A program made the translations under genes and the position numbers. Under the pieces are notes generated by a model that made no database searches, was not told the origin of the DNA, and saw only the letters and a list, made by a program, of their open reading frames with translations. DNA of 63,868 bases, counting the filler, from Rhabdomonas costata (lineage: Eukaryota), in the NCBI GenBank assembly GCA_019059605.1. It is 55 parts of 55 records of this genome, joined end to end, with 100 filler letters (N's around TTAATTAATTAA, not from the genome) between each part and the next. Parts side by side here need not be neighbours in the genome. Positions count along the whole stretch, not along the records: positions 62,806 to 63,868 come from JAHMHO010030633.1; 54 more parts are not named here. One strand, 5' to 3'. Positions 1 through 63,868 of this stretch are shown piece by piece. How positions within the stretch are numbered: the first letter of the stretch is position 1; each line of letters starts with the position of its first letter.

Positions 1-236
1 GGGGTGTTGGAAAATTGAACTTGGACCAATTTTTGCAAGGCCTGGTTGCCATTGTAGAAAATAGAAAACCAAGCCCGTAGGCCAAAAAGTCCATGGGATA
101 GATCTGGCCTGAATCTGGATCTGACCTGCATCCCAGTTCAGCCAAATCCGAATTTTAACTTGCATGTCACCTCCGAGACCTCCCTTTCTCCGCCCCTCCG
201 CCAGTCCCTCCCTTCCCCGGACCACCGCCCTGTAGG

Positions 237-466
237 CCTCCTCTGCGGACGTCTTCCGGGGCTTTGTGCTTGCCCTACGGGTGCTCTTTGAGCAGCAGCA
301 CCCCGCCCGAGGAGGTCCCTCGGGAGCTCAGGCTCGGGCCCGGGCCTACTGCCACGCCCAGTACGACACCCTGCAGGCTGGCCTGGCCTCGCAGGGCTGG
401 GACGTCACCACCCACTTCCTGGAGCCCGACCGCAACCGCCTCACCTTGAGCCACCGCATTGCCGAT
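237..466 (+). CDS. Probable internal exon, unknown protein
   Basis: Pyrimidine-rich tract + TAG acceptor, GC-rich open frame (LLCGRLPGFVLALRVLFEQQH...LSHRIAD), followed by GT. Confidence 0.4.
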
Positions 467-1064
467 GTCATGCCCGCCGCAATGCCTTGCTCGGCACCCC
501 GGGAGTAATCGGGAGTGATCGGGAGTCAAAGTTATACAAAGTTATACACAATCAGACGCACACGTTGTGGCTGTGAGAAAGTTTTGTTGAGTGTCCGTCC
601 ACAGTGGCGAGTGACAGGGCATGAGAGCGTTGGTGTTTGTTATGCTTTGGGACATATAGAATGTATCAAGTTCTCTCTGGTCTCTGGTGGAGCCTGCTGT
701 TGTACCTGTACCTGTGAGATATTGGCTTTTACGCCAGCCCCCAGTTCTACAAGAAGCTCAGCACATGACCGCAATCCGGCGCCAACTGCAGGGCTCTGAA
801 CCGCATTTCCGTTTGTACAGCCGAAACCCGTTTTCGTTTTTTCGGTTGACTTCAACCTTTCCGTTGTTCATGAAGGTGTCCAGGGCATCTTGGAAACTCT
901 GCCGACACCCGTTCTGGGGACATCGCGAGGTTTCCAGGTATGGATGAATATCGTTGTACAGAGAAATAGAGAAGGATGTAGGAGCGGGATCTGTCCGCCT
1001 GGAAGGACGCCCTTTCCTTGCATGCACCGCCGGTGCGTAACGTCTCTGGCACTCTTTGTGCAGC

Positions 1065-1164
1065 NNNNNNNNNNNNNNNNNNNNNNNNNNNNNNNNNNNN
1101 NNNNNNNNTTAATTAATTAANNNNNNNNNNNNNNNNNNNNNNNNNNNNNNNNNNNNNNNNNNNN
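1065..1164. other. Artificial contig spacer (N-run + TTAATTAATTAA + N-run); first of about 54, recurring every ~1163 bp
   Basis: Identical six-frame-stop linker flanked by Ns throughout the window; ORFs ending in XXX..LIN/N are artefacts of it. Confidence 0.99.
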
Positions 1165-1412
1165 TTTTTTTGCGGGACGTAGTCATGACTGGTTCGTTAC
1201 GTTTTTTCAGGCCCTTCTGGAGATTTTCGATGAACTGCAGGTCTGTGCCGGGGGTCGCTTGGTCGTGTTTACTCAATGGGGTGCTGTTTTGGGAACTGCT
1301 CCTTCAGTTCAGTGCTATTTCTGTTCTCTCGTCCGGTGGTGGTTTACGATGTATTGAGGTTTTTTCGGTTTATTTCTGGATCATTTACCCTCTTTGTCGC
1401 TGGAATCCACAG

Positions 1413-2184
1413 AAGGAGGAGGATGAGCGCCTGCGCAAGGAAAACACCAAGAAGGGCAAGAGGGGTGCGAAGGCCCAAGCCGAGGTCCCGCCTCACTGTC
1501 CCAAGATCCACCTCAGCTTTGAGGTATGCCCGCCGCTGAATACTATGTGTACGCGCTGGTGCCCTGGTCGGGGGATAGGGGAATGATTGGAAGGAAGATA
1601 ACATCGATCGATATCTCGGAATTCGCAACTTTTTTTGGTAGTGGACATGGTGGTCATTCTGCATTGTCTTCCCAAGCTCACCAAGCAGTGTTCTCTGGGC
1701 TAAGACTTCTGGGTCTGGGGTTGCCCGGTTACCACGCACGATGTGGGACGAGGAAGGCATGCGACTGAATGCTGTTTATGAGTGTGTGTTAGGAAACACT
1801 GGTTGACTTCGCACTAACACTCGCCCCCACACCCAGAGCTTCCGGCATCACGACCTCAGGACTCCAGGGCTTCTGCCAGCACGCCGGTAGACTCATAGTA
1901 ACCAATGTGGTGCGGTCAGAATCCAGGCAGCGCCCGCAAACGCAGTCGCGCACCCACATACTATATATGCACACACGCACTCTGCATCGCAGGAGTTCTG
2001 CCGGTTCATGTCGACCCGACCGCTGCTGGTGCAGGCCTTCCTGACACAGATCCTGCAAACCATGGAAATGGTGTACACCCGCAACCGCAAGGTGCTGCCC
2101 CGCAACGACGACATCGCCGTGGCCCTGTCCGTGCCCGAGGGCTCGCAGGGCGGAGCCACCGCAGGGGCCGCCGCGGGCTCCTAA
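1413..2184 (+). CDS. Last two exons of an unknown protein, possibly with a degenerate EF-hand exit helix
   Basis: Exons 1413-1523 and 1993-2184 joined by GT-AG intron 1524-1992 read in frame: ...PKIHLSFE|EFCRFMSTRPLLVQAFLTQILQ...AAAGS*. Confidence 0.6.
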
Positions 2185-2928
2185 GCCTCCAAAAAAAAAG
2201 CACTCACAGCCACTCACAAACCCACCCCNNNNNNNNNNNNNNNNNNNNNNNNNNNNNNNNNNNNNNNNNNNNTTAATTAATTAANNNNNNNNNNNNNNNN
2301 NNNNNNNNNNNNNNNNNNNNNNNNNNNNGTTTTTGTTTCTTCTTCCTTTTGTGCGCACAAAGACTTTTATCCTTCCACAAGAGCCATTCAGGGGGTGCCT
2401 CCTGTTAGGCTGCGAGGAGCTCAGAAACCGGGTTCAATTCTTGCTGCGCCAAAAGGGCGTTTGTAGGCAGGGAGGAGTACTTTGAGAGGGATTTCTTAGC
2501 TTTTTTTTTTGCGTGTATGTATCTGAGCCAGAGTTCTCAAGACCGGACCTCGCACTTGGGCCGAGTGAAACATTAGACTTTCTTCGACAGCTTTTTTTTT
2601 ACGCTTCTTAACTGCTCCTTTTACGTGGACTTTCGGAATTCTTGCTCTGGGGTAGTGTGCCAATTTTCGGGGCAATGCAGGGTGGCTCTTTGAAAAACTT
2701 TTTAGGTGTGGAACATCGTGGAACCTGGGGGACGTCGGCCATGTTGGACACGCAACTCACACCCCGTGCAACAAAATTCGAGGTTGGGAGAAAAATGAAA
2801 AAAGGACACGAATTAGAGGAAAGAAAAAACAAAAAATGGAGACAGCCAAGACCAAGATCCGGGAACAATGGCCCTCATTAACGTTAGCGATCAAGAAGCC
2901 ATGTGAAAAAGGAAGCCACCGGCAACAC

Positions 2929-3391
2929 CTCCGCTTCGTTGCAAGGTCAACAGCCTCCGCCCCATTGTACGCACTGTCTACATTCGTGATGCCCATATCG
3001 GAAAGCTGCCTGAAAAAGCAAACATGAACCTCTACCACGACGAGCACCGATCAGCGATCTCCATCACAAAACATGTACGGGCAATGGTAAACGAGAGCAA
3101 CTGCCAACGAGCTGACCCAAAACGAAGCACCTGGAAAGAAGTCTAGATAATCCCATTTTAAAAAGTCACAATAACCACACAAGGTGCACCTCAGAAAGAG
3201 AATGTGGTTCACGGGGTGATCTTCTGCGAGGAGAATCTTCGGCTTCAGTTTCCCGCACGCGTACGCCCCGTCCGGAACGTTGGACACGTTGGTCTGTGAG
3301 CTTGCAGAGTCCGACAGCGGCGCGTCGCTCAGCTTCGAAAGCACCTCCCGGAGCTCCAGAATGTCGATGGGAGAGCGCAGCCACAATCCCG
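2929..3391 (-). CDS. Response-regulator receiver domain (hybrid histidine kinase-type), partial
   Basis: Exons 3391-3190 and 3009-2929 splice GT-AG in frame: KILLAEDHPVNHILFLR|QLSDMGITNVDSAYNGAEAVDLA, the classic receiver N-terminus. Confidence 0.85.
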
Positions 3392-4899
3392 NNNNNNNNN
3401 NNNNNNNNNNNNNNNNNNNNNNNNNNNNNNNNNNNTTAATTAATTAANNNNNNNNNNNNNNNNNNNNNNNNNNNNNNNNNNNNNNNNNNNNGTGGTGGGT
3501 GGATGGTGTGGTGAGTAGGCTTGTGTTGAAGCAGAGATTTTTATACGATCAGTCTCTCCTTCTTGAATGTACCTATTTTTCTTTCCTCTCCAGGACCACC
3601 CACCAAGGCGAGGAAAGAAAAATAGGTACATTCAAGAAGGAGAGACTGATCGTATAAAAATCTCTGCTTCAACACAAGCCTACTCACCACACCATCCATC
3701 CACCATCCATTCTTCGGCCCCTGGTGTGTTTGGTGGGTCGGCTTTTTGTCGCAGGATCTGCAAAGGCGGCCAAAACTGGTTGCTAGTGATCACGAGTATT
3801 GCCAATCGAAACAGAAACTGACTAGGTGCAATTATATGAGGATTTAGAGACTGAAGAAGGTGAGTGGGTATAAAGAGGTAACGGTGCCGTCGCCATTTTA
3901 GTCAACTTTTTCAGTATAATTATGCCACCGCCATATATATGCGTTTGTTTGGTTTCAAAGATTTCAGGTTGGGCCAGCATCATAACAGCTAAAAAAAACA
4001 ATAGCATCCCACTCTTGTGCGTTGGCCAAGGCGGGCGCGACAGCCGCGTAGACTCGGGCACGCTGCAAACGGCACCTGACCCTGGGTATATACTGACGTG
4101 TTAAAATCAACCAAGAAAACCGCGGCGGACTGATTTTCGCTTGAAAAAGACGACAACTACACTTTTTTTTTTTGGCAAGTTCGAGGGTGGACAAAAGCGT
4201 TTTGGGATGTTGCGAAACGATCGAGCGCAAGCAGGAAGTGGGGAGAGCACTAGTGCCGCCGCAGCAATGTTGGTGAAGCCGTTGCCAGAACCTCCCTTCC
4301 AAAATGCGGTTCCACCAAGACAGCGCCTTCTCTTTCTCTGCCATCCTCCTCCGTGTGTATGTAAGTGGGTGAGTGAGTCAGGGAGTGGAGTGTAGAATTA
4401 GGCGGAGACGCTCCAAGTTGGAGGCCACGTGGGCTCCGGCGGGGCAGGAGGGAAGGCCTTTCGCCAAGCCCACTGCGCGCCCCCGACGGCCGCGCCCCAT
4501 GCCCCACTGGCGGCCCACCACAGACCCCGGGCGACCCCGCGGATTCCACCCCACANNNNNNNNNNNNNNNNNNNNNNNNNNNNNNNNNNNNNNNNNNNNT
4601 TAATTAATTAANNNNNNNNNNNNNNNNNNNNNNNNNNNNNNNNNNNNNNNNNNNNTTTTGTTTGAAACAACCACAAATGGGTCATCCTCATTAACGGCAT
4701 TGAGGTCCCATTGTCCTCAAGATTCTTGTCCACATCCAGTTCAGCAGGCGCCTCGTGAGGTTGGAAGTCCTGATCCACGGCTTGGTGCTATTGAGCCGGG
4801 GCATTGAAATCTCCCAGTGGAAACCTCAGTGCTTGTTCCATATCCATTTGTTCCTCCGCTTGAAGAATTTGGTCATCATCTTGCTAATGCGTGGGCAGC

Positions 4900-5660
4900 T
4901 GGCAAACGGGGTCCCAACCAGCTCCCTCGTCTGGAATGGAATACGTGTATCATTTTCTTCCGGATGTTGGCAGTGAGGTCTATCTCAAAGGTGTTTTTCG
5001 TGATATGCCTCTTGATCTTGTAATGATCAACGGACTTAGACGCCAGGGGTCCAGCGGTGCCCAGCTGGTTCCGATGGTGCTTCCTCTGGTTGATCAACAT
5101 GCACCGCCGCGAATTGATAATTGGACCGCTTTCGGTTGCCGACGTTCGCTTCCATTGAATTTTCACGATACACAAAGTCCCAGTCATAGTACCGCTGCGC
5201 AAGCCATTCCATGATTGTTACAGTGCTCTAGCCGGTTGTCATTTCCTTGTCACATTTGGTGACGTCAAAGAAGAAGCTAGAGAGGTAGCCCATGTTCAAG
5301 AAGTATGGGCTGAGCTTTGTGCCTCCGATTGTGGTGTTGCTGATGGATACCACAACAATTTACAGCAGGAGAAGCCAGTTGGTCAGCCCACTATCCATTA
5401 CTTCCTGCATTTTGGCGAGCACAATCGTCCTTAGCACCTGCTTCATTGTCTTGTTAGTTCTCTATGAGTCTCCATTTGCCTGCGGATAGAACGTGGAAGT
5501 CATGCGCTGATTGAACTCCATCACGTTGCACACCGCATTCCAGAAAGCGCTCGTGAACTTTATTTTCTTGTCCGAAATAATGCTGGATTGCAATCCCCTG
5601 TGGCGCACCATCTCGTAAAAAAACAGGTCTGCAAATTGCGACGTGACTGTCAGCACATGA
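4900..5660 (-). mobile_element. Decayed Ty3/gypsy LTR-retrotransposon integrase (pseudogene)
   Basis: HRGLQSSIISDKKIKFTSAFW...MTSTFYPQANGDS*RTNKTMKQVLR matches the rve core; downstream GPY/F-like region (DHYKIKRHITKNTFEIDL...IHVFH); in-frame stops. Confidence 0.9.
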
Positions 5661-6797
5661 TTAAAAATCTTCCACTGTGCCGTTTATACTGTCGGAAGTT
5701 TCTTTTAGTCCAAAAAAACNNNNNNNNNNNNNNNNNNNNNNNNNNNNNNNNNNNNNNNNNNNNTTAATTAATTAANNNNNNNNNNNNNNNNNNNNNNNNN
5801 NNNNNNNNNNNNNNNNNNNTTTTGTTTTTTACAATAGAGCTTTCATAGTGAAGACCTTTTTTCATCGCCTTTTCTCATGAGTGCACAAAAAACGAGCCGA
5901 CCATAATTTTTGAAGCCCGAAGCCCGAAACCCGCAGAAAAGGTATCCACGCATGTACGCTTGTATGTTGCCAACGACATTTTCCCACAGCTGCGGACTGA
6001 GGCAGGTTTCTGGGGTGCACTTCCTGTGCGCAAGACTGTGGAAAAAAGAACGACACACCAGGCAGCTGGACAAAGTCGGTGTACGGAGCGGTTCACGCCC
6101 ATACATGCGTCACCAAGAGAAAGGGGAGGCGGGTACTAGCCAGCGAGCACGAGAAGAAATCGCCTGGGACAAAGTCAACGAAAGCAGAGCACACCATCAC
6201 GTGCGCGTTTATGTGCATATGTGCGGAGAACGTGAGGGCAGTGACTCGCAGCGTATAAGAAGGCAACGCAGGGGCAATGGGGCCACAAAAAGCGACGGGC
6301 GCGCTCCCCTGGTATATCCTCAACATCCTCAACACAACCCAAGCAAGCCCGCTTCGCAAGCAAAGCGGACAGAGCTCTTGCACAGTGAGCCAAATCTCAG
6401 GGCGAGGGACACAAAGAAACAAAAGAAGGGCAAAAAACCGCCCAAAGTACAAAAACTTTCAAAGCAACAGCTCACACGCCAGTGGGATCCCAGCTGGGAG
6501 CCACTGCACTGAACTCGAACTGTACTGACGCTAAAATGAAAGTCCGCTTGTCATGTGAGGCACCACGTGCACCAACACGGCAGTCGGAACGAGCAAAAAA
6601 AACCAGTCTATTATGAAAAAGACGTGGGTACAGGAGAAGGCCTCTTCTAGTGCCCACCACAAGCAATTGAGTTCGCTCACCAATGGCAAGCACCGAACGT
6701 GCGCGAAATATACAGCATGGCACAAACGCAAGCACAGCAGGAAAAAAGAACACATCACAGCAGCACAAGTTATCTCTGATGATATTCGAAGGTTAAA

Positions 6798-6880
6798 CTT
6801 CGATCGAGCCGAACTCCTGCCGCGCCCGGAACACCGCCATCCGGCCCCGCACCCAAGCCTGGATTCGCACCGCACTCCAC
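6798..6880 (-). CDS. Exon with IQ calmodulin-binding motif
   Basis: Minus-strand translation WSAVRIQAWVRGRMAVFRARQEFGSIE fits IQxxxRGxxx; followed by GT. Confidence 0.65.
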
Positions 6881-9701
6881 ACANNNNNNNNNNNNNNNNN
6901 NNNNNNNNNNNNNNNNNNNNNNNNNNNTTAATTAATTAANNNNNNNNNNNNNNNNNNNNNNNNNNNNNNNNNNNNNNNNNNNNGGGATGGGGGGAGGTCA
7001 GCGAGGCCTACGAGTGGTTTCTTGAGGTTCCTGCTGCGTGTGAATGACTGGGAAGATGGCTGGTGACTCGAATCGCGTTGTGACGTTGGAATCCTCGCAT
7101 CCACTTGATGGCCTTAAATAAAATTGGGGGCTCGGGTGAAGAAGTGAGGTGGGTAGGCTGGGTGATTGAGTTGTGTGCTTCCATTCTTCCAGGAATGGGC
7201 GGGGGGCAGGGTGAATGAAGAACGAACGGTATCACTAAAATTCCAGGGCGTCCTCGACCTAAGGGTGTTTTGGCCGCCTCCCCGCACTTGCGAAAAGTCG
7301 CAATGCATGTTCTACCTCCGCGTTTTCTCGTTTTCCGTTTTCCGACGCGCACCTGTGTCTTGAGGCTTTGTGGCTTTTTGGCAGCGGAAATGAGGCACCG
7401 CCGTGAAGGGCTCCCTACCTCGCTCGTTTATGAAGAAGCCCCTTCCACCAAATGGCTTTTCAGTTCATAAAACACGCCTTTTCCTCGTTTTAATCTGCGT
7501 CACCTCAAAAAGTCACAACTCAAAAAATTATGCACTAAAAAACCTGCCAGTTCAGGCTAAAACGGCTCGGAAATAGCATATTTGCATATCGGTTTCGCCT
7601 GTTGGGTTTTGATCTTCCACTGTCACCTCTAACGCGCGGCCTACATATCTGCTTTCTGCAGTGCTGCTTTTGCCCTCTGCCTTTCTCTCAAGCATGCTCT
7701 CCTTTGAGCGATGTTTCGAAAATATTTTTGGTACAAAAGGGTTCTGTGAGCTGGTAGTTAAGGTGGTGAAAACCATTCTTATGTGCACGGTTGAGCAGCA
7801 AACGCTATTCATGAAAAGCCAATGCCGGTCCGGTCTATTTTTGAGGGGAGGGGGCGTTAAACGGATTAACGCCGTTATTCGGTCATGGAGCGGTATATAA
7901 AAAACGAGTTTTGGGCATTCTGTTCTTCTTTCAGGTTGGTCAGTATTGGTGGTAAGCACTCATTCACTTCTGGACCTAAGTCGACAAATGGGATTCGATT
8001 AGTTTAGTGGCCGAAACCAGCCGCGGCGTGACCGGAGCCGGCGGCTGNNNNNNNNNNNNNNNNNNNNNNNNNNNNNNNNNNNNNNNNNNNNTTAATTAAT
8101 TAANNNNNNNNNNNNNNNNNNNNNNNNNNNNNNNNNNNNNNNNNNNNGGGGTGTTGGAGAGAAACAGCTGTCGGGTGCTTGCTCCCAAGCTGGGGGGATG
8201 TGGGCCCATCCTTTCCCTAGAAATGAGCCAGCAGGCTCACCAGATCCTCCCAGCCGATAAAAGCCCCCCCCTCCCCGTGGTAGGTGAGGGTTACGGTGGG
8301 TTGACTTTCGCGCGCCTTTCCTCGTCTCCCATCACACTGCTGTCATGCTCTCATCTCCAAGTCTGTGTGATTTATGTGCACGCCCAAATCCCCGTTGTGG
8401 TGGTCTCCTCCCCCTTTGCCGTCCACCTTTGTGATTCTGTGCGTTTAATATTGTGAGCGGAAATAGAGCTTTTGCGGGTTCTCCACCTCGATCGTTTTTA
8501 TTCCAGGTATTCCAGGCTTAACCAAGCACGCAGTGCTTAAGGGCCGGGGGTGCGACGACCCAAAGCGAGCTCTAAAAAGAAGAAGAAAAAACCAGAAAAA
8601 AAATTTGGGTGAAGTTGTAATTTCCGGCAACCGTGTCCAGGAGTGGCGGTGAATTGTGTTGGTTAGGCGTGCGATTTAGAAAGGAGCAGCTGAAAAAAGC
8701 GGTGCCAGAAAGCTGGAGTCCAACAGTGGTAAAAGCAACCTCTGGCCAGTGCAAACAAAAAAATCTCTTGCATCTGTACTGCCTAGGCAGGAGGCAGGAA
8801 GTGGAGGGATAGACAGAAAGGTGCGGATGACCGTCAAGCACTGACCAGCCGCCAGCCGACGGGCCCTACCGCGGGCATCGGGAGGAGGACACACACGCGT
8901 GTCACATCTCTCCGTCTCATTCCGCAGCAACACTCACATGGCACTTTTCCAGGCGCATTCACACCACGTCGCGATGCAGCCCACAGTCCAAAATGAGGAA
9001 CGAAAAAAAAAGGAGAGGAGAGAAAGGGAATGCAGAACGTGCTCTCCCTCAGCACATCACTGCAAGAACAAGTTGCAAAATTCTTTGTTGGATAGCACTG
9101 GTGACTTCACACAGGGCAGGAAAGCACCGGACAAAAAACATGACGTTGCTTTATCAACGTCACCGTCATAAGCCCACGGCGCACCAGTGCCGACATCGGA
9201 AAAACACCCACNNNNNNNNNNNNNNNNNNNNNNNNNNNNNNNNNNNNNNNNNNNNTTAATTAATTAANNNNNNNNNNNNNNNNNNNNNNNNNNNNNNNNN
9301 NNNNNNNNNNNCGTTCGGTTGCATTTACGGAAATCGACAACGCAGGGCACCGAACAGGGCGAAAACGCCTAATTAATTAATTAATTACTGAAACCGCACA
9401 ACCAGGTCCGGCTGAAACCTCTGGTATCATCATCATCACGGCAGGAATGCAAACGATTAAGAAATCGTTCTATCTGTAGATATAAACCTCCACTCAGCAT
9501 CCCTCATATTCCACTACATATCCAACCGTAAACTCTAAATCAAATGCACCCTCTTTAGGCACAGGGAAAACCATCAACCTGCAATGTTTTCGCAAACCAG
9601 GTTGACGGCGATACCGGGGCGCATAGGGGTACCGTGCTCCGGAGAGAGAAGGGAATAGCGTGTGTCCCCACCAATCCCTTTCCCTCTGCACACTAGCCGC
9701 T

Positions 9702-10088
9702 TTAGAAGGTCACTGCGGGGGCAGTGTACGTCCCAGACAGGCAGGGCGCCACCGCGGTCGCCCCCAGCATCGGGGACGCCGGCACACAGCACGCGTCCAT
9801 CATTGGCAGCACCGTGGGCATGCAGCACGGGTCCGCGTTCAGCAGAGGCGGGCAGCACTCCATCATCATGGGGGCGGGGGCGGGCTTCTTCCTGCCGAAG
9901 CTGAAAGTGGGGAACCGCGGGCGGATCTCCAGGCACACCGTGGCGATCATCAGCAGGTACGCCAGGATGGCAATCACGAAGTACACCACGGCCAGACACC
10001 ACCCGGCACCGCGCCGCCCGCTGACGATCACGCAGGGGAACGCCACGAAGCCCAGGTACACCGTCCAGGGCACCACAGAGGCGCCAAG
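9702..10088 (-). CDS. Terminal exon of a membrane protein with Cys/Pro/Met-rich tail
   Basis: (CT)n tract + CAG acceptor, strong GC3 bias, two hydrophobic segments, then MECCPP/DPCCMP/DACCVP. Confidence 0.65.
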   Translation of the reverse strand, partial: LGASVVPWTVYLGFVAFPCVIVSGRRGAGWCLAVVYFVIAILAYLLMIATVCLEIRPRFPTFSFGRKKPAPAPMMMECCPPLLNADPCCMPTVLPMMDACCVPASPMLGATAVAPCLSGTYTAPAVTF

Positions 10089-10090
10089 CT

Positions 10091-10099
10091 GAGAGAGAG

Positions 10100-10133
<34 letters not shown>

Positions 10134-10200
10134 AGTGAGTGAGTGAGTGAGTGAGTGAGAGTCAGTGAGTGAGTGAGTGAGTGTGTGTGTGTGTGTGTGT
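10091..10200. repeat. Compound microsatellite (GA)n(GT)n(GAGT)n(GT)n
   Basis: Directly visible. Confidence 0.95.
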
Positions 10201-11862
10201 AAGTGAGCTGAAATTCCGAGATGAAGGGGGAAATTGGTATGCTTGCTTTGACGGGAGTTGGAGCGGGGGCAACGTTAAACCATAATTCATGAATCAACCC
10301 TTCACTTAACGAGACAAGCGCTATTTTATTCGTGAGTGCTGCACAAAAACAAGTACACAGGGAAGACAAAAATAACACANNNNNNNNNNNNNNNNNNNNN
10401 NNNNNNNNNNNNNNNNNNNNNNNTTAATTAATTAANNNNNNNNNNNNNNNNNNNNNNNNNNNNNNNNNNNNNNNNNNNNGGGGTGTGGGGGGGATAATGG
10501 GGTGTTGTGATGCTGTTACTCTCTCTCTCTCTCGCTGTCTGTGACAGTGCGGAGCTTGAGGACATTCGGTCGTTTCGGGTTTCCCAACACGACAACTTAG
10601 GCTTTTGTAGCTTCGGGTTCTCAGTCAAAAGAGAGATTCATTCAGAGCCAACCCTGTGGCAATCGTTTGCCCTGCGTAAGACTGACGTGGTGCGCTATCG
10701 TAGTATTCTGCAAACTTGTCTCCGTGGGCTCTGATCGATCAGCGGACATTTTGCAGAACGGCAATCGATCATTCCTCAAGGACCAGAAGTTTGTGGTGTT
10801 TGTGTTTATCGGAACGCCCGCTCAGAAGCCGTCTCAGCAAATGGGCTATGATTTCCCTGCAAATAGGCTGTGATGAGAGAAACTACCAGAAGGACAGCCG
10901 TGGCCTCCCCCACACATGACCCTTTTCCGCCCATAGGCTTGGAAAACTGGCAAAGTGACCTGTTTGGAAAGTGCTGAGGGAGGGGGTTGAGCCGGGAACC
11001 TCAGAAGCACCAGGAAACCACTTGTACTATGCAAAAAGTGGGAAAGTGTGAAAAAAATACTAACTTAATTGGGCTGGTTGCATTCTGTATAATTGTCCAA
11101 TATAGAAACAATGTTGTTGTTTAATTTTCTCCATGTCTGCTTGCATGACGGTTGTCCCTTTGCTGCTTGAGTCCTCCGGCGGTTGTTCTCTCTGTGTATA
11201 TTGTCTTCTTTCCTTGAGAGGAGTTTAAGCGATTCTCTTTGTAAATACGTCTCGTTTTCTCCTGGCTCCATATGTGCGCATGCAGCCTTGACAGCGTTTC
11301 CTTTCTCTTTTCACTTACTGTGTGAACTTTACTTTCCGTTTCCTGCTGCCGCCCACGTCTCTTGTCCTGATTATTGCACACTTTGGAGACCGCTCTATGG
11401 CCGCGCGAGCTGCCCGCCCTTCACCACCGCGGCCCATTTGTTTGAAGTTTATTCTTGACGTTTGTTCTGCCTGCTCCGTTCGGGTTTCCCCGCCGCGCCT
11501 TTTTGGCCTGAATATTGCGTACAGACCGTTCTGCGCCGCGCNNNNNNNNNNNNNNNNNNNNNNNNNNNNNNNNNNNNNNNNNNNNTTAATTAATTAANNN
11601 NNNNNNNNNNNNNNNNNNNNNNNNNNNNNNNNNNNNNNNNNTTCCCCAGTTTTCTCTGCGTGGCCCCCGCCAAAGCAGTGGGAGTAAGTGGGTGCCTGGA
11701 ACGGGTGATGCGTGAACAGCACTCCAGAGATTTAATAGTTTGCATGTGAGGTGTGCCGCGGTTTAAGTTTTTTCTTTTCAAATTGCACATTTTTTTCAGG
11801 CGTGTACCCGTGTCAGTCAGTAAATAGGCCTGAGGCAAGACAGCCCCGGGTGGTGCGTGTAG

Positions 11863-12603
11863 GAAGCCTGACGAGCTGGACGACCTTTTTGGGGAACTGG
11901 ACAAGGCGGCGTCCGCGGCCTCGGCCTCGGCTTCAGCCTTGGCGCTGGTGCCCGTGGAGCACCAGCAGCCCCCGTCGCCGGCTCTGCAGCAGTTGCACCG
12001 GCAGCTGCAGAACGAGCTCGCGGAGAAGGAGGACGAGATTGCCGGGCTGCGGGAGAGGATCCAGGCCCTGGAGGACACCCTAGAGGAGCTCAGCCAGCGC
12101 CTACTGCTGATGAAGGCGGTAAGTTTCTCACTGGTGACTGGTGGATGTGTTCCTTTCCCTTTTAAAGTCGGACTGCGCTGTGCCACACACCGCCCACTTC
12201 TTCCATAACTCACATCACTTACAAAGCAGCGGATTACACTGCAAGCATCTCCACACACACATGCATCAGTTCGGCCTCCCGATTCACCCTCCCGCCGACT
12301 TCACACACCTTTCTCCTGACGCTTGTGTCGATTTCACTTCTAAAGATGTGTGTGTTTCCACCTGTTTCATGTGCGCATCGCAATTTCCATTGTGTCTCTT
12401 TATCTTACCTGAGTATTTCTTCGGGCCCCTCCTCTCGCCGTTTTCCACTCACTCCACCCCGCCCACTGACGCACACCCAGCTGGAGGCCCAGGTGCTGCA
12501 GCTGGAGGCGGACAAGCGCCTGGCGGCTCAGCAGCGTGAGCTCCTGGCCGCCTCGAAGGACGCCGAGCTAGAGCAGCTCCGACAGCGCCTCACCGCGGAG
12601 CTG
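11863..12603 (+). CDS. Coiled-coil protein, two exons
   Basis: Exons 11863-12118 and 12481-12603, GT-AG intron, in frame: LQNELAEKEDEIAGLRERIQALEDTLEELSQRLLLMKA|LEAQVLQLEADKRLAAQQRELL. Confidence 0.8.
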
Positions 12604-14264
12604 GTTCCTCTTCACACAACACCTACTTGCTCTTATACATTCGATGATGCGCTCTAGTCTTCCCAAAAACAAAACAACAATCCACGGACTCGTACACACC
12701 AACCNNNNNNNNNNNNNNNNNNNNNNNNNNNNNNNNNNNNNNNNNNNNTTAATTAATTAANNNNNNNNNNNNNNNNNNNNNNNNNNNNNNNNNNNNNNNN
12801 NNNNTGGGGGGGGCTCTCCCAGTCCCAGAAATCCCTACTACTTCACCAGCTCAGGCAGAAACCTCACGTCCCTCTTCAGCACAGCTTTGTCTCCCGGCTG
12901 CAGGAGGAGTTCAAGGCTGCGCTGAAGAGGGACGTGAGGTTTCTGCCTGAGCTGGTGAAGTAGTAGGGATTTCTGGGACTGGGAGAGCCCCCTCCTCCAA
13001 CCAAACAGGCCTTTGGGGGGGGGTACCTCGCCCTTCATCCGTGGGTCGCACCCTTCGCATTATTACTCATTCACACGAGCACATGCGCGCACCCCTGGTC
13101 CACTTCACTGTATCTTACGGTTACTTTTCATGGAACAGCCTGTTTGCCTGGCTTCCTCTGCAGAACGCGGGTTCACGGGTTGTGGAATTTTCATCGGTCT
13201 TTAAGAAGGCTCACGGGTGGTTTCAGGTGTGAACCAAAATGGCTCGTGGCGTTATCCATCGATGTCGGGTTGGAGGTTTGTTCTGGGTTGGCGCCCACGG
13301 TGTTTCCGCATCGACTCCAAGGAAGTGGGGGAGACTTGGGGGATGACTTTTTGGAGCTACTTTTCATGTCGCTTCACTAAGCTGTCATTAATTGAGATTT
13401 CGTTCGGAACTTTTGTTTTCTCCCCGCGAGCACCTTGGGAAGGATCCTGACTCGGGGTCCCCGCAGCTGGGTGCAGCGCACCGGTTGGGGTCGTGGAGGC
13501 GCCCGAGCGTTCGCCATTAATCCCAGGGGTGGGGGGCGGCACCAAACAAAAGGTTAAAGTGAACATTGTGCTGCAAATAGGGTCGTAACCATGTCTCGCA
13601 CGAAACGTGGTTGCGGCAAACGGTCACAGGAATATATTCTTATCCTGACCTGTTTTCCCATGACCACTGGCCTGACTGGTGGCTTTTCTGCTTGCCCGGC
13701 TGATCCACTGCTAATTTTGGCATGATATGGCCCATTCTTAGAATTCGGCCTCGGCGCCTGATTTGTTTTTTGTTCTTCAGTCTTTTTCTTTCACTGGTGT
13801 GCTTGTGTTTGCGTTTGCCGTGCTGTACTCACCCTAACCCTCCCACCCCACCCAAACACACCCACACNNNNNNNNNNNNNNNNNNNNNNNNNNNNNNNNN
13901 NNNNNNNNNNNTTAATTAATTAANNNNNNNNNNNNNNNNNNNNNNNNNNNNNNNNNNNNNNNNNNNNGACTCCCAGTTCCTAGGCAAGTCACATGGCCAT
14001 CAGAAAACGTAGAATACGCAGCCACATGCACGACAACTGCAACCCAGCAAGGCCAACCGATCCACATTGCATGACTCTCCACATTCAGCGACGTACACCT
14101 CTCGCGGACAGAGGTGAGCATGCCACGTGAAACAACCACACCCGCACCGTACACCTGAATTTACACCCCACATACAGTGACAGGAAAACACTCAGGCAAG
14201 CACTGTATACAATCCAATCGACGAAGGTACGGAATGCTCGATGAAATGCTAGCCCTATCCGTGC

Positions 14265-14577
14265 TCACAGGGGGCCGCCAGCTTGCTCCTCCGAGCCGCC
14301 CGAGGCCAGCAGCCGAGAGGAGTCAGGGGTGGGCTCCTCCCCAAGAGAGTTCCCTGAGGACGATCGAGTCATGGTCACGACCTTCACGGGGCCTGTGGAT
14401 GAGACAGTCACTGCCGCGGGGGAAGCCTTGCCAGAGCCAGAGCTGAGCTTTCGCCGCATAAGGGATTCTCGGAGCTCAGCGAGGGGGGAGGCGGCCAGCT
14501 GGGCGTGCACCCGCTCGGCCTCTACCAGGGTGCTGTCGACGTTCAGGGTGCGCTTCCACTCCGCGAGGTTGTACACC
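14265..14577 (-). CDS. Probable terminal exon, unknown protein
   Basis: TTTAG acceptor, GC-rich 103-aa frame (VYNLAEWKRTLNVDSTLVEAERVHAQL...) to stop. Confidence 0.55.
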
Positions 14578-15347
14578 CTAAATCAAAATGGTGATGGCGA
14601 ATGATAGATGTCAAATGTCTAAGGACGAATACTGCACACTGGGAGTCAAATGATGAAAAATGAAGAATGACAAGGCCCCGTGATCTCAAATGAAAGAGGT
14701 AGGGGGGGGGGGTAGACACTCCCCGCAGACCCCAAAGAGACACTTACACCCCAGGGCAAAACACGTTTTTTCACCAAACCTTTTTAGCTTCTCAGTTCGA
14801 AAATGCCTGAGTTAAAAGTGTACTTTTTTCGGTTGTGCCTTTCTGAGATGACGGTGACGCGGACAATATTATAAGCTTCTGTTTGTTAAAAGAGACCATG
14901 GACATTCACAAAAGAAAACTAATTTACCCCCCGTTTTCTTCGCCGTGCTTGTGCTTTAAAGGATTTCATCACGGAAACATGAAACACACCCAATCAGCCG
15001 CAAAGGCGCACCCCCTCCTCCTCCCCCCCCNNNNNNNNNNNNNNNNNNNNNNNNNNNNNNNNNNNNNNNNNNNNTTAATTAATTAANNNNNNNNNNNNNN
15101 NNNNNNNNNNNNNNNNNNNNNNNNNNNNNNTTTTTGTGCTCCTTTCTACACCATTCCACCTGCTTTTTTGTACATAGTGCACTTTTGGGACTCGCCCTTC
15201 TTGGTTGGTTTATAAAATGGATTGCATGGAGCGAGGTTCGAGAGGAGAGTTTTGTCCGAGTTTGTTTTCAGCAGGATTCGAAGGAGAACGACGGCAGGCC
15301 AGCGAGACGAAGGCCATCAAAAACAAGGCCACTGACAGTCAAGGAGA

Positions 15348-15368
15348 TCAAGCAAGCAAGCAAGCAAG

Positions 15369-15401
<33 letters not shown>
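15348..15401. repeat. Microsatellite (CAAG)n(AG)n
   Basis: Directly visible. Confidence 0.95.
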
Positions 15402-15405
<4 letters not shown>

Positions 15406-17643
15406 CGAGCGCCAGAGAGGAGGTGCCCTTCCTTCTTTCTTATGTTACGGAAGTGCAGAAGGATTGGGTGGCTGTGTTTGAGCTCTTTTTGGGTCGATCT
15501 GTGTGGACGTTTGGGGTGGGATTTGGTTGGTTGTGCCGCCGCTTCCTTCGCTCACCTCCCTCTGTTGGTCGGTCCACCGGCCACACGGCTCAAACGAAGA
15601 ATGTAAGCTGCCGCAGTTACGGAAGCCTCCAAAATTCTGTTCATCTGATTGTGTTTGAAATACTTGAACTGAGGTGTTTGGACCTTCGTTTGCGGGCGGG
15701 CATGCACTGCTCTTTTTCCTGGTGCTTCCTCTCAATTCCAAAAAGTGGTGCTTGGTTTACTTTGTAAAGGCAAAGAAAAAATAAAGCAAAAGTAGAAAAC
15801 AAAATTCTCCCTGCACATCACACTTGTCTTTCTCAGTCCCAAAAATTTCTTCAAGATGTCCTGCCATTTTCGCGACCACTCCCGTCCTACTCTTGTTTTT
15901 CTGACAGCATTTCTTCTTCAAATTGGGTCGTTGGGACTAACAAAACTTCAAGAACATTTATTATGTTTAGTTAATGGACCCCTTTTGTATTTAGAATGTC
16001 GTCAATGTCTCCCTTCGAATGTTTCCAGTTTACAAGCTCAGGTAAAGGGTTTGGTTTTGGAAGGAAAAGGCCATGAAAGGACAGATGGTTCCCGTTTGTT
16101 TCCTTGAATAGTGAATGGATGCCTCAAGGTGAGCGTTTTGTTTTCTACTTTTGCTTTATTTTTTCTTTGCCTTTACAAAGTAAACCAACCCCCCNNNNNN
16201 NNNNNNNNNNNNNNNNNNNNNNNNNNNNNNNNNNNNNNTTAATTAATTAANNNNNNNNNNNNNNNNNNNNNNNNNNNNNNNNNNNNNNNNNNNNTGGTTT
16301 TGTGAACCGCGGGGTCCAGTTGCCGCGACGGAAAAATGGTTTGCCATGTTCTGGATGGTCGTGTGGTTCAAGAACCAGTCCAAAACCTGCCACAGTCACG
16401 GCGCGTCGTCGCACAACAGCACCGCCTCACAGCATAGAGCTCAGAGAAAATGAAGTGGACACCGGCGTTGCCACACATCACCCTCGTGGCCACATTCTCG
16501 TTCATAATATTCCGATCATAAAAAAAATATATGCTCGCCTTTTAAAACATCGACCACAGCCCCTTTCTGCACAGAACAATTCTCGGGGTGATGACAAAAG
16601 CAAACCTGGGCCACAGCGTCAGCGATCAGCTGGGCCGGATCGTTGGAGGGTTCCTTTCCACCAAGACCTAAAGTTTATGAGCGAATGGCCAGCACTCGGT
16701 CGCTATACTACACAGCCGAAAAAGGGAAATGAGAAACTACGATTCGTCCACCGCGGCACTAAGAAGCATATAGATGGGTGTGCGTGTGGGGTGGGGGGAA
16801 GATGTACTCAGGAAAACGAGCAAACCTGAATACTCGTTGCTAATTCTCCATGGATGAATCGCAGCAGAGATTGAATCGAAAGCCACAAAACAGAGCAGTG
16901 CCCAAAGCAAGCGCATTTTGATTGCCAGAAAGGCACCGCACAGTCTAACAGAGACAAAGCACGTGAAAGGAGCAGCGATATTCTGACGTGCATCAACCTG
17001 ACATTGACATCGTTTCTTTTGTTTCGTTCCTTTTTGCAACGTCTGACATCTAGTCTTTTTTTCAAGGCAGTCGAGGGCTGCTGTTGGATCTGGGGAAAAT
17101 GGAGCTATCTTGGTGGATTCGCGGTTCCAAAACAAAAGTCTCGTAAGTGCAAAAGTGAACAGCGTGTGCAATTTTCAGAACGCCGCACTTGACCGTCAAT
17201 GCCTTAAGTGATAAGTTAATATTGCATCCAGTTTCTGCAACGGGGGAAGGAAATTTCCTTGTGCAGAATCGCGGAATACCAAGGGATACGTTAGAAGCGA
17301 GCGGCGTCATACAAATTCTGCAAATTCAGAAGACTCCCAAAGTCCGACACCCCCCACNNNNNNNNNNNNNNNNNNNNNNNNNNNNNNNNNNNNNNNNNNN
17401 NTTAATTAATTAANNNNNNNNNNNNNNNNNNNNNNNNNNNNNNNNNNNNNNNNNNNNGTGTTGGGTGTGGTTGGGTGGTGGGGGGTTGGGTTTGTCTCTA
17501 GCTTAATAAGATCAATACAAGCATCCGAGGATGCCAAAAAGGGCAGAATGGGACCTGTAACCTCCGTCGTAAACCGGTGTTTCTAAATTGCAGGAACGTC
17601 CACTGGGGCTCACTCCCCGAATCCAAACCCAACCCCCCGCTGC

Positions 17644-18083
17644 CTTGACAAACTCCTCGCTCTCAGTAGCACGCGCAGACAGCACCCCCACCACCACAGG
17701 GGCCATCGCGCCCAGGCCCAGCAGCATCCGGAACTGCAGATCCGGACCGATCCTCAGCCCACACAGCAGCATGGCCACCATATATGGGGCCAGCGCGCCA
17801 AATGCCTGAAAGCAGAACACCAGCCCCGTGCGCTTGGCCCGGGTCCAGACATCCGCAGAGGCGCTGGCGCTCTCCGATGCGTGGGTGGCGGACAAGGGGT
17901 AGCACCCCCCGATGCCCACCCCCAGAAGGAAGCGGAACCCTGCAAGCAGCCCGAGCGCGGTGGGGGCGCTGCCCCAGACCCCGGCCGCGGAGGCCACCGC
18001 GGATAAGGCCATCACGGCGGAGGTCACAGCGAAAGCCCGATTGCGGCCAATCAGGTCCCCCAGGTAGCCCATTCCGCACATCC
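17644..18083 (-). CDS. MFS inorganic phosphate transporter (PHO84/Pht1 family), internal exon
   Basis: GYLGDLIGRNRA (MFS motif A), FRFLLGVGIGGCYPLSATHASE (Pht1 signature GGDYPLSATIxSE-like), RMLLGLGA. Confidence 0.92.
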
Positions 18084-18684
18084 CTGAGAAGGAAGGCACC
18101 GCACAGCAAATCGACAACCAGCATCTGATGAGCAGACACTCCGAATTCATCAAAGATAAGAATCTGGGGCTCTTGTGTCGTGATCACATCCATCCTTCAC
18201 TCACCTTTAGGCGATGGGAAATACGTCCACAATGCGTTCTCGGAGGAAATCGAACGAGCAGCTTGCAGCTTTCCATGAACAGGTTCTCAAAAAAGAAAAG
18301 AGACGAGGGCTATGCCAAAGCAGACCCGGGGTCTTTTACAAAAAACACCCACCTCTCACCTCACGCCAAACGGGAGCCAGGCAAATGGTTGGAGGCCGCC
18401 TCAAAAAGGTTTTTGTGGAAAAGCCAATAAGCCTAGGCAGAAGTATGCGCTCACATGCCAAAAATCGATCCCCCATACACCGCGCTCTTCAGGATGGCGT
18501 CCACGTTGCCCCCCCACAACNNNNNNNNNNNNNNNNNNNNNNNNNNNNNNNNNNNNNNNNNNNNTTAATTAATTAANNNNNNNNNNNNNNNNNNNNNNNN
18601 NNNNNNNNNNNNNNNNNNNNTGTGGGTGGTCCCAAACCGGAAAGAGGGCAAGAAGTACACAGTTCTCACCCGGAAACAACTTAC

Positions 18685-19181
18685 CCCTGCACACAACCCA
18701 AGCCGGCCAGGGACCACCCACCACACCGCCCAGAGTGACGCCAAGCCGTTTATTTTTACGCCTGCTCTTCAGCGTTGCCCTCAATCCCGCAACTATTCGC
18801 CCCGACCGAAAACCTCAGCCAGGTTGGAAGAAGTGGGGGCAGGCCTTTTCAAATTCCCTGCATGCATCAGGGCATACTTCCACTTCGCTGTGCTCTGCGA
18901 CAGGCCCTGCTCCAGCCACACCAACTGCTGCGAGCCAGCCTCGTAATAGTGGTACTGCGAGGATAAAGAGAAAAACAAAGAACAAAACCAGGCACACACA
19001 CAAAAACAACCCGGAAAAACTCCAAACATTGCAATTGAAGATCTGCAAAGCACGACGGCTTCTGCTGTCAACCCATTCCAAAATCCAAAAATTATACCTG
19101 GTCAATGATGAAGACCAGCACATCCGGGCCATAGGAGAAGCTCCAGTAGAATGACGTGGGATCGACGTGGGGGTAGGGAAA
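18685..19181 (-). CDS. Purple acid phosphatase / calcineurin-like metallophosphoesterase, partial
   Basis: Exon 19181-19098 FPYPHVDPTSFYWSFSYGPDVLVFIIDQ splices GT-AG to an exon from 18954 YHYYEAGSQQLVWLEQGLSQSTAKWKYALMHA; a probable short exon GWSLAGLGCVQG ends at a GTAAGT donor. Confidence 0.85.
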
Positions 19182-20959
19182 CTTTTGACGGAAGAACGTC
19201 GCGTTATAGTTGTAACATGCATTTTTGAGAGAGGCCTCGTGGTTCCCTGAATGACGTCACACACACACACACACACGACCAGCAAACATGCCCAGCACTT
19301 GGGAGAAACAGGCAGTTTAGATGTTTGCGAGAAGGTTGGGCGGTTGCATGCCGCAGTTGGTCTACGGGTTCAAGTTATGCCAGGTTGGGGGCTGGATATT
19401 GCAGCTTGGTTGGCTACCGGTTGGGATAGTTTGCTGATGAGCTCATCTTGGCGTGCTTAACAAGAATTCATGCCAGCTGGCACAACCAGCAGCGCCCCAA
19501 CTGTGCCAACAGCAGATCCTACTTGACAAGCTGTGACAGTTGCGTGCCGCTGTGGAGCTTGGGTTCGGCTGCTTCTGTTCTGTTCTTTTAGTATCCAAAC
19601 ACAAAACTTTCAGAGTCGTACAAAACCGTTTAACAACGGTAAATGGTCTAACCACCTTACACCGTTTAACGCCACCCAACCACNNNNNNNNNNNNNNNNN
19701 NNNNNNNNNNNNNNNNNNNNNNNNNNNTTAATTAATTAANNNNNNNNNNNNNNNNNNNNNNNNNNNNNNNNNNNNNNNNNNNNCTTTCGCACCTGTCGCA
19801 GGCCGCCGAAGATGGTGGGGTGAACCCCTTGGCAAGGCTGTGGGGAGCCGTGCCGCAGACCCCTGTGACCCCGCCCACGGAGCACACCTCCTCCATGGCC
19901 TCCCATGCGACTGCCCGTACGTCGATAGTGACGGGAACGATGCCCCGCACCTGCCGGAGCTCCAGGGTGTGTGCCCCTTGGAGGGCTGGTTGGCTGCTTG
20001 ATGTCTTATGCACTTATGAGTGTGTGTGTGCGCGCGCGCGCAATAAAAAAAGTCTAATTTTCCGCCGCCCCGAAAAATGCATAAAAGCGTTCACAAACGC
20101 AGAAAGGGGTTAGCTAAGCGAGTAGCTCAGCGGGGAGTGAGAGTCGCCTCGACCGCGAAACTTATAGGTTTTGGGTCTCTCGCTCTTTAATCCAGTTTCT
20201 CTTTTTGAAGAAGTGTTGATCCAGCTAATCGTGTGCAGTCCTTCGAGAAAATTGCTGTCGCGAAGACAAGCCTCAGCATCGCACAGTGCTTTTTAATAAC
20301 GGCGCGGCGCGGTTGCTGAGTTCCTCCACTTTCGCCCGTGGCGCCAGCGGATAATTGTAAGTGGGCAGACCAACGAGCATGTGTTCCGCACACCAGGCAT
20401 TGCACTCCCCAGCTCGTTAATTGAGTCAGCATCCTCGAAGTGACTCTATTTCAGTCTCAAAGGGGGTTATGTTAACGGTGACAGTGCTTTCTAGTTGATT
20501 GCTTATGCTTAATACCTCAAAACGTCTGATGGCAAAGGCCTAGCGTGTGGCTGGGATAGGGGAGAACCAGTAGGACAGCAGTAGTTTAGGGGCGAAAGCC
20601 AGTCCGCGGGAACGGGAACGGGACTTGGAGGCTTTTAAGGACCTCTTGTTTTTAACTATTGTTCACTTGAAAATTGGTACCACTGGTAATTGCTGAGGGT
20701 TGCCATTGGTATCCCCAACCCCCCCCTTACCAAGTGAGCACCTTTTGCAATGCTCTGACTCCAACCGAACAGTATTTCAAGCACGTTAAGGCGAAATCCT
20801 TTTGGTGACGGAACCCTTTTGCGCGCACGTCTCCCTCCCTTAGCATNNNNNNNNNNNNNNNNNNNNNNNNNNNNNNNNNNNNNNNNNNNNTTAATTAATT
20901 AANNNNNNNNNNNNNNNNNNNNNNNNNNNNNNNNNNNNNNNNNNNNTTGTTGTTTGTAG

Positions 20960-21302
20960 GGTGCCGCGCAAGAGGTTTTGTGAAGGCTTGGGCGGTGGAG
21001 CTGTGTATTGCTAGTCTTGCGGTGTTTGTCTAGATCTTTGACTTTCTACGTCGAGTTGATGAATCAAAAGGGGCTTTTGGTGTGTTTTCTGGCTTTTTTA
21101 CCTGACGTGTTGGAGTAGGAGTTTGATGATTGAGTAAAGCAATGTGTTGAATGGTGGTGTGTTTAAAATTTTTCTTTCTTGCATTTGTTTTGGGTGTTGG
21201 TTGTTGGGGTTGAGTTCGAATGGTGCCGCGCAAGAGGTTTTGTGAAGGCTTGGGCGGTGGAGCTGTGTATTGCTAGTCTTGCGGTGTTTGTCTAGATCTT
21301 TG
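20960..21302 (+). repeat. 81-bp perfect direct repeat (20960-21040, 21222-21302)
   Basis: Identical ggtgccgcgcaagagg...ctagatctttg copies; both follow G/T-only tracts, so possibly an amplification chimera. Confidence 0.85.
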
Positions 21303-22145
21303 CCTTGATTCGTACTGTTTGGATGTTGCTGTGCTCACCTTGCTTCTACGCACAAGCCGGGAATAGGGTAAAGCTGTGAAAGACCAAAGGGCACGCTCAC
21401 ACCCCCTGAAGTGCGCTTGTTTGTTAGAAGGGGAGAAGACAAACCACACAACAGGCATCAGGCAGTCGAAAGCACACCCTCCACGCGTAAGGGAAGCCCG
21501 AACGCAGGCAGCTTGCCAAGAGGTTTGTGTTTTGGGGTTGTAGCTTGCGCGCGCTCGCACCCTCGTAGCCCCGCCACCACAGATCCCAGCAGGAGGAGAA
21601 AGCAACACAACCCTCAGGTCGCCGAGGAAAAGCTGGAGTCGCGAAGGACCCCGCCCCGCGCCGCGAAAGGCGGCTGAGTGTATTCAAAGTCAGGTACTTG
21701 TGGTATACCAACGTAAGCCCCGGGAGCGCCCAACGCGAGTCACAGGCGTTCGGGAAGCGGTGAGCCTCAAGACGGGTCCGCAGTCCTGTGAACTCACCGG
21801 GACAGGTAAGTGGCCAGGCATAATATCCAAACCGAAACACTCGATGACGACAACGGGTCCCTGATGGGCCCCTCCCATTCCAACAGACCAGCGCGGCCCC
21901 GCGAAGAAGTTCGCCATCAAAATTGGATGAGGATGATGTCCGTTTGCATTCATCCGGACGGTCATGAAGCCGGGGGCAGTTTCCCCGAAAGGAAAAGCGG
22001 ACCAACCAACNNNNNNNNNNNNNNNNNNNNNNNNNNNNNNNNNNNNNNNNNNNNTTAATTAATTAANNNNNNNNNNNNNNNNNNNNNNNNNNNNNNNNNN
22101 NNNNNNNNNNTGGCAGCGCCGTCCCAGGGGGGTGGGGGCCTCTCC

Positions 22146-22805
22146 ATGCCTGAGGGCCTGGATTCCGGAGATCTGGTGCTGTTCAACCGCAAGTGCACAG
22201 CCATGGGCCCCTTCGGGGCTGCGGTGTGCTTCGCTGCAAAGGCGTGGACCTTCAGCAAGTGGGGTGTGCGCCAGGCTTCTGGCTTTCTATGCATTTTTTT
22301 CGTCCTGTCGATGGTTTTGCTGCTTTTATCTGTGTGATGTAAAGGTGCAGGAGAAACCAAACCTGTTGTTGGTGTGTGTGAACAAACCAGTATTCAGCCT
22401 CGCTCCCTCCGGGGTGGTGATGGCTTGTCCCTTCACAGGACGTTTACATTTCCGTGCCTGTTTGATGTTTATTGGACCCGAGTACTTCCTTCGCATTTTT
22501 GTGCAAATTTATCGCAAGTGCAAGTGAATTAGTTGGGACAGAAAACGCTAAAGCGATGAGGGGTGGCTTCTGTGGTTTTTTTCTGTACTCTCCCCGTCAT
22601 GGTCCCTTCCACAGACCACGTTGGGGTGGTAGTGCGCGACGGCGGAGGGGAGCTGAAGCTGCTCGACGCGGGCTTCAACGGAGTCCGCCTGCTGCCCCTG
22701 CAGGAGCGCCTGGAGCGCTCGAAGAGCGTCGACATCGCGGTGCGCCGGCTGGGCGCCGCGCGCACCCCGCAGCTGCGGCAGAAGCTCCGAGAGTTCGTGC
22801 ATGAG
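22146..22805 (+). CDS. Permuted papain-like NlpC/P60 (YiiX/YebB-like) amidase-family protein, partial
   Basis: Exons to 22263 and 22615-22805 splice GT-AG: LDSGDLVLFNR...FSKW|DHVGVVVRD...LKLLDAGFNGVRLLPLQERL...IAVRRL. Confidence 0.8.
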
Positions 22806-23591
22806 GTGCCATCCACCACTGGACGTTTTGCTTCGCCTTGGTTTTGTATGCTCACCGTGCCACTGCACGGTGGTTGCAAGCCGCACAGTGATTCCAATTT
22901 TTTTTTGTTCCTTTCAATTCTTTTTGCGGATGTGTGTTCCCCTTTTCTCCCTAGGTGGGCACCCATTATGGCTCCACCATGCTTTTTACCGCACAAGACG
23001 GCTGCACCAGGGGTCATGGGCATGTCCGCACCTTGTGGCAGCACGCTCTTCAGCACACTTGCAAGAGTGCACCAAGACGTACAAGAGACTCAACAAATTA
23101 AGCTGCAGATGTGCCTGGTTTAAGAACAGATCCAAGCCTGCGGGTCCGTGACGCTCGGGGGCGGGCAGCGGGTNNNNNNNNNNNNNNNNNNNNNNNNNNN
23201 NNNNNNNNNNNNNNNNNTTAATTAATTAANNNNNNNNNNNNNNNNNNNNNNNNNNNNNNNNNNNNNNNNNNNNTGTTGGGTGGTGGGCCCATAAAAGCAC
23301 TGGTTCACAGCTTACAAAGGGTGGGCCCACCCCTACTGAGGGGGGGGGGCATAATGTCCTAGCCCCTTTCGTTCACACTTTCTTTCTTCAGTGAAAATCA
23401 TATGAAATTCGCTGAAACCCAGTTCCGTTTTTTGTCCGCTGCTTTCCATTTCCGATGCACGCTTGAATCTGCCCGATTTCCTGCTGGAATCCTCTCTGGT
23501 GGCGAATGTGGACATTCCCATATGCTGTTCAGCCGCACACCTACCCACCACCGCAACCACCCCCAAATCCCCGGGGAAAACACACACCCAC

Positions 23592-23874
23592 CTGAAGTGA
23601 AAGCGAACCCCGGTGCGGAAACTGTTCCGGTCAGGCTACTGCAGTCCGAGGCTGAGGCCAGGACTTGCACAGAGTCTCCGGTGTACAACCCCAGGCCGGT
23701 GAAGTTGAGCCAGGCCGGGGTGCCCGCTAGCGGGAAGGAGGGCAGCGTGGTGTAGGCCTGGGGACCTCGCACAGCGAGGGTGCCCAGCGAAACCGCCCCC
23801 CCGCCCGCGCAGGAGTACAGCGAGATGTCCGCTGCTCCGAATTGCTTCGACGCGGTGGGGTACACCAGGGTCAC
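23592..23874 (-). CDS. Exon of a probable large extracellular/surface protein
   Basis: TAG acceptor, GT donor, GC3-biased beta-rich frame (GTPAWLNFTGLGLYTGDSVQVLASASDC). Confidence 0.55.
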
Positions 23875-26800
23875 CTATGGGCGTGATTCGGCTAAACAAC
23901 ACCGCTAAAGATATGGCCCGCTTCAGATAGAAGGCGTTTCATCTCAATGTGAGAAGTTTTGAGGTTGGCATATTTGAGGAAACATCCTTGTCAAAATGAA
24001 CAGTTTCCTTCAACTGCCTTTTAGCAACCACTACGAGCAAAATGTGGGTAACTCTCTGAAGCAGTGGAAGCAGGGCAGTAAAAAAAAAACAGCCCAACGT
24101 TATTCATTAGAAAAAGAAAACAAAACCCGCATTATAATCAGGGAATCCTTCTTTGGCTTTCCCAAAAAAATAAACATTAGAATAACTCAACCCGAAAACC
24201 ACAAAAGGAACCAACATTAAGGTAGCCGATAAAACGAAACGCAGTTTCCCATAGAAAACCATATCAAACGGAAATATGAAAATAGCAGAAACAGTTCCCA
24301 GTAAAAAACACAACCAAACACACCAACACNNNNNNNNNNNNNNNNNNNNNNNNNNNNNNNNNNNNNNNNNNNNTTAATTAATTAANNNNNNNNNNNNNNN
24401 NNNNNNNNNNNNNNNNNNNNNNNNNNNNNGTGGTTTGTTTTTCCCGCGGAGATTTCTCCTGTGGCACTGCCCTTTCTCTGATCCATTTTCACGCATTCCT
24501 TTATTCACTCGTGATACAGAATGGGTGATTGGCAGGGCTGTGCCACTATTTTTGTCAGTCTCCTTTTGGAGGTGGGAATCGTTTCCTTTTTTCTTCAGTT
24601 GCGTGATAAGTATCCTCCACTGCAGCAACAACAGTGCCAGCTTGTCTCCTCTGTTCTCTCTGTTTGAATTTATTGGGCTCGTCTGCCCACCCATCCCACA
24701 CCTTTTCCTAATTATTGGTCTGCGGTAGGGTTGCTTTCTCACAGCGCCCTCTACTTTTTTCGCGACGTGGGGCGAAGGTTGTTCTTCTCTTGGCGAGACA
24801 GGAGGACTTTCGCGTTATTTTCCTGTTTAAAACATCCTTCTGCTCGTGGCCATTTTCTGACCTGACCGACAAGGGCAAAGTATGGGAAATGCCACGCGGA
24901 CCAAGACACCCTCGAATCATCGAAAGCTCCAAATGCCATCCGTTCGAATCACACGGGAACAACTAGACAACTGAGCATAACCACGCAAAGAAGAGGAAGA
25001 AACAAACAAGCCCACACCAACACCAAAGCACAACCCAAAGAAGAAGGAAGTGACGTGGCGAGAGAAGAATAGTAGCAACGGAGACAAGAAGGTCAACCCA
25101 CCGAACCCTGACACCGAACCCAGCACTCGCATTAAACCCGCACACAACCAAACACCAACACCATCCCCAACAGCCCCAACCCCAATAGCCACAACAACAC
25201 TGAAACCAACATCGAACCCGACCAGCACCAAACACCAAGCTGGCACCAAACTCGTAAACACACTCACAGACAGACGCAAGGCAACAGCAAGTGTGTAATG
25301 CGCCCACCACACAGACACAAGCCCAGCTGGGGTCACCGGTACCTGAGCAGTAGCTCTCGGGACACGTGAAGGTAAAATGTGGTGCAAAAAATGGTACCAA
25401 CAATACTGCAACAATAGTCAAAGGCAAGGTCTCTATGCGCTTCCAGCTTAGGTGTTGTTGCAGTATTGTTGGTACCATTTTTTGCACCACAANNNNNNNN
25501 NNNNNNNNNNNNNNNNNNNNNNNNNNNNNNNNNNNNTTAATTAATTAANNNNNNNNNNNNNNNNNNNNNNNNNNNNNNNNNNNNNNNNNNNNGGACATGT
25601 CTCGTCCAATCATTGTGGTTGTGTTTTATACTTCTTCCTAAAGTGTTCTTGCCTTTCAAATCACCTGATTCTCTTCAGAATACTTGCACAGGTTTTTGAC
25701 GTAGCGCTTGCTTGTGTAGGTGCCCCCTTTGCTGGAGTCCGTGTGTTCTGTGGATGTGCTTTGCTTCCTGTTTCACCTAATTTCGGCGCCATTTGTTGTG
25801 CCGCGTGTGTGCTCTCAGCTCAGCTTCAGCGAGGCCTTGGAGGCCTTAACGGTGCATTGCGGGCTGACTGTGGGGCAGGCCGAGGTGGCCTTGTCGTGGG
25901 GGATGCTTTCGGTGACTGTTCCTTCGGCCTCTGTTGGTGTGCAGTTCACATTAGATACAATAGAAGGTTGGATCTTCTCAGGGAAGGTTTGCCCCGAGGT
26001 CTCGTGACCAGATTTTTAGCGGTACCCCGTTGCTGAATGAATCTCGGAGGAAGTGGCGGGAACCGTTAGCAAATTGTACCCACTTAACTCAAAAATGTTC
26101 AGATAAAACTTGCAGTCCTCCTCGTAATCAGTTTTTTTACTGTAAGTAAAGGAAGGGTAAGCTAGGAAGTTAAGGAAAGGTAAGCTTTTGCAGTACAAAT
26201 GCACCTAAATGTATGTTTTTCTTAGTGGACGGCTTGGGCGCGAACGTGGCAATCGGAGGTCTCTCAAAATTGTTTTCGAGTCCCTTACAGCACATGTGCT
26301 CCAATAGAGCACCAAGATAATTACCTTTGCCGCTAACCAGTTTTCGCGACGCGCTCACCTTGGGATACCAATTATTTTTTAAAACCGGAATTGGGATCGC
26401 GGGCCTGGCTTCAGTTTGGCTGTCCGTAAGTTGGACGAACCGTCGGGTTGAATCCGCAATCGATGGATTGCCAGATGCCGCGAAGTTTCAGGAAACTCCT
26501 TTATCTGCCTTCCACCCTATCATCTTTTTAGGCCCAGAATCGCGTGGCGCGACAGCGTCGTTCTCCCGCAAGGACTTGGTCGACCCTGAATGGGAGCCCC
26601 ATCTTTTGGCCCTGATGCGGTCCCATGCGGGGATTTTCGATCACCACCCCCCAACNNNNNNNNNNNNNNNNNNNNNNNNNNNNNNNNNNNNNNNNNNNNT
26701 TAATTAATTAANNNNNNNNNNNNNNNNNNNNNNNNNNNNNNNNNNNNNNNNNNNNTTTGTTGGGGATTTCTCGGATGCTGAAGTTACGCAACAAATTGAC

Positions 26801-28492
26801 ATGTTCATGGCACGGTGGTTTTTTCGGAAAGCCGCCAGTCTGAATGAGGCCTAAATGTCTGCCCGAACCGGAATGCCCATACGACGCGGATGAGACCCTG
26901 CGCTGCCGATAACGTCTAAGCCCATTCCAAATGCAGCTCGTGAGCTTTTACTCACATATGCCATTCAGGCACTGAGGTCGGAACGGAATGCGGAAAGAGA
27001 ATAGGTGTGCAGGTAGGACCGATTGTGCAAATGCTGGAGAGGCTACGCCTCTCCACACCTTGAATCGCGATGCCTTCCTCGCAGCGTCGATCAGTTCACG
27101 CTGGCCTTCAAGCAGGCCCTGGGACGGTTTGACCCCACATGGGCCGCCACCCAAGACACCTCCGACCAGCCCATCTGGCCAGCCGCGGTGAGGCCCAGGC
27201 TAATTTTTGCACAGTCCTTCGTGCACGCCGCCAGCCTCGTGCAGGTGTGAAGTTCCCACCCGTACCAAGCATTCTCATCCGAACTCTATTTGTTCGCACG
27301 ATCATCAAATCAAATGTGAAGTACCCGAGTTTGACTCCATCTGAATAGGAAGTTTGGGAATGAGTGATGTGGCAAGCAGCAACCCGAATATCCTGTTTCG
27401 CGGTGGCGTGGGGCAAGGGTGAAGATCCAACCGTTGGGTTTTGAGCAATCACCGGAAACTTTTTTCCCAGTTAAATGCAGCTCAGCTATTTTTCCGAGAA
27501 CGTTTCGTCTCGTGTGATTGAGTGGGCCTAGAATGCGGCGAACAAGAAACCGCCGACCCTGTTCCGTGCTGTAATGATGCCAAAGCGTCCCCCAGCAAGC
27601 ACCAACGGGTGGGTTTTCACAATTTTGCCGAGGATTTTCCCCTCTCAGGTTCAGTTCAACTATTTTTCGATTGCTACCAATGTTGTAGATGTAATACATG
27701 CAGTTAATTGTACCTCCTCTTCTCGCAGACGATGGACCACGTGATCACCTTTGTTCCTGCCTCGGCTGCCCAGAGCTACCAGTTGGACGTGGCCTCTCTG
27801 GGAGACGTGACTGGGTTCNNNNNNNNNNNNNNNNNNNNNNNNNNNNNNNNNNNNNNNNNNNNTTAATTAATTAANNNNNNNNNNNNNNNNNNNNNNNNNN
27901 NNNNNNNNNNNNNNNNNNTTTGTACTGTTGCTCACGAAAATCCCTAATAAGGCCACTTTTGCTCCCAGCGAATGCTTCCCTTGAAGCCTGATTTGTTGCC
28001 ATACGTACGCGCAGAAACAATGTTACGTCTGAACGGCGAGGTCTTTGTTTTCCTCTTTCCATTTTTGTTGGCGTGGTGTAGCTGTAGCTCCGCACCGCAA
28101 CTGCTGCGGCGCCCATGGGCGCACCTGTCTTGTATTTGTGTCATTGCAAGGCTTTTGGGGGAGGTTTTTCCACGAAGCCAACTGCCCTTAAATCAAAGAA
28201 GAACACCACACCTGAATTGTAAAGAATGAAAGCTTGGTGTATGGTGCTCGAATCTTCTCACTTCATACAAGAGGTCCACAAGCTGCTTCATGGAGATCTT
28301 GCTGCCATGGGGGACATCCATAATTTTAAATCCAAAAAGAATTACGCGAGACTGCAGAAGTTTATCCCTCAAAACTCTCGAAACTGGGGGAATGACCTGA
28401 TTTCCACCACCCCATGCCTGAACAACCTGACGTGATCTTATGCACCACAGCTTGTTTCTTTTTCCGCAAAACCGCTTCATCTCCCCCAACCG

Positions 28493-28684
28493 ATGTCCCG
28501 TGTTGCTGTCAAGTATCTCTCTGACGGCTCAGGGCGGGACCTGTACATAAACGGCAGCATCCGGCACCCCCAGGACGGGGATCTCCGAGCGAGAAAGGAC
28601 AACCTTCCTCGCAATGTTTGCAATTACCTGCGGCATCAAATGGATCGGGTTCAGTACTCCGAGTACATTGCAGAAATGGCGACG
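28493..28684 (+). CDS. Probable first exon of an unknown protein with a YxSDGSGRDxYI motif
   Basis: ATG-initiated frame MSRVAVKYLSDGSGRDLYINGS...; GT donor after MAT. Confidence 0.45.
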
Positions 28685-30433
28685 GTGGGTAACGTAAATA
28701 CCGTCTTCGAAGAAAGTCGAGGTCTTCCTTCCATTCGTTGTCTTTGATAAGGAGGCGTTAGACGGGTGTTGGACGTCTAACCCCCCTCCTTCCCCAAAGC
28801 TTGCTTTTGTGTGCTTCTGCGCACGTTATGTGAGATGTCATTTTCATCATTTAGATTGCGTTATGACGTCCCAAATCGTCTTCATACAAACACTAACGTA
28901 ATATTTCAAAGGAAGTTCCTAACAACGTGAAACCTATCCTTCCCTGGCAGCTGTGATGAAAATGACATCTCACCAAACCCCNNNNNNNNNNNNNNNNNNN
29001 NNNNNNNNNNNNNNNNNNNNNNNNNTTAATTAATTAANNNNNNNNNNNNNNNNNNNNNNNNNNNNNNNNNNNNNNNNNNNNTTTTGTTTGGTAATTTTCC
29101 AACATCTGACGCATCCGTGTGAAACAGAAAATGCTTTTCATGTGCATGAATGAAAACTAGAGTATGCAAAATGCGATTTTTCATTATCTCAAACGCCTAC
29201 TGCTGCGCTGGTAATAAGGCCAAACATCGTCAATTCTGCCTCATGTCCTTCAGCGGTGCCAAAGCGGTGGGTTAGTCCGCGACGAATCGCTGGTTGAAGC
29301 CGCACAGGCTCAAAAACCCACGCACGTCAGAAACGTTCGCGCACGTCGAGAAGCTTCTGCGGATGATGGAAAATTATCAAACAAAAGAAAAACCAAAATT
29401 TCCAAAGCCGCACTAGGCGAGGGACGTGATGGTGGCAATTCCCATCTGACCGGAGATTCTACGGAAACATGTCCTTGTACATACTGAGTAACGGTGGCTG
29501 TCTGACAATGGCAGAAACAGGTGGCTGGAACAACGTTTTTGATCAGCTCCTGGACAATCTTCCATGTCGACAGCTTTTTGCAATTCCAAATTCTCATCTA
29601 AAGACTTGCTGCCTCAAACGAGAGGCCGCAACGCCTTCCAGGTATTCACGTTTTTCTCTGGGATAGATGTGAGGCTGAATGTTAGATTTTGAGTTTTCAG
29701 AGCTACTCTTACTGACATTCTGTGGGAGTGTAGTAATACTCGTAACTTGCAGCAGTTGTAAAAACTATTGTCATGCATTAAGTAGTCTTTAAGACCACAT
29801 AAGTCACTTTTTCTCCAGCCCACCAGCCCGCGTTGGCAGAAAGCACTGACCTTTGCCAGTAAATGATGCTATACCATTCGTCATCACAAGTCCAAGGAAT
29901 ACAAGAAAAGTATCCGTATTGACATGCGAAACGAAACAAAAGTGTAACACTTGTTACACAATAGAGTGATCACATTAGTTGCCAAATCTTTTTAAATTAA
30001 AACAACGTATATTCGTATACGCTTTGTGCAACTAACGGTAAAAGTTACCAATATCCACACATTAATGTCGATTTTGTGCGACAATTTCCAATTTTGTGAG
30101 ACTTCGGCACCACGCATAACCAGAAACATCCACTTAAACCCCCCNNNNNNNNNNNNNNNNNNNNNNNNNNNNNNNNNNNNNNNNNNNNTTAATTAATTAA
30201 NNNNNNNNNNNNNNNNNNNNNNNNNNNNNNNNNNNNNNNNNNNNTGCCCTCTGCCTTCCTTGTCTTGCGTCTCCTCTCCGGTGCTGCGTTGTGTGTATCG
30301 TCTGCTGTTGTTGCTGTGGGCCCTTTGCGTGTACTTCCGTCACCTTCCTATCCGGCTTTGCACTCCCAAGTTAGTATCCAGGTATCCGGTTCCTTACGCG
30401 TACGTGTGTTCTTCTTTGTCTTAGTATGGTCTT

Positions 30434-30975
30434 GTGTAGCGTAGTGTAGTGTAGTAGTGTAGGGTGTAGCGTAGTGTAGTGTAGCGTATGGTGTAGTGTA
30501 TGGTGTGTGTCAGGGTTTGTGTTGTTGTTGGTCCGATGCGTTTGTCTCAACCATGCTCACTTCTACCATGCTCACTGTTGTTGTGTCGGAGGGTGTGTTG
30601 GCTGTTACGGTTGGAGGGTGTGTTTGTGTCTCAAGGCCTCTGCTACCATGCTCTCTGTCTTCTGCGTAGTGTTAGTGCTTTGTGTGTTCTTGCGACTCAG
30701 GGTGTGTTTGTGGTACGATGTGTGGATTTCTGGGCCTCATGGTGGTTGGATGTCAGGATGCTGCGTTTGTGTTACCAGTGTTTCTACAGTGCTTGTGTGT
30801 TGGAGCTACGTGTCAGGATCTTGGGGTTCATGGTGTCGTGTTTTTGCGTCTCAGGGTTTCGTGTTCTTGGGTTCTGTGGTGGTTTGTGTCAATGGTTCTA
30901 CAGTGTATGTGTGTTTCAGTGTCTTTGGGTGTCTGTGGGGCTTTGTGTCAGGATGTTGGGGGTTGAGGTGTGAGG
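30434..30975. repeat. (GTGTA)n-type microsatellite followed by GT-rich low-complexity sequence with short repeated phrases
   Basis: gtagtgtagtgtag run; tgtcaggat x3 and ttctacagtg x2. Confidence 0.8.
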
Positions 30976-32759
30976 GGTTCATGAGGCATAGGGTATCAGC
31001 ATGACTATGAGTGAAGAAGTGAGTAACTCAGCATGACTGTAGAAGCCAAGATGCCAAGAACCATCATGCCTCAACCCTACTTCGTTGCTCCCTACTACGG
31101 ATGGATCGCTACGCACCCATCCTTCGTGTTCTAAGGGTAAGAGAATGAAGAGAGAGTGAAGAGTGAAAGCGTAAACCTCTTGGGGTATTCCTGCGTGGCT
31201 TCGCCCGGTCGGAGTGACACGTACCGGCTTATGCCGGGGAGTGGAACGAAGAGACAGGTATAGGCATGATGCTATCCCCATGCCTTACTCACTGCGTTCG
31301 TAAGTCATGNNNNNNNNNNNNNNNNNNNNNNNNNNNNNNNNNNNNNNNNNNNNTTAATTAATTAANNNNNNNNNNNNNNNNNNNNNNNNNNNNNNNNNNN
31401 NNNNNNNNNTGTTTGGCAGTTTAACCCTTGTTCCAGGTGGGTGGTGGGTTGTATTGGATGAAACTGCCGTCCAGGCAGAAGGCTTGCCATCAACCTTTCC
31501 AGGCAGGGAATCGGTCGTTATAGGAAGGAAAGCTGAGATTTCGCACCTTCGGACAATTTTCCACAATATTTCCTGCAGCACCGTAAAAGAGCAGACCTTG
31601 AGCAACACAGGGTAATCAGGGATCATGGGGTGAGAAAGGGTTCACCAGGTACTCAGACAGTCAAGTGCGTAGCGCCACGGCGGAGACGGCAAGAAGCGCC
31701 ACCGGTAAGCTTTCCGCAAAACATAGCTCCCGTTTTTGCGCTCCGAGACATCTGTCGTCCCCCCTGAGGTGGAGGACCTCGACCTGGTGTGCCCCCTGAC
31801 CCGTGACAACTTCGATCTTCTTGTTCTCGCTGCAGCGCTTAATTTTTTTAGAAGCATGTGCTGAGCCAAAGGGGGGACATCAGCGAAAGAGAGCCATGTC
31901 GCAAGCGAGGTCAAGGTCAGTTCTTCTTCTTTTTGTGCCCGAGGGTTTTCTCTGATGATTTCCGGGATTGCTTCTCGGGTTGCTGTTTTAATATTGAATG
32001 TTTCAATGGTGCTTTTGCTTTCACTTTTTTCATTGATTCCCATTTGTACTTTGGTGCAGTGAGTATAGGACTACAGAGGAAGCCTTTCTCACTGTTTGTC
32101 GGGTGGATGGATCGGTCCCATTGGTACTACTTCACCAGAGGAGTGTTGGGAGTGTTGTGAGTGTTGAGTGTGCCCTTACCACTGCATCGGCTTACTTTTG
32201 GAAGCAAACTGAATGAGTGTGTGTCTCTGCCTCTCTTTCGAGAGTGTTGGTGTTAGTTTGAGGAAAAGGCTGTGCTTTGCTGGCCTCAGCCTTCCGCTGA
32301 GCTGTCAACGCGCCCGAACGTCTCGTTTGCGGTATTTTGATTCGTTGGAAGAGGTGGCGCACGGAATTCTTCCCGCTGGGAATGCTTTGCGCTTCCCAAA
32401 AGAGGGAGTCTCATTCTCGTGCACGTGTTTTTTCCCTTTCACAAAGCCAGTTTGCAAAGCCACACCGAATGNNNNNNNNNNNNNNNNNNNNNNNNNNNNN
32501 NNNNNNNNNNNNNNNTTAATTAATTAANNNNNNNNNNNNNNNNNNNNNNNNNNNNNNNNNNNNNNNNNNNNTTGTGTGGTATCAGGAAATGCATGAGCAT
32601 GGTTACCTCCCGGCTTTCACCGCAAATCACCAAACAGCCAGAAATTCCCCCAGCCAAGGGTTCCCGCACAACTGTGTATAAAAAGCGCAGGAGGTAACCA
32701 TGCTCATGCATTTCCTGATCCCACACGGATCAAAATATTCCAAAATAGATGTATAAATA

Positions 32760-33433
32760 GTATGGTCTTGGCACTGCACCTCGCCGTCGATCAGCAGCCT
32801 CTGAAGGAAGCTGATATGGCCGGGCTTGAGCTTGTCCACACCATCCAGCACGGCGATCCCTCCGTGCAGCGCGGCGCTCATCAGTGGAGTAAGCTCCCAG
32901 ATCTGACGATTAAATCAGCAGTGCAGCTCACAACTCACCCACTTTTTCATCAGTCATAATCCCCAGCATCGATTCAGCACACGAAAAACAAGATGAAGCC
33001 AAAACGCCACGTACGGTGCTGCAGTACCAAACGAACACAAATGCAAACAAACAAAACACAAAACTGTCAAGGAAGAGAAAATCCATGCTGTTGCATAAGA
33101 AAGGCCAAGCACAGGATTGTGCGATTGTGGGAGCGACAAATAAAAACCTCAGAGGCTGAGCAGGGCAATGGAGGGGATTGACTCCCACTTCGCCAAAAAC
33201 GACGAAAAAAAATCTCACGAAAAATTCGAAAAAAAAAACATGAAAATTATTGCTGTCATAAATCAGAGAGAGCTCGGGCACAGGCCCTCACACCGTGTCT
33301 CCGTTCTCCTGAGTCACTCGCCGCTGCAGCAGGTCACGCGTGGACATGTCCGCATAGAGGTGCACAGTATGCACGTCATGGTGGTAGCCCAGCAGCCGTG
33401 CAAACTGGTGCACCAGGCTCGTCTTGCCGTTCC
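32760..33433 (-). CDS. VWA8: VWA8-like AAA+ (MoxR/midasin-related) ATPase, partial
   Basis: Exon 33433-33294 GNGKTSLVHQFARLLGY...LYADMSTRDLLQRRVTQENGDT splices GT-AG to an exon from 32902 IWELTPLMSAALHGGIAVLDGVDKL...LQRLLIDGE; Walker A/B and the DMxxRDLLQxR motif. Confidence 0.88.
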
Positions 33434-33769
33434 CTACACACACACACACACACACACAGCTCAGGTCGTCATCAAGTTACATCCAGAAAGAACCACTGAA
33501 AACGGGGTCCACGTATTCGTGTATTCGTGCGGGAAAATGCAACCGGGCGGGAACGTAGACTGGGGTCTTCAAACGACTTTTTACGATCCAATCGGCGAAG
33601 TTGTTACCACTCGCAAACGATACCCCCCCCCACANNNNNNNNNNNNNNNNNNNNNNNNNNNNNNNNNNNNNNNNNNNNTTAATTAATTAANNNNNNNNNN
33701 NNNNNNNNNNNNNNNNNNNNNNNNNNNNNNNNNNGTTTGTTTGTTTACACACAGGGAAGCCGAGTCAAG

Positions 33770-34260
33770 ACGGATCAGGGTCAGGATGCCGAAATTCGGG
33801 TTCGGGGTTTGGTGTATGGGTCCGGACCCGGGGTAAATATGCCAGTGATATTGAGGTTCGGGGGGTTAGGGTGTAAGGGTCGGGTATCGGCGTAAGAATG
33901 GTAGGGTCGGGTCTCGGCGTTGGGGTGCCGATATCGGGGCATGGTTTTTGGATGATAGGGTTATGGCCCGGGGTTGGGCAATAAGCTGGTGGTCGGGGTT
34001 GCCGAATTTGGGGCTCGTGTACAGGGCACAAGGGTCGGGGCCACGTAAGCGCCAAAAATGGGATTAAAGATAAGGTTGTAAGGGCAGGGGCTCCGGGTTA
34101 GGATATCAGTTGGTGCTGGGGTAAAGGTGCCAAAACTGGGGCTCGGGGTCACGATGCTAAGGTTGGGGCTCGGGGTTGGCGTGTTGGCTTGTGCTCGGGG
34201 TAAGTGCCGAAAGTCGGGTTCGGGGTTAGGACGTAAGGGTTGGGGCTCGCGGTTACGATG
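33770..34260 (+). repeat. G-rich degenerate satellite with telomere-like (GGGTTA/GGGTC) units
   Basis: Strong G skew; recurring GGG(G)TT/TC units and TGCCGAnnT(C/T)GGG variants. Confidence 0.7.
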
Positions 34261-36102
34261 TCTCACCCGTTTGTATTTTCGGCTGCGGCTTTCATGTCTC
34301 GCCCCTGGGAGTGTCGGGGGTCCCTTTCCTGCCGTCGGCCTCTCCTACGTCTCTGTTCTCCCTGGATGTTCCATACTGCGTGTTGTGTGTGTGTGTGTGT
34401 GTGCTCGCGCTTCGTTTGTGAGAGAAGAGGTGTTGAGCGTCCCCGTCTCGGCCTTTCGAACAGTCCTTTGACCCAAAGTGGGAGTCTGGCTGAGGCTGGG
34501 CGGGCGCATGCGCCTGCGCCTTACGGTGGTGGACTCCCCAGTGGGGAGCGTTCGTTCTTCCACGACCCTCAACATGCAATGTGTACACAGAGCAACCCGC
34601 AGTTTTGTTTCCTTATGTTCACGGGTGCTGTCGGAGCGAATGGGAAAGAAGCCCTTAAATCCCTCTCAACGACTGCAGCTACCACCTCGCCCGCTAAACA
34701 AATGTGGCAATCACCACAATCACAATCGGAAAGCTTCAGTCAGAGGGCAGGGCGGGGGTGGGGTGCACGGCACCTGCCGTGGCGCCGTCTGAGGCANNNN
34801 NNNNNNNNNNNNNNNNNNNNNNNNNNNNNNNNNNNNNNNNTTAATTAATTAANNNNNNNNNNNNNNNNNNNNNNNNNNNNNNNNNNNNNNNNNNNNGGGG
34901 GGTTGTGGGTTTTCTTCGAATTTCTCTTTCCTCACCACTGTGGTGGCCCTCCACCTCGCTTCTGCCTGGAAGTTTCTAAGATGAAAATGAAATTCGCTGT
35001 ATCAATAGCACAGTCCCAGTCTGCCACCTTTCCAACTTCGGATGTGCCAGTGCTCAAAACCACCTGAGCTCAGCTCGGCTGTATCCGTGTAGCGGGATGG
35101 GTGGATGATTTGGGTTGCGACGGGGCTCTTGGGAGCGGGGATTTTTTACTTGATTGTATCGTTGCGGAAAACGACAAAGAATAGGAGCTTTAGGAGGAAT
35201 TAATTGTTTTGCGGTGGTTGACGATTTACACTGATACGGTTGAAATTTGGAAATTCTTCATTCTGGGGGGAAGTGGCACATGGTTTTGTGAGAATAGGCA
35301 CACTATACCTAATTCCGGCGCTCGTAAAGTACATCCATCAAAACACGACCCCACCCCTTATTAGTATCCCCCAAAAAAATTGGGTGTGTGTGGGGGGGGG
35401 CATTTCAAAAGAAACGCCCAAAACTTTCAGCAAAAGATCGTTAACGGGCAACAACTCACGCACACGCTCCGCCCCCAAACCACTTATCCGTTTCCACCAC
35501 CCCACTCTCTCTTCTCGCCTCATAGGATCGGCTGGTCTGTCTGTGCAGCACCTTGAACAACTGGGGTTTGCTGGAGCTGGACCTGCACCAGAGCCTCGGC
35601 GAAGAGCCCTGGGTCCGCCTGGAGAAGGAGGTGGGCACGTCCTTTTGTTTGTGTTTTCCTCTGCTTGTGATTGCCTGTCGCCCACTATATGTCCAATGGA
35701 TGAGTCGATGCTATGCCCCGTACCTCGAGTACGCGTGCTGTTTTTATTAGTTGTGGGGTGGGGTGACATATAGACATATAGGACACAATTTTGTGGAATT
35801 TCGGGCTTGCTTGTAGACGATTACTCGTTTCCGTTCACTTTGACTCATGGTGGCGTTGTCTTCTGTCCAGATGTTTTTTTTTGCTTTTGGACACATTCCG
35901 TCAGTCAGCCGATGGCTTCCACTTCCCTCACACAGCAGGAACAGGATCAAAGTTTAATTNNNNNNNNNNNNNNNNNNNNNNNNNNNNNNNNNNNNNNNNN
36001 NNNTTAATTAATTAANNNNNNNNNNNNNNNNNNNNNNNNNNNNNNNNNNNNNNNNNNNNGGTTGTTGGGTAAGTGTGGGTGTTTGTCGTGGGGGTGTCGC
36101 AG

Positions 36103-36337
36103 GGGAAAGTTCCGTCGGCAGTTCCACAAGTGGTTCCGCTCCGTGTGTGAGGTGCGGGCCGCCCAGGCCGCGGCCTCGCGGAAGAGACCTGAGGCCACCC
36201 CCGTCCTGACTGGTCTGCTGGGGCTCCCCATGAATGGGGATGTCCCACGAGCCCGCACCGCGGCGGAAGTGGCCGCGGAGGCGGCCGCGGAGTTGGAGCG
36301 CACTCGGCCGAAGTTCCGCATGCTGGAGGCCCTCACT
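36103..36337 (+). CDS. Probable exon, unknown protein
   Basis: CAG acceptor, GC-rich frame GKFRRQFHKWFRSVCEVRAAQ...RPKFRMLEALT. Confidence 0.45.
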
Positions 36338-37478
36338 GTCCCGGTCCTCCATGCCGCCACCCTAGCGCTATTGCACAACATATATGCGGGCATTCGCACG
36401 TGTACATGCATCACCCACTCTCCCAGTGGTCTTATTCGAAGCGGTGAGTTTGCCTTTCCGTGTGCGCAGATTTAGCTATGTTTGTACTCATTGCAGTTTC
36501 CAGCAACGCTCTTCTAAATTTAGAACAGCGTTCGGGATGCCTTTCCTGTTGTGAGGGACGCTTTTACCTAACCGCTGTCACGAATTCGTCCATGAAGATG
36601 ACATGCCAGCTTCACAGAGAAATTACTGCAAGACAAAGCCAGTGTAATGCCTTATCTCACCTCATGCTGCGCTCTAACCTTGAAATCGACCTTTTTCAAT
36701 GTCCGGATGTGGCCCTTGGTGCCAACAAAAGATTTCCAAGTTTGTTGTCGACCAGGCTTTGCCTAAATAACAACCCATGTAGGTGATTTTACTCGTAAGA
36801 CTAGTCTTGATTTGTTTTCTTCAACCTCTCCGAAGGAAAGAATTCTTCGCGTACATTTGACCAAAGACCCACTCACCACCAGCGCAACAGCACAGGAACC
36901 ACAAAGACTGAATCACCGTAGACACCAGCGCACGAACAGTACCTACCGACCAATTGTTGCGCAAACACACCGCAGGAACCAATTAACCAAATCATCGTAT
37001 ACGCGAACTCACTGACCAGTACTACCAACGTTGTGAGGGATAGGACGACGCGAAAGGCCAAATCACCACACCACTGGAAACACTGGATGATGTCACCAAA
37101 AAGAAGGTGACATCCCGGTGTTNNNNNNNNNNNNNNNNNNNNNNNNNNNNNNNNNNNNNNNNNNNNTTAATTAATTAANNNNNNNNNNNNNNNNNNNNNN
37201 NNNNNNNNNNNNNNNNNNNNNNCGAAGGAACCTCCTAGCATTGCAAACCCCTCCAAGACCTACTCAGCGATTAGCAAAAGCTATCGCCTTCACCTTCGTC
37301 TTAACCCCCAACTGCAACTGATTGCTGGTCTTGACCTTTGGTCTTGGTCCCCAGCCTATACCATCGGCCATCGTGACAACCAAGAGTGCACTCATACACA
37401 TCTTGGCCAGGGCCCCGTCTCGAAAATATATGTGTTTGGAATCGACCTTGACGTGAAGGCCCGACACTGTACTTCTCA

Positions 37479-37510
<32 letters not shown>

Positions 37511-37514
37511 GCAG

Positions 37515-37705
37515 ATGCCACCACGACAGTACTTCTGCAACGGCTGGCGGACAGCGACTTGAGCATCAGGGCCGCCCTGTCGCACCTGGACCGCGTCGCG
37601 GAGAGCCTACCCGGGCCCGACCGCACGAAGACCTTCCAGGTTCACTTCGCGGGCGTCCGCAAACGCCTGGAGGAGTGGCAGGAGCTTTCCCAGCTCTCCT
37701 TGCAG
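37515..37705 (+). CDS. Probable internal exon, helical protein of unknown function
   Basis: (CT)n + CAG acceptor, GT donor, GC3-biased frame VLLQRLADSDLSIRAALSHLDRV...LSLQ. Confidence 0.6.
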
Positions 37706-38789
37706 GTGCCACTCCCGTTCTCCGCTGTTTTGTCCTTGGACGCCGCGGTAGCCGCGGTGGGTTACGCAAATATTTGCCAGAGTAGACAGAGCAGACGAAC
37801 GGGCATACATCTTTGCCTCATCCGGGCCCCACCGCCTTCGCGTGCTTTCCTGTTGCCCTTCCTCTGCTCCCTTGTTTTTCTGGGGCAGGTTGCAAAGATT
37901 CCCAACCAATCATCTGCATGGGAGAACCGGAGAAGGGTCCAAGGGCTTTTCTTTTGTTCGCGCTTACGAGCATTTGCTGCTGTGTTGCTTCTTGTGCAGG
38001 CTTGTTTTCCAATGAAGAAATGGCTAACCCCGGTTTCCGGGGTCTATCATGGTGGAACCCTAGTGTTATGCTAAAAGCGCAACCGCCGTGAAAACGACTT
38101 GTTCTGGATAACCAGAAAGCTCTCGGTAAGCCGCAAAGACGGGAAGGAGGTTGGGCAGCCCCTCGGCCTTTTGCCAGGCCAGTTGTACATCTGTGGTGTC
38201 CGTGCGTTGGATGTTTGCGCTGTGAAGCCATGCCCTGCACCAATGCCATGAAAATCTTTCTGCCCCCCCCCCCTACCGATCAATANNNNNNNNNNNNNNN
38301 NNNNNNNNNNNNNNNNNNNNNNNNNNNNNTTAATTAATTAANNNNNNNNNNNNNNNNNNNNNNNNNNNNNNNNNNNNNNNNNNNNATGTTCCCAGGGCCA
38401 AGAGCCAAGAGCCATTTGGTCTGGCCCTTCCTGTGGGTTGTTTTTGTAATGACGTTGTGGGTGCTGTCGTATATCCTTTGCTATATGCGTATGTGTGTGT
38501 GGCAAAAGAGAAACGAAAGAAGAAGAAAAAGAACCGTTAAAGGTGCACCACAACCGGCCCGGCCGAGGCTGGAAGGTCACAAAACCCTGAACCTAAGGAC
38601 CGGCGACCCAGCGCTTCGGGAGGCTGCTGTATATACAAAAGACGTCAGGCCTGCTGCAGCCTTGCACTCAACCAAACTGTGTTTGCATTGAGCAAACTCC
38701 CTCAGGCCCATCATTAACCACACGCATCAAAAGGACATGGAACCGAGTATACACTCAAAGGCTGGTCACGATAAGGGGGGGGGGCGTAT

Positions 38790-39448
38790 ACCCCTGCGTC
38801 GCCGCAGAGATGGTGCCCTGCCCACAGCACAGGTCCTCACAGGCCACCTCCACTGCGGCCCGCAGCTCGGCCAAGGGCTCCTCCTCCTCCCGGCTGCTCT
38901 CCTCACTGCTGCCACTGCCTTCTCCTCCCGAGGAGGAGCCGGAAGAGTTGGAGGAGGAGTTGTTGTTGTCGGCAGAGCCGTTGCCGGGGCTGAAGGGTGG
39001 CAGCGGTGGCGGGAGCAGTACCACAGAGGCATTGGCCGTGGGCACCGACACGACCTCCCTGGTGCCTCCCACCTAAAGGTCGTCCCCCCCCATACAACCT
39101 CTCATAGTGCAGGAGGAGTACCGATGCGGGCAGCCAACGCCGCACCGAAAGAGCCCAGAGCCGACCCAATAATCCCCACCTCACACTGAACAACACACGC
39201 AAATCACTCCGTTTAATCCCACTTGCTTCCTACACTCCCTAAGCACACAAGTTCCCCAATACTCGCTCACCTCCACGACCAGCAGAAGGGTCTGGGCCTC
39301 CTCCGCGCTCAGATTGATGAGCTCGTCCGGAGAGGGCAGCTCACACCTCAAGCAACCCACCCTTTGGGGCAAAGGCGACGTGCCCTTGGAGGCGTTAAAC
39401 GCACACCGCAGTCCCACAAAGTAGGGCACCCGCGGAGGGCCTCCCTCG
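38790..39448 (-). CDS. Two probable exons of an unknown, possibly extracellular protein with a Ser/Asn/Glu-rich linker
   Basis: ...AEEAQTLLLVVE|GTGAG donor; TTTAG acceptor |VGGTREVVSVPTANASVV...CEDLCCGQGTI. Confidence 0.5.
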
Positions 39449-40852
39449 NNNNNNNNNNNNNNNNNNNNNNNNNNNNNNNNNNNNNNNNNNNNTTAATTAA
39501 TTAANNNNNNNNNNNNNNNNNNNNNNNNNNNNNNNNNNNNNNNNNNNNGGTTGGTTGTGTTTGGGGTTGGGTGGTAGGTAGGTTGTAGGTGGGTTGGCCG
39601 AAGCAGATACGGATATGAGGGGAGGAAGGATGTAGTCCATGGGAATGGGTCTGAGCACCCAAAAAAGGAGGCTCTTTATGGAACCGCCGCTTAGCATATG
39701 GACCCTTCGGCAGTCAGAGGTTAAAGGACACCCAGCTGTTGGATGATGCTTACTTCCAGAACGAATGGCAAAAAGCACTGGGGGACCCGCATGAAGAGAG
39801 GAAGGAAGGGAGAGCCCTCAGCAGGAGAGGGTCAGAGGCGGCAGCCCTTGCTGCCCATCATCTCACAGCCTCTAAAACCCAAAGGGGGGATATAAAGTAT
39901 CATTGTCCCCAGCAACCCCGACCTCCCGCAAGACTTGTCTTCAGCAGTTCTGTGCCCTCACTTGCTCAATGAACTTGACACCCGGATTTTTCTCTGTTAG
40001 TTTGCATGTCGGTGTGAAATGTTTGGAATTAAAAAGCGGCGGGAGGGGCTTTTACTAACGAGACGGAGCTAATTTGTGGCAAATTCTCGAATCCTCAATG
40101 CAGCAGTGGTCGCACTCATCCCTGCTGCACTTGCTTTATTTATTGCGCGCCGCCCTACTCACTCCTCACTCTCAACCCCCTGGTGTGCTGCACTTCATTT
40201 CCTCTCTCATTTGGGGCCGCTTAAAAGGACGTCTCCGCGCAGCTGCGTGCCGGGCTGACCTCCCGGATGACGTCCTCTATGGAGGCCTTCACGCGGGGCT
40301 CCCAGGGCCTGGCCAACACCACGGTGTACCTCCTGGAGTTCGCTGGGCTGCTCGGGCAGCCCGGCGCCGTGGTGAGGGCGAACACCTCCGCCCTGTTACA
40401 GTTAAGAAGAAGAAAAGGGGTAGCAAAGTGACAGCTGTCACGGCAAGAAGCAGCGTGCACTCTCGCTCCAATCTTTCTACTTCCTTTCTGGGCTTTGCCT
40501 GCCTTTGCTGGGGAAGTGACCGGCATCGTAGCCGCAAGCCTCCGCCCCGGCTCCGACGCCAGCAGTAAGGGTCGTACGGAGTCGTACGTCCTCATTTTCT
40601 TACACAAAAACNNNNNNNNNNNNNNNNNNNNNNNNNNNNNNNNNNNNNNNNNNNNTTAATTAATTAANNNNNNNNNNNNNNNNNNNNNNNNNNNNNNNNN
40701 NNNNNNNNNNNTTTGTGTTGGTGTTCCATCCCTGCATCCCTGCATGGTTGTGCCAACCATTCCTGCGATTTTGGAGTGTGGCAGTTTTAGTACCCTTTTG
40801 GTAGCTCCGTGCGTGCGAGAAGATTCCGTGTTTTCCGGGTGCCTATTTGCAG

Positions 40853-41502
40853 GCGAACCATAGAGCTGCAGCGGGCGCGAACACTGTACCTGCAGGCGAA
40901 GGACCTGGTGCAAGGCATGTGCGCCACAGCTGCTCTGCTCAAAGAAACACAGGAGAGGTGTTGGGCACCCCATTATACTGCACAGCATTCAGTCTAGTTC
41001 CGGAGGACTGGAAACGATGTTCTTCCGAAGTTCGGAAAGTCAGGAAGTGCTAAGCTTGGATTGCACTGTTTTGTTATGTGCTGGCATAGCGCACTTTTCT
41101 TCTCTTCCCCGCTAGTTGTTCTCCTACTCGCATCCTCTTTACTGCTGTTCCCCACGCGAATCCTCCTGCCACTACCGCTGCAGACCTTCCTCGCTGCAAC
41201 CCGACGTACCTTGCGGTTATTCATGAGGCCTCCGCGTTGCTGGCGGAGTTCGGGGGGCACTGCTTGGCGATGGCTCAGCAGGTATTGTGGTCTCTTCCAT
41301 AGTTTCTATCCTGTGGCGTACCGGCCTCTCCCATAACACCCCCGGCGGGGTTGAATCTCAGGCCCCACCCCTTCGCTGTTTTTCCTGTGCCCTTTGGACT
41401 CCTGTACCGCATTTTTATTCACAGCTGGCGAAGGAAGCATTCGATGGCGCCGTCACTGAGCTGGACTGCTTGGACGAGGAGAGCTACAAAGAGAGCACGG
41501 TG
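40853..41502 (+). CDS. Divergent 14-3-3-like protein, three exons
   Basis: Exons 40853-40914, 41184-41281 and 41425-41502 give ARTLYLQAKDLVQ|DLPRCNPTYLAVIHEASALLAEFGGHCLAMAQQ|LAKEAFDGAVTELDCLDEESYKESTV; the last part matches 14-3-3 LAKxAFDxAIAELDxLxEESYKDST. Confidence 0.82.
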
Positions 41503-41873
41503 GTATGCCGTACCGATACCTTCGCTCAACTTCGGTAATGCATGTTTAAGTTTCGGGAGCTGACACCAAAGTAATACGGCATTGCAAAATGAAACAGCGA
41601 GAATTGGACGCTGAGCCTAGTTAGGGCGAAGGGAAGGACATGATGGGGGGGGGGAACCTCTCTCGCCCTCCGATTTCATTGCCAGTGGAAATGGCAGCTT
41701 TCATTTTTGAATGCTGGGTGTCTCCAAGGTCGTGGCTACCGTGGGAATATCTTGCTTCCCTTTCTTCTTGGTGNNNNNNNNNNNNNNNNNNNNNNNNNNN
41801 NNNNNNNNNNNNNNNNNTTAATTAATTAANNNNNNNNNNNNNNNNNNNNNNNNNNNNNNNNNNNNNNNNNNNN

Positions 41874-42660
41874 GGTGGGTGTGTAGGGCTGCCTTGTCGG
41901 CGGAGTGCTGCAGCAGAAGATTCACCATGGGAAGGTCATTGTTCTCCACAGCGAGGTGCAAGGGAGGCCGGCACCGGCTGTCCAGGGCATTGACATCCGC
42001 CTTGGCCTTTTTTTACGGTTGTTCTTTCTACGTTGTAGTGCACACTTTGGAGAGGTGATGACTTGACATCACAAGAGAAAGCCAGAAGAAGGCTCGCTTC
42101 ACACTATGCCACATGTCTTTCAAACGGGTCACCGGAACAAGGGTTCTGTTTGTCGGACAGGGCAATGCGTACTTGGACCTCGCAAGGCTATTTCATGGGT
42201 GAGTTGGGCATGCAACTGCCGCAACTTGCGCGACACCCCGCGATTCCAAACGAACCCAGATCCAGTGGCTGACTGGGGTGATCCACATCTCTCTCTCCAT
42301 CACTCCATATTAGTAAATAAATCGTCCGTTCACCAGATGCGCGTATTTTCAATCAGACCCAGCTACCCCCATAAGCACCAGGATTTCTGCGGCTGCGCTG
42401 CAAGGGCGAACCGATGGAACCCGAGCCTGCCCGTGCTCTTGTGTGGCAGTGGTTGTGTCCCGCAACCACACAACGAAGTAAGTGTGACGGAATCGCGGGT
42501 GGGAAGGGGTTGCCTCCAAAAAGAGCTCTGCGATGCGGTGCAGGCGGCGGGCCACGGCGTGGTGGAGCAACGTGCCGTGCTTGACAGACGCCCGCCGCAC
42601 GCTGGCGCCGTGGCGCACAAGGAGCTCCACTACTGGCAGGTGCTCCATCTCCAGCGCGAT
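41874..42660 (-). CDS. Ankyrin repeat protein, two exons
   Basis: Exon 42660-42514 IALEMEHLPVVELLVRHGASV...GTLLHHAV...LFLE; exon from 42006 AKADVNALDSRCRPPLHLAVENNDLPMVNLLLQHSAD. Confidence 0.9.
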
Positions 42661-43065
42661 CTGCACGCATCAAGGGAAGGGAAGCGGGTGGCATTGGAAG
42701 GAAACTTGGAGAACTACGCTCTTGGCCCAATTCGCCGACAACCCGGTCTCGATCGTTGATGGTCGATGAAGGTTGGCTGACCGGCGACACCTGTATACAG
42801 ACGTGCACCTTTGCTAAGATATCCAACGTTCCGTCGTCGAGCCCAAATGATTGTGTGGCTTCCTTTGATTCTTTTCTGCGCTAAGACTGTCCCTGAGATT
42901 TAGCCCGGCCCCCCATAAATGAAAATACAAAACNNNNNNNNNNNNNNNNNNNNNNNNNNNNNNNNNNNNNNNNNNNNTTAATTAATTAANNNNNNNNNNN
43001 NNNNNNNNNNNNNNNNNNNNNNNNNNNNNNNNNGTGTTGGGTGTGGTTGGGGTGGGTGGGTGCGC

Positions 43066-43840
43066 GACCCAATCCAGCATCCACAAGGCAAAGGAGGATG
43101 CACTCTGGTGTACCGGCAGATGATGCCCTGCTTCTGTTTGGACTTCAAGAATGCCTTTAACACCCTGGATCGGCCACGTTGCGCGCCGCCAGAAAGGCGA
43201 CGCGTGCCCCCCCCCCTTTTTTTTTTTGCTTTTTGCTCTTTTTTGCTCTCTTTTTTGCTTTTTGCTCTTTGCTCTTTTTTGCTGTGACTGTGCAATTGAT
43301 TGCGCTTGAGGCAACACGAGTTCCTGGGACCTCTTGGGCGGGTTCCCAGGCAGGTTCGATTCGCTCCCTGGGGTTGGCGCTTGAGAGAGTGGAACCCGCA
43401 GCTGCAGCTGTTGGCTTGAAATTGAACAGGGCCAAGTGCAAGCTTCTGGGGCCTGCTACACCGCCAGCGCTACATGACATTCCCTGGGTCCCCTGGACCT
43501 CTGGCGTGGACATCATGGGGTGACCATTGGACACGCGCGCCTTTTGTCAAAGCTGAGCTTAACCACGTATTTATTAAACTGCAGGCCGCTCTCGAAAAAG
43601 TGTCCTGCCTGGGGGACCCTCAGGCCGCCTCTCACATCCTCCGCAGTTGTTTTTGTCCTCAGGCGCAGCAAAAGTTATACACCTGCTTCGCACGGCTTCG
43701 TACGACGAATGTGCTGCCTTCGCTGAGCGTGTTCGGGACTTACTGGTTGAATCCTGGAGCAATATTCTTGGAGTTGGGCTTCATGGCGCTAACTGGTCGC
43801 TTGCGTCGCTTCCAGTGCGGTTGGGCTAGTTTGGCGCCCA
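43066..43840 (+). mobile_element. Decayed non-LTR retrotransposon reverse transcriptase (CRE-clade-like)
   Basis: LDFKNAFNTLDR; VGLKLNRAKC; GVDIMG*PL; DPQAASHILRSC; KVIHLLRT; WSLASLPVRLG. Stops and frameshifts; central RT motifs are missing and a (T)nGC tract occupies 43217-43283. Confidence 0.88.
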
Positions 43841-44254
43841 GTCGTGCTTCACCCCCAAGCGGCCATTGCGTTTTTTCTATCCTCGGCGTCCGGTCGTGCC
43901 TGGCTTCCATTCACTCGATTCACTCGGCTTCCGCACAGTCATCATGAGCTGTGGTAAGGGCGGGCGTGCGGTGTGTTCTCCCCCCCCCCGGCTCCTTGTC
44001 ATTCGTCGGCATCCTATTTCTTATCGTCATCAGCCCCGGGTATTTTCTTTACATCTTGGTCTTGGGATTGTGTTTGCTTGTGAAACAAGTGCATNNNNNN
44101 NNNNNNNNNNNNNNNNNNNNNNNNNNNNNNNNNNNNNNTTAATTAATTAANNNNNNNNNNNNNNNNNNNNNNNNNNNNNNNNNNNNNNNNNNNNGTCTTA
44201 GCATAATGACTGTTGTTTTCATCCTACCAGGTAACGCACTGTGCAGAACGTCTA

Positions 44255-45259
44255 CAGACCAGTGGAAACTACATTAATGAACGTTTTTCGCACGATGCCC
44301 CACACAATTTACACGATGCCCCAACTACGTAAAAGGCTATAAACATATAGCCCTTTTATACAATGCTGGGCATCGTGAAAAGTGCGGGCAACGTGGTGGG
44401 CATCGCTCAAAACAGGCGGGGCATCGTGTAAATTGTCATGGGCATCGTTTGGGCATCGTGACAAATCGAATTCTTGTCATAAGAAAACGTGATTTTGCAG
44501 AAAATTAGGGTTGAGTGATGACTGTATTTTTCTCATTATGCATATTTTGTGTGGTTTTTTGCCTTCATTACCGCTTTTTCTAAGGTTTTCTTACAGGGCC
44601 TTTCCTGAGCATTTTTCGTCATCTATGGTGATTACCTCTTTCCGTCGGGCGTTGGCTGCTTTCCTTATATTGAGCGGTACTTCGTACAGAACCATCTCCG
44701 CCAAGTGTGGCATCTCTCTCGGCTCCGTTGCCCTCATTAAAAAGAAGCTTTTGCAAAAATCACCTGTTACCAGCTTCCCGAAGCCAGCTGGTCGCCACCG
44801 TAAGCTTGGGGCTCGAGAGAGGCGCCTGCTCATCCGAGCAGTGGGGAAAATGAGGAAAATGAATGTAAATTTTTCGGTTCGCCAACTGGCGAAAGAATGC
44901 GGCCTGCTGTCATGCGTCTCGCTGTCCACCCTATATCGGGAAATGCATCGAGGTGGTCTGCAGTGGAGCAATTTGCGCAGGAAAGGAATTCTATCCGCCC
45001 AAGACCGAAAAAAGCGCCTCGCTTGGTGCCAAAAGCACAAGCATCTCCCAGCTTCGTTTTGGGAAAACGTCGGTCTTTACCTGGATTGCGTGAGCTTTGT
45101 GCACAAAACGAGGCCAAAAGAATCAGGATGTGTCACGAAATCAAAGGCGTGGCTCAAAAAATCTGAAAAGCTTTCTGTGACTGCCAGGGGTCGCCACGAG
45201 CACGAATCCAAGTCAAAGGTTCTTCACCTCGTTGTTGCTATCTCTTATGGTTCTGGGCT
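44255..45259 (+). mobile_element. IS630/Tc1/mariner-superfamily DNA transposon: left end and 5' part of transposase
   Basis: Putative TA|CAG terminus at 44253-44257, subterminal repeats, and an uninterrupted ORF from ATG 44625 with two HTHs, GRHRKL linker, DRKKRLAWC and FWENVGLYLD (first catalytic Asp). Confidence 0.9.
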
Positions 45260-45359
45260 NNNNNNNNNNNNNNNNNNNNNNNNNNNNNNNNNNNNNNNNN
45301 NNNTTAATTAATTAANNNNNNNNNNNNNNNNNNNNNNNNNNNNNNNNNNNNNNNNNNNN

Positions 45360-46422
45360 GTGTGGGTTTGGTGGGAGTTCACAGACATTACGCAGGCAAT
45401 AGTTAAACAGCTATGCGAACAAAACTTGGTCGAGCTCAGCACTCAGGTCTGCGTCGCATGCCCAGGGTACCTTTTTGTTGGGAACGACAACCAGATCATC
45501 CCCAAGACAGAAAAGAAGATCATCTTCATCTCCGCTGCGGGGATCAACTTCAACTTTGGTCCCTCTTCCTGCAAGGAGCGCAGCAAGTACTTCTACTCAG
45601 ACAGCAAGGGGTTCATTGTTGGCCGTCGCGAGAAGCTCAAGGAAAGGCTTCGCCAAATGTACCACGTCCTTTTTAAGGCATGTGCTGAGTACAAGGTGAC
45701 GCACCCCACAGCCATCGGGATTGGTCTTGGAATGTTTCTTGGTGAGATTGAGAGATGCGCGGTGATGAGGCTGTACCATGAAGCTATTTTTGAGCTCCTT
45801 TCTGCAGAAGGCATGCATTTTTCGTTTTCCTTTTTCCAATCTTTTGTTTTTAACCCCTCAGTCCTCATTCTGCGCTCTCTGTCTCTCTCTCTCTCTCGTG
45901 TTGTTGCTTCACCATGCAGACTACCGGTTCCACGCCTTTTTCTTGAACCCCGGACCGGGTACCCCTGTTGCTGAATCTCTCCGGCTTACTCGGAAGTACA
46001 CCTTCAAATGCAAGGTCGTCCTTCACTCCCGTGATGGAAAAGCGTTGGTGGCGAACTTGGCGAAGGCAGGTTTTGACGCGGCCTATATTTACCCCTCCGA
46101 TTTTGTGGCTGTAATACAAGGCTGTGCGGGGAATCGCTGGGCCTATGGCACTGGCCCTAGCTACACCGCTAGCGAGGATCTTGTGGCAACTTCCACTGCT
46201 ATCTTGGCTCGGTCGAACATCTGCTCCCTCTGGGGAGCCGCGGAGGACCGGAAGGAGTCCCGAGATGCCGCGCTTAAAAGGATCCTTTCAATTCCCGCTC
46301 CCACTCCCAATGTCACTGCCACTCCCGCTCCCGCTCCCTCGCTGCAGATCTGCCACACCCAGAGTTTTATCAGTGCTCGTGTTAACGACAAGGATCCATT
46401 GTTTCCGCTGCTCCCCAACCTC
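45360..46422 (+). CDS. Macrodomain-like protein (paralogue 1), two exons
   Basis: Exons to 45810 and from 45920, GC-AG intron. FISAAGINF...LRQMYHVLFKAC...PTAIGIGLGMFLG resembles the macro-fold GxGxF loop; YPSD...QGCAGNRW...EDLVATSTAILARSNICSLWG is shared with 57298-58052. Confidence 0.6.
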
Positions 46423-47499
46423 NNNNNNNNNNNNNNNNNNNNNNNNNNNNNNNNNNNNNNNNNNNNTTAATTAATTAANNNNNNNNNNNNNNNNNNNNNN
46501 NNNNNNNNNNNNNNNNNNNNNNGGGTTGTGGGTCGTAGACTTGGACAGTGTACCATCATGAGAAAACACACCAACAACAGGCAAGCACTCCAGCAAAGTA
46601 CAGCGAGGACCAGAGCAGGATACATTGTGGGACCACGACCAGGAACAGCGATCCGCTTTGCAAAGCTGGGGTGTCGAACGGAATTATCTGCATTGCGCTG
46701 ACATTCCATTACAACCTACTGTGACACAGCTTTCCCTGTTGTTGGTGTGTTTTCTCATGATGGTACACTGTCCAAGTCTACGGCCCACTTCCACTCACAA
46801 GGAACACGATGCCTTGGATCAAAGCCTGTACGTTACACTTGCTTTGCTCTAGCACTTTGTTGCTTCTGCACGCGCTAGCAGTGGTGTGATTTCAGCTTCT
46901 CCATCCTTTGGCTGCAGGGCAGGGGGCCTTTGGTGGAGAGTGTCCACTATCCAGCTGGATAGTGCCCTACACCATGTAATGTTCGATTTTGATGCTTTGG
47001 ATTCACACTCAGATAATTGCATACTCACTGCCACGAGAAATCAAACACATAAAAACCACCCGAAAACAAATTAGTGCAAAGCAAGAAAAAGCGCCCCGGA
47101 GGGAGACACCACCTCAACGATGGGTTCGCCCTCTTAAGGAATAAGAAAATAATTGTCACGGACGTTTTATTTGGCCACCATCACGAAAAGGACAGGTCGT
47201 TTGTGAAACGCACAAATCAGTGCACAAAAGTCGCACGCAGACAAAGTGAACTGGGTCGTTATCTGAGCAAGTATCATCGTCGCACAAGTCTATACACCAC
47301 AGATGCAGAAAAACGCTTCAAAAAGAAAGGCGTGGATGACATAACAGTAAAAAGTGCTCAAGTGCAAGGAGGCAATTCGGGGCAAGAAGCGAGGAGACAT
47401 GGACAACAGCAACGGAGTAGCATTTGGCGACCACAGCAGAAGTTCTGGATTCTGCTGTAAAAAGGCGTTATTTACATACCAAGGATCGGGTGGCGAAAA

Positions 47500-47585
47500 G
47501 GAGAGCGGGGCCTTACAGCACAAGGCATGGTCGCCATAGAAGTCTTGGAACTGCCCACAGGCCACGCATCTCCGTGGAACAGGAA
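47500..47585 (-). mobile_element. Fragment of the CCHC zinc knuckle of an RLE-type (CRE/R2-like) non-LTR retrotransposon
   Basis: PRRCVACGQFQDFYGDHALCCK matches CxxCG-x-DxxGDHAxxC. Confidence 0.75.
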
Positions 47586-47735
47586 NNNNNNNNNNNNNNN
47601 NNNNNNNNNNNNNNNNNNNNNNNNNNNNNTTAATTAATTAANNNNNNNNNNNNNNNNNNNNNNNNNNNNNNNNNNNNNNNNNNNNGTGGGGTTGGGGTCC
47701 CTCAATATTGTGCGAGCCTTGGGTGTGGGGACAAG

Positions 47736-48584
47736 GCGATTACGTGGACCGTGGGGAGGGGTCCCTGGAGGTGGCGGCCACCCTGCTGGCGCTGAAGGTG
47801 TTGGCGCCCGATTCGATCTTCCTGCTGCGAGGCAACCACGAGACAGTGGACATCAACGGCGCAGTGGAGACATACGGCGCGACGTCGTTCTTGGCACTCT
47901 GCCACGCTCGCCTGGGAGCACAGCTCGGTACTTGGGTCCGTGGGTTCGCGAGTTACAATACCGTGTATTGTGCCATGTGTGCCATCGATTGGAAATCACG
48001 TAATGCAGTATTCTGTCGACGCGATGTGAATTTGCGATGCGATGTTATTTGAATGGCATTGTCAATTATGCGAATTGCGATGTGGTGGTAAGGGATCCCA
48101 AACTGACATGTTGTGTTGTGTTATCGGACTGTAATTTGAAGGCCCCCGCCCGGTAATCTGGGCTACTCGCTCGTGCTACTGCTACTGCTGCTGTGATGGC
48201 AGCTGGTCTGCACCGTTTTGGTAAGGGTGAGGATGATGGTGATGGAGATGCGATGAGCGATGTAATGTGAGAACTCTGAAGTGACAGTTGACATGTTTCG
48301 CATCCTGCTGCCTGTTGCTATGTCGGACGGTCCGGCCCTCTGCTTACCCCATTTCTAGCCTTCTGTGCAATAATAATGGGTAACTTCCAGTTTGGTCGCG
48401 TATGATATGCACGAATGTGAATGGGTTCCGGGTTTGTTCAAATGCGCGGGGACCAGGGTGCAGTACCCCACCGCATCCCTGCATTTCTCATTCTGTAAAC
48501 TTGCTGTGGTAGGGAGTCAGGTGCATGCGGCATTCAACGAGGCGTTCGCGTGCATGCCCCTGGCCGCGGTTGTGGACGAAAGAG
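47736..48584 (+). CDS. PPP-family Ser/Thr protein phosphatase, two exons
   Basis: Exon 47736-47927 GDYVDRG...IFLLRGNHE; exon 48513-48584 [23 protein letters not shown] in frame. Confidence 0.95.
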
Positions 48585-48852
48585 GTCCGTTTCTTCACTC
48601 AGGCTTCTGGTTAAACGAGGAAAACAGTAAGCGGGGACCCACTGTTTTGCGGAGAAAAAGGGAACTGGTTCGAGAGAAGAAACGGACCTCTTTCGTCCAC
48701 AAAACAGTGGGTCCCCGCTTACTGTTTTCCTCGTTTAACCACAACCCCNNNNNNNNNNNNNNNNNNNNNNNNNNNNNNNNNNNNNNNNNNNNTTAATTAA
48801 TTAANNNNNNNNNNNNNNNNNNNNNNNNNNNNNNNNNNNNNNNNNNNNTGTT

Positions 48853-49460
48853 TTACAACTTGCTACAGTTCCCGGGCGCCAAGAGCTGTGCCTCCACTCC
48901 CAGGGCATTCAGCCCCGTAAGTGGCTGCGACGACCTTGGTGGGGTCAGCAGCTCTGGAGCAGGGAACTGTAGCAAGTTGTAGAACAGCACCGCACGGATA
49001 ACCGCGTAGTCCACGTCCCGCATGCGAATCTCAACTTTGGGAACAGCAACACTGTATCTCTGCAGGACTCCGGCGTTGTTACCGTCGGGGGGCGCCAGAG
49101 GACGAGTGAGTAAAGCTTTGATGGAAGTTTCAAAGGTGAAGGGCCCGGAGGAGGACCATGACAGCGTGGGCGACGCCTGAGCATGATGAAGGACCTGACA
49201 TTGAGCCTCTTCAAGGGAGATTGTGTACACCTCTTCGGCTGCCCCAGAGGCCTCAGAAACCGTTTGAAGGTTATTACTCAAGCGAAGGGAGGACATTCGT
49301 AGGGCAACGGTCTCGGGGCTTGAGGGGTGGTGGGGCATTAACATGCAGAGCTGGCTGACGTCGATTTTAATACGGGTCAGCGCAGTGGTGCCCTGAAGCA
49401 CGGCACGTGCGAGCCTTTCCGCCTCGTACGTGCCCAGCATGGTGAGCTCGGCGAAGGGGC
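48853..49460 (-). CDS. VPS13: VPS13-like bridge lipid-transfer protein, internal exon
   Basis: About 200-aa frame after a TTTTAG acceptor; IKIDVSQLCMLMPHHPSSPETVALRMSSLRLSN and VEIRMRDVDYAVIRAVLFYNL resemble VPS13 repeating beta-groove units. Confidence 0.6.
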
Positions 49461-50011
49461 CTAAAACGAGAAGCCACGAGAAGTGGAGAAGCCATGTCCA
49501 TTCTATAAACGCGAACCGAATCAATTGGGTCACACCCAACAAAATTACGTCACAAGGACTCACGCGGCCGACGGGACTTCGAGTTCCAAACCAAACAGCA
49601 GGTGGAAACTTCCAACAAACAACAAGGGTTAACGCAAAGCGTCCAATGACAACTACACAGAAGAGCGGCTCACAGGCAAAAGAAGGGGGGAAGCTTGTTC
49701 GGAATAGCGCAAGCGAAGCCGAAATAGACCGAATTACCGAAGTGCACCGAAACAAACCGAAGAATAAAACAACACTACTCCACTTCGACTGCTATGGCCT
49801 CGGAGGTAAACCGTAAAATCGTAAACGAATGCAGTGAAGGAGACAGTGCACGCACAGCACCGTTCAAGCAGTAGTCCCACAAGACAAAGAAGAACGTGGT
49901 GAAGTAAACCCNNNNNNNNNNNNNNNNNNNNNNNNNNNNNNNNNNNNNNNNNNNNTTAATTAATTAANNNNNNNNNNNNNNNNNNNNNNNNNNNNNNNNN
50001 NNNNNNNNNNN

Positions 50012-50874
50012 GGGTTTTTGTGGCAATGGTTCTCGGCCTCTGATGGCGCCTGGCATTCCTACGACCCCATCGCCCAAGAGCTGCTGCAGAAGGCTGCCGA
50101 GGGGGGCTTCTCTGTGGTGAGGCTCTGCGTGGAGAACCAGCTGGTGACCGCGAACTTGCAGAGCAAGCAGCACACCGTCCACTGCATGGCGAAGTCATGC
50201 CCGATGAGGTGGACTTCAGGTACGTGCGCCTCGGATTGCTGGGCACATTGACATCTGGGATTCGGGATGAGCATTGGTCACTGGTTTGTTCTTATTTTCC
50301 AGATGCAGCGTTCATGAGCTCGTCACAGGTTTCCCCTCTAACCCACCCTGCTGTGACAGAATCAGAATGAATGCATCCAGTCCGCTTCATGGACACCGCG
50401 CACCCTTTGAAAGGGCAGCCGGCCCCTCTTGGGATGGAATGCTCTTGCGGTGTGGGTTGAAAAGCCTGCGCACGCGCAAATGAATCGGATCGAAAGCCAG
50501 GAACAGACTGCTCGGAATTAAAGAAAAATGGCGTGTTGTCACGTTGGACGAAGGGGTGTATGTGCACAGGGTGTGCCACGGGTTGGTGGTGTTCAGTCCC
50601 GTGCGAGCTGTAGATTAGTGTCGCATGGTGTCACCATGCATATGTAATTCGAGATGGTGTTTGTGCGTGTATGTGTGCGTGAGGTGTTGTTTGATGGTGT
50701 GCAACTTCAGATGCACCACCCACTCCCAGAGGGCCTCCTGTTCCCGCGGCCTCCACCCCCGATGCGGGCTCCCCGACCCGGGAACGCCTGAACCAGCTGC
50801 CCGTGCTGGAGCGCGTTGACAAGCTCAAGGAGTGGCTAGCGGAGCTGCCCATGGAGGACCTCACCCCAATGTGA
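50012..50874 (+). CDS. WWE domain protein, last two exons
   Basis: WQWFSASDGAWHSYDPIAQELLQKA (WWE); exon to 50219, GT-AG intron, exon 50711-50874 in frame to stop. Confidence 0.8.
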
Positions 50875-51190
50875 AGGGGTGGGGAGCGGTGATGCTTCGA
50901 AAATAAGGCATGTCCGACCCAATGTAATATTTGTACCCAAAGTGGGTGGGCCTGCCAGGGCTCCTGCAATGGTAGGTTCCCAGCTCAATCTGTGGAATGT
51001 TGTGTTGGAACCCACTGTCGGTTTGTACCCAGTCATCCGGTGGGGCTGTGTCGAAACCTCCTCACCCCCCACACNNNNNNNNNNNNNNNNNNNNNNNNNN
51101 NNNNNNNNNNNNNNNNNNTTAATTAATTAANNNNNNNNNNNNNNNNNNNNNNNNNNNNNNNNNNNNNNNNNNNNGTGGTGGGTTCTTCAG

Positions 51191-51757
51191 CTCCCCACGG
51201 GGGTGCTGAAGAACCCGCCGTTCTTCCTGCCCACCTTTCCCATGCCCGCGCCGCCCAGCCTGGCGGTGTGCCGGAGCTTTGGCCTGTGCGCTCAGGGGGG
51301 GAGGGCAGAACAGGGGCGGAAGACCTGCCAATACAGTTGGACTGCGTGGGCAGAATTTCCACTGTGCTATGGATGCACCCCATCATCGATGGCCTTGCGT
51401 TGGGGTGCTGGTGAGCAAGCTGCACAATCAATGTGGACCCGTGCTCCTGTTTGTTGTGAACACCTTTGCGCATTTGTGACTTTTGCGGGCGTGTGCATGG
51501 GCGCTTGCTTTGCCTTTTATCTCTCTCTGTCACTTTTACAGCGAGGGGCCCTTCCGGAGAATTCGATTAAGCTGTACCCCGGCTGTGTGAAGCTGCCCAA
51601 TGGGGTGCTGCGGGTGCCCGACGGCAGCTTTGTGCTGCCCTCGTACATCAGCTTCAGCACCGGCACTGTGGCCTGCCCAGACGGAAGCCTGTGGATGCCC
51701 GACGGAGCGGTCATCCTCCCGGATGGCCGCCGCCAGACCCCCAGCGCCCCCTCCGCA
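51191..51757 (+). CDS. Two exons of a protein with xP(D/N/T)G turn repeats
   Basis: Exons 51191-51265 and 51542-~51757; LPTG, LPNG, VPDG, CPDG, MPDG, LPDG. Confidence 0.6.
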
Positions 51758-54663
51758 GTGACAAGTCCGCCTCTTTTTTCCCCTCACCGACACATGCTAA
51801 TGATAAACAGATGCACATTTCCGCCCCCAGAAACAGTTGCTTTCGTACCTTGATGCACCTACCTGCTGTTCTCAATGGTTTTTTTTGGTGGGTTGATAGT
51901 GATTGGCTGCAACATCGACATTGTAGCAAACGTGACGCTTGAGTTAAATGCAGGCGTTGCCTCGCTCTCTCTCTCTCTCTGCTTCCTTGCCGCTGAGGTA
52001 GTGTATGCCGCAACCTGACAAATGATACCCTTTGCGCGGCTCTTCTTGCTGTTAATTAATTAGCGTTCTCGGCACTCTCGTCTTTTAGCCCAGCATCGGT
52101 GACAACAAAAGAGCGACCAGGAGGGAGACGCCATCCCAATGACGGTTTCGCCGTTTTGTATAAAAATACAGCTGGGTGTGACCATGGCGGCATCAGGGCT
52201 TGGGTGATGGGGTAGATGTGAGGGACCTCACCCGCCTNNNNNNNNNNNNNNNNNNNNNNNNNNNNNNNNNNNNNNNNNNNNTTAATTAATTAANNNNNNN
52301 NNNNNNNNNNNNNNNNNNNNNNNNNNNNNNNNNNNNNGTGGGGGGTTGGAACAATAGCTGCGACGCTTCTGTGCGCACTCCGCAGGTTTTTTGGTGGACA
52401 CAGTGATGACTTTTCCTCCGCTGCACACGGTTGTTGATGTCCTTCTCCTGCACCGTGCTTTTCCCAAGAATGTGCGATGGAAGAAGAACCCAGCAATTTG
52501 AATTTCAGTCACCGTTTCAAACGTTTCAGAGGTTTAAGCCTCCTACACTTGAAAATACGAGTTGGGAATCGAGGCCCGAACAAGATTGCGCAGATGGAAG
52601 TTCTGGGGGACCCCCTTGTGGGTTCCTGTGCATAATCGCGTTGCCTGGGATTGCATCGAAGGCTATGTAGGGTCTACCGCGGGTACCCCGGACCACTGTC
52701 CCCTATATTGAACCCCTAAAGACCCCATGACCCAGTTATGGCAGGGACCCCCGCCCTGGGACTATGCAATGCCGCGGGCGTGGGGCTGTGCTCGCTGGGC
52801 TGCTTAGGGATTTGTACCTCGCGGCTCCCTGGACCCTTGTGCCATACCATTTCCGCCGGCGGTATATCGGCGCAAGTATTGTTTGCTGACCCCGCACGCC
52901 TTAGCACTATACGCCAAAATCTTGGCCTGTCTCGCCCCTGCCCCCGCAATTCACCCCTGTGATAAGAGATCAGTATTCGTTAGTGGGGTCCCTTTCTGGG
53001 CGGCGAAGTGCGACCGCGCCACAACAAACTTCAGAACGGACCTAACTGTAGCAGGCAAACGGAACCACCGCGTTTTTGAAAGTAACTGGATCCCGGTAAT
53101 CCTGCATCCGCCGTTTGGGGGAAACTTCCTCTGGTCCAAAATAAGGCTAGTAACACCCCGAAACTGAGAATTTAGTATGTGACATTTCGAACAGAAGTCT
53201 TTTTAGCCTATATTTATGCCGGTGGTTCTTCGCGGCATCCTGTGGTGTGCCGTGGTTAAAAAACTCTCAGTTTACGGTGTAGCCTGCTATGCGAAAGTAT
53301 GTGACGAACAGTTTGTTTAGCTATCGGCGCCGAAGGCGCGGGGCGTTTTCCGAATCTGTCGCCGTGCGGGTTAATTGCGTGTTCCCACAGCTTATTGATG
53401 NNNNNNNNNNNNNNNNNNNNNNNNNNNNNNNNNNNNNNNNNNNNTTAATTAATTAANNNNNNNNNNNNNNNNNNNNNNNNNNNNNNNNNNNNNNNNNNNN
53501 TGCAAAATTTGATTTAATCAAACGGCATCACTTCCCGCAAAGAAGTCATCTTGCGGGAAAAAAAAAGGCCAAGTTTGTCTAGATAACGACAGTGCAGACT
53601 TGAACGGGAACTGAATTTTCACCCATTTCAATCAAATGGAACAAAATTTTCATCGTTTGCATAATGAGCCACGAAAAACATAACAATTCGAAATGAAAGG
53701 CGCCCAATGTTCAGCCACAGATTCCCATCCCATTATTTACTCTTCACGCAAAGCAGGACCTGACTCTTATGGGAACGTGACACTGCTTCAAATGGTGAGA
53801 CAGGTAAAAAAGCCCCATTCACTTGAACATCCACGTTGGCGTGGCACAAATAGCCAAACGCTCACCATCAGCCGGTCAGCCTTCAAACGCGATTCTGGCA
53901 TTCATGCAACCACGCAAAACATGAACTTACATGCACATGCAAAAAAGTTCCACAGAGTCACTGCTTGGAGACAAGCTTCAATGTCAAGAGGCAGAACTCC
54001 TCGAACGACAACTTGTCATCCGGGAGGCTAGAGTACGGCCGAAGTTCGGCGTCGAGCTGCCAGGACGTCAACCCGAGACCAAAATGCTCCGTGCTATTGT
54101 ACATCTGAAAACCCACAAATCACATCCGAGCGCACCAGTTTCGCTTGCATGGACACTGTCAAGGGTTAATGGCAGGGGGGAGGTTGGTGGCACCCATGCC
54201 AAGAGTCGCAGGTTCAAATCCGGACTACCCTTATCTCCTCGACACGGGAATTGCCGGGGTGGGGTTCGATTACGGGGATCCACCGCCATTTGAATGGCAA
54301 CTGATTACATGCAGGCGCGCCGGGAGTCATATGATTACGTCAGGACCGCCTCTTTCAGGTGTTCAAAGAGGTAATGACTTTGGTTCGGGTGCAACTTTTG
54401 GTTCGAGGTTCTCCCGAACCATCTGCGACCTGCTACTGCTCCGGCAAAGGGTACCAAAAACCCAACAGAAAAGGTCCTTTCGGGACACATCTTCGAAAAG
54501 CACTGCGACAAACGACAAGCGACAAGCCAATAAGCCATCCTGACCCACAAAAAAACCAAACCCNNNNNNNNNNNNNNNNNNNNNNNNNNNNNNNNNNNNN
54601 NNNNNNNTTAATTAATTAANNNNNNNNNNNNNNNNNNNNNNNNNNNNNNNNNNNNNNNNNNNN

Positions 54664-54911
54664 CTGATATGTATCTACTAAGAACGAATGCAGTTCACTA
54701 TATCGTTGCTTATTTACAAATTCCATCTGTTCCAATTGGTAGGCAAATTCGTATTCTTGATCTCAATAATAATCTAAGTACAACTCAATGTTTTATTTCA
54801 TCTGCAGACAATGCAATTATAGAATGGCAGTCAGGTGGAAAATTATTCACTGAAAATGGAGCGAATAGGTTACTGCTCTACATAGGAAGCTTTTTCATTC
54901 CTCTAAATTAA
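54664..54911 (+). CDS. C-terminus of a putative viral fibre/structural beta-rich protein
   Basis: Open from contig start; LQIPSVPIGRQIRILDLNNN...GANRLLLYIG resembles fibre-type beta domains; AT-rich contig. Confidence 0.5.
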
Positions 54912-54943
54912 TAAAAGAATTCAAAAAGTCTTTTATTAATTTA
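54904..54943. terminator. Perfect 15-bp AT-rich hairpin between convergent genes
   Basis: taaattaataaaaga (54904-54918), 10-nt loop, tcttttattaattta (54929-54943); overlaps both stop codons. Confidence 0.65.
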
Positions 54944-55127
54944 TCATTCTTTGTATTGTGTTAATTTTTGAATTTAATTTATTCGTTCTATGTTCTAACA
55001 CGAAAATACGATCAATAACTTCTTCAAGCTCTTTATTATCTTTTGGTAAACCAAAACCAATCTCTTTATTATTTACTTCTTTTTGTGTTGGTTCCTCTTC
55101 TTTTGATATACAGCAACATGAACCCAT
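54936..55127 (-). CDS. Small putative viral protein with N-myristoylation/palmitoylation motif and coiled coil
   Basis: MGSCCCIS start; KELEEVIDRIFVLEHRTNKLNSKINTI heptads; TAAATG start context. Confidence 0.7.
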   Translation of the reverse strand: MGSCCCISKEEEPTQKEVNNKEIGFGLPKDNKELEEVIDRIFVLEHRTNKLNSKINTIQRMIN

Positions 55128-55140
55128 TTAGTATTACTTC

Positions 55141-55323
55141 TCATTTTTTTATCGAACATAAATTTAAACAAATGAAAACATTTTTCACATACCATTTTTT
55201 ATCTTCATGAATAATACAACGAAAATATGGTATTTGTCTGTAATCATTTCTATTTAGAAAGTACATTTTAGTATTTTCATCATCAAAGTTCAATATTTGT
55301 TTACAGTGTTCACAACGATTCAT
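55141..55323 (-). CDS. Small putative viral Zn-binding protein
   Basis: CEHC...CIIH...CLNLC; TAAATG start; tightly packed with neighbours. Confidence 0.65.
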   Translation of the reverse strand: MNRCEHCKQILNFDDENTKMYFLNRNDYRQIPYFRCIIHEDKKWYVKNVFICLNLCSIKK

Positions 55324-55347
55324 TTATTATATACTGTTATAATATAA

Positions 55348-55584
55348 ATGAATCTTGAACTAATATACGAAAATGAATTAGATGAAAATGAATTAGTAGA
55401 AATGGAACAAAGCACAAATCAAATAACAGAACAAGACAAAAGATTAAAAGAAATTCTTGAAAAACTTTATGAAGTTGAACATAAAATAGACGATATCTTC
55501 AAAAATTTATGTGAAGTTGGTTCAAAAATTGGAAACATATATACAGTATTAAATGATATTGATAAATGTATTCAATTACGTTAA
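55348..55584 (+). CDS. Small putative viral coiled-coil protein
   Basis: 78 aa with Ile/Leu heptads; TAAATG start; divergent from the previous ORF across 24 bp. Confidence 0.7.
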   Translation: MNLELIYENELDENELVEMEQSTNQITEQDKRLKEILEKLYEVEHKIDDIFKNLCEVGSKIGNIYTVLNDIDKCIQLR

Positions 55585-55608
55585 CAATAAATTTCTCATT
55601 ATATTATA

Positions 55609-55726
55609 ATGGACTACTACACAATGTCAGATTTAGTCGAAAACCTAAAAATAATGATTGCTTTTAAAGAGCAAGAAGCTATGAAATTACAATTAGAATC
55701 TAATAACGATCTAAACACAAACATTA
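55609..55726 (+). CDS. 5' part of a further small putative viral ORF
   Basis: TATAATG start, MDYYTMSDLVENLKIMIAFKEQEAMKLQLE..., open to contig end. Confidence 0.55.
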
Positions 55727-55826
55727 NNNNNNNNNNNNNNNNNNNNNNNNNNNNNNNNNNNNNNNNNNNNTTAATTAATTAANNNNNNNNNNNNNNNNNN
55801 NNNNNNNNNNNNNNNNNNNNNNNNNN

Positions 55827-56012
55827 GGGGTGGGGATTGTCCTCCCAGACTCGGACTACGCCCCAGGCAGCTTCGGGAATTGGGTGGAGGTTGGGGCGTT
55901 GTTCGCAGTGTTTCTGGCCAGCCTTGTGCTTGTGATGCATTTCCTGGTCACCGTTCGGATGGCGATCGACCGTGTCGCTATTGGTACGCCGACCGAACAG
56001 CCTCGAGCTTGA
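55827..56012 (+). CDS. C-terminus of a membrane protein
   Basis: GNWVEVGALFAVFLASLVLVMHFLVTV transmembrane segment, then stop. Confidence 0.5.
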   Translation, partial: GVGIVLPDSDYAPGSFGNWVEVGALFAVFLASLVLVMHFLVTVRMAIDRVAIGTPTEQPRA

Positions 56013-57297
56013 GTTCGCCAGTTTCGTGGCCAAAGAGACTTCAATTCGTTGCAGGATCGCCATTTGTTGAGCTCGCTGCTTCGTTTGCGGGCAAACAGTC
56101 TTCTCACGGAAAATAGTCAGAGTTTGTGGAGCACCGCTGTTTCATGTGGAAACGAACGAGCGAATGTCTCCGCAGCACTTGTTGGGTGCTCTGTGGCATT
56201 GGGAGTGTGGGGAAGGGGATGTCTGCTAATGGTTTCTGTAACTTTAGGCTGCGTGCAAACCCTCCGCACAGACTCTGCGTAGCCATTGCTGAGCAAAAAG
56301 CACGGGCTGAAACGAGCTCACGCGCGTATGGGATGTGATCTTGTAATCCTGAGCCTACATGTTGTACTTCCCCGCATGAGCTGTCGCGCCGGGCGCCGCT
56401 TGGCTCTCCTCCCTATCTAATTTCGGTTCCAGCGGTCTGTGAATCCTTGGGAACAAAGGTGATGTTGGCCGGCCTTTTTCTCGGGGAGGAGGGGCGCAGT
56501 CTCCCGAAGCACGCCCAAACGCCATGTACTCGTCTTTTATCTGATAATCCCCCAATCTGCAAAACCACCAAATAATCAGTCTAATCGTTCCTTGTTTTTT
56601 GTCACCGCTTGAAAGTGTTACATCTGGCAACCGCCCCACCTCCCGCCGTAAATTAACGCACCCTACTTTTCCGTTCATGATTGTTCAACTACCATGGGCC
56701 GGGCACCGTTCCCAATGTACGTTTTCGCTTTTCCACATGGAGTGTGCGGTTCCTTGCACAGAGTCATGCACCACTGGTGCAATCCGCCTTCCCACACTGA
56801 CATCCTCACCCTGACACCACCACCCTAGGGATTGTCTTCAGGCATTTACAGAAACGCTCGCTCCCCTTGCTGCGCCCAGAACCAACACANNNNNNNNNNN
56901 NNNNNNNNNNNNNNNNNNNNNNNNNNNNNNNNNTTAATTAATTAANNNNNNNNNNNNNNNNNNNNNNNNNNNNNNNNNNNNNNNNNNNNTGTTTGTGGCA
57001 GGCAAAACACCTGACCTGCCACAAATCTTCACCATTCCCCGCTTTTCTGATGCGGCCACATACGCAAACCACGATATTCACTATTGACCATGGGACTGAA
57101 ATGTGTGTGTGCGCGCGCGCGTTCCACAGGACAGACAGACAGATACACACACACACACAGTCGGCAAGATCGGCGCCAAACCAAAGCGATGTGAAAACTA
57201 CGATGCCGTAAGGAGCCAGATGGGTGTCGGTATCGTGCGCCGGGCAGATGAGCAACACTTCACGGGACGAATGGTCGTTCAGCGCCAGAAAGCAAAC

Positions 57298-58052
57298 CTC
57301 AACTGCCGCCTCGGTGCTTCGGACATGCGTTATTTCCACTCCACGCTCCTTCATGGCCTTCAGGTGGTCGCGCAGGCAGGACTGCCCCATGTCCCGGGTG
57401 TCCACCCAGAGCACACGGCGAATGGTGAGGGTGTGCCACCTGCGGCCGCACTTAAACATAAACTTCTGCGGGTCCGGGCCGCGATTCCTAGCACGGGGCA
57501 CCGCGGACTCCTGGGGGGCTGAGCCCTCCACGGGTGACCCCTGCACGGGGTTTTTTGGGATGACTCGGATCACGTGCTTGCCTTTTTTGAACCACCCCTC
57601 GTCCATCATCGTGTTCTCTTTAACCTTCAGGCTGCCGCCGCCGCTGACAGGCATTGGGAGCTCCTTCCCTTCTTCCCATTCAGTATCCTTCCCTTGAGAA
57701 AGGCGCTCTTCCTCCTCCACTTCCTCCTCCTCTTCCATACTTCCGTTCTTCTCCTCCACTACCACTTCAGCTTCCTCATTACTGACCCAGGAACCGGCTC
57801 CGGCTGCTGCAGCGTTGCGGGCGGTCGCTTTGAGTTCCCTGGCGGTGTTGATTCTGTCCATGATCTTCTCACGACGCTCTTTGTCTTTCGGGTTCCCCCA
57901 CAGGGAGCAGATGTTCGACCGTGCTATGATCGCCGTCGAGTTGGCCACTAGGTCCTCGCACCAGGAGTACTCGTTGTCCTTGCCGCTGGCCCAGCGGTTG
58001 CCCGCACACCCCTGGATCGCCGCCACAGGGTCCGAGGAGTGGATGTACGCCA
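57298..58052 (-). CDS. Macrodomain-like protein (paralogue 2) with acidic linker and receiver-like domain start
   Basis: AYIHSSDPVAAIQGCAGNRWASG...EDLVANSTAIIARSNICSLWG aligns with 46080-46240; then an E-rich linker and RRVLWVDTRD...GVEITHVRSTEAAVE. Confidence 0.7.
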
Positions 58053-58410
58053 NNNNNNNNNNNNNNNNNNNNNNNNNNNNNNNNNNNNNNNNNNNNTTAA
58101 TTAATTAANNNNNNNNNNNNNNNNNNNNNNNNNNNNNNNNNNNNNNNNNNNNGGGTTGGGGTAGTGACAGTGGTGGTGATAGCGCTGGTGCCAACACCGA
58201 CAGGAGAGGGAGGAGGGAGGAGGAGGTGGTAGTGGTGTGTTGGCGAATCAGACTCCACATATGTGGTCATCTCTGCAAAAAAAAATTGGCCAAGTCTGGA
58301 GAAGAAGGGGCTACGATAGAATCTCTGCAGACGGACGGTTCCACTCCTCCTGAAGCTATCAGCACCGTACCCAGCACCTTCCCCCCCCCTACTCTTCTCC
58401 CGCCAGCTAC

Positions 58411-58703
58411 CATCGTTCTGCTGCGTGGTGCACGTGTTGAACGCCCTCCCAAACGCCCAGAACGGGAAGGCGCATGGCGTCCCCACAGGGGCAGAGCCGA
58501 CGCCGTCCGTGCAGAACTTCGTCCCCGCGGGCAGGGGCTCCGGGGCGGTGCCATTCTTGCACCTGGTGCAGTAGCCCCACTGCCCCTCGTCCAACCCCAG
58601 GTCCACGGCGGTCGTTCCGCAAAACCCCTGCGACTCCTCGGGATCGTCGGATTCCTTCACGCACTCGTAGAACAGCTCACCACCGTACGAGAACGGGAAC
58701 AGG
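58411..58703 (-). CDS. Tandem fibronectin type II domain protein, internal exon
   Basis: LFPFSYGGELFYECV...GFCGTTAVD...GQWGYC then GTPCAFPFWAFGRAFNTCTT; AG/GT bounded. Confidence 0.85.
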
Positions 58704-59356
58704 CTATATCAAAAGGCAGAAACCGACTGCATCCGAGCTCCGATGCTTTTTTGTGTAGAGTGTAAATTCAGCTTCGCTGAGGACGTCCTCTTTTTGTGGT
58801 TCAAAATAGCTGTTAACGCGCGGGGTGCTGCAGGTGAGCCTGCATGCGAGTTCTTTTTCTGCCAGGTAGCAAAATGCAAAACGACCTACAAAAAAGGACT
58901 CAACCTTGGCTGCCATGGTAAGGATGGCAACAACAAACAAAGTCTTTCCAGCCCCGTGCGATGCAGACATGAAGTACTTATGGCTACACAAAAGCAGCCC
59001 CGCCAAAAAAATCCTGGGGGTTAAAAAGAAGTGTTCCTGCAACAATGCTCCAGAAATAATGCGTCTGCCCCGGTCCCAGGTGCCATACACCCCACACCCC
59101 AACTTTTCCGAGCGATTACTGGCGACATTTGCACAGGCAAGCTGGGTGCTGTCAGAAGACCTCAGCGAACGACAAACGAAAGCTTTCATGCCAGCGCCAG
59201 CAAAGACAACCCCCCNNNNNNNNNNNNNNNNNNNNNNNNNNNNNNNNNNNNNNNNNNNNTTAATTAATTAANNNNNNNNNNNNNNNNNNNNNNNNNNNNN
59301 NNNNNNNNNNNNNNNTTTGTTGTTTGCTAGACTTTCGTTTTGTTGGGGGTGAACAG

Positions 59357-59902
59357 ATCCCGCGCGATGGGAAGGCCTTCGGAAACTTCCGCGTGCGCGG
59401 GCCCTGGATTGCCCGGGAGTACTTCAAGAAGGGGAAGCCCTGCGTGGACAAGGACGGCTTCTTCGACACTGGGGATGTGGTGACGGTGGACCCCGATGGC
59501 TACGTGCAGGTGACCGCTGCCCCTGCCCTACTGTCACAACGGTTGCTTGAACAACTCAGCCGTTGATACCAACGTTAGCGGAGCTGTTCAAGAAAGTCCT
59601 TTCCTTTCACTCCACTGAACTTGACTCTGTGGGATGTGTGTGTGGACGAGCACCAGTAGACGAACGTGTTTGTGCACACATTAGCCCTTCAGCTGGTTGC
59701 ATGGGGCGAGTGCGGGTGGGTGTATTCGTCATTCTCGTTGCCCAGAGCTTCTTTCCGTCTAATGGAACCTCTCGGGTGCCCTTTCCCTCTCAAAGTTTCT
59801 ATTCCTTTGTTATTTGGAGCGGGGAATTTGACAGCGATGTGGGCGATGTGGGGTGTTGGGGTGCGCAGATTACCGACCGAAGCAAAGACCTTATCAAGTC
59901 AG
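59357..59902 (+). CDS. AMP-dependent acyl-CoA ligase (AlkK/DmdB-like medium-chain fatty acid CoA ligase), two exons
   Basis: Exons 59357-59509 and 59869-59902: PRDGKAFGNFRVRGPWIAREYFK...DGFFDTGDVVTVDPDGYVQ|ITDRSKDLIKSG. Confidence 0.93.
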
Positions 59903-61901
59903 GTGCCTTGCCCTTCTCCCTAAAAAATGCAAGCACGCAAGTAATCTGAGGTTTCCTGCTGCATCCGTATTGGGCACATAACCGGCAGAGGAGAGGGTCT
60001 TGGGGGGACTGGCCTCCCCTAAGAGGGGTTGTGGCCCTAAATTGAGGGTGAATCAAAGCACCCTCAATGGATGAATACCAGGTCCGTAAAATGCACCGTA
60101 ACTTGGAGGGGATTCCCAAAGTGCACAAACGCCTTTCTTTGTGCGGTGGCATCTTTCCCCTTGTTCCCCCACGTCATCGTACCCATGTGGTTATTGCCTC
60201 TGGACTTTAAGCTGACGGGCACAGTAGCCAAACCTCGGTAGGCCATCGCATCACCCGCACAGCACAAACGCACGCACATATCGCACCCACCCACCCACGA
60301 TCACACACACCTCCCAAGCCCACACATGCACAAGAGCAGGCCGAGTTCTCCTCCACTATGGGATGCACACAAAACAACNNNNNNNNNNNNNNNNNNNNNN
60401 NNNNNNNNNNNNNNNNNNNNNNTTAATTAATTAANNNNNNNNNNNNNNNNNNNNNNNNNNNNNNNNNNNNNNNNNNNNTGTGTGGGTGCATATGTCGGTA
60501 CCGTAGCGGCTTCTTTTCTAGAAAACGAGCCGCTACGGTACCGACATATGCACTCACGGCAAGAGCTCTGTTGTACCGGAACAATCATCCCGTCCTCATG
60601 TTCTCACGAAATGCCACTAATACCGTAGGTGTGTATGCGAGTGCCGTCAAGATGCGGAGGATGCGGAGGAGATAGATGAATGGGGGTGTTGTATGGAAAG
60701 CAACGTTGATCGGCTGTGTACGACAATAAAGCTAAACGCCTGACATCTTCCAACTATGCCAATATGTGAGGACGGACAGAAACCAAGCCTGCGGTGTTCT
60801 GGCGCAGGTTGTTGGTGCAGGTTGACGAGTCCGCCTTTCGTCCTCCCCTCGTGTTTCGTTTTTGGGAAGACTAGAGCAATGCGTGTGCGCACTTGGCGTC
60901 CATTGGGGTTTCCAAGCCAATTCCAGGACTCAGCACTCTTATGCTGTGGGGTTGACTTACTGTGGGAATGGTCATGTGGACATCGACCACCCTCCCGGGG
61001 CCCGCGAAGTTCCTCCCATTCAGAGAGTGAGAATCTCACTATCACATAGGTTGTGTAGGAACTTCAGCAGGTTGGAGGTCTCGCCAGGGGATACAGGATG
61101 GTCCCCGTGCGCGCGGAGAAACGTGCAAAAAAAGGACAGGAAGGTGAAATGACATGGGGGGGATGCCCGTATAATAGGTTTTATAGCCATTATACTATAA
61201 TATCATTACACTAGAATGTTATTATACGGGCCGTATAATGGTAAGGTACGTTACACCGCAAACTCAGAACCGCACCCCACCACATGGCTGGGTTTAAACC
61301 CTATCTTTACAGAATTACGGTTATAGAATTCACAATTTGCTTCGAAAGATCAAAACAATCACGGACTCACCCGAAAAAAATAGCGCCTTCGGCGCAGTAG
61401 TCACCTCGAAGCATCCCATATCTCACTGCCTTTTTGTTCCACCGCCATGAAAACTTTCCGGGTTCATCACATAACATGTCCCCAGACACCGGCATTTCTA
61501 CAGGCAAAAAAGACGTCGAGTGGAAGACCGTCACACACCCCNNNNNNNNNNNNNNNNNNNNNNNNNNNNNNNNNNNNNNNNNNNNTTAATTAATTAANNN
61601 NNNNNNNNNNNNNNNNNNNNNNNNNNNNNNNNNNNNNNNNNGGGTTGGGGTTTCATCAGGTGCTTGGGTGTCGCCTTGCTGCCTTTCTTCCTCGCTGTTT
61701 TCCTCGCGCTGGTGTCATGGCCGTGGGCATACAACCGGAAAGGGCTGTACTGGGTTTGTTTCAGCCTCGAAGACATTTTTGCTGTGTCACCATTTTGTGA
61801 ACATTTCCCGGCTTGCCGAGTCCCAACGGTAGGTTCGATACTTAATTTCACATTCACCAACCGATTTTTATTGCTTTGGTATCACTCTTTCCCCACACAG
61901 A

Positions 61902-62241
61902 TACCAGGGCCGATTTCGGAGGCGGCGATGTACTCCGCCTGCTTTCGGGTCACCACGCTCATTATGGTGAGGTAACTCATCACCTCATTCTCCACCACAG
62001 TGCAGGCCAGGGTGCGGTAACTCTGGCTCACGCGGGCAAGAGCCACCTCCGCGTGGTTCCGGGTGAGCACAAAGGTCATCGACCCGACGGTCATAAGAGA
62101 GAAGACGGCAAGAGCGACGTGCAGGAAGCGGATCGGAACCCGCGGGCACCATGGAAAGCGAGGGGTCTGAGCAGGGGACCTGGACTGGATTGGGGTAGAG
62201 TACTTTCGAGCCGACTTGATGGAAGCAGGCGAGAGGGACAT
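61902..62241 (-). CDS. Probable first exon of a membrane-anchored, receptor-like protein
   Basis: ATG-start frame with a transmembrane helix (FLHVALAVFSLMTVGSMTFVL) followed by a long helix; GT donor. Confidence 0.45.
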
Positions 62242-63259
62242 TTTGCGGGAAAACGATGGACTCACGACGACTCGAATGATAAGCGGGGGATGAAAAAACG
62301 AAAGCACGGGGCACAGCGAAAAAGAAAACACGGAAAAAAGAACTGTGAAATACTTCCCGAAATCCGGGACAAAAGGTAATCTGGGGGCGCTTTTCCGCCC
62401 CAAAAAAACCTTCCAATTTCCTGTTCACCTTCCTCCTGTATTTTCATGCAGTTGTCCAACGCGCGTTAAAATGAGACGGGTGCAAAGGACGCGGAAAATG
62501 GCATCGCAAGGGCGATGAAGGCTTCCCATGCCTAAGGTCCAAGTTCTGGGGAACCATTTCGACAGCGCCGCACTGTATTCAATCTCCTTTGTTTCACTAC
62601 ATGCGGGTGCAGATTCCTTCCCTGTGATGTCTGGGCCAGGTGCAATTCCATTAGTTGGTTGGTGGTGGTGGGGTGATTCATTAATTCGCTAGTAGCGCCA
62701 AAAACNNNNNNNNNNNNNNNNNNNNNNNNNNNNNNNNNNNNNNNNNNNNTTAATTAATTAANNNNNNNNNNNNNNNNNNNNNNNNNNNNNNNNNNNNNNN
62801 NNNNNTGTGGTGGTGCAAAACCGAAATGTAGTGAGGAACCGCAGTTAAGGACCGCAGTTGGGGCACCACTTTTTCAGCTTCCTCTGGACTGTACAGCCAG
62901 ACCACCTCTTCTTGTGGCTGTTGGCTGCTTTTGGCCATTGACAGATCAGGCGAAGTCTGGTGCCGCAAAGCATGCTGATCAGCAGGGCGGCACGCTGTCC
63001 AACCTGAAGTCCGAGAACAACAAAACGCGTCAAAAGACTATGAAGGTCGTGAGAGTACTGCATGCCGCAAAAGTGACAGATAACAAAATGTAGGGTCGTA
63101 ATGCAAGCGATGTCATAAAGTAAAGCTGCAGTGAAGCACGCAGATATAAACTGCATGAAGCCACAACATAGATACACGGGGTCCCACATTCGGCACACAA
63201 AAAGACAGCGGTAAAGCTGCCGAAACCACCGCCTGAGATCAAATGCGTTCGACCTAGCT

Positions 63260-63868
63260 TTAAAATGCCGTTGGTAGATTGGTGCTCCCAATAGGAATTG
63301 TCGAGAGACTGCAAGCAAAAAGAGAACCTCGAGCAATTGGAGAAACGTCTCCCAAGCTTTGAACAACATCCATTTTGACAGGAAAGCCGAAATCTGTGGA
63401 CTGGAGAAGACCCTCGGGGAACTCCAAAAGAGGTTGCACAATCCTCGAGACCTCGTTTGCGTTCTCCTCGGGAGCTTCTATGATCAGTGTATCATTCATA
63501 TAAATGACGATCCGGGCACCCAACTTCCGCAGCTGGGTGTCTTTCCAAACACCCAGCATTCCCAGCATCACCACATCCACGACCCCACCCTGGGTGATGG
63601 CATCCAACACCTTTTGCTCCAAAGCAAACTTTAAAGCTGGTATAGATTGCAACCGCTGCGCTGAGATGTTCACAATGGAGGAAACAGGAAGGCGGCGCCC
63701 AAGCATCGTGCGCACCCAGCCGTTTACCCTTGCCTCCTCCAGAAGCCTGTTCCTCCAGGCTGCTGTTCCAGAATGCCCTGCGCTTCTCGAAATAGCAGAC
63801 AGCACATTGCGCTCAAAATGCACATAGCTGGCGACAACCAGTCTCTTTGATGCGGGAGCTACAAAAAC
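63260..63868 (-). CDS. Degenerate family-A DNA polymerase C-terminal domain (POP-like), predicted catalytically inactive
   Basis: Motif A-like FVAPASKRLVVASYVHFERNVLS; GWVRTMLGRR; DAITQGGVVDVVMLGM; motif C-like LRKLGARIVIYMNDTLIIEAPEENA; about 200 codons without a stop. Confidence 0.85.
   Translation of the reverse strand, partial: VFVAPASKRLVVASYVHFERNVLSAISRSAGHSGTAAWRNRLLEEARVNGWVRTMLGRRLPVSSIVNISAQRLQSIPALKFALEQKVLDAITQGGVVDVVMLGMLGVWKDTQLRKLGARIVIYMNDTLIIEAPEENANEVSRIVQPLLEFPEGLLQSTDFGFPVKMDVVQSLGDVSPIARGSLFACSLSTIPIGSTNLPTAF

What the first reader, a model, noticed from the sequence alone, without database searches (positions are those of the whole stretch)
54664..55726. AT-rich, gene-dense, intronless contig: fragment of a probably undescribed eukaryotic DNA virus, virophage or Polinton-like element
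Seen: far lower GC than every other contig; five ORFs with 13-24 bp gaps on both strands; no introns and no obvious Shine-Dalgarno. It encodes an MGSCCC lipidation motif (implying a eukaryotic host), a small Cys/His protein, coiled-coil proteins and a fibre-like C-terminus. Knowledge: this architecture is typical of NCLDV, virophage and PLV genomes. Inference: an endogenous or co-amplified virus of this protist; no hallmark gene is on the fragment, so the class is unresolved.
Basis: partly seen in the sequence, partly recalled or inferred. Interest (0 to 1): 0.8.

Follow-up and report, generated by a model that had tools for sequence, protein, structure and literature searches.

The report
Orphan AT-rich virus fragment, probably phage
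A 1-kb, very AT-rich stray contig in a eukaryote's assembly is a piece of an undescribed virus whose only recognisable gene is the tip of a tail fibre shared with a bacteriophage, so it is more likely a phage from an associated microbe than a virus of the eukaryote, though the latter is not excluded.

Summary
The window is 55 contigs of about 1,063 bp joined by spacers. Contig 54664-55726 has 25.9% GC, against 43.1-58.9% for the other 54. Five ORFs tile it on both strands with gaps of 24, 13, 24 and 24 bp, and they cover more of it than any of 1,000 shuffles.

Four ORFs have no relatives anywhere I searched. The 5'-truncated ORF is homologous to the extreme C-terminus of a 1,778-aa fibre protein: 47% identity, ending at the same residue. 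That protein lies in a 15.4-kb T7-like podophage contig related to OM43 and SAR11 phages. All other family members are unnamed metagenome fragments.

None of the 4 start codons has a Shine-Dalgarno motif. That also holds for Flavobacterium phage 11b, where only 6 of 65 starts have one, so it does not imply a eukaryotic host. Published work shows that virophages and polinton-like viruses also carry phage-derived fibres. The MGSCCC start and TAAATG at 3 of 4 starts therefore keep a eukaryotic-virus reading alive.

Odds: fragment of a tailed virus of a prokaryote about 0.55; virophage, PLV or NCLDV about 0.3. No hallmark gene is on the fragment. Interest is low to moderate.

The parts
54664..54911 (+). 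3' end (81 codons, 5'-truncated by the contig end) of a fibre / receptor-binding protein gene; stop TAA followed by a second TAA
   Evidence: HMMER against 1.84 billion representatives: P0002 E 4.2e-10, 49% identity, query 1-79 on residues 177-254 of 255. BLASTP to residues 1700-1776 of the 1,778-aa fibre of podophage contig L001: 37 of 78 identical, E 5e-18. Alignments A1 and A3.
54904..54943 (.). Palindrome (18-nt arms, 94% complementary, 4-nt centre) covering the stop codons of the two convergent genes; a terminator-like, A/T-only hairpin
   Evidence: the repeat finder I2. RNA fold -11 kcal/mol, z -6.65, 0 of 200 shuffles as stable. An inverted repeat of this quality occurs in 2 of 300 shuffles. 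It is not a canonical G+C-rich intrinsic terminator: 0 such sites found.
54936..55127 (-). ORF63, a 63-aa protein starting MGSCCC, otherwise charged and helical-looking; no relatives found
   Evidence: no Pfam family; only weak PHROG matches, best E 0.006; no IMG/VR relative
55141..55323 (-). ORF60, a 60-aa Cys/His protein (CxxC ... CxxH ... CxxxC), a putative small zinc-binding protein; stop TGA
   Evidence: no Pfam or PHROG match; no homologue among 5.8 billion proteins of 33-105 aa; none in IMG/VR or GTDB genomes; PDB best E 0.33; ESM atlas best 0.88 with low recognition
55317..55354 (.). Palindrome (17-nt arms, 88% complementary, 4-nt centre) spanning the 24-bp divergent gap and the first 7 bases of both ORF60 and ORF78; putative shared promoter/operator
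   Evidence: the repeat finder I3. DNA fold -9.7 kcal/mol, z -5.21, 0 of 200 shuffles as stable. 0 of 300 shuffles contain two separate inverted repeats of this quality.
55348..55584 (+). ORF78, a 78-aa acidic, helical-looking protein; no relatives found
   Evidence: 14 Pfam matches, all below their curated cut-offs (best E 0.0083); 19 weak PHROG matches (best E 4e-4, function unknown); no relative in IMG/VR or among 5.8 billion proteins
55609..55726 (+). ORF5, the first 39 codons of a gene cut by the contig end
   Evidence: no Pfam or PHROG match; too short for the IMG/VR scan

Best explanation
The contig is a fragment of the genome of an uncultured tailed virus (Caudoviricetes-type phage or prophage) of a low-GC prokaryote whose genes are translated without Shine-Dalgarno sites, as in Bacteroidota. 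It would have been co-sequenced with the eukaryote as an associated or contaminating microbe. It holds the last 81 codons of a modular tail-fibre gene, namely the receptor-binding tip that would attach the virion to the host surface. An A/T hairpin follows that would end transcription from both sides. Then come two small divergent transcription units: ORF60 then ORF63 leftward, and ORF78 then ORF5 rightward. Both leave a palindrome that overlaps both start codons and probably serves as a shared promoter/operator for a dimeric regulator. Shown: dense coding, the fibre-tip homology, the phage nature of the one relative with genomic context, both palindromes, and the lack of SD. Inferred: receptor binding, termination, operator function, the type of host, and that the source is a prokaryotic virus at all.
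For: (1) The only ORF with relatives matches the extreme C-terminus of a fibre family: 47% identity over 78 aa, ending at the same residue. The single member with genomic context (L001, 15,425 bp) is a podophage structural block. It has a T7 capsid-assembly protein (PF05396), a capsid protein (PF19821, phrog_3437) and tail proteins phrog_394 and phrog_376. All its genes are on one strand and 9 of 9 starts have SD. Its capsid and tail proteins match Methylophilales, Pelagibacter and Vibrio phages.
(2) The family has a conserved junction followed by alternative tip modules, the usual pattern of phage receptor-binding proteins.
(3) The ESM atlas places the ORF nearest to clusters of viral hypothetical proteins. 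The three shown score 0.95 and are 55-92% viral, with Uroviricota the commonest phylum.
(4) Runs of 40-100-aa ORFs with short gaps and strand switches are seen in Pelagibacter phage HTVC034P, and runs of such small ORFs with short gaps in Flavobacterium phage 11b.
(5) 0 of 4 SD-like starts has probability 0.68 at the rate seen in Flavobacterium phage 11b (6 of 65), whose start contexts are likewise pure A/T.
(6) The mimivirus-type early promoter core AAAATTGA is absent from both strands.
Against: No phage hallmark gene (terminase, portal, HK97 capsid) is on the fragment. There is no match in 50,697 phage records by blastn or tblastn, none in GTDB genomes, and only one IMG/VR contig.
The phages nearest to L001 use SD: 9 of 9 starts in L001 and 39 of 62 in HTVC034P. 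At the latter rate, 0 of 4 has probability 0.019. The host would therefore differ in kind from that of the only relative.
ORF63 begins MGSCCC, which fits the eukaryotic N-myristoylation/palmitoylation pattern (pattern recalled, not tested).
Three of 4 starts read TAAATG, while only 5 of the 46 ATGs on both strands do (hypergeometric p 0.0025). In the two phages used as controls, TAA precedes 3 of 62 and 2 of 65 starts.
The hairpin is A/T-only and not a canonical intrinsic terminator.
Sigma-70-like sites are no more frequent than in shuffles: 8 against 7.9 +/- 2.7.
Phage-like fibres, and phage-virophage transfer of them, are reported for PLVs and virophages.
25.9% GC is low for a phage: the phage sequences examined here have 30.6-35.9%.
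Confidence: 0.55

Rival explanations
1. The contig is a fragment of a small eukaryotic dsDNA virus or a giant virus (virophage, polinton-like virus or AT-rich NCLDV), free or integrated in this eukaryote. Its fibre tip would have been acquired from phages. Its genes would be transcribed from very short A/T promoters next to each start, and ORF63 would be anchored to membranes by N-terminal acylation.
For: None of 4 starts has SD. The MGSCCC N-terminus is present. TAAATG lies at 3 of 4 starts (p 0.0025); papers on poxvirus late promoters hold that word (search listing only). An A/T hairpin covers both convergent stops; it resembles the mimivirus 'hairpin rule', which is recalled and not checked. 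[quoted passage not shown] DSLV2-type virophage tail proteins cluster with phage proteins, which the authors read as multiple transfers (PMC12724248, abstract and sections 23 and 25).
Against: No eukaryotic-virus hallmark or any homologue in such a virus was found. The only relative with context is a bacteriophage that uses SD. AAAATTGA occurs 0 times, and no TCTA lies in the 40 nt before any of the 4 starts (read by eye). The three-tail-gene architecture that paper surveyed was kept by only 44 of 3,029 virophages. Three complete ORFs of 60-78 aa in a row, and 13-24 bp gaps, are shorter than is typical of NCLDVs (recalled). T at -3 in TAAATG is a poor context for scanning ribosomes (recalled). 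The MGSCCC motif is a single post-hoc observation.
Confidence: 0.3
2. The contig is a piece of an AT-rich cellular or organellar genome, and its ORFs are fast-evolving orphans. Candidates are a mitochondrion, a plastid, a nucleomorph, an AT-rich endosymbiont, or a second AT-rich eukaryote.
For: Low GC, dense small ORFs and no SD would fit organelle or nucleomorph DNA (recalled general knowledge). Four of 5 ORFs have no relatives.
Against: Rfam found no RNA-family match anywhere in the window at gathering threshold. No ORF matches any organellar or housekeeping family. The one ORF with relatives is a virion fibre tip. The standard code with TAA, TAATAA and TGA stops fits cleanly. An organelle would be expected at high coverage in long contigs (inference).
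Confidence: 0.1

Closest known systems
C-terminal tip module of the 1,778-aa fibre protein of IMG/VR podophage contig L001 (IMGVR_UViG_3300021349_000018), and its unnamed metagenomic relatives P0002, P0007, P0009, P0010, P0012 and P0013
   Same: The match is co-linear and ends at the same C-terminal residue. Identity is 47% to L001, 49% to P0002 and 40-42% to P0007 and P0009. The motifs G-x-x-IR-x-x-D, NLSTTQ and N-R-x-LL are shared.
   Different: The target has 25.9% GC and no SD. L001 has 35.9% GC and SD at 9 of 9 starts. The neighbouring genes are unrelated: L001 continues on the same strand with large structural genes, whereas the target turns to small ORFs on the opposite strand. Only 81 residues of the target protein are present.
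Phages of Bacteroidota, for example Flavobacterium phage 11b (NC_006356)
   Same: Low GC (30.6%), 6 of 65 starts with an SD-like motif, pure A/T start contexts, and many 40-80-aa ORFs with short gaps.
   Different: No sequence similarity was found. Its genes are all on one strand. TAA precedes only 2 of 65 starts, against 3 of 4 here.
Virophages and polinton-like viruses with phage-derived fibre or tail proteins (DSLV2 lineage, PgVV-14T, cryptophyte and Tetraselmis PLVs)
   Same: Small AT-rich dsDNA genomes of eukaryote-associated viruses that encode phage-like fibre proteins, with reported phage-virophage gene transfer.
   Different: No capsid, ATPase, protease or polymerase gene is on the fragment. 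The reported promoter core AAAATTGA is absent. I did not compare sequences with any of these viruses, because none was reachable with the tools. The supplements of these papers were not seen.
Poxvirus-type late promoter/initiator TAAATG
   Same: The hexamer overlaps the start codon of 3 of 4 genes.
   Different: No ORF matches any poxvirus family in Pfam. A fibre gene is foreign to poxviruses (recalled). With only 4 genes in a 74% A+T sequence, and some shared trimer before ATG being roughly a 1-in-50 event by my own estimate, the signal is weak.

Membership tests
Unnamed metagenomic tail-fibre tip family (P0002, P0007, P0011 C-terminus) | Significant co-linear similarity over the C-terminal module, ending at the protein's C-terminus | tested here: met
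   E 4.2e-10 against 1.84 billion proteins. 37 of 78 identical to residues 1700-1776 of 1,778. Alignment A3 has 4 invariant columns across 8 sequences. Only the last 81 residues can be judged.
Caudoviricetes (tailed phages) | HK97-fold major capsid protein, portal and large terminase on the same genome | not testable with these tools
None of the 5 ORFs matches such a family.
Caudoviricetes (tailed phages) | Virion fibre or receptor-binding protein homologous to that of a bona fide tailed phage | tested here: met
   This is not exclusive to phages, since PLVs and virophages are reported to carry phage-like fibres.
Virophages / polinton-like viruses (Preplasmiviricota) | Double jelly-roll major capsid, penton protein, A32/FtsK-type packaging ATPase, and a cysteine protease or pPolB/integrase | tested here: not met
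   None of the 5 ORFs matches any such Pfam family at E up to 1. This holds for the fragment only; the rest of the genome is unknown.
Mimivirus-type NCLDVs and their virophages | Early promoter core AAAATTGA, or late TCTA, upstream of genes | tested here: not met
   AAAATTGA occurs 0 times on either strand. No TCTA lies in the 40 nt before any of the 4 starts. AAAATTGA is taken; TCTA is recalled.
Poxvirus-like late genes | TAAATG initiator overlapping the start codon | tested here: inconclusive
   3 of 4 starts; 5 TAAATG among 46 ATG; p 0.0025 before allowing for the choice of motif. No poxvirus protein family matched.
Eukaryotic N-myristoylated / palmitoylated proteins | Gly2 with a small residue at position 6 and nearby Cys; modification by host N-myristoyltransferase | not testable with these tools
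   The sequence MGSCCCI fits the recalled pattern. The modification and a eukaryotic setting are untested.
Bacterial intrinsic terminator | G+C-rich stem followed by a T run | tested here: not met
   0 sites by the consensus scan. The hairpin at 54904-54943 is A/T-rich, at -11 kcal/mol.

The most novel reading that the evidence does not exclude
The contig belongs to a virophage or polinton-like virus, or to a small AT-rich NCLDV-like element, of this eukaryote. It would have recently taken a receptor-binding fibre tip from phages of planktonic bacteria. Like the DSLV2 model, it might use the tip to ride on bacteria into a bacterivorous host. It would express its genes from pox-like TAAATG initiators and anchor a 63-aa protein to membranes by dual acylation.
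Probability: 0.25. Interest if true: 0.5.

Novelty: new member of a known kind. Interest (0 to 1): 0.25.

Why it matters
The practical value is for decontamination and annotation. A 1-kb contig of 25.9% GC in a eukaryotic assembly of about 50% GC should not be reported as an endogenous virus of the eukaryote on composition and gene packing alone. The one gene that can be placed points to the phage world, and a phage of a non-SD host reproduces the 'eukaryote-like' lack of ribosome-binding sites.

The work also defines a small, so far unnamed family of modular fibre tips known only from metagenomes. One member is anchored in an OM43/SAR11-type podophage.

If the eukaryotic-virus reading proved right, this would be one more case of fibre exchange between phages and viruses of protists. 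That topic is already in print.

Tried and rejected
- Whole-genome binning: no genome is held.
- Earlier findings of this scan: nothing in 4 look-ups.
- Rfam on the whole window: 0 matches.
- Phage collection: blastn with the contig and tblastn with P0001 and P0002 gave no match.
- IMG/VR scans with each of the four larger ORFs alone: none. ORF5 was too short.
- GTDB genome scans with A1 and ORF60: none.
- Word-indexed protein search: none for ORF60 or ORF78.
- Profile search with A2: 12 hits, all unnamed metagenome proteins on contigs of at most 2,296 bp.
- PDB sequence searches with ORF60, A2 and the 1,778-aa fibre: nothing below E 0.27.
- Five of the 8 HMMER hits for P0001 are Ig, Fn3 or cadherin repeat proteins. 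I set them aside as repeat-inflated, so only 3 of 8 count as family.
- Two AlphaFold runs on the fibre tip gave mean pLDDT 33.9 and 45.4. I therefore ran no fold search, and the fold is unknown beyond 'mostly beta strands'.
- Sigma-70 promoter and terminator scan: no enrichment.
- Bacteroidota-type TAnnTTTG: 0 in the contig. It occurs at 1.4-2.1 per kb in all three comparison sequences whatever the host, so its absence says little.
- Alternative genetic codes were considered and dropped, because the standard code gives clean double stops.
- Kinetoplast minicircle, nucleomorph and organelle readings were considered and ranked low (see rivals).
- The identity of the eukaryote was not established. 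The other contigs show only microsatellites, a Tc1-type HTH and a sugar-transporter fragment.

Full report
**What the window is.**
The 63,868-base window is not one locus. It is 55 contigs of 1,056-1,068 bp joined by N50-TTAATTAATTAA-N50 spacers. The finding is exactly one of these contigs, 54664-55726 (1,063 bp). Nothing outside these 1,063 bases that belongs to the same replicon could therefore be examined.

**The observation.**
The contig has 25.9% GC; the other 54 contigs have 43.1-58.9%. The ORFs are as follows:
- a 5'-open frame at 54666-54911 (+), 81 codons, kept as P0001;
- ORF63 at 54936-55127 (-);
- ORF60 at 55141-55323 (-);
- ORF78 at 55348-55584 (+);
- a 3'-open frame at 55609-55726 (+).

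The gaps between them are 24, 13, 24 and 24 bp. Non-overlapping frames of at least 39 codons cover 981 of 1,063 bases, against 529 +/- 145 (maximum 900) in 1,000 dinucleotide shuffles. Six frames reach 60 codons, against a mean of 0.87 and a maximum of 5. Coding GC is 23-33%, GC3 is 11-33% and intergenic GC is 14%. The description is correct and is more than chance would give.

The other contigs look like eukaryotic, mostly non-coding DNA. They carry dinucleotide microsatellites, a Tc1-type transposase HTH and a sugar-transporter fragment. I could not name the organism.

**Signals at the gene boundaries.**
Two palindromes sit exactly at gene boundaries.
- 54904-54943 has 18-nt arms, 94% complementary, and covers the stop codons of the two convergent genes. 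As RNA it folds at -11 kcal/mol (z -6.65).
- 55317-55354 has 17-nt arms, 88% complementary. It spans the 24-bp divergent gap and the first seven bases of ORF60 and ORF78 (z -5.21 as DNA).

Only 2 of 300 shuffles hold one inverted repeat of this quality, and none holds two.

No start has an SD-like motif at -18..-4 (0 of 4). Three of 4 starts read TAAATG, whereas only 5 of the 46 ATGs on both strands do (p 0.0025 before allowing for the choice of motif). Sigma-70-like sites are not enriched (8 against 7.9 +/- 2.7) and there is no canonical terminator.

**Searches for relatives.**
Four ORFs are orphans.
- Pfam gave nothing above its cut-offs.
- Single-protein IMG/VR scans found nothing.
- Word-indexed searches with ORF60 and ORF78 found nothing.
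- A GTDB scan, a PDB search and the ESM atlas found nothing useful for ORF60.

P0001 is different. HMMER against 1.84 billion representatives returned 8 proteins at E <= 0.001. Three are true relatives: P0002 (E 4.2e-10, 49% identity, query 1-79 on residues 177-254 of 255), P0007 and P0009. The other five are Ig, Fn3 or cadherin repeat proteins, which I set aside as repeat-inflated.

**The one relative with context.**
A profile scan found a single locus in IMG/VR, and the identical contig in the JGI metagenomes (L001 = L002, 15,425 bp, 35.9% GC). P0001 aligns to residues 1700-1776 of a 1,778-aa protein there (37 of 78 identical, E 5e-18). P0002 aligns to its last 293 residues (59% identity).

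L001 is a podophage structural block:
- a T7-type capsid-assembly protein (PF05396);
- a capsid protein (PF19821, phrog_3437);
- two tail proteins (phrog_394, phrog_376);
- all genes on one strand, with SD before 9 of 9 starts.

Its capsid protein is closest to that of Methylophilales phage MEP301 (34.8%), with further matches to Pelagibacter and Vibrio phages. Its phrog_376-type tail protein matches the proteins annotated as tail tubular protein B in Pelagibacter and Methylophilales phages, among 125 records.

The fibre family shows a conserved junction after which at least two unrelated tip modules follow. This is the usual modular pattern of phage receptor-binding proteins (general knowledge).

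**Does the lack of SD point to a eukaryote?**
I applied the same motif test to three phage sequences:
- L001: 9 of 9 starts;
- Pelagibacter phage HTVC034P (32.6% GC): 39 of 62;
- Flavobacterium phage 11b (30.6% GC): 6 of 65, with pure A/T start contexts much like those here and many 40-80-aa ORFs with short gaps.

Zero of 4 has probability 0.019 at the pelagiphage rate but 0.68 at the flavobacterial-phage rate. The missing SD therefore argues against a host like L001's, but not against a phage as such.

**Does the fibre homology exclude a eukaryotic virus?**
No. The papers I consulted say the following.
- The PgVV-14T preprint reports a virion protein with T4 gp36-like repeats. [quoted passage not shown]
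- A Tetraselmis PLV preprint lists a conserved tail-fibre protein (passages).
- PMC12724248 reports virophage tail proteins that cluster with phage proteins, which it reads as multiple phage-virophage transfers. It also reports that 44 of 3,029 virophages keep that three-gene tail architecture (abstract and sections 23 and 25).

I did not see the supplements of any of these papers.

**Weighing the two readings.**
For a prokaryotic tailed virus:
- the only homology, at 47% identity, is to a real phage;
- the family architecture is modular;
- the small-ORF run can be matched in phages;
- the atlas neighbours are phage-dominated;
- AAAATTGA is absent.

For a eukaryotic virus:
- the MGSCCC N-terminus fits the recalled N-myristoylation/palmitoylation pattern;
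- TAAATG lies at 3 of 4 starts (poxvirus late-promoter literature, listing only);
- the convergent-gene hairpin is A/T-only;
- the strand switches twice across five genes;
- the GC is very low.

Each item in the second group is a single observation in 1 kb of 74% A+T sequence, made after the fact. I put the phage reading at about 0.55, a virophage, PLV or NCLDV at about 0.3, and AT-rich cellular or organellar DNA at about 0.1.

**How it most likely works.**
- Shown: the fragment carries the end of a virion fibre gene, a strong hairpin over the convergent stops, and two divergent pairs of small genes that leave a palindrome.
- Inferred: the tip binds a surface receptor. The hairpin ends transcripts from both sides. 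The palindrome is a shared promoter/operator bound by a dimeric regulator. ORF60 binds zinc through CxxC...CxxH. Translation starts without SD pairing.
- Unknown: the fold of the tip. Two AlphaFold runs failed, with pLDDT 33.9 and 45.4, so no fold search was made.

**Verdict.**
This is a real, foreign, viral and undescribed fragment. It is a new member of a known kind (an uncultured virus with a modular fibre), and most likely a phage from an associated microbe. The eukaryotic-virus interpretation is not refuted, but it has lost its two main supports. Interest is 0.25.

Noticed in passing
phages collection, HQ332136.1 / NC_023841.1 (hits H2, H3): 'Dunaliella viridis virus SI2' (37,328 bp, host written as a green alga) has a 'major head protein' 34.1% identical over 92% of the L001 podophage capsid protein.
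   Followed up: no
L001:2659-7992 and proteins P0014, P0016, P0019, P0020: The fibre family has a conserved junction peptide after which at least two unrelated tip modules follow: the P0002/P0011 type and the P0014/P0016/P0019/P0020 type. This suggests tip swapping at a fixed exchange point.
   Followed up: partly
L001:6001-8000: The 3' part of the L001 fibre gene has 29.6-31.7% GC, against 35.9% for the whole contig. This could reflect acquisition from a lower-GC source or merely an Asn/Ser/Thr/Tyr-rich composition.
   Followed up: no
window 9373-9384: The 12-base spacer word TTAATTAATTAA also occurs once inside real sequence, in contig 9312-10379, which at 1,068 bp is the longest in the window.
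   Followed up: no
window 44493-45257 and 17515-18183: There is a Tc1-type transposase HTH (PF01498, E 6e-7, 30.1 bits, just under Pfam's 31.5-bit cut-off) and a sugar-transporter fragment (PF00083, E 1.7e-9) on two of the approximately 50% GC contigs. Several contigs hold dinucleotide microsatellites. These are consistent with a eukaryotic host genome, which I did not identify.
   Followed up: partly
window 54958-55131 (+) and 55043-55210 (+): Frames of 57 and 55 codons run antisense to ORF63 and ORF60. I take them as shadows of the sense ORFs, but this was not tested.
   Followed up: no

Follow-up and report, generated by a model that had tools for sequence, protein, structure and literature searches.

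Locus and gene content

The window analysed here is a stretch of 63,868 nucleotides from Rhabdomonas costata (assembly GCA_019059605.1), made up of 55 pieces of 1,056-1,068 bp each that are joined by N44-TTAATTAATTAA-N44 linkers. Because it consists of joined short contigs, the finding described below rests on a single contig of 1,063 bp, the last piece (62806-63868; JAHMHO010030633.1), from an assembly that is very fragmented; none of the 54 remaining pieces provides genomic context for it. Those other contigs gave few Pfam matches (MFS/sugar transporter, Tc3-type transposase HTH, fn2, and Metallophos); a transporter exon on one of them has related proteins that are only 38-45% identical, and an AT-rich piece elsewhere in the window holds ORFs only. 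A search of the whole window against Rfam gave no matches.

The minus strand of the last contig carries an open reading frame of 202 codons followed by a TAA stop (63260..63868), open on the 5' side, where it runs off the end of both contig and window. From its match to Pfam PF00476 and from its relatives, this ORF (P0001) is assigned as the putative tail of a POP-type family-A DNA polymerase. The original prediction had described a frame of about 200 codons free of stops and frameshifts, which agrees with what is found, since all 202 codons are open and the relatives align without any change of frame. Read from its 5' end, all on the minus strand, the frame begins with residues 1-28 (VFVAPASKRLVVASYVHFERNVLSAISR; 63785..63868), which correspond to the motif A strand and helix in BLASTP, in the MAFFT alignments and in the AlphaFold2 model. 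A 9-residue linker, SAGHSGTAA (residues 29-37; 63758..63784), occupies the place of the whole fingers subdomain, as seen from the alignment gap. Residues 38-176 (63341..63757) form the second half of the palm, assigned by homology and coding-like GC, and contain the segments GWVRTMLGRR (residues 50-59; 63692-63721 in the sequence), QGGVVD and motif C YMNDTL (residues 123-128; 63485-63502, aligned with Taq QVHDEL). The last part, residues 177-202 and the stop (63260..63340), is a C-terminal extension past the end of the relatives that is predicted to be disordered and has a non-coding-like composition.

Downstream of the stop, a spacer of 321 nt on the same strand (62939..63259), containing overlapping chance frames without a Pfam family, leads to the next same-strand ATG (62936-62938). 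The frame that starts there reads MAKSSQQPQEEVVWLYSPEEAEKVVPQLRSLTAVPHYISVLHHH and continues out to the other end of the contig (62806..62938, minus strand). When seven POPs were compared with the whole window by tblastn, only the polymerase tail and one further match were recovered, the latter pairing residues 69-97 of BBU67632.1 (P0011), a R. costata POP, with positions 62905-62819 of the minus strand (17/29 identical, 59%; E 0.005). This second fragment lies on the same contig and strand as the polymerase tail and 3' of its stop. Pairwise BLASTP of the predicted gene head against BBU67632.1 gave an E value of 6e-7, and of 226 PolA proteins compared with the head this one again ranked first (E 3e-5). 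In two other proteins of this set, weaker matches fell where the exonuclease domain starts, namely at residues 598-628 of P0015 (Pfam exonuclease domain 605-817) and residues 434-444 of P0010 (exonuclease domain 427-629). The 44-residue head had no Pfam match and gave no BLASTP alignment to the other R. costata POP, BBU67633.1. By its sequence, 62806..62938 looks like the 5' end of another POP-like gene, similar to the segment with which the N-terminal (exonuclease-like) domain of one Rhabdomonas POP, BBU67632.1, begins. Its beginning is different, however: BBU67632.1 has a 68-residue N-terminal stretch before the matched segment, whereas the second gene head has only 11 residues, and where the Rhabdomonas POPs have predicted mitochondrial presequences, the neighbouring gene head instead begins MAKSSQQPQEE. 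Since a second POP-like head follows 321 nt after the first stop, the locus suggests a head-to-tail pair or array of POP-like genes.

A family-A palm without fingers

The similarity of the ORF to family-A polymerases is clear over its central part. Pfam DNA_pol_A (PF00476) matches residues 33-149 (E 9.8e-12; 44.9 bits against a cut-off of 34.3), which correspond to profile positions 249-358 of 381, and the best match among solved structures is Klentaq (E 1.8e-11), with residues 36-149 on chain positions 412-516. In the latter alignment GWVRTMLGRR pairs with GYVETLFGRR, QGGVVD with QGTAAD, and YMNDTLIIE with QVHDELVLE.

Upstream of this region, residues 10-24 read LVVASYVHFERNVLS, a segment that had been proposed as a motif A in which the catalytic aspartate is replaced by serine. 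BLASTP against BBU67633.1 (P0002) together with the MAFFT alignments bears this out. Residues 1-28 (VFVAPASKRLVVASYVHFERNVLSAISR) align with residues 569-596 of that protein (CFLAPPGKVLIVADYSQVELRVLTVVSK) at 12/28 identities (E 8e-4), and the block is collinear with the remainder of the match, in which residues 38-174 align with its residues 708-869 (E 2e-21). The ORF has S-Y-V-H-F-E-R-N where the family has D-Y-S-Q-x-E-L-R, so that Ser14 (codon 63827-63829, minus strand) stands at the catalytic Asp, a metal-binding residue present in 98% of 61 aligned rows.

It is conceivable that this segment is a look-alike. If only residues from about 33 onward were exonic, the motif A resemblance would belong to an intron that happens to be open, and the true motif A and fingers would lie upstream, off the contig. 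With HMMER the first 35 residues of the ORF are not significantly aligned and significance is confined to residues 33-149; the GC3 of residues 1-35 (0.40) is below that of the core (0.62), and two GCAG strings occur at the junction. Against such a misreading of exons, the collinear match of residues 1-28 to motif A of BBU67633.1 recurs in every multiple alignment, and these residues are in frame with the downstream part without a stop. The share of conserved columns that they keep (6/14) equals that in the remainder of the ORF; being as eroded as the rest, the segment appears to share one history with the whole frame. We consider the intron explanation very improbable.

Between motif A and the second half of the palm, the ORF is extremely short. 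GWVRTMLGRR begins only 25 residues past motif A, and the 111 residues of BBU67633.1 from 597 to 707, including its motif B stretch KMAKTVNFAVLYG, are reduced to the 9 residues SAGHSGTAA. In relatives the fingers stretch comprises about 105-125 residues, and a single gap spans it in both MAFFT alignments, one of 17 rows and one of 121 rows. The O-helix motif B (R-x-x-A-K-x-x-N-F-x-x-x-Y-G) is absent from the ORF, as the original prediction had stated for the fingers as a whole.

Motif C had been read as YMNDTL in place of the canonical QVHDEV. It is degenerate at three of its positions, as Y-M-N-D-T replaces Q-V-H-D-E with changes of Gln to Tyr, His to Asn and Glu to Thr, each of the original residues being 99% conserved in 67 rows, but the catalytic aspartate (D126) is retained, a correction to the earlier description. 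Further changes affect the E-R-x-A-x-N block (Arg to Gln and Asn to Asp), while Thr54, Gly57, Arg58, Gln93, Gly94, Asp98, Asp126, Glu131 and Pro133 are kept. The block LRKLGARI...EAPEENA fits the POP consensus L..LG....LQVHDE.I.EGPEE.A.

In Pol I-type enzymes the O-helix with motif B, the motif A aspartate and the motif C residues have established roles in dNTP binding and in the two-metal site. Since the ORF lacks motif B as well as the Asp of motif A and the His and Glu of motif C, its product would have no dNTP site and an incomplete two-metal site, and so no polymerase activity. We infer from these known motif roles that it is not a polymerase, and the earlier description of the protein as catalytically dead, given the Asp to Ser change, the lack of fingers and the degenerate motif C, appears sound. 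The accompanying idea of a pseudo-polymerase that keeps its palm also finds support, in that Pfam, Klentaq and the alignments all point to a family-A palm without fingers.

Structure prediction, which had been proposed as a check, gave a compact palm without fingers according to AlphaFold2, Foldseek and VIA-align. The AlphaFold2 model was built with alignment A1 (the 68-row alignment described below) and reached a mean pLDDT of 86.5 and a pTM of 0.79; such a model leans on its alignment and is no proof of folding. It consists, in the region of interest, of a strand at residues 8-15 and a helix at 18-29 (motif A), followed by a short loop and a helix at 35-49. Block means of pLDDT in the motif A region were 95, 94 and 88, with a mean of 83 for residues 31-40, and values fell below 50 for residues 186-202. 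Klentaq was the top Foldseek match (E 1.1e-11; TMq 0.69), and VIA-align placed model residues 1-176 on Taq (Klentaq) 597-831 with a Z score of 17.0 and an rmsd of 2.6 A over 163 aligned residues. Within this 235-residue span of Taq, the part that has no counterpart in the ORF is the fingers. The predicted fold is that of the palm of Klentaq and bacterial DNA polymerase I (PDB 5w6q, 3po4), which the ORF also matches in sequence (E 1.8e-11), except that about 70 residues of the Taq fingers have no counterpart in the ORF and that catalytic and DNA-contact residues are replaced. The model predicts that the deletion takes out the fingers at their entry to and exit from the palm, and that the rest closes into a compact palm.

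A deletion this clean in so short a contig could also be an artefact of assembly, either a chimeric join or a collapse, in which case the real gene would have fingers. The contig, at 1,063 bp, is found among equally short pieces, and an imperfect 16-nt tandem repeat (63735-63750 and 63751-63766; 75% identical) adjoins the junction, although by a rough estimate this repeat is no better than expected by chance. The join is in frame and falls exactly at the fingers entry and exit, and both of its flanks are degenerate at catalytic and conserved positions; even a gene with its fingers restored would be without the Asp of motif A and the His and Glu of motif C. An artefact seems to us improbable.

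Relationship to POP-type polymerases

A search of 1.84 billion cluster representatives returned 585 matches with E<=1e-3, of which 4 had E<=1e-10 and none E<=1e-30. The closest among these representatives came from R. costata itself, namely BBU67633.1, with an E value of 8.4e-15 and 38% identity; nothing more than 38% identical was present in the 1.84e9 representatives, which included the transcriptome proteomes of Euglena gracilis, E. longa and R. costata. Both BBU67633.1 and BBU67632.1 are R. costata entries annotated as 'putative mitochondrial DNA polymerase', an annotation shared by a matching protein of Rapaza viridis (P0008). Further named matches came from Cyanidioschyzon, Selaginella and Polysphondylium (POPs) and from Perkinsus and a dinoflagellate. 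In the available text of a survey of euglenid enzymes, the R. costata pair are POP_Rhabd1/2 (BBU67633.1, BBU67632.1), for which the polymerase domain is the only Pfam domain given and mitochondrial presequences are predicted, and Rapaza and Euglena share POP_e1 (Harada et al. 2020, PMC7238167).

Other searches added nothing to this set of relatives. Among 2573 candidates for longer homologous proteins, none reached E<=0.001. An exact 34-nt pattern had 0 matches in metagenome contigs, and none of 122 pattern matches to related loci in such contigs was confirmed. The ESM Atlas offered only clusters of short phage PolA fragments (scores 0.93-0.94), nothing new.

Trees place the ORF among the POPs. 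In a tree of 90 rows it fell within a 39-row clade that contains all named POPs (SH-aLRT 95), among them those of C. merolae, Selaginella, Polysphondylium, Perkinsus, Rapaza and Rhabdomonas; its position inside this clade was unsettled, and its terminal branch was 1.66 compared to a median of 0.54. The best topology of a tree of 31 rows joined it to both Rhabdomonas POPs with a support of only 33, the POP side having a support of 73, and here the terminal branch of the ORF was 4.64 versus 0.64. Both trees were made with a quick method and contain the ORF as a short row on a long branch. The resemblance to the organellar POP subfamily that had been pointed out, with a PolA phylogeny as the way to examine it, is reflected in the euglenid POPs being the best named matches as well as in the POP clade. 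Together these results lend moderate support to the descent of the ORF from a POP-type polymerase; the affinity to the Rhabdomonas POPs in particular is a lead only.

POP_Rhabd1/2 are closest to the ORF, the better match (BBU67633.1) having 38% identity and a collinear motif A and palm, but they possess full fingers, motif B, DYSQ and QVHDE, none of which the ORF has. The same applies to POPs more generally, as they are described in the available text of PMC10201439: the ORF shares their clade and the LRKLGARI...EAPEENA block, while the fingers and motif B are missing, the Asp is changed to Ser, and over half of the positions that POPs conserve are altered. By inference from these differences, a replicative POP function would be excluded for the product of the ORF, which is probably best viewed as a degenerate derivative of a known POP type.

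Erosion of conserved positions and the open frame

How far the ORF has diverged from POPs can be judged at positions that other POPs conserve. In alignment A1, a set of 68 rows biased in that it consists of the ORF's own top matches, the ORF keeps 12/26 of the columns that are >=90% conserved, the other rows having a median of 96% and a minimum of 65%. Selective loss at highly conserved sites only was considered from this alignment, in which 46, 45, 45, 43 and 27% of positions were kept across the conservation classes against 96, 78, 59, 39 and 20%. Because its rows had been chosen by similarity to the ORF, the apparent selectivity was biased and was discarded.

An unbiased set was assembled with the Rapaza protein as query; of 120 POPs listed, 45 were left after a 75% identity filter. 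In this set the ORF keeps 28/61 columns that are >=90% conserved, 3/17 in the 70-90% class, 12/28 in the 50-70% class, 6/33 in the 30-50% class, and 5/20 below 30%, that is 46, 18, 43, 18 and 25% compared with medians of 98, 82, 53, 47 and 20% in other POPs; re-alignment gave 25/61 for the first class. In the same >=90% columns the other POPs range from 81 to 100% (median 98%), and the Rhabdomonas POPs keep 50-53/61 (82-87%); Perkinsus and the dinoflagellate come to 45-48/59, and a pair of Pol I sequences from bacteria to 41/61 (67%). On this count the ORF has lost more of the POP-conserved positions than bacterial Pol I has, and its erosion is general, not confined to the active site. Losses across all conservation classes speak for a general relaxation and not for a targeted change of the active site.

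General relaxation is what would be expected of a dead pseudogene, a neutrally decaying POP duplicate or tandem-array fragment whose frame would be open by chance, or because too little time has passed since its death. In addition to the loss of conserved positions in every class, such a history would agree with the absence of the motif A Asp, the fingers, and the motif C His and Glu all at once, with the very long terminal branch in both trees, and with the lack of any protein more than 38% identical in a collection that holds three euglenid transcriptome proteomes. It would also agree with the C-terminal extension, in which the usual stop is read through: about 26 residues, predicted to be disordered, continue beyond the W-x-E-A-K end at which, or within a few residues of which, 16/16 aligned relatives stop, and their GC3 is 0.26 as opposed to 0.62 in the core. 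The low GC3 of residues 1-35 (0.40) likewise weighs against a retained frame.

The open frame itself argues in the other direction. In a neutral simulation, the DNA of the ORF was mutated at random with a transition bias of 2, by substitutions only, until a set residue divergence was reached, and runs without a stop numbered 815/2000 at 10% divergence, 325/2000 at 20%, 151/2000 at 30%, 44/2000 at 45% and 20/2000 at 54%. To bring a typical POP, with 82-98% of conserved columns, down to the 41-46% of the ORF requires about 45-54% replacement, a typical POP being assumed as the ancestor. Under purely neutral change, then, about 1-2% of histories would end with an intact frame (1.0-2.2% of the simulated runs at 45-54% divergence), and indels, which are uncounted, would lower this further; the argument is weakened by ascertainment bias, as the locus was picked for its open frame. 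Codon-position GC in residues 36-175 is still coding-like (GC1/2/3 = 0.60/0.36/0.62), there is neither a stop nor a frameshift in 202 codons, and the deletion is in frame and exactly at subdomain boundaries, all of which are at odds with a pseudogene. The rarity of an open frame in the simulation, together with the coding-like GC of the core, favours divergence under selection for a translated frame. For the original claim that the locus has been kept as an open frame, the low counts of 44/2000 (45%) and 20/2000 (54%) provide indirect support. A pseudogene is a real possibility in our judgement, though not the explanation that we would choose.

A proposed non-catalytic POP paralogue

The reading that we prefer, tentatively and with a probability of roughly 0.45, is that the ORF represents a non-catalytic POP-derived paralogue, a vestigial palm in a tandem locus, whose frame selection has probably maintained, if not to the present then until recently. 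Under this reading, the ORF would be the 3' end of a gene derived from a POP-type (plant and protist organellar) polymerase, with the euglenid POPs as its nearest relatives. The fingers subdomain would have been excised whole, cleanly and in frame, along its own boundaries; gone from this copy, too, are the Asp of motif A, the His and Glu of motif C and about half of the positions that other POPs retain. As so much divergence without a stop in 202 codons is unlikely to arise neutrally, the paralogue may, until recently at least, have gone on evolving as a protein that was translated but not catalytic. The part that is visible on the contig would then be a vestigial palm, the C-terminal module of a protein like POP_Rhabd, and any remaining activity would presumably reside in an N-terminal part beyond the contig. 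The tandem pair or array of POP-like genes may have been the setting in which a duplicate could diverge and internal deletions could occur.

A bolder version of this paralogue hypothesis seems unlikely to us. It would hold that this euglenid-type genome has a head-to-tail POP array in which a fingerless palm with a defective metal site has been selected as a structural module, with the exonuclease-like domain better conserved, and that the products have a non-replicative, possibly non-organellar role. The exonuclease-like head is 59% identical to its Rhabdomonas relative over 29 residues, versus about 30% for the palm, and the fact that the second gene head starts without a targeting presequence would point to such a role.

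A polymerase fold that is retained in a protein without catalysis has a parallel in Pol epsilon, where an inactive family-B half is retained as a scaffold. The likeness extends to the idea only, as Pol epsilon belongs to another polymerase family and both the retention and the function of its inactive half are demonstrated, whereas for the ORF both are hypothetical. A limited literature search, which included the available text of three surveys (PMC7238167, PMC10877234, PMC10201439), did not turn up a fingerless or catalytically dead family-A polymerase.

Euglenozoans, whose organelle genomes are unusual, possess several paralogues of family-A polymerase. According to the available text of Harada et al. 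(2020, PMC7238167), what is catalogued to date of the euglenid POP types (e1, e2 and Rhabd) comes from transcriptomes only. If the locus described here is only a pseudogene, it would be a marker of a past POP duplication in this lineage and of little wider interest. If the preferred reading of a non-catalytic paralogue is true, this would be a first case in which a family-A polymerase became a non-catalytic module, having shed its fingers and its catalytic residues while keeping its frame, and the tandem arrangement of POP-like genes would show how such paralogues arise.

Composition and coding content of the window

The window is made up of 55 separate contigs, each of approximately 1,063 bp, joined by linkers of the form N44-TTAATTAATTAA-N44; because it is a chain of separate contigs, pieces that lie side by side in it are not genomic neighbours. 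Frames of at least 200 aa are present in 13 of these 55 pieces, and by a rough calculation well under one such piece would be expected in random sequence of 50% GC. A 353-aa frame running across an entire piece (56990-58052, minus strand) and a 312-aa frame (48853-49791, minus strand) matched no family in a Pfam search.

Other frames did match Pfam families. A 255-aa frame (44493-45257, plus strand) matches both the Tc3-type transposase HTH family PF01498, with an E-value of 6.1e-7 that falls marginally below the cut-off, and HTH_23; it is likely to be a fragment of a Tc1/mariner-type element. A sugar transporter/MFS exon was found at 17512-18183 on the minus strand (PF00083, E 1.7e-9), the closest proteins of similar length being just 38-45% identical, and a 121-aa frame at 47687-48049 on the plus strand matched the calcineurin-like phosphoesterases (Metallophos, E 7.1e-6).

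The piece at 54664-55726 has a GC content of 0.259, compared with 0.43-0.59 in the remaining 54, and contains short frames only; its origin may be organellar, or it may derive from a different source. A frame matching the fibronectin type II (fn2) domain (58154-58708, minus strand; E 2.6e-10) is unexpected alongside a euglenid-like polymerase, and this match may mean that the pieces of the window derive from more than one organism.

Surroundings of the polymerase tail

The junction at which the fingers subdomain is missing from the polymerase tail (63260-63868, minus strand) is directly adjoined by an imperfect 16-nt tandem repeat (63735-63766), whose units, TCCTCCAGAAGCCTGT and TCCTCCAGGCTGCTGT, are 75% identical. 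A rough estimate puts this repeat within what chance alone would give.

On the same minus strand, 321 nt downstream of the stop codon that ends the polymerase tail, lies the putative head of a second POP-like gene (62806-62938). It consists of an ATG and 44 codons similar to the opening part of the N-terminal domain in POP_Rhabd, the Rhabdomonas type of plant and protist organellar family-A DNA polymerase, with 17 of 29 residues identical. This arrangement suggests, from sequence resemblance, that the polymerase tail and the gene head belong to POP-like genes placed head to tail.
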